A stretch of DNA of 64,000 bases, from NCBI GenBank assembly GCA_035221665.1, contig CM069165.1, positions 3,286,001-3,350,000 on the forward strand, written 5' to 3'. Source of the DNA: Okamejei kenojei. Taxonomy: Eukaryota. The translations under genes and the position numbers were made by a program. The notes beneath the pieces were generated by a model that made no database searches, was not told the origin of the DNA, and worked only from the letters and a program-made list of their open reading frames with translations. This document shows positions 1-64,000 of this stretch, one piece after another. How positions within the stretch are numbered: position 1 is the stretch's first letter; each line of letters opens with the position of its first letter.

Positions 1-775
1 CTGACTCCAGCAGATTCCCCACAATTACGATGTTAGTCTACTATGCTGGTCTGTAATTCCCCCGTTTTCTCTCTCCCTCCTTTATCAAAAAGTGGGATTA
101 CATTAGCTACCTCCAATCCTCAGGAACGGTGCCTCCAGAATTTTTTAAAGAGTTTTGAAAAATTATCACTAATGCATCCACTATTTCTGTTGCTACTTCC
201 TTGAGTACTCTGAGACGTAGCCTATCTGGCCCTGGGGATTTATCGGCCTTTAATCCATTCCATTTACCCAACACCACTTCCCGGCTAACCTGTATTTCAC
301 TCAGTTCCTCCATCTTATTTGACCCCCGGACCCCTGCTATTTCCGGCAGATTGTTTATGTCTTCCTTAGTGAAGACAGAACGAAAGTAGTTATTCAATTG
401 GTCTGCCATGTACTTGTTCCCCATGATCATTTCACCTGTTTCTGACTGCATGGACCTACATTTGTTTTAACTAATCTTTTACTCTTCACATGTCTATGAA
501 AACTTTTGCAGTCAATTTTTATCTTCCCTGTCAGTTTTCTTACATAATATATTATCCCTTCCCTAATTAAGCCCTTTGTCCTCCTCTGCTGGACTCTGAA
601 TTTCTCCCAGTTCCCTGGTAGGTTTTTTTTCTGGCTTTTTGATACTATCCCTGATTTCCCTTGTTAACCGTGGATGCACCACATTCCTTGATTTATTATT
701 TTGCAAACTGTGATGAACAATTGCTGTATTTCATCCATGCAGTCTTTAAATGCCTTCCAATGCCTATCCACTTTC
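1..775 (-). mobile_element. CR1 LINE ORF2 fragment
   Basis: LNNYFRSVFTKED...KSPGPD...LKEVA...IFQNSL..G.VPEDWR. Confidence 0.9.
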
Positions 776-3700
776 ATAGAAACATAGAAACATAGAAACA
801 TAGAAATTAGGTGCAGGAGTAGGCCATTCAGCCCTTCGAGCCTGCACCGCCATTCAATATGATCATGGCTGATCATCCAACTCAGTATCCCGTACCTGCC
901 TTCTCTCCATACCCTCTGATCCCCTTAGCCACAAGGGCCACATCCAACACTCTTAAATATAGCCAATGAACTGGCCTCAACTACCCTCTGTGGCAGAGAG
1001 TTCCAGTGACTCACCACTCTCTGTGTGAAAAAAGTCTTTCTCATCTCGGTCTTAAAGGATTTCTTCCCCCTTATCCTTAAGCTGTGACCCCTTGTCCTGG
1101 TCTTCCCCAACATCGGGAACAATCTTCCTGCTAGCCTGTCTTAAGAATTTTTTAAAGAAGGAACTTTTGCAGATGCTGGAGAATCGTACACAAAAGCTGG
1201 AAATCTCAACGCAGCATCTAAGGAGCGAAGGAGATTAGGCGACGTTTCGGGTCGAGACCCTTCTTCAGACTTAAGAATTTTGTAAGTTTCTATAAGATCC
1301 CCTCTCAATCTCCTAAATTCCAGAGAGTTATAAAACCGAGTCTATCCAGTCTTTCTTCATAAGACAGTCCTGACATCCCAGGAATCAGTCTGGTGAACTT
1401 CTCTGCACTCTCTCTATGCAATAATGTCCTTCCTCAGATTTGGAGACCAAAACTGTACGCAATACTCCAGGTGTGGTCTCACCAAAACCCTGTACAACTG
1501 AAGTAGAACCTCCCTGCTCCTGTACTCAAATCCTTTTGCTATGAAAGCTAACATAACCATTCGCTTTTTTTTCACTGCCTGCTGCACCTGCATGCCTACT
1601 TTTAATGACTGGTGTACCATGACACCCAGTCTCGCTGCTCTCCCCTTTTCCTAATCCGGCCACCATTTTAAATAATAGTCTGCTTTCCTGTTTTTGCCAC
1701 CAAAGTGGATAACCTCACATTTATCCACATTATACTGCATCTGCCAAACATTTGCCCACTCACCAAGCCTATCCAAGTCACCTTGCAGTCTCCTAGCATC
1801 CTCCTCACAGCGTACACTGCCCCCCAGCTTAGTGTCATCCGCAAACTTGGAGATATTGCCTTCAATTCCCTCATCCAGATCATTAATATATTATTGTAAA
1901 TAGCTGGGGTCCCAGCAACTGAGCCTGAGCCCGCGGTAAACCCCACTAGTTACTGCCTGCCATTGTGAAAAGGACCCGTTTACTTCCTACTCTTTGCTTC
2001 CTGTTTGCCAGCCAGTTCTCTATCCACATTAATACTGAACCCCCTAATACCTTATGCTTTAAGTTTGTATAACTAATCTCCTTGTCGAAAGCCTTGGGAA
2101 GTCCAGATATACCACATCCACTGGTTCTCCCTTATCCACGCTACTAGTTACATCCTCGAAAAATTCCACAAGATTTCGTCAGACATTGATTTTACCTTTT
2201 GTAAATCCATGCTGACTTTGTCCAATGATTTCACCACTTTCCAAATGTGCTGCTATCCCATCTTTAATAACTGACTCTAGCAGTTTCCCCACTACCGATG
2301 TTAGACTAACTGGGTCTGTAATTCCCCGTTTTCTCCTCTCCCTCCCTTCTTAAAAAGAGGGGTTACATTTGCTACCCGCCAATCCTCAGGAACTACTCCA
2401 GAAATCTAAAGAGTTTTGAAAGATTATCACTAATGCATCCACTATTTCCTGAGCTACTTCCTTAAGTACTCTGGGATGCAAGCCTATCTGGCCCTGGGGA
2501 TTTTATCGGCCTTTAATCTATTCAATTTACCCAACACCACTTCCCGACTGACCTGGATTTCACTCAATTCCTCCTTTGACCCACAGTCCCCTGCTATTTC
2601 AGGCAGATTATTTATGTCTTCCTTAGTGAAGACGGAACCAAAGTAGTTATTCAATTGGTCCCGCCATTATCCTTGTTCCCCATGATCAACTCGCCTTTTC
2701 TGACTGCAAGGGACCTACATTTGTTTTAACTAACCTCTTTCTCTTCACATATCTATAAAAACTTTTGCAGTCAGTTTTTATGTTCCCTGCCAGTTTTCTT
2801 TCATAATCTAATTTTTCCTTTCCTAATTAAGCCCTTTGTCCTCCTCTGCTGGTCTCTGAATTTCTCCCAGTCCTCTGGTATGCTGCTTTTTCTGGCTACT
2901 TTGTACGTATCATCCTTTGCTTTGATACTATCCCTGATTTCCCTTGTTATCCACGGATGCACTAACCTTCCCCGATTTATTCTTTTGCCAAACTGGGATG
3001 AACAATTTTTGTAGTTCATCCCATGCAGTCTTTAAATATCTTCCATTGTATATCCACCGTCAACCATTTTTAGGATTAATTGCCAGTCAATCTTGGCCAA
3101 TTCACGTCCTCATACCTCAAAGTTACCTTTCTTAAGTTCAGAACCATTGTTTCTGAATTAACAATGTCACTCTCCATCCTAATGAAGAACTCAAACCATA
3201 TTATGGTCACTCTTGCCCAAGGGGGCACGTACAACCAAGACGGCTAATTACCCCTTCCTCATTACTCAAAACCCAGTCTAAAATAGCCTGCTCTCTTCGT
3301 TGGTTTCCTCTACTATGTTGATTTAGATAACTATCCCGCATATACATTCCAAAAAATCCTCTTCCTCAGCACCCCTGCCAATTTTGATTAACCCAATCTA
3401 TATGTAGATTGAAGTCACCCATTATAAACTGTTTTGACTTTGTCGCACGCATTTCTAATTTCCTGTTTGATACCATCCCCCAACTTCTCTGCTACTGTTA
3501 GGTGGCCTGTACACACAACACCAACCAGCGTTTTCTGCCCTTGTGTTTTGTAGCTCTAACCCATACCGATTTCCACATCCTCCAAGCTAATGTCCTTCCT
3601 TTCCATTGCGTTAATCTCCTCTCCTAACCAGCAAGCTAGACCCCACCTCCTTTTCCTTTCTCTCTATCCCTACCTGAATATTTAATATCCCTGGATGTTG

Positions 3701-5395
3701 AGATCTCCCAGCCTACGTCACCCTGGAGCCATGTCTCCGTGATCCCAACTATATCATAATCATTAATATCTAATCTGCACATTCAACTCGTCCACCTTAT
3801 TACGAATACTCCTTGCATTGAGACACAAAGCCTTCAGGCTTGTCTTTACAACGCACTTTACCTCCCCCTTATACAATTTTTGCTGAAAAGTGGCCCTTTT
3901 TGATTTTTGCCCTGGTTTTGTCTGCCCTGCCACTTTTACTTTTCACCCTTGCTACCTAATGCTTCTACCCTCATTTTACACACCCTCCTGCCTCTACTGC
4001 TCTTGTACCCATCCCCCTGCCACATTTAGTTTAAATTCCTCCCCGACAGCACTAGCAAAACACTCCCCCAAGAACAGTGGTTCCATTCCATTCCAGGTGC
4101 AAACCGTCCTGTTTTGTACCGGTCCCACCTCCCCCAGAACTGGTCCCCAGTGCCCTAAAATTTTGAATCCCTCCCCCTTGCACCACTTTTCAAGCCACGT
4201 ATTAATTTGCATTATCCTCCTATTTCTACTCTGACTGGCCCGTGGTACTGGTAGTAATCCGGAGATTACTACCTTTGAGGTCCTACTTTTAAGTTTATCT
4301 CCTAGCTCCCTAAATTCACCTTGCAGGACCTCATCCCTTTTTTTACCTATATCGTTGGTGCCAACATGCACCACGACAACTGGCTATTCACCCCCCCCCC
4401 CTTCCAGAATGTTCTGCAGCCGACATCCCTGACCTTTGCACCAGGGAGGCAAAATACCATTCTGGAGTCTTGTTTGCGGCCGCAGAAACGCCTATCTATT
4501 CCCCTGACAATTGAATCCCCTATTACTATTGCCCTTAAAACCCCTCCTCTTTTCCCCCCTCATGTGCTGCAGAGCCACCCATGGTGCCATGAACCTGGCT
4601 GCTGCTGCATTCCCCTGATGAGCCATCTCCCCTCAACAGTATCTAAAATGGTATACCTGTTGTTTAGGAGGGAGAATGACCGCATGGGACTCCTGCACAC
4701 TACCTGCCTACTGCTGCTTTGCTGGCTATTGGCCACCCGTTCCCTTCTTGTCCTCTTACCTTTTTGCCTGATGTGTGACCAACTCACTGTACGTTGCTAT
4801 CCACGACTTTCTCCGCATCGTGGATGCTCCAGTATGAATCCAGCCGCAGTTCCAATGCGGTCTGCCAGGAGCTGCAGCTGGACACACTTCCTGCAAACGT
4901 AGTCACCAGGGACACCAACCATCTCCCTGATCTCCCACATGTTGCAGGCTGAACAAACCACGGGACCAATCTGTACTGACATATCTTACTCCCAAATTAC
5001 ACTGTATTAAATATAAAAAAAAACACAAAAACTTACCCTTTAAACTTTACTACTCAATACTGAATCCTTAACTCCCAGAATCCCTCACTCCCAGAAGGCA
5101 GAAATGTAAAATTGTAAACCCGGGGTTGCACCCAATCAGCTGCTTCCTCAGGTCCTCCTCCACCAATCAGCGGCTTCCTCAAAAAAAAACCACTTCTCCA
5201 AATGGAACGTTATGGAAAAAACAAGCCCCGCGCTAGATTTTTATCCTTACCGGTCGGGTGTCGCTCCTCCCCCTCCTCTTCTTCCAACGGCTCCTGTGGG
5301 CCTCTGGAAAAACAAGCCCCGCGCTAGATTTTAATCCTTACCTGTCGGCTGTCGCTCCTCCCCCTCCTCTTCTTCCAACGGCTCCTGTGGGCCTC
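776..5395 (-). mobile_element. near full-length CR1-clade LINE (5'UTR, ORF1 zinc finger + SGNH esterase, ORF2 EN-RT, (CATAGAAA)n tail), frameshifted
   Basis: ORF1 pieces CSACNMWE..CRKC and VHVGTNDIG; ORF2 pieces RPHLEYCVQFWSP and TRGHSLRI; octamer tail at 776-806; 5' tandem repeats at about 5200-5395. Confidence 0.93.
1152..1269 (-). mobile_element. Penelope-like terminal-repeat fragment inserted into CR1, with target-site duplication
   Basis: Flanked by direct repeats CTTAAGAATTTT (1140-1151 and 1270-1281). Carries CTGAAGAAGGGTCTCGACCCGAAACGTC on the minus strand. Confidence 0.75.
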
Positions 5396-6900
5396 ACTTT
5401 CAACCTTTTAAAAATCAATTGCCAGTCTATCTTGGACAATTCTCGTCTCATACCTTCAAAGTTACCTTTCTTTAAGTTCAGAACCCTTGTTTCTGAATTA
5501 ATTATGTCACTCTCCATCCAAATGAAAAACTCAACCATATTATGGTCATTCTTGCCCAAGGGGCCACGCACAACAAGACTGCTAACTAACCCTTCATTAT
5601 TATTCAATACTCAGTCTAGAATAGCCTTCTCTCTCGTTGGTTCCTCAACATGTTGGTTTAGAAAACTATCCCGCACACATTCCTCTTCCTCAGCACCCCT
5701 GCCAATTTTATTCACTTAATCTTTATATAGATTGATGTCACCCATTATAACAGTTTTACCTTTGTTGCACGCATTTCCAATGTCTTGTTTGATGCCATCC
5801 CCAACTCCACTACTAATGGCTTGGTGGGTGGCGGTGGGGGTTGGGGGGGCTGTTAGATGGCCTGTACACAACGCCCACTTGCGTTTCATGCCCCATAGTG
5901 TTTCGCAGCTCAACCCATATCGATTCCACATCCTCCAAGCTAATGTTCTTCCTTTCTATTGCGTTAATCTCCCATCTAACCAGCAACGCTACCCCACCTC
6001 CTTTACCTTTCGGTCTTACCCTATTGAATATTGAATATCCCTGGACGTTCAGCTACCAGCCTTGATCACCCTGGAGCCATGTCTCCGTGATCCCAACTAT
6101 GGCATAGTCATTAATAGTTATCTGCACCTTCAACTCATCCGCCTTGTTACGAATGCTCGTCGCATTGAGACACAAAGCATTCAGGCTTGTTAGTCATCTG
6201 CAAATTTGCTAATGTTACCTTTAATCCCTGCATCTAAATTATTGATGTATATTATAAATATTACGGTCCCAACAGCGAGCCCTGTAGCACCCCGCTAGTC
6301 ACTGTCAGCCATTCTGAAAGGGAACCATTAATCCCAACTCTTCGCCTCCTGTCTGCCAACCAATTTTCTATCCATTCTTGTGCTCTAATTGTGCCCACCA
6401 ATCTCCTATGTGGGACATTATCAAAAGCTTTCTGAAAGACTAGGAACCCTAAATCAACTGTCGTCCATTTCCCTAGATATATTCTCAAAATTCCATAAAT
6501 TGAATCAAGCCTATTTTCCCCTTCGTAAATCCATGTTGACTCGGACCGATCCTGTTACCGCGATCTAAATGTGCCACTATTTCATATTTTATGATTGACT
6601 CCAGCACCTTCACCACCAACGATATCAGACTAACTGGTCTATATTTCCCTGCTTTCTCTCTCCCGCCTTTCTTAAATTCTGGGATAACATTATCTACCCT
6701 GCAGTCCACAGGAACTGATTCTGAATCTTAAAAGCATTGTAAAATGTTCACCAATGCGTCCACGATTTCTAGAGCCACTTCGCAGACTATCAGGTCCTGT
6801 GGCTTTATCAGTCTTCAGTCCCACCAGTCTACCCAACACCATTTTCTGCCGAATGTGAATTTAGTCAGTTCATCCGTCATGCTAGACCCTCTCTCCACTG
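5396..6900 (-). mobile_element. older CR1 ORF2 fragments (EN and RT), internally deleted
   Basis: PLGKNDHNMVEF, VIMGDIN, FQKAFDNVPH, YRPVSL, SGVLQGSLLGP. Confidence 0.88.
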
Positions 6901-7079
6901 GGGGTGAGTGTGGGGATGGGGGTGGGGGAGGGGTGTTGGGGCAGGGGGCAGCAGGGGTGGTTGGGGAGTTGTGGGGAGAGAGTACGAGAAAATACGGAAG
7001 TTGTGGGGAAGAGAGGAGAATCACGGGGTAGAGGGGGCACGAATCAGCTAGGGGGACGAGAGGGAAATAGTTTGTAAGA

Positions 7080-7660
7080 CTCACAGCGGGAGATGTGGAC
7101 TCACAGCTAGCGCTGTTCACTGTCCGTCGGTTGCTTCGCTGGTTGCTGGTCGCTGTCCTCGCCGGGATCAAAATCTCCGCTTTCCATTTCGGGCCAACGG
7201 CGCCGAATCTGTCGGGCCGGGCCGCTCGGGTCGGGTCGGGTCAGGTCGGGTCGGTCGGGTCGGGTCGGGTCGTGTCGGGTCGGGCCAGGACGGGTCCCTC
7301 CCTCCGAAAATTATGTCCGGTTGGAGACCTCTGCCGAGCCTCCCGCAGCTGCAGTAAAGGCGTAATGGCGTAGGAAGGGGTGCACCGTCCCGAGGAGTGA
7401 CAGCTGAAGAAACTAATTGCGCGGCGCTGGAAGGCAGGAGAAGAGATCGATCTGCACACGCGCGGTTTTTATGATATTTAAACTTCGAGAATGTTGACGT
7501 AATTCAACCAATCGGAACGAAACTTGTGGACCAGAAGCATAGGAGAACGGTTTGTGAACTGGTGAAAATCGCAGCGTTATGGCGAACCGTTTTGGGCAAA
7601 TAGAACGACTGCCACACCGGAAGATAACAAGATCAGTTGTAGTGCTAGGTAGACAGATAG
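7080..7660 (-). promoter_or_regulatory. CpG-island-like region with (GGTCG)n repeat; probable promoter/first exon of a neighbouring gene
   Basis: Very CpG-rich unique sequence, a (GGTCG)n tract at about 7226-7284, and two GTGAGT donors on the minus strand (7099-7104, 7079-7084). Confidence 0.55.
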
Positions 7661-8287
7661 ATCGANNNNNNNNNNNNNNNNNNNNNNNNNNNNNNNNNNN
7701 NNNNNNNNNNNNNNNNNNNNNNNNNNNNNNNNNNNNNNNNNNNNNNNNNNNNNNNNNNNNNNNNNNNNNNNNNNNNNNNNNNNNNNNNNNNNNNNNNNAG
7801 ATAGGCATATAGACAGATAGATAGACAGATAGAGAGATAGACAGATGGACAACGTCGCCTATCTCCTTCGCTCCTTAGATGCTGCTGCACCCGCTGAGTT
7901 TCTCCAGCGTTTTGTGTACCCTAGACAGATAGACAGATAGACGGATAGAACGGATATGAACTTTATTCAGCTCAGGCACTTTGAATCCTGGCAATTTCTG
8001 CTTTACACATGTATGACCAAAGTAAACGAGAAACAAGCGATTTATTTGCAGTAACTCTCTCTTTATTGCTTAAGATATAACCATGTACAGAAACAAAGAG
8101 ACAGATTGGATGATCTCTGGTGAATTTCGAGCGCTGTGAATTGGATGTGGAAAATCCCCTGAATTTACACGCAAATTGATCCTCTCGTCAAAGATGGAAC
8201 GGAGTCATGAGCACTTAACTAACGCGGCAAAGCAAATTAATATTCCAAAACGATTGCAAATCCGAGAAAGGTAGGATCATAGTATCT

Positions 8288-8590
8288 TGAAATCATAAAA
8301 TCATGGAGATATGCAAGCCTGAAATAGAGATATCATGGAATCATAAAGTTATACAAAACTGAAATCAACGATATAATGGAAACACAACATTATACAATCT
8401 TGAAATCAGGGTTACAATGGAATCATGATATTATTCAATACTGAAATCACAGATATGATCATGAAATTCTGATATCAGGGATATCATGAAAGCATGGTTA
8501 AACAACCTTGAAATCTGAGAGATCATAATCACAATGTAATACATTCTCAAAATCATAGAAACAGCTATATAATGCGCAAATCATGAACAA
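8288..8590. repeat. degenerate ~40-bp minisatellite (TGAAATC...ATGGAATCA...TATACAA)
   Basis: About 7 imperfect units, each beginning TGAAATC. Confidence 0.7.
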
Positions 8591-8963
8591 TGAGAGAATT
8601 TTATAAAATCATTAGAGACATAGATAGGGTAGACAGTCACTTCTGCCCTCCCCAGTGGGTCAAAGACTAGAGGGCATAGCTTCAAGGTGAGATGGGCAAA
8701 GTTTAAAGGCCATGTGCGCGGCAATTAATTTTTACACAAATGGTGGTGGGCGCCTGGAATGCGCTGCCGGGGGTGGCGGTGGAGACAGATACAAAAGTTG
8801 CCTCAGAGGCTATCACCTTGGCACATATAAGTCAAGTGAATGGAGGGATATGGATCACATGCAGGCAGAGAGGAACTTGGTGTTGTGTTCGGCACGGACA
8901 TTGTGGGCAGAGGGACCTGTTCCCGTGCTGTACTGTTCATTGGTCTCTGTAATAACCCTGTAA

Positions 8964-8969
8964 TTTAAT
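8964..8969 (-). terminator. candidate TRBC polyadenylation signal (ATTAAA); alternative AATAAA at about 8062-8067 and 8041-8046
   Basis: ATTAAA on the minus strand about 57 nt after the TRBC stop. Two AATAAA motifs lie about 1 kb further downstream in unique sequence. Confidence 0.4.
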
Positions 8970-9025
8970 ACAGGGTGTAATACATGCCTACTTTTGTACC
9001 ATTGTTGTTGAATCTCGTTGGTCCC

Positions 9026-9052
9026 TCAATCAAACCTCGTGTTGTAAGATGT
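9026..9052 (-). CDS. TRBC: TCR beta constant exon 4 (cytoplasmic tail and stop)
   Basis: tctttcttatttcag|ACATCTTACAACACGAGGTTTGATTGA encodes TSYNTRFD*. Phase 0 fits exon 3, and it resembles elasmobranch TCRbeta tails as I recall them. Confidence 0.88.
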   Translation of the reverse strand, partial: TSYNTRFD

Positions 9053-9309
9053 CTGAAATAAGAAAGATGGGATATCAATATTAAATTATGCAGCAGTGTC
9101 CCGACTCGAAGACAACGGGAAGAAAGAAAGCAAGGGAGGTGGAGAAAATGAGGGAGAGAAATAAAGAGAAGCAGAGAGAAAGCAACATAGAAGGGCAGAG
9201 ACAATACAGTACGGAAACAGGCTATATGGCCCAACTTGCCCATGCCAACCAAGTTGCCCCAGGTACTGTAGTCCCAGCTTCCTGTGTTTTGCTCACAGGT
9301 TAGGTAAGC

Positions 9310-9912
9310 ACATCAACGCCTCAACTTCCTTAGAATATTTGGCATGTCCCCATCAACCCTCACCAACTTCTATGGATGTGCATTTTATCGGGATTCATTA
9401 GAACATGGTTTGGGCACAGCTCCATCTAATTCCACAAGACATTGCAGAGGTGTGGACACAGCCCACACCATCAGGCAAAACAATCTCTCTTCCATGGACA
9501 CCAACCACGTTTCACGCTGCCCCTGCAAGACCACCAGCATATCAAGGAACACTCACACCGGTGACTCCCTCTTCGACCCTCTCTCATCGCGCAGGACGTA
9601 CAGAAGTTTGAAAACTGATACCTCCAAATTCGGGGATAATTTATTCCCGGCAGTATTAGGCAACTAAACCATTTCTCACCAACTTGAGAGCGGTCCTGAG
9701 CTCCCATCTGTCTAATTGGAGATGTTTGAACTATCTTTAATCTGACTTTATTGGACATCAATGTGATATATTTGCACTAAACCTTATTCTATTTACACTG
9801 TGGTTGGCTGCATTGTAATCATGTATAGTCCTTGACTGTACAGCACGCAACAAAAAAAACATTTCAACATAACTCGGTGCACGTGACTATAATAAACTTA
9901 ATTACAACTAAA
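9310..9912 (+). mobile_element. L2-like LINE 3' fragment
   Basis: MSPSTLTNFY...LFDPLSSRRTYRSLKTDTSKFGDNLFPAV resembles an L2-type RT C-terminus, followed by a gcacgcaacaaaa...gtgac.aataaac tail. Related copies lie at about 30080-30750 and (minus) 54480-55000. Confidence 0.7.
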
Positions 9913-11187
9913 TATCCCTCAAAAACTTCACTGTCCACGTATCTGTTCCTCGAGATTATGGATACGTGACGTTTCTGGCCCAGACCCTTCTCATCTATCC
10001 ATGTAATCCATAGATGCTGACTAAGCTTCTGAGTTACTCAAGGAATTTGCGTCCCTTTGTTTAACATTGGATAGAGTGCAGAGAAGATTTACCACGATGT
10101 TCCCAAGACTCAAAAGCACAGAGAGAGGTTAGGCAGGCTAGGACTTTATTCCTTGGCCTGCAGGAGGATGAGGGTTGATCTTATAGAGGTGGATAAATGC
10201 ATGACGGGAATAGAGAGGGTGAACACACATTCCCCTAGGGTTGGGTAATAGAGAACCAAAGGACATAGCTTCAAGTTGAGGGGGGTTGGGGTGGGGGGTG
10301 GGGGGAGCTTTAATAAGAACACGAGGCACAACTTATTTCAAACATAGTGTGGTGCGTATATGCAATGCGCTGCCAGAGGAGATAGTTGAAGCAGGTACTT
10401 TCACAATGTAGTTGGACAGGTACATGGATATGTTTAGATGAATATTGGCAAAATACAGGGTGGTGAGAGTAGTGTAGATGTGGCATCTTGGGCAGCTTGG
10501 GTATGTTGAGTCGAAAGATCTGTTTCCGTGTTGTACGCCTCTACAACTCTATGATTCATGCCTCAATGAAAAATATACCCCATCCCTCTGTGACAGGCAG
10601 GTGGATATAGAGTCAGAGTCAAACAGCGTGGAAGCGGGCCCTTCCTTTGTCGGCGTTTGGCCCATATCCCCATAAACCTCAGAAATCCAGGTACCTGCCT
10701 ACATAATTCTTAAACATTGTGATAGTACCTGCCTCAACTCCCTCCTCAGGCAGCTAATTCCATGCACCCACCACCCTTTGTGACAAAATGTTACCCCTTA
10801 GGTTCCCATTAAATCATTTCCCTCCTAACCTATGTCCTCTGGCTCTTGATTTCCCTACTCTGGGCAAAAGTGTCTGTGCGTTTGCCTGGTCTATTCCGCT
10901 CAAGATTTTGTACCCATTTATTAGATCACCCCTCATCCTCCTGCGTTCCAAGGTATAAAGTCCTAGCCTGCTGAAGCTCTCCCTATAGCTCAGTCAATCG
11001 AGTCCTAGCAACATCCGACTAAATCTTCTCTTTGAAGCTTGACATCATCTTTCCTATAACATTGTGGCTAAAGCTGAACACAATACTCTAGCTATGGATT
11101 CCCCAACATATTTTAGAACTTTAACATGGGTTCCCAACATATTCTGAACAAAATATATCTGAATACATTTCTCCCAGAATGACCTAC

Positions 11188-11294
11188 CTTGCCTTTGCAA
11201 GCTAATACAGACGCAATTATTCCATAGAGAATGCTCTTGCAAATCAGGATCAGATAAGTTAGTTTCCCAGCTTCCATTGTCTGCGTTTTGGCTT
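11188..11294 (-). CDS. TRBC: TCR beta constant exon 3 (transmembrane)
   Basis: ccttaacag|AAGCC...AAG|gtaggt encodes (E)AKTQTMEAGKLTYLILICKSILYGIIASVLACKGK, with the TCRbeta TM pattern Y-x5-K-x2-LY (CD3-pairing Lys). Phase 1 in, phase 0 out. Confidence 0.94.
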
Positions 11295-12825
11295 CTGTTA
11301 AGGGAACATACCAATTTGCTATGAACATATTTAGTTAAGAATTAAGTTTAAACAATAAAATTCTTACTTGTTAAAGTAGGATATGCACTTTAGCACAACA
11401 GAAAATTATGAATTAGCAATGGCTGGAGTTGCGGAGTGTGAAGAAAGCTGTCAATGTATACAACGGAATATAGATCAGCTACAGAAACGGGCGGAGAAAA
11501 GGTAATGGAATTTATTCCGAGCAAGTCAACGGTGTTAAACTTTGGGAGGTTGAATGTAAGGGGAAATACTACATTGAATGTCAAGACACTTATCAGCATT
11601 GATGTATAGAGGGATCTTGGTGTCCAAGTCCTGACTTCCATGAAAGAAGCAAGACAAATATATACAGTTCCCCACCAAGTTTAGATTATTGTCACGTGTA
11701 CCGAGATGCAGTAAAACGCTTTTGTTACGTGCTAACCAGTTAGCTGAAAGACAATCCAATATAAACCAAGGCATCCACAGTGTGCATACACATGATAAAG
11801 GGAATAATGTGAATATCATTTAGTTCACGATGAAGTCCAGTAAATCGTCTCAAACGATAAATGAAATCAATGCAAGGGAAGTTGGTTCATGTAATTGTCT
11901 GTGTTGCATCCACAATTATCTGCAGTTGCCTGCGCTCTTGAACGGAGCAGTTCCTATTCCCAATTTTCCAGCAACTAGTTGTCCGACATATCTTTAAATC
12001 AAGAGGAGAGGAGTGAAATTGTAAAGAAGGAAGTGCAGATGCTGGAAAATCGTGCGTACACAAAATGCTGGAGCAACTCAGCGGGTGCAGCAGCATCTAT
12101 GGAGCGAAGGAGATAGGCAAAGTTTCGGGCAGAAACCCTGTACGAGAGGGCACTTGAAATCCATCCCCCGGAAGTCTCCATCGAAAATGTGGCATCTACG
12201 CCTGATGAGGTAGTTGATATCGATCTCAGTGGGACTTCCATGGCTGATAGGCCGGTCGAATTTGTCTCCTGCGGCCAGGGTTCTGGATCTTTCTGGAACC
12301 AGCAGGACCATTGCCATAGCCGAATTCTGAGCGCGACATTGCGGGATCCATATCCCTGCACCTGATCGGCCTATGCGGACTGTTCCAGTAACGTTGTCCT
12401 CCTCTCGGAGGCCGTGATCTCGGCTGGTCTTCCAAAACGGATCATGCAGAAAGGGTGCTGGAAAATTGTGGGTGGTCCGGTAAAGAAGCCACACCGGATG
12501 CTTGCCTTTTTCGGTCGGGCATTGAGTATAGGTTTTGAATGAAAGGTGAAGAGATACAGGTCCTTCATCAATGTCCAGAAACCTTGGTTCCATAGCCTTT
12601 CCATATTATCAGTTGTGCTGGTCCAGCATAGGCCACGGCCTCTGAGAGGAGTCCAACTACTGGAATGGTCCACCTTGGCCATTGAGGAGCCGAGATCGGC
12701 CTCGGAAGTTGGCTATGGGAACGGATCTCCTGTAGTTCCAGAGCACTGGCTGCTGGGTGCATATTCGAGCCAACAATCGGCCGCGGAAGTCAGGATGAGT
12801 TCCAGATCAGCCACCTCGCCGTAGG

Positions 12826-14712
12826 AACATAGAAAACAGTGCAGAAGGAGGCCATTCGGCCCTTCATTGTGATTATGACTGATCATCCACAACCAGTAAC
12901 CTGTGCCTGCTTTCTCCCCATACCACTTGATTCTGCTATTACCTAGAACTCTATCTAACTCTTTTAAATTAATCCAGAGAATTGGCCTCTACGTCATTCT
13001 GTGGCAGAGATTTCCACAAATTCACAACTTTCTGGGTGTGAAACGTTTTTTCTCACCTCAGTCTGAAATGACCTCCCCTTTCTTCTGAGACTGTTGCCCC
13101 TGGTTCTGTACCCAACGAATATTGGAACATTTTTTTCCTGCATCTAGCTTGTCCAGTCCGTTTATAATTGTTTGTGTTTCTATAAGATCCACACTGATCC
13201 TTCTAAACCCTAGTGACTACAATCGTAGTCTTACCAATCTTTCCTCATATGACAGTCCCGCCATCCCGGGATTAATCTCGTGAAGATATGCTGCATTTCC
13301 ACAATAGCAAGGATGTCCTTCCTCAAATTAGGAGACCAAAACTGCACACAATACTGCAGATGTGGTCTCACCAGGGCCCTGTACATCCCGGCCTATGTGC
13401 TACATTTCAGGGGGGGGGGATTCCTGGGGATGTTTCAAGGGTGTTCTTGTAATTTTGTCCGGATTAAAAGAGGTGCCGGTCAACCAGTTGTCGGAAAATC
13501 GGTGGTGGACCTGTACCATAACTAAAAGTCCATTCTACGAAACCTACTATTAAATCATTTTCCCAGCTTACATTGTCTGAATGTTAGCTCTGTTAGGAAA
13601 ACAGAGATATGCTCAATACCTTGACTGATGATGAAGACCAAATTAGAAATAAGAATATTAAATGGGAGATTATGTTACAGTTGTTCCAGCCATTATTGAG
13701 GACAGATTTGGAGGATCATGTTCAGTTTTGGTCATCCTGTTATGGGAAAAATGTTGTTCCTTGAAAGTAGCATCACAGGTAGATAGGGATGTCAAGAAAA
13801 CTTTTGGCACATTGGACCATCCGTCAGAGTATTGAATGTTGAAGTTGAGAAGGCATGTTACAGTTGTATAAGATGTTGGTGAGGCCGCATTTGGAGTATT
13901 GTATTTAGTTTTATAATAAACTATAAATGGTGCAGAGAAGTTTTACGAGGAGCGCAGGAGGACAATAGACAATTTACAATAGGAGCAGGGGTAGGCAATT
14001 TGGCCCTTCGAGCCAGCACCGCCAATCAATGCGATTATGGCCGATCATCCCCAATCAGTACCTCCTTCCTGCCTTCACCCCATATCCCCTGACTCCGCTA
14101 TGTTTAAGAGCGCTATCTAGGTCTCCCTTGAAATCATCCAGATAACCTGTCTCCACCAGTGGCTGAGAATTCCACAGACTCACCACTTTCTTTGAGAAAA
14201 AAGTGTTTCCTCGACTACGTTCTAAATGGCTTACTCCTTATTATTAAACGGTGGCCCCTGGTTCTGGACACCCACAACATCGGGAACATGTTTCTTCCTT
14301 CTAGCGTGTCCAAGCCCTTAAAAATCTTATATGTTTCAATGAGATCCCCTCTCATCCTTCTAAACTCCAGGGTGTACAGGCCCAGCTGCTCCATTCCCTC
14401 AGCATTTGGCAGCCCCACTAATCCGGGAATTAACCTTGTAAACCTACGCTGCACTCCATCAATAGCAAGAATACCCTTCCTCAAATTAGGGGACCAAAAC
14501 TGCAAGAATATCCTTCCTCAAATTAGGGGACCAAAACTGCACACAATGCTCAAGGTGTGGTTTCACTAGGGCTCTGTACAACTGTAGGTACAACTGTAGA
14601 AGGACCTCTTTGTTCCTGTATTCGATTCCTCTTGTTATAAAGGCCAACATGCCATTCGCTCTGATCACTGCCTGCTGTACCTGCATGCTTATACCTGCTG
14701 TACCTGCATGCA
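12826..14712 (-). mobile_element. CR1 3' fragments (12826-13385 and 13965-14712) flanking the psi-TM copy
   Basis: VQRRFTRLIPG...LGLYTLEFRRMRGDLIETYKI, and PHLEHCVQFWSP. Confidence 0.85.
13548..13589 (-). pseudogene. second, internally deleted and frameshifted copy of the TRBC TM exon in Cbeta intron 2
   Basis: cctaacag|AGCTAACATTCAGACAATGTAAGCTGGGAAAATG aligns to exon 3 cttaacag|AAGCCAAAACGCAGACAATGGAAGCTGGGAAACTA. It is followed by GTAGGT like the true donor. The upstream flank (13600-13900) matches the flank of the 23.4-kb copy. Confidence 0.75.
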
Positions 14713-15626
14713 GGAAGAGGATCATCTCCTAGAGGTAGATACATTCATCAGGGGTATGGAACATAGACACATAAAGCTGGAGTAACACAGCGGGGCAAGC
14801 TGCATCTCTGAATGGGTGATGTTTCGGGTTGAGAAACGTCACCTATTCCTTTTCTCCAGAGATGCTGCCTGACCCGCTGAGTAACTCCAGCTTTTTATGT
14901 ATATCTTTGGTTTAAAATAGCATCTGCAGTTCGAGGGGAATTCCACTTACACATTAGGGGAATAGATCGGGTGATCGAGAACCAAAGGACATAGGTTATA
15001 TAACAGCTGTGCAAGACATATATAGGTAAGGCCACATTTGGAGGTTTGCGTTCAGGTTTGGTCAGCCTATTTATGAGAAAAGTGTTATTAATCTGGAAAG
15101 GATGCAGCAAAGATCTACAAGGATGTTGCCAGGACTCGAAGCCTGATTTTATTCCTTGGAGCGCAGGAGGATGGTCTTATAGAGAGGTAGAAATATCGCT
15201 AGAGGAAGAGTTCTGGTAAAAGCAGAGTCTCTTGCCCAGACCAGGGGGATCGAGTACCAGAGGACATCGGTTTATGTTGAGGTGGGGGGACAGCTTTAAT
15301 AGGAACCTGAGGGGTAACATTCCACACGTGGGCTGGTGGGTACCTGGAACAATCGGCCAGGGGAGGTAGTTGAGGCAGGTACTATCACACATTTTAAGTA
15401 ACAGTTAGACAGGCACATGGATAGGAATGGTTTACAGGGATTAGGGTCAAGCGTGGGCAGGGGGGCGTGATATACATGGGGCATGTTGGTTGGTGTCGCA
15501 AGTTAGGCGGAAGTGCATTTTGCACTCTGCATGACTCTGCGATATTCACACGCTTTAACGCTGACACACAAAGTGTAAACAGTCTTGAAATAATAACCGA
15601 ATCCTTATTTAAGTAAAACCGCTCAC

Positions 15627-15647
15627 CTTTATTTAAGCCACAAGTCT
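15627..15647 (-). CDS. TRBC: TCR beta constant exon 2 (connecting peptide with interchain Cys)
   Basis: 21-nt exon tttcttctttcag|AGACTTGTGGCTTAAATAAAG|gtgagc encodes (E)TCGLNK, phase 1/1, matching the short CG-containing hinge exon of TCRbeta. Confidence 0.93.
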
Positions 15648-15774
15648 CTGAAAGAAGAAATATGAAAAATGTGGTCAGTAGTATATTATTTACATATTTA
15701 AGGCATAAAAAATGCAGAGAGTTGTGGATGTATCCCAATCCTCCACACAGATCAGACTCCCACCAGCCGGGAAA

Positions 15775-16232
15775 GGGTTGCACAGTGGTGCAGCGGTAGA
15801 GCTGCTGCCGTGCAGCGTCGATTTGCCTATGGGTGCTGTCTGCGCGTAGTTTGCAAGTTCTTCCAGTGACGCCGCTGGTCCAGTTTCCTCCCATATTCCA
15901 AAGATGTGCGGATGTATAGGTTAATTAGATCCTAAACAACTGTCCCTAGTGTAGGATAGAACTTACGATTGTTGTTTGTCGTGGACTCAGTGGACCGCAG
16001 GGGCTGTTTCCCCGCTGTATCATGAAACTAAACTAAACTAAACTAAACTAAAGTAAGCTAGTGTACAGATGATCGTTAGTCGGCATGGACTCGGTGGGCT
16101 GAATGAACTTGTTTCCATGCTGTATCACTAAATTAAACTAAACTAGCATATGGGTGAGGTGATTGTTGGTCACCGTGGAATCGATGTGCCAAAGGGCCTG
16201 TTTCGATGCTGTATCTCTAAACTATAACTAAG
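15775..16232 (+). mobile_element. tRNA-derived SINE with triplicated 3' end and (TAAAC)n tail
   Basis: Head cacagtggtgcagcggtagagctgctgcc, body gggtgctgtctg..gtagtttg, tail gggcctgtttc..gctgtatc.ctaaactaaac. Other copies at about 31195-31580 (minus) and 40225-40548 (plus). Confidence 0.8.
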
Positions 16233-16244
16233 TTTCAATAAGGT

Positions 16245-17967
16245 CCAAGATAAATGTAGAATTAGCGTTACCTAATTTGATATGTTATTTTTGGCCGGTT
16301 CTGATTAAAAATATGAATTTTTGGCTGGTAAAAATGGATCAGGAACCAGCTTGGCTGAAGATGGAAATGGAAGATTGTTTACCGTTTGATATAAGTTCGA
16401 TTCTTCCTGCGTCAAGTTAAGTACAAACACAACTTCAATATGTAATTACTTCTAATAAAAATGTTTTACAAAAAACATATATTTTACAAAAGGAAACCCT
16501 ATAATTTATAGCAATATAAGTATTTGGAAACAAATAGTTAAGACATTACATTTGGATAAAGTGTCACTCTGTTTACCTATTATGAATAATGCTTTATTTA
16601 AACCTTCTATATTGTATAAGGGGTTTAGACACTGAAAGCATTTAGGAATTATAAGGATAGAACACCATTACAGGAAAGGAACATTTCTATCATTTAAAGA
16701 ATTAAAAGATATCTTTCGAATACACCCAAATAACTTGTTTAGGTATTTACAAATTAGAGACTATATCAAGTCAAACATGCAAGATTATATGAATAGAGAA
16801 CCAGGATTACTGGAAGAGTGGCTTTTCACGCATCCGAATACAGAAACATTAATAGCGTGCATATATAATACTCTTTTGGGTAGGGAAGTCCCAACAACAG
16901 AATCATACCGTCAGATATGGGAAAATGAAATAGGTCTATCTATAATGAAAGACGCTTGGGAAGAAATATTACAACGTATACGCCGATGCTCATTAAATGC
17001 CAAACATACTTTGGTAGAATTTAAAGTATTACATAGATTACACTACTCAAAAACTAAATTAAATAGAATTGTTCCTAACATTTCTTCTATTTGCGATAAA
17101 TGTCAGCATTACGAAGCTAACTTAACGCATAGTTTTGTAACATGCATTAAACTTAATATTTTAATTTTTAAGTTTTAAGTTTTAATTTTTAAGCTGATAT
17201 TTTTTGGAATCAATTTTGAAGTTATTAAAACTATATCGGATCCTGATCTAAAGCTAATAATATTAGCAGTGAGTGACTAAAGCTTAATATTAACAGTAAG
17301 TCAAAGAACGTTTCTTGATTACTGTTTGATAATTGGAAAAAAAATAATATTAACATTCTGGAAGGGAACATTATCCACCACAATCAAAATGTGGACTGTG
17401 GAAACGTCGGAGACGTTGCAATTGGAGAGATTTAGGGTTGTCCTAATGGACAAATATGAACCTTTTGAACACATATGGTCTCCATTCATTGATTATTTAA
17501 AGGGGTAGCTGAGCTCAGCACCGTAACTCAATAATAACCCTGGTGTAGGATTAGATGAAAAGTTGTATTCTGGGATCTGTATACACGTCTCTATAGATAT
17601 TGTTATGTGAAACTGTTCCATTCATTGTTAAGATGTATTCCTTATTTTTTATTTATTTTTCTATAGATATATATATTTATTATATAATAATTGTTTTTAT
17701 TTTTTTATTTGCTTATCTTTATTCTTTTTTATTTTTTATTCTTTCTTATATAATCATTATTATTTAATCACCACTTCTTGATTATCGATTTATACTTTTA
17801 TTTGTATTCCACTCCCTTTCCTTCCCAAAAAAAAACAAAAAACAGTAGCGTATATAAATTATTCCGTAACATCTGTACAACTTTGGTGACAAGTCTAATT
17901 TATATTTGAAGTACTGTTGTTGCTTAGATAATATGCAATGATACTAATAAAAATATATTTTTTAAAA
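16245..17967 (+). mobile_element. L1/Tx1-clade LINE 3' fragment (ORF2 C-terminal CCHC finger, T-rich 3'UTR, polyA signal)
   Basis: FRYLQIRDY...FKVLHRLHYSKTKL...CDKCQHYEANLTHSFVTC...WSPFIDYL*, with AATAAA near 17946. Confidence 0.88.
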
Positions 17968-18022
17968 GGTTCGATGAGGTCTACCCTCATCCAGCGAGTA
18001 CAGGCCCAATGCTGTCAGACAC

Positions 18023-18520
18023 TCATAGAAACATAGAAACATAGAAAATAGGTGCAGGAATAGGCCATTCGGCCCTTCGAGCCTGCACCGCCATTCAATA
18101 TGATCATGGCTGATCATCCAACTCCGTATCCTGTACCTGCCTTCTCTACATACCCCCTGATCCGATTAGCCACAATGTCCACATCTAACTCCCTCTTAAA
18201 TATAGCCACTGAACTAGCCTTAACTACCTTCTGTGGCAGAGAATTCCACAGATTCACCTCTCTCTGTGTGAAAGACTTTCTTCTCATCTCGGTCCTACAA
18301 GATTTCCCTCTTATCCTTAAACTGTGACCGCTTGTTCTGAACTTCCCCAACATGGGGAACAATCTTCCTGTATCTAGCCTGTCCAACCCCTTAAGAATTT
18401 GGTAAGTTTATATAAGATCCCCGCTCAATCTTCTAAATTCTAGCGAGTACAAGCCGAGTCTATCCTGTCTTTCTTCATAGGAAATTCCTGCCATCCCACG
18501 AATCAGTCTGGTTAACAGTC
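18023..18520 (-). mobile_element. 5'-truncated CR1 3' end
   Basis: (CATAGAAA)n tail and GHSLRIRG...VNLWNSLP. Confidence 0.9.
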
Positions 18521-19934
18521 TGAATCATACGTTAACCGAAACATTCCCTGGATCATTCTCATAAAGCACTTTTGTTTTGTTCTGTATGTTAGCCATCGTC
18601 TGCAGTTATAGTGTCATAGAGTCACAATCGTGGAATCAGGCGCTTTGGAGCAACTTGACCATGCCGACCAACATGCCCCATCTATTCTAGTCCCACCAGC
18701 CTGCATTTGGCCCATATGCTTGTAAGGCTCTCCTATCCATGAACGTGTCTAATGTTTCTGAGATGTTATGATAATACTTGCCTCAACTACCTCCTCTGGC
18801 AGCTCGTTTCATATCCCCGGCACCCTCTGTGTAATAAACGTTACCTTTCAGGTTCATATTATATCTTTCCTTAATTTCACCTAAACCTACAGTATGTCCT
18901 ATGGTCCCCGATTCCCCTACTCTGGGTAAAAGACTCAGTGCACTCACACATCATTTTCCTCTAGTGGCATTATACACCTCTATACAATCACCATTCATCC
19001 TCAGGCACTCCAAAGAATAAAGTCCTAGCCTACGCAACCTCTCCCTACATCTCATGCCTTCGAGTCCTGGAACAATCGTCATAAGAATAGAACATCATGA
19101 GAGGCATAGATCGGATAGGTCTGTAGTCTTTTGCCCAGAATAGTGGAATCGAGAACCAGAGGACATAGGTTTAAGGTGAAGGAGAAAAGATGTAATAGGA
19201 AACCGAGGGGTATTTTTTTTTCATACAGGGGATGGTGGGTATATGGAACTAGCTGTCAGAAGAGGTAGTTGAGGTATATACTATTGCAAAGTTGAAGATA
19301 CATTTAGACAGGTACATGAATAGAGGAGGATTAGAGGGATATGGGCCGAATGCACGCAGGTGGGACTAGTGTCGTTTGGACATGTTGGCTGGTGTGTTAA
19401 AGTTGGGGTGAAGGTCCTATGTCCACTATGACTGTCTACTATTCAGTAATGTTCGATATTCCATACATTCATGTTCATACGTTTTAGGAGCACAATTAGG
19501 ACATTCGGCCCATCTAGTGTACTCTGCCATTCAATAATGGCTGATCTATTTTTCCCTCTTGACCCCATTCTATTGCCTTCTCCCCATAACCACTGACACC
19601 CTTACTCAGCAAGAATCCACCAATCTTTGCCCTTAAATATCTAATGATTTGCACATCACAGCCTTCTGTGCCAATTAATTGCACAGATTCACCACCCTTT
19701 GTCCACAGAAATTCCTCCTCATCTCGTTTCTAAAATTACGTCCTTTTATTATGAGGCCGTGGACTCTGGTCATCAACTCTCCCACTAATGGAACCAACCA
19801 CCCCACATCCACCAATCCAGGTAGCACCTCGTCCTTCTAAACTCCAGTGCGCACAGGCCCAGAAGCCGCAAATTCCCCTGTACGTCATCCCAATCATCCC
19901 CGGGGTCATTCTCATACACCACTTTTAGTTACAT

Positions 19935-22900
19935 AAATACATAGAAAGGAGGTGCATGTGTAGCCTATTCAGCCCTTCGAGGCAACAGCGTCATTCAATT
20001 TGGTATGGCTGATCATCCACAATCTGTACCCAGTTCCTGCCTTCTCTCCATAACCCTTGACTCCGCCAGTTGTAAGAGCTCTATCTATCTCGCTTTTGAC
20101 CAGCGAATCGGCCTCCACTGCGTTCTGAGTAGTGAATTCCACAAATTCACAACTCTGTGTGTGAAAAAGTTTGTCCTCATCTCAGTTCCAACTGGCCTAC
20201 CACTTATTTTTAAACTTTGGCCCCTGGTTCTGGACTCCCCCAGCAGCAGGAACATGTTTCCTACATCTAGTGCGTCCAATCCATTAATACATTTATATGT
20301 GTATATAAGATCTCGCCTCATCCTACTGAATCCACTGATTACAAGCCCAGTCGCTCCATTATTTCGTAAGTTGACAGTTCCACCATTCTTCTGAACCTAC
20401 ACTGCACCTCCTCAATAGTAAGAATGTGCTGATTCAAAATACTAGATCCAAACTGCACACAATATTCTAGCTGTGATCTCACCTGTGCCCTTTACCTCTG
20501 CAGAATCACCTCTTTGCTCCTATATTCAACTCCTCTCGTTAGGAAGGTAAACATGCCATTAACTTTCTTTAATGCCTGATGTATCTGCATGCTTACTTCA
20601 GTGACAGATGTACTAGGGCACACAGGCCTCGTTGTCCTTCCCCTTTTCCAAAACAGACACCATTTAGGTAATAATATGCCCACCCGTTCTTGCCACCAAA
20701 GTAGCTAACCTCACATTTACCCACATAATACTGCAACGACCACGCATCTGCCCACTCACCCACCCTGACCAAGTCACCCTGCATCCCCATAGCAGCCTCT
20801 TCACACTTCACACGGCCACCCAGCTTTATGTCATCTGCAAATTGGCTAATGTTACTTTTAAATTCCTCATCGAAAACGTGAATGTATATTGTGATTAGCT
20901 GCAGTCCCAGCACTGAGCTTTGCGGCAGTAGTCACTGCCTGCCATTCTGAAAGGGACCCGTTAATCCTTACACTGTGTTTCCTGTCTGCAAACTAATTTG
21001 TTATCCATGTCAACGCTCTATCCCCAATACCATGTGCTCTAAATTTGCCCACTTATCTCCTGTGTGGGACCTTCTCAAAGATGTTCTGAAAGTCCAGGTA
21101 CACTAAATCCAGCGGCTCTCCCGTGTTTATTTTTCTTGTTACATCTTCAAAAAATTCCAGAAGATTTGTGAAGCATGATTGCTCCTTCGTAAATCCATGG
21201 TGACTTGGAACGATCCTGGTACGGCTATCCAAATGTGCTGCTATTACATCTTTGTTAATTAACCAGCATCTGCTCCACCATTGATGTCAGGCTAACCGGT
21301 CTATCATTTGTGATCTTTCGTGTTTTTACCGGCTTTTTCAGTTCTTGTTAATATTATCTGACAATGGCCAATAGGTGCAGGAGTAGGCCATTTGGCCCTT
21401 CGAGCCAGCACCGCCATTCACTGTGATCATGGCCGATCATCCACATTCAGTGCCCCGTTCCTGCCTTCTCACCATATCCGCTGACCTTATTATATTTAAC
21501 AACTCTATCTAACACTATCTTGAAAGCATCCAGAGCCTTCCACTGATTTCTGAGGTAGAGAATCCCATAGATCCACAACTCTCTGGGTGAAAACGTTTTT
21601 CCTCATCTCTGTTATAAAAGGCCTACCCCTTATTCTTCAGCTGGTTCTGGACTCCCTCAACACCGGGAACATGTTTCCTGCCTCTAGCGTGTGCAATCCC
21701 TTACACATCGTATGTGTTCCAATAGGATATCCTCTCATCCTTATACATTCCGGAGTATACATGCTCAGCCGCTCCATTCTATCAACATATGATAGACCTG
21801 CCATCCCGGGAATTAACCTCGTGAACCTACAATAGCAAGAATGTCCTTCCTCAAATTTTGAGACCAAAACTGCACACAATACTCCAGGTGTGGTCTCACT
21901 GGGGTCCTGTGCAGCTGCAGAAGGACGTATTTGCTCCTATACTCAACTCCTCGTGTTATGAAGGCCAACATACCATTAGCTTTCTTCACTGCCATATATC
22001 CACATTAAGCTACATCTGCCATACATCCATACACACTGCCACCCAGCTTTGTGCCATCTGCAAATTTGCTAATGTTACTTTGAATCCCTTCATCAAAATT
22101 ATTGATGTATATCGTAAATAGCTACACTACCAGCACCGAACATGCAATACACAACTTGTCACCGCTGTGTCAATCTGAAAGGGGCCCGTTAATCCCTGCA
22201 CTTTGTCTCCTGTCTGCCAACCAATGTTCTATCCATGTCAGTACCCTACCCCCAATACCTTGTTCTCTATTTCTGCCCACAAATCTTCTATATGGGACCA
22301 TATCAAATGTTTTCTGAAAGTCCACCGACACGACATCCTCTGGCTCTCCCTTGTACATGTTCGTAGTTACATCCTCAAGAAATTGCACAAGAATAGTCAA
22401 GCATGATGTCCCCTTCATAAATCCATGCTGACTCGGACCGATCCTGCTACCGCTATCTAAACGTGCCGCTATTTCATCATTTTATGATTGACCCCAGTAT
22501 CTTTCCCACCACCGATGTCAGGCTAACTGTTCTATAATTCATTGTTTTCTCTCTCTCGCCTTTCTTACATTAGCTACCCCCTAATCAACAGGAACTGATT
22601 CTGAATCTATAGAACATTGAAAAATGATCACCGATGTGTCCAGGATTTCTAGAGCCACTTCATTATTACCCTGGGATGCAGACCATCAGGCCCTGGGGGT
22701 TTAACAGCCTTCAGTCCCTTCAGTCTACCCAACGCCATGTTCTGCCTAATGTGATTTTCCTTCAGTTCTTCCATTACCCTAGATCCCCTGGCCACAAGAA
22801 CATCAGGAACATTGTTTGTATCTTCCTTCGTGAAGACCGATCCAAAGTACCTGTTCAATTCATGTGCCATTTCCTTGTTCCCTAAAATAAATTCACATGC

Positions 22901-22950
22901 TTCAGTTTTCAAGGGTCCAACTTTGGTCTTAACTTATGTTTCCTCTTCAC
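19935..22950 (-). mobile_element. two tandem degraded CR1 ORF2 3' portions (about 19935-21305 and 21370-22950)
   Basis: SQFADDIKLGG, RPHLEYCVQFWS, DFQKTFDMVP, LNRYFGSVFTKED. Confidence 0.87.
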
Positions 22951-23305
22951 TTACCTGCCTGCATGCGATCCATATCCCTGCATGTCTGCGCTTCCCTGTG
23001 CCTGTCTAACAGCCACTTAAACGTCACTGTCGCAGCTGCCTCCGTCATCTGCCCCGGCAATGTGCTACAGGCCCTCAAGGATAGGCTTATACACTCTATG
23101 ACCCGATGATTCCTGGATCTTTGAGTTTAATTATGTAGCTCCCTGAAAGCGGCAATACTAGTAGATATAGTGACAACGAAGACGAACAGTGTGCTTGCCT
23201 GCATCGGTCAAGAAATTGAGCAAATGTTTCGAATGTAAGGGGAAGATGTACCAGGTCCAAATCACCTTCCTAGCAAACTTTTCTACCTTATTTCAGACTA
23301 TAAAA

Positions 23306-23445
23306 TCATGGCCTTAATTCCACTAGACAAGGAGGGTTTGTTGTAGTTGTTTTACAAGCTAATACTGAAACAATTATTCCACAGAGGATAGTTTTGCAAA
23401 TGAGGTAAGTCAGCTTCGCAGCTTGCGTTGTTTGAAATTCAGCCT
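23306..23445 (-). other. duplicated TRBC transmembrane exon (open frame, own tail and stop) in Cbeta intron 1; alternative exon or pseudo-exon
   Basis: ctcataacag|AGGCTG... encodes (E)AEFQTTQAAKLTYLICKTILCGIIVSVLACKTTTTNPPCLVELRP*. It is clearly paralogous to exon 3, has the same acceptor phase, and lies 501 nt after the exon 1 donor. Confidence 0.8.
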
Positions 23446-23946
23446 CTGTTATGAGGACAGAATTATACTCAATACACTGACTGATGAAGATCAAGAAAAA
23501 AATAGAAATAGGAATAGAATTTGGGAGGACATGCTACAGATGTGCAGACATTGGTGAGGCCACATATGGAGTATTGTGTTCAGTTTTAGTCATCCTGTTT
23601 TGCGAAGTTCTTCAAGAGTGGCATCGAAGGAAGATGGGGGGGGGGGTGAAGAAAGCTTTTCGCACAATGTCCTTCATCAGCCAGAATATTGCGAATCAAC
23701 GTTGCGTGGTCATGCTACAGTTTCATAAGATATTGGTGAGGCCACATTTGTAGTATTGTGTTCAGTTTGGTCACCATGTTATCGGAAAGATTATGTTCCT
23801 TGAATGTGGGTTTGCAGGTAGATAGGGTGGTCAAGAAAGCTTTTGGTACATCGACCTACATTGTTACATCACCTGTCAGAGAACTGGGAACAGAAATTGG
23901 GAGGTCATGTTACAGTTGTACAAGATATTGGGGTTAGATACCTCAC

Positions 23947-24297
23947 CGTGTTTGATGTTGTGGGTGCCATGTTTTGTTTGTGGTGTAGATCCATTCTTGT
24001 AGTGGTCTACTTCACACATGACTTGTTTGGCCTTTGCGTAATCTCGGGCGTCCAATCTAATGCGACTACTGATACTGAAGGTTTTCCCTCCGTCATCGCT
24101 CTGGGAGCTAGGATCCATCTGGATGTTAGGACTATCTTTGGATTGTTGAAAGCCATCAATAAACCAACGTATCTTGATGCTGTCCGGGTAGAAATCAGTG
24201 ATTAGACAAACCACCGTGGCTTTGCCCTTGCTATTAATTTCTTGGTCAGACGGCTGGAGAATTGTAACTTCGGGAGATCGCAGCTCCAATTTTGGAT
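23947..24297 (-). CDS. TRBC: T-cell receptor beta constant region exon 1 (Ig C1 domain)
   Basis: Encodes (D)PKLELRSPEVTILQPSDQEINSKGKATVVCLITDFYPDSIKIRWFIDG...FSISSRIRL...MCEVDHYKNG...NIKH. It has the TCRbeta C hallmarks PS..EI..K.KATxVCL..FYPD.....W and SSR, plus both Ig cysteines. Acceptor ctctctttcag|AT at 24298 and donor G|GTGAGG at 23946; phase 1 at both ends. Confidence 0.97.

Positions 24298-64000: not shown

Follow-up and report, generated by a model that had tools for sequence, protein, structure and literature searches.

A transmembrane-exon remnant, probably decaying and skipped, in the second intron of a TCR-beta constant gene of Okamejei kenojei

Intron 2 of a TCR-beta constant (TRBC) gene of Okamejei kenojei contains a 42-nt piece, here called remnant B, which resembles the beginning of the gene's transmembrane (TM) exon. 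Our analysis indicates, with a probability of about 0.84, that B is a decaying pseudo-exon derived from a TM-exon copy in intron 1, that it is likely skipped and likely free of selection, and that its inherited acceptor may permit some leaky inclusion in RNAs bound for NMD. All coordinates below are positions in the window, the whole 64,000-nt stretch of DNA that was analyzed (C35:3286001-3350000), and the gene of interest lies on its minus strand (-).

The minus strand of the window carries four J segments, located by motif search at 44680, 42977, 41260 and 31055 (-), and one TRBC gene of four exons. Exon 1 (23947..24297, -) encodes the C1-set domain, exon 2 (15627..15647, -) contains the hinge Cys, exon 3 (11188..11294, -) is the true TM exon and the coding part of exon 4 (9026..9052, -) specifies the cytoplasmic tail. 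A protein from Leucoraja erinacea (P0001) has 85% identity with exon 1, and its C-terminal end matches exons 2, 3 and 4; when near-length homologues of exon 1 were searched for, none turned up. The hinge, TM segment and tail are the same as in the four-exon TRBC of other cartilaginous fish (P0001, and P0003 and P0004 from Ginglymostoma cirratum). Unlike these, the locus described here has extra TM-exon copies in introns 1 and 2 as well as a partial downstream duplicate. We found no description of extra TM exons or of secreted TCR-beta in cartilaginous fish in the literature searched, which lay mostly outside subscription journals. Two other features of the locus were observed. At 37503 (-), between the J segments at 41260 and 31055, an RSS-like heptamer, a 23-nt spacer and a nonamer stand beside a short G-rich stretch, and this element is probably a D segment. 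Also, 3' of exon 4 there are direct duplications of ~0.8 kb with 81–83% identity and an offset of ~2.3 kb (3060-3843/5400-6190 and 1-771/2205-3057).

A second TRBC gene (gene 2) lies ~300 kb from the first (gene 1) in the opposite orientation (C35:3608257-3618500, +). Its exon 1 is 77% identical to that of gene 1, and four J segments were found upstream of it in the stretch examined. From C576:69652 onwards there is a close copy of this second gene, with a longer intron 1 and 97–98% similarity over the aligned cores, which would be either an allele or a third gene. Additionally, a partial tandem duplicate of gene 1 (C35:3266749-3279573), corresponding to window positions 7970-21993 (~14 kb), is located ~26–29 kb downstream and contains exons 2–4 and no exon 1. 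Motif search revealed no J segments upstream of this duplicate, and we therefore read it as partial. Compared with gene 1, its exon 2 is identical at 21/21 positions with intact splice sites, its exon 3 at 96/105 and its exon 4 at 27/29. The TM exon of the duplicate has a 2-nt deletion that would stop the chain before the membrane if it were reached by read-through, and its pN/pS against the functional exon is 0.25.

Remnant B (13548..13589, -) represents the 5' part of a copied TM exon, from which 1 nt has been deleted after the acceptor. The first-pass annotation had placed a remnant here that lacked one base and the hydrophobic segment, and both the placement and the losses were borne out by alignment: positions 13603-13551 match the TM exon (11308-11255) at 77.8% over 54 columns with a one-base gap, a similarity beyond chance (E 5e-6 within the window). 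The acceptor hexamer TAACAG (13590-13595, -) belongs to an acceptor region with a pyrimidine tract (13590..13654, -) that B has in common with the intron-1 copy, referred to below as copy A. When exon 2 is spliced to 13589, the translation is the peptide reported earlier (...ETCGLNK-ELTFRQCKLGK*), with the shifted frame ending at a TGA (13555..13557, -). The ancestral TM frame of B is disabled by the deletion, by the loss of the hydrophobic part and by a TAA at 13570-13568. A single T at 13570 (13568..13572, -), private to B among nine aligned copies, creates this TAA and at the same time the Cys codon of the shifted frame and a second cryptic GT donor. A high-copy short repeat (13410..13516, -; 1365 first-look candidates in the genome, 40 of them scored) starts ~30 nt 3' of B; the labels that we use for such elements, LINE-like or short mobile repeat, were read from the sequence without a repeat library.

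The sequence upstream of B connects it to copy A (23302..23445, -), a near-complete TM-exon copy with a 6-nt deletion and no donor. In a comparison of the window with itself, the block 13551..13911 (-) matched 23406-23768 at 72.5% over 371 columns. This block consists of a repeat-derived flank, the acceptor and the start of the exon, and B and A have ~360 bp of upstream intron in common. A tree was constructed from a 95-nt core of nine copies (three A, two B and four TM exons). The three A and two B copies fell into one group against the four TM exons with a bootstrap of 100, the inner order of the group being weak (68–84), and B is 79–80% identical to the A copies versus 59–62% to the TM exons. 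Judged by these comparisons, B is a sister of copy A and was not copied directly from exon 3. Between the two TRBC genes, the A copies are 81–82% alike, about equal to the distance between B and A, and it follows that B either arose near the split of the genes or predates it, with a later loss in gene 2.

A genome search with B returned four matches, namely B itself, a second remnant (B') in the downstream duplicate, and two A copies. This search detected no B-type remnant in gene 2 or its C576 copy, where the flanking intron-2 blocks are collinear without it. Collinearity of genes 1 and 2 extends to either side of the B block, and similar repeat fragments occur there in both introns. A search for a decayed exon 1 upstream of B found nothing.

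The first-pass annotation had pictured B as an independent copy of exon 3 that suffered an internal deletion and kept both of its original splice sites. The claim holds for the acceptor, TAACAG being inherited; the donor may or may not descend from that of the TM exon. The proposed donor, GTAGGT (13542..13547, -), is preceded by ATA and has no G at −1. Because the homology of B to the TM exon stops at ~13551, GTAGGT falls outside the demonstrably homologous part. The hexamer is identical to the exon-3 donor of gene 1, which would fit an exon-3 copy, but the other three TM donors read GTAAG, and in the three A copies the TM codons are followed by no donor. The 42-nt tail of B is also loosely similar to the start of intron 3. 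Of random intron windows, 14/415 are as similar to the tail as the exon-3 donor region is, and on this slight likeness the donor of B may be inherited. We compared the tail with four TM donor regions and with the downstream regions of three A copies under four scoring schemes (28 tests). Its fit to the four TM donor regions was within the range of shuffled sequences (at best, 331/2000 were as good), and the resemblance to intron 3 is not significant in any of the four schemes. The best match overall was downstream of gene-1 A, with 21 to 237 of 2000 shuffles as good, and was discounted after 28 tests. Since the upstream flank and the tree both link B with copy A, it is scarcely credible that B was copied from exon 3 independently.

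The history of the locus can be reconstructed from these alignments as follows. A duplicate of the TM exon, with ~60 nt of the acceptor region attached, was placed in intron 1, giving copy A, which is found in both TRBC genes. A block in which the beginning of intron 1 is joined to an exon of the copy A type is also present in intron 2 of gene 1, where it constitutes B. Later than B, a 14-kb stretch from the 3' part of the gene was duplicated, which made B', and B and B' have since been damaged differently by stops and by repeat insertion. The block would have reached intron 2 by recombination or conversion between the similar repeat fragments, at about the time when the TRBC genes split.

The one-base deletion of B is common to B'. 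The homology of B' ends at the equivalent of 13564, where a repeat begins, and B' is therefore without the TGA and without GTAGGT. At the position of the "second Cys" of B, the codon in B' is a TAG stop. Conservation was assessed by one comparison, that of B with its paralog B', which on so short a sequence has low power: 22/26 positions of the exon part and 27/30 of the acceptor are identical, while the non-exonic background is 8367/10017 (83.5%). Windows as conserved as B make up 34% of 9411 at a length of 56 nt and 10% of 9026 at 91 nt, and 463/663 intronic AG dinucleotides survive in the duplicate. The 65-nt tract upstream of B is above background (60/65 identical in B'), and the repeat-derived flank beside it is also high (274/308). 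In the shifted frame, five of the first eight residues before the Cys position are common to B and B' (L, F, R and Q are kept; T differs). By this comparison B is diverging at the neutral background rate, with no excess conservation. Since B' sits in a presumed dead duplicate, its decay limits a function of B without disproving one.

Scoring of the splice sites had been proposed in the first-pass annotation, and it separated the two ends of B, the acceptor topping intron 2 and the donor proving weak. We used an approximate frequency matrix based on vertebrate consensus tables and not trained on this genome. On this matrix the acceptor of B scores 6.9 and ranks first of the 256 AG sites in intron 2. 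Among the real acceptors, that of exon 3 (3.3) is below B, and those of exon 2 (10.0) and exon 4 (8.7) are above it. As the inherited acceptor is the best-scoring AG of the intron, leaky inclusion is plausible. GTAGGT scores only 1.1, and 17/220 GT sites in intron 2 (itself included) are as good. The G at −1 that B lacks is present in 14/14 real donors of the locus (8 J, 6 C), and 13/14 of these outscore the donor of B. Better competing donors are located at 13572 (3.6) and 13372 (4.4). Use of the alternative AG two bases on (13587) would lead to a stop after six residues. The competing donor at 13572 (AAT/GTAAGC, 13571-13566, -) would define an 18-nt micro-exon whose junction with exon 3 makes a stop codon.

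These signals raise the question of a young poison cassette, in which the strong acceptor, joined to a donor at 13572, 13548 or 13372, would divert an appreciable fraction of TCR-beta RNA into NMD and thereby tune the level of beta chain. The lead of the B acceptor within intron 2, together with the weak acceptor of exon 3 on the same approximate matrix, is in its favor. So is the position of the stop, which with the donors at 13572, 13548 and 13372 lies 105, 114 and 290 nt before the last junction (105–290 nt). The relevant section of PMC7072976 gives the NMD rule as a stop >50 nt before the last junction and states that in mammals PTC-bearing TCR-beta RNA is degraded very efficiently. The first-pass suggestion of a poison cassette thus survives in its conditional form, for the 42-nt cassette, if used, would have its stop 114 nt before the last junction. 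A regulated role is not supported, given background conservation, a weak donor and a gene 2 without B.

Known cases of unproductive splicing help to place B. The section of PMC11387194 that deals with them describes unproductive splicing as mostly noise at unconserved cryptic sites, the exceptions being regulated, highly conserved single events such as SR-gene poison exons (citing Lareau 2007). B resembles SR-protein poison exons in having an in-frame stop >50 nt before the last junction. However, they are highly conserved single events, whereas B has background conservation, is missing from the paralogous gene, lost its donor in B' and offers several weak competing donors rather than a single one. 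We therefore regard a tuning cassette as unlikely. B is closer to the pseudo- and cryptic exons treated in that section of PMC11387194, which likewise are unconserved, have splice-like signals and lead to a premature stop and NMD if included; it differs from them in that its acceptor is inherited from a real duplicated exon and is not of chance origin. For the decaying pseudo-exon that we favor, the inherited acceptor would probably catch a small share of exon-2 donors. RNAs including B would carry a premature stop with any of the tested donors, and NMD would clear them as splicing noise. Three sequencing runs examined over this region behave like DNA; their joints are repeat artefacts (15 inspected, with 1070 further ones in the data), they give no coverage at 13526-13700, and they carry no information on expression.

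The first-pass annotation had also suggested a TM-less chain with two Cys residues, and we considered B as an alternative terminal exon for a secreted beta chain bearing the hinge Cys plus a second Cys, in the manner of the Ig heavy-chain switch. If the acceptor is used, the stop does precede the membrane. The path from exon 1 through exon 2 into B is open and terminates 11 residues past the end of exon 2 without a hydrophobic stretch, the tail being hydrophilic (mean hydropathy −0.4 over 10 residues), and an AATAAA (11511..11516, -) lies upstream of exon 3. A functional secreted form does not follow from this. The AATAAA, the first after the B stop, is ~2 kb downstream across repeats, and one of its bases differs in the duplicate; between the B stop (13555) and 11516 there is no AATAAA or ATTAAA, and four weak variant hexamers are all that was found. 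Moreover, the second Cys rests on one private base, at a codon that is a stop in B'.

We also compared C-terminal ends among related proteins, 6 named and 12 unnamed (of 150 listed), mostly gene models and cluster representatives. Three of the 12 unnamed proteins are mammal-like or bony-fish-like and were left out of the count of 15. Of the 15 cartilaginous-fish-type TCR-beta proteins, 13 end in the normal hinge, TM and tail and 2 read the TM exon out of frame. A B-type end was present in 0/15, a weak argument against a secreted chain, since proteins that are mostly models or cluster representatives say little about rare isoforms. The two out-of-frame proteins, P0002 and P0047, look TM-less and could pass for secreted forms; they are probably gene-model or annotation errors.

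A beta chain without its partner is normally retained in the ER, which also speaks against secretion. The Ig tailpiece is conserved and has its own polyA site close behind it, whereas B has no canonical signal for 2 kb and a Cys private to one copy. B is similar to the secreted and membrane arrangement of Ig heavy chains, for which two forms are described in a review (PMC6795676), in that a short hydrophilic tail with a Cys precedes the TM exon; the same review describes the TCR as always membrane bound. A secreted beta chain from B is thus unlikely in general, and an alternative terminal exon working like the Ig switch is highly improbable. We also think it very doubtful that the locus has an Ig-like 3'-end switch in which acceptor 13589 would give a hinge-bearing, membrane-free chain and copy A a hinge-less membrane form, with a soluble cartilaginous-fish TCR chain as the outcome.

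Copy A had been counted in the first-pass annotation, as the 23.4-kb copy, among three candidate C-terminal exons. This needs correction in one respect: it sits in intron 1, upstream of the hinge exon, and is therefore no alternative to exon 3 after the hinge. Copy A is a better lead than B. It begins ~500 nt 3' of exon 1 and continues the exon 1 frame without a stop for 46 codons. A chain ending there would skip the hinge Cys and keep the hydrophobic stretch (2.14 vs 2.28) and the TM lysine, minus two residues. A polyA candidate, ATTAAA, is found at 23131, ~170 nt after the copy A stop. When copy A is compared with the TM exons and with the other A copy, its pN/pS is 0.24–0.35 (26–31 codons, small counts), i.e. 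fewer amino-acid than silent changes. In gene 2 and in C576, copy A is in the same place and is frameshifted by an 8-nt deletion. Copy A may be a present or past hinge-less alternative terminal exon.

As a decayed fragment, B matters little in itself; it records three rounds of local duplication in the TRBC locus, and gene models can be misled by it. If B were truly used, it would be a duplicated exon recycled as an NMD switch on an antigen receptor or, alternatively, would provide a fish with a natural soluble TCR chain, the first of its kind, with implications for the time at which the split between secreted and membrane forms of antigen receptors arose.

Follow-up and report, generated by a model that had tools for sequence, protein, structure and literature searches.

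A probable relic transmembrane exon with a history of coding constraint in the first intron of a skate TCR-beta constant gene

The T-cell receptor beta (TCR-beta) constant gene in the window, the whole 64,000-nucleotide stretch of skate DNA analyzed here, carries within its first intron a paralog of its own transmembrane (TM) exon, which raises the question of whether this gene can end its protein in two ways or whether the additional exon is a remnant of an older arrangement. The sequence-only reading of this locus had proposed the former, namely that direct splicing of the C-domain exon to the paralog would give a membrane-anchored beta chain that lacks the hinge, and with it the interchain disulfide, and that ends in a new tail. 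The account that we consider probable is that the paralog, termed psiTM-A, is a relic TM exon that was once under coding selection, is now decaying, and is open in this window by survival.

The window contains one TCR-beta constant (C-beta) gene, which is located on the minus strand together with all of the features described below. Exon 1, coding for the Ig C domain (23947-24297), has a 2-nt start phase and 116 codons, and its last single nucleotide, a G, is followed by the donor gtgagg. The protein that it encodes is 85% identical to Leucoraja erinacea LOC129712847 (P0030), 73% identical to the skate-like TCR-beta chain P0013 and 51% identical to Mustelus asterias TCR-beta (P0001), values that point to a skate other than L. 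erinacea. A pattern scan located the hinge exon with the interchain Cys at 15627-15647, where it reads E-TCGLNK-E, comparable to EICGLSKE in P0001 and ETCGINKE in P0030. Canonical TM exon 3 (11188-11294; tblastn with P0013, E=1e-14) reads AKTQTMEAGKLTYLILICKSILYGIIASVLACKGK between the acceptor cccttaacag and the donor gtaggt, and the coding part of exon 4 (9026-9052; tblastn), preceded by the acceptor ttatttcag, reads TSYNTRFD-stop. J-beta-like segments with the pattern FG[KN]GTKLV[VI] were also detected by tblastn with P0013 on the minus strand upstream of the C gene, at 31026-31073, 41231-41269, 42951-42998 and 44654-44701.

The first base of psiTM-A is at 23445 in intron 1, 501 nt past the exon 1 donor (23947) and before the hinge exon (15647-15627), just as the sequence-only reading had placed it, and between that donor and its own acceptor there is no other AG-acceptor-like site that has exon homology. 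The hinge acceptor is 8.3 kb further on than the acceptor of psiTM-A. This acceptor, ...tctgtcctcataacag (...cctcataacag), has the TAACAG form seen at the true TM exon, with a similar pyrimidine content, and the phase-1 junction cataacag|AG at 23446/23445 joins the last G of exon 1 with AG to give Glu, as it does in the true TM exon. In the frame set by exon 1, psiTM-A reads E-AEFQTTQAAKLTYLICKTILCGIIVSVLACKTTTTNPPCLVELRP-stop, with 46 open codons that end in a TGA at 23307-23305. The acceptor, the phase and the open frame that had been described for the paralog are thus borne out by the sequence itself. The part of psiTM-A that is homologous to the TM exon, AEFQTTQAAKLTYLICKTILCGIIVSVLACK, occupies 23351-23445 and aligns by blastn with the canonical TM exon in the window (target 11194-11308) with 73% identity over 115 nt (E=2.5e-14). 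It also aligns with P0013 by tblastn (E=3e-9, 66% over 41 aa). Codon comparison with the true TM exon confirms an in-frame 6-nt loss that removes IL, the replacement of LYG by LCG, and the retention of the TM Lys (LICKTIL). The homology spans the exon up to the Lys codon plus approximately 14 nt upstream of the acceptor, beyond which the flanks of psiTM-A cannot be aligned with those of the true exon (z=1.5 upstream and 0.1 downstream). An alignable exon between unalignable flanks is the pattern expected if the exon alone was conserved.

The surroundings of psiTM-A are rich in repeats, which is what would favor a reading in which the similarity and the open frame are products of chance, or in which this piece is part of a transposon and not of the C-beta gene. 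Specifically, the 501-nt interval between the exon 1 donor and psiTM-A (23446-23946) consists mostly of a high-copy LINE-3'-like repeat, with about 2.5 tandem units of 181-195 nt each detected by repeat search at 23512-23931, and 25 nt of this repeat recur in inverted orientation (23465-23489) just upstream of the psiTM-A acceptor. Against such a reading are the blastn and tblastn matches to TM exons and the codon periodicity of the differences between psiTM-A and the true exon, and we regard it as extremely improbable. The contig depth of the LINE-3'-like repeat is 1e3-1e5 in all four sequencing runs, as compared to a single-copy depth of about 4.5 for the psiTM-A region (23257-23422) in run X1, which rules out carriage of psiTM-A as transposon cargo. 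The remainder of intron 1, past psiTM-A and before the hinge exon, is filled on the minus strand (17900-22950) by several degenerate LINE reverse-transcriptase fragments with stops.

The 3' end of psiTM-A differs from that of the true exon. Where the true exon reads AAA GGC AAG|gtaggt, psiTM-A reads AAA ACA ACT ACA, such that the GK codons and the gtaggt donor are replaced by a read-through tail, TTTTNPPCLVELRP, which together with the TGA occupies 23305-23350 and has no homology to the true exon. A search for a good in-phase GT donor in psiTM-A found none, and the link to exon 4 with its TSYxxRFD tail is thus gone. The same absence rules out psiTM-A as an internal cassette exon.

A live psiTM-A would consequently be an alternative terminal exon, with exon 1 spliced to 23445 and polyadenylation after the ATTAAA that the sequence-only reading had noted about 175 nt after the stop. 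This hexamer is indeed present at 23131-23126, 174 nt past the stop. Canonical poly(A) hexamers occur on the minus strand of the window at 1.65 per kb, however, a density at which at least one is expected within 300 nt approximately 40% of the time. The ATTAAA is therefore no more than what chance gives and carries no weight alone. It also falls inside a 194-nt segment (23063-23256) that is partly repeat-like and that is absent from a closely related contig described below; target-site duplications around this segment, which may reflect either an insertion or a deletion, were sought and none were found. An 18-nt match directly beside the hexamer (23132-23149) recurs at 32605-32622, 35537-35554 and 48483-48500, each time near a masked N run, and is probably part of a dispersed repeat.

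We next consider what the substitutions indicate about the past of psiTM-A. Over the 31 codons that align between psiTM-A and the true TM exon there are 12.5 synonymous differences over 22 synonymous sites and 9.5 non-synonymous differences over 71 non-synonymous sites (Fisher p=1.5e-4). The excess is more pronounced in the 22-codon TM core, which shows 10 synonymous versus 3 non-synonymous differences (p=8e-6). Constraint on the true exon does not by itself account for this. When we simulated a psi lineage that was neutral from the split on, opposite a true exon that remained constrained, the probability of obtaining at least 10 synonymous together with at most 3 non-synonymous differences was ≤0.002 for every branch length and for kappa values of 1-8. 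The synonymous excess, these simulations, and a homology that extends no further than the exon and its acceptor together indicate that purifying selection maintained the psi lineage as a coding exon over much of its past. This would mean that a batoid C-beta locus once had two translated TM exons, either in one gene or in two.

There is also evidence that this constraint has since been lost. The TM motif [YF]-x5-K-x3-[YF] is kept in 36 of the 40 retrieved TCR-beta chains, which represent sharks, rays, a salamander, teleosts and mammals; these 36 are every chain that has a TM. By comparison, psiTM-A has Y-x3-K-x3-C, so that both the spacing and the second aromatic of the motif are broken. A second line of evidence comes from a 482-nt contig of run X1, derived from a related organism and present at a depth of about 4.5, which is approximately 94% identical to the window and collinear with 23000-23062 plus 23257-23575. 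In this contig the acceptor AG is changed to AT (23446), and a 1-nt deletion at 23416 shifts the frame to EAKFQTMQAWS-stop. The contig also lacks the 23063-23256 segment and with it the ATTAAA. In-frame substitutions between the window and the X1 contig comprise 7 non-synonymous and 0 synonymous changes. Both copies lack IL and have the Cys and the Thr-rich tail, which indicates that these three changes predate the split of the window and X1 sequences. A frameshift in relatives had been named beforehand as a sign of a decaying duplicate, and this copy carries one, although the contig has a depth of 4.5 and may be a paralog rather than an ortholog, in which case its defects would be no proof that psiTM-A is dead.

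One feature of the X1 comparison runs the other way. Over the 84 nt that make up the TM core (23332-23415), the window and the X1 contig do not differ at all, whereas the surrounding 235 nt differ by 15 substitutions and 2 indels. Given flanks that differ by about 6%, identity over 84 nt has a probability of about 0.01-0.03 under uniform neutrality, and it could be due to chance, to a conversion tract or to lingering constraint. The evidence on purifying selection in the coding sequence is thus divided, with strong constraint over the whole history on the one hand, and on the other hand a recent record of exclusively non-synonymous change that nevertheless leaves this core untouched.

These observations allow the live-exon reading to be weighed. 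It would have psiTM-A provide a functional membrane-anchored TCR-beta with no hinge Cys and a new Thr/Pro tail, and it draws on a phase that fits exon 1, an AG acceptor preceded by a reasonable pyrimidine tract, the 46-codon open frame, the retained TM Lys, the strong purifying selection to which the TM core was once subject and the 84-nt identity to the X1 copy. Disulfide-free TCR-beta also occurs naturally, as the retrieved teleost chains P0021-P0025 have no Cys in the connecting peptide between the C domain and the TM. These teleost chains indicate that TCR-beta can function without the disulfide, but they retain the full [YF]-x5-K-x3-[YF] motif and a normal exon order. Opposing this reading are the broken motif, a near-identical copy that has lost both acceptor and frame and differs by non-synonymous substitutions only, and a poly(A) hexamer that is at chance level and missing from that copy. 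In addition, a search of the 45-aa psiTM-A peptide against 1.84 billion protein representatives returned 0 matches to this C-terminus at E≤0.001, a result to which a query this short lends little power. On balance we consider it quite unlikely that psiTM-A is a live terminal exon. What stands of the hinge-less isoform is that exon 1 and psiTM-A join in frame to specify a hinge-less and Cys-less chain with a TM-like segment; its use at the present day is left unsupported by the X1 defects, the motif break, the donor loss and the chance-level hexamer.

Further information on the age and fate of psiTM-A comes from a third copy of the TM exon, psiTM-B, that is present in intron 2 (13556-13690, with the copy itself at ~13590-13556; blastn 76% over 111 nt, E=2e-15). 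This copy breaks off after about 35 nt and is missing 1 nt, and after the hinge it would read ELTFRQCKLGK-stop. The gene thus holds paralogous copies of its TM exon, of which at least one, psiTM-B, is plainly dead, as befits a relic exon. Upstream of psiTM-A and psiTM-B there is a common flank of approximately 100 nt (z=18 versus shuffles) that the true exon lacks and that is built of fragments of the high-copy LINE-3'-like repeat; the layout with the inverted 25-nt fragment just ahead of the acceptor likewise precedes psiTM-B. In the first 38 exon nt, psiTM-A and psiTM-B have 4 sites in common that distinguish them from the true exon, and there are 6 psiTM-A-specific and 4 psiTM-B-specific sites. 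The tree ((A,B),TM) is supported by both the 4 common sites and the common flank. In its ecto part, psiTM-A evidently changes as fast as the dead copy psiTM-B. A rough comparison with psiTM-B suggests that constraint on the TM core of psiTM-A may have persisted beyond the A/B split (P about 0.05). Moreover, by a rough estimate 31 homologous codons stay open through 10-15% neutral change in about 1/6 of cases, which makes one open copy among three unremarkable.

The history that best accommodates these results, the order of which we infer along with the present-day silence of psiTM-A, would be as follows. psiTM-A would be an old duplicate of the TM exon that became lodged in intron 1 of the skate C-beta gene, and it and psiTM-B would descend from a common ancestor, both having diverged long ago from the functional TM exon. 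The psi lineage would then have been translated and under purifying selection for much of the period that followed, perhaps by providing the TM exon to a different C-beta gene, perhaps as an alternative exon within the present one. Constraint would later have relaxed, with the loss of two residues, the motif aromatic and the donor. Survival, and not selection, is the most likely reason that the frame of the copy in the window remains open and its acceptor retains the AG, and most likely psiTM-A contributes no functional protein today.

Silence at the protein level would be compatible with splicing, and psiTM-A could be spliced in the role of a poison or decoy terminal exon, or simply as noise, so that a share of the C-beta pre-mRNA would end up as a truncated non-signaling product. 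The coding content of psiTM-A would be irrelevant to such a role. The position of an intact acceptor 501 nt from the donor and well ahead of the hinge acceptor fits this possibility, as does the fact that the acceptor-proximal bases are the sole intronic part that can still be aligned with the true exon. That the X1 copy no longer has the acceptor AG speaks against a conserved splicing role, however, and we regard this possibility as unlikely.

psiTM-A can also be set beside known systems. Relative to canonical C-beta exon 3, which encodes the end of the connecting peptide plus the TM, as seen in P0030 and in other shark and ray TCR-beta chains, psiTM-A is homologous and has in common the TAACAG acceptor, phase 1, the TM Lys and a batoid-type ...VSVLACK ending. 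It differs by its position in intron 1 ahead of the hinge, by a first Tyr that lies two residues closer to the Lys, by a Cys in place of the second aromatic, and by having no donor, such that it reads into 14 unrelated codons and a stop. With relic exons that arise from tandem exon duplication it has in common a duplicate located in an intron, a broken sister copy, the loss of one splice site and recent change that looks neutral, and it departs from them in that its long past coding constraint, 10 synonymous versus 3 non-synonymous differences in the TM core, is unusually clear.

Human TRGC2 has a duplicated or triplicated hinge exon 2 that lacks the interchain Cys and yields a non-disulfide-linked gamma-delta TCR. 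psiTM-A resembles TRGC2 as an intragenic exon duplication in a TCR constant gene with a predicted chain that has no interchain disulfide. The duplicated TRGC2 exons are all spliced into mRNA, such that their use is proven, whereas psiTM-A is a duplicated TM exon that would need a terminal-exon role. By analogy, the closest parallels to psiTM-A are ordinary relic exons and, among TCR genes, the Cys-less hinge exons of TRGC2. Immunoglobulin heavy chains provide the other comparison, in that their secreted and membrane C-termini are produced through competing splice and poly(A) sites in a manner that is conserved, regulated and documented. The proposed TCR-beta isoform would likewise derive from an early terminal exon that brings a poly(A) site of its own and competes with the exons downstream, but for psiTM-A the hexamer is at the chance level and is missing in a near-identical copy.

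A broader version of the live-exon reading is that skates keep a second TM exon that is still spliced to the C-domain exon in at least one of several C-beta genes, and that this exon would give a hinge-less, disulfide-free TCR-beta with an altered CD3-docking helix and a cytoplasmic tail of its own. We consider this version, too, to be quite unlikely. If it were true, the historical coding constraint would be the trace of a function of the hinge-less isoform, and a T-cell receptor chain would have an Ig-like choice of C-termini. Were psiTM-A itself in use, TCR-beta would have an alternative membrane anchor of a kind not previously described for this chain, with implications for the pairing of the receptor with TCR-alpha and CD3 in the most ancient jawed vertebrates. 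Literature searches for skate C-beta exon structure or for a second TM exon found nothing, and a metagenome scan with a 29-nt core pattern of psiTM-A gave 0 matches. For annotation there is also a practical warning, as an in-phase open exon 501 nt past a donor can mislead gene predictors.

Finally, the connecting-peptide segment TTQAAKL of psiTM-A (23406-23426, minus strand) is identical to a segment of the teleost TCR-beta chain P0021 from Dissostichus (KTTQAAKLSY), which most likely represents convergence in a short motif.
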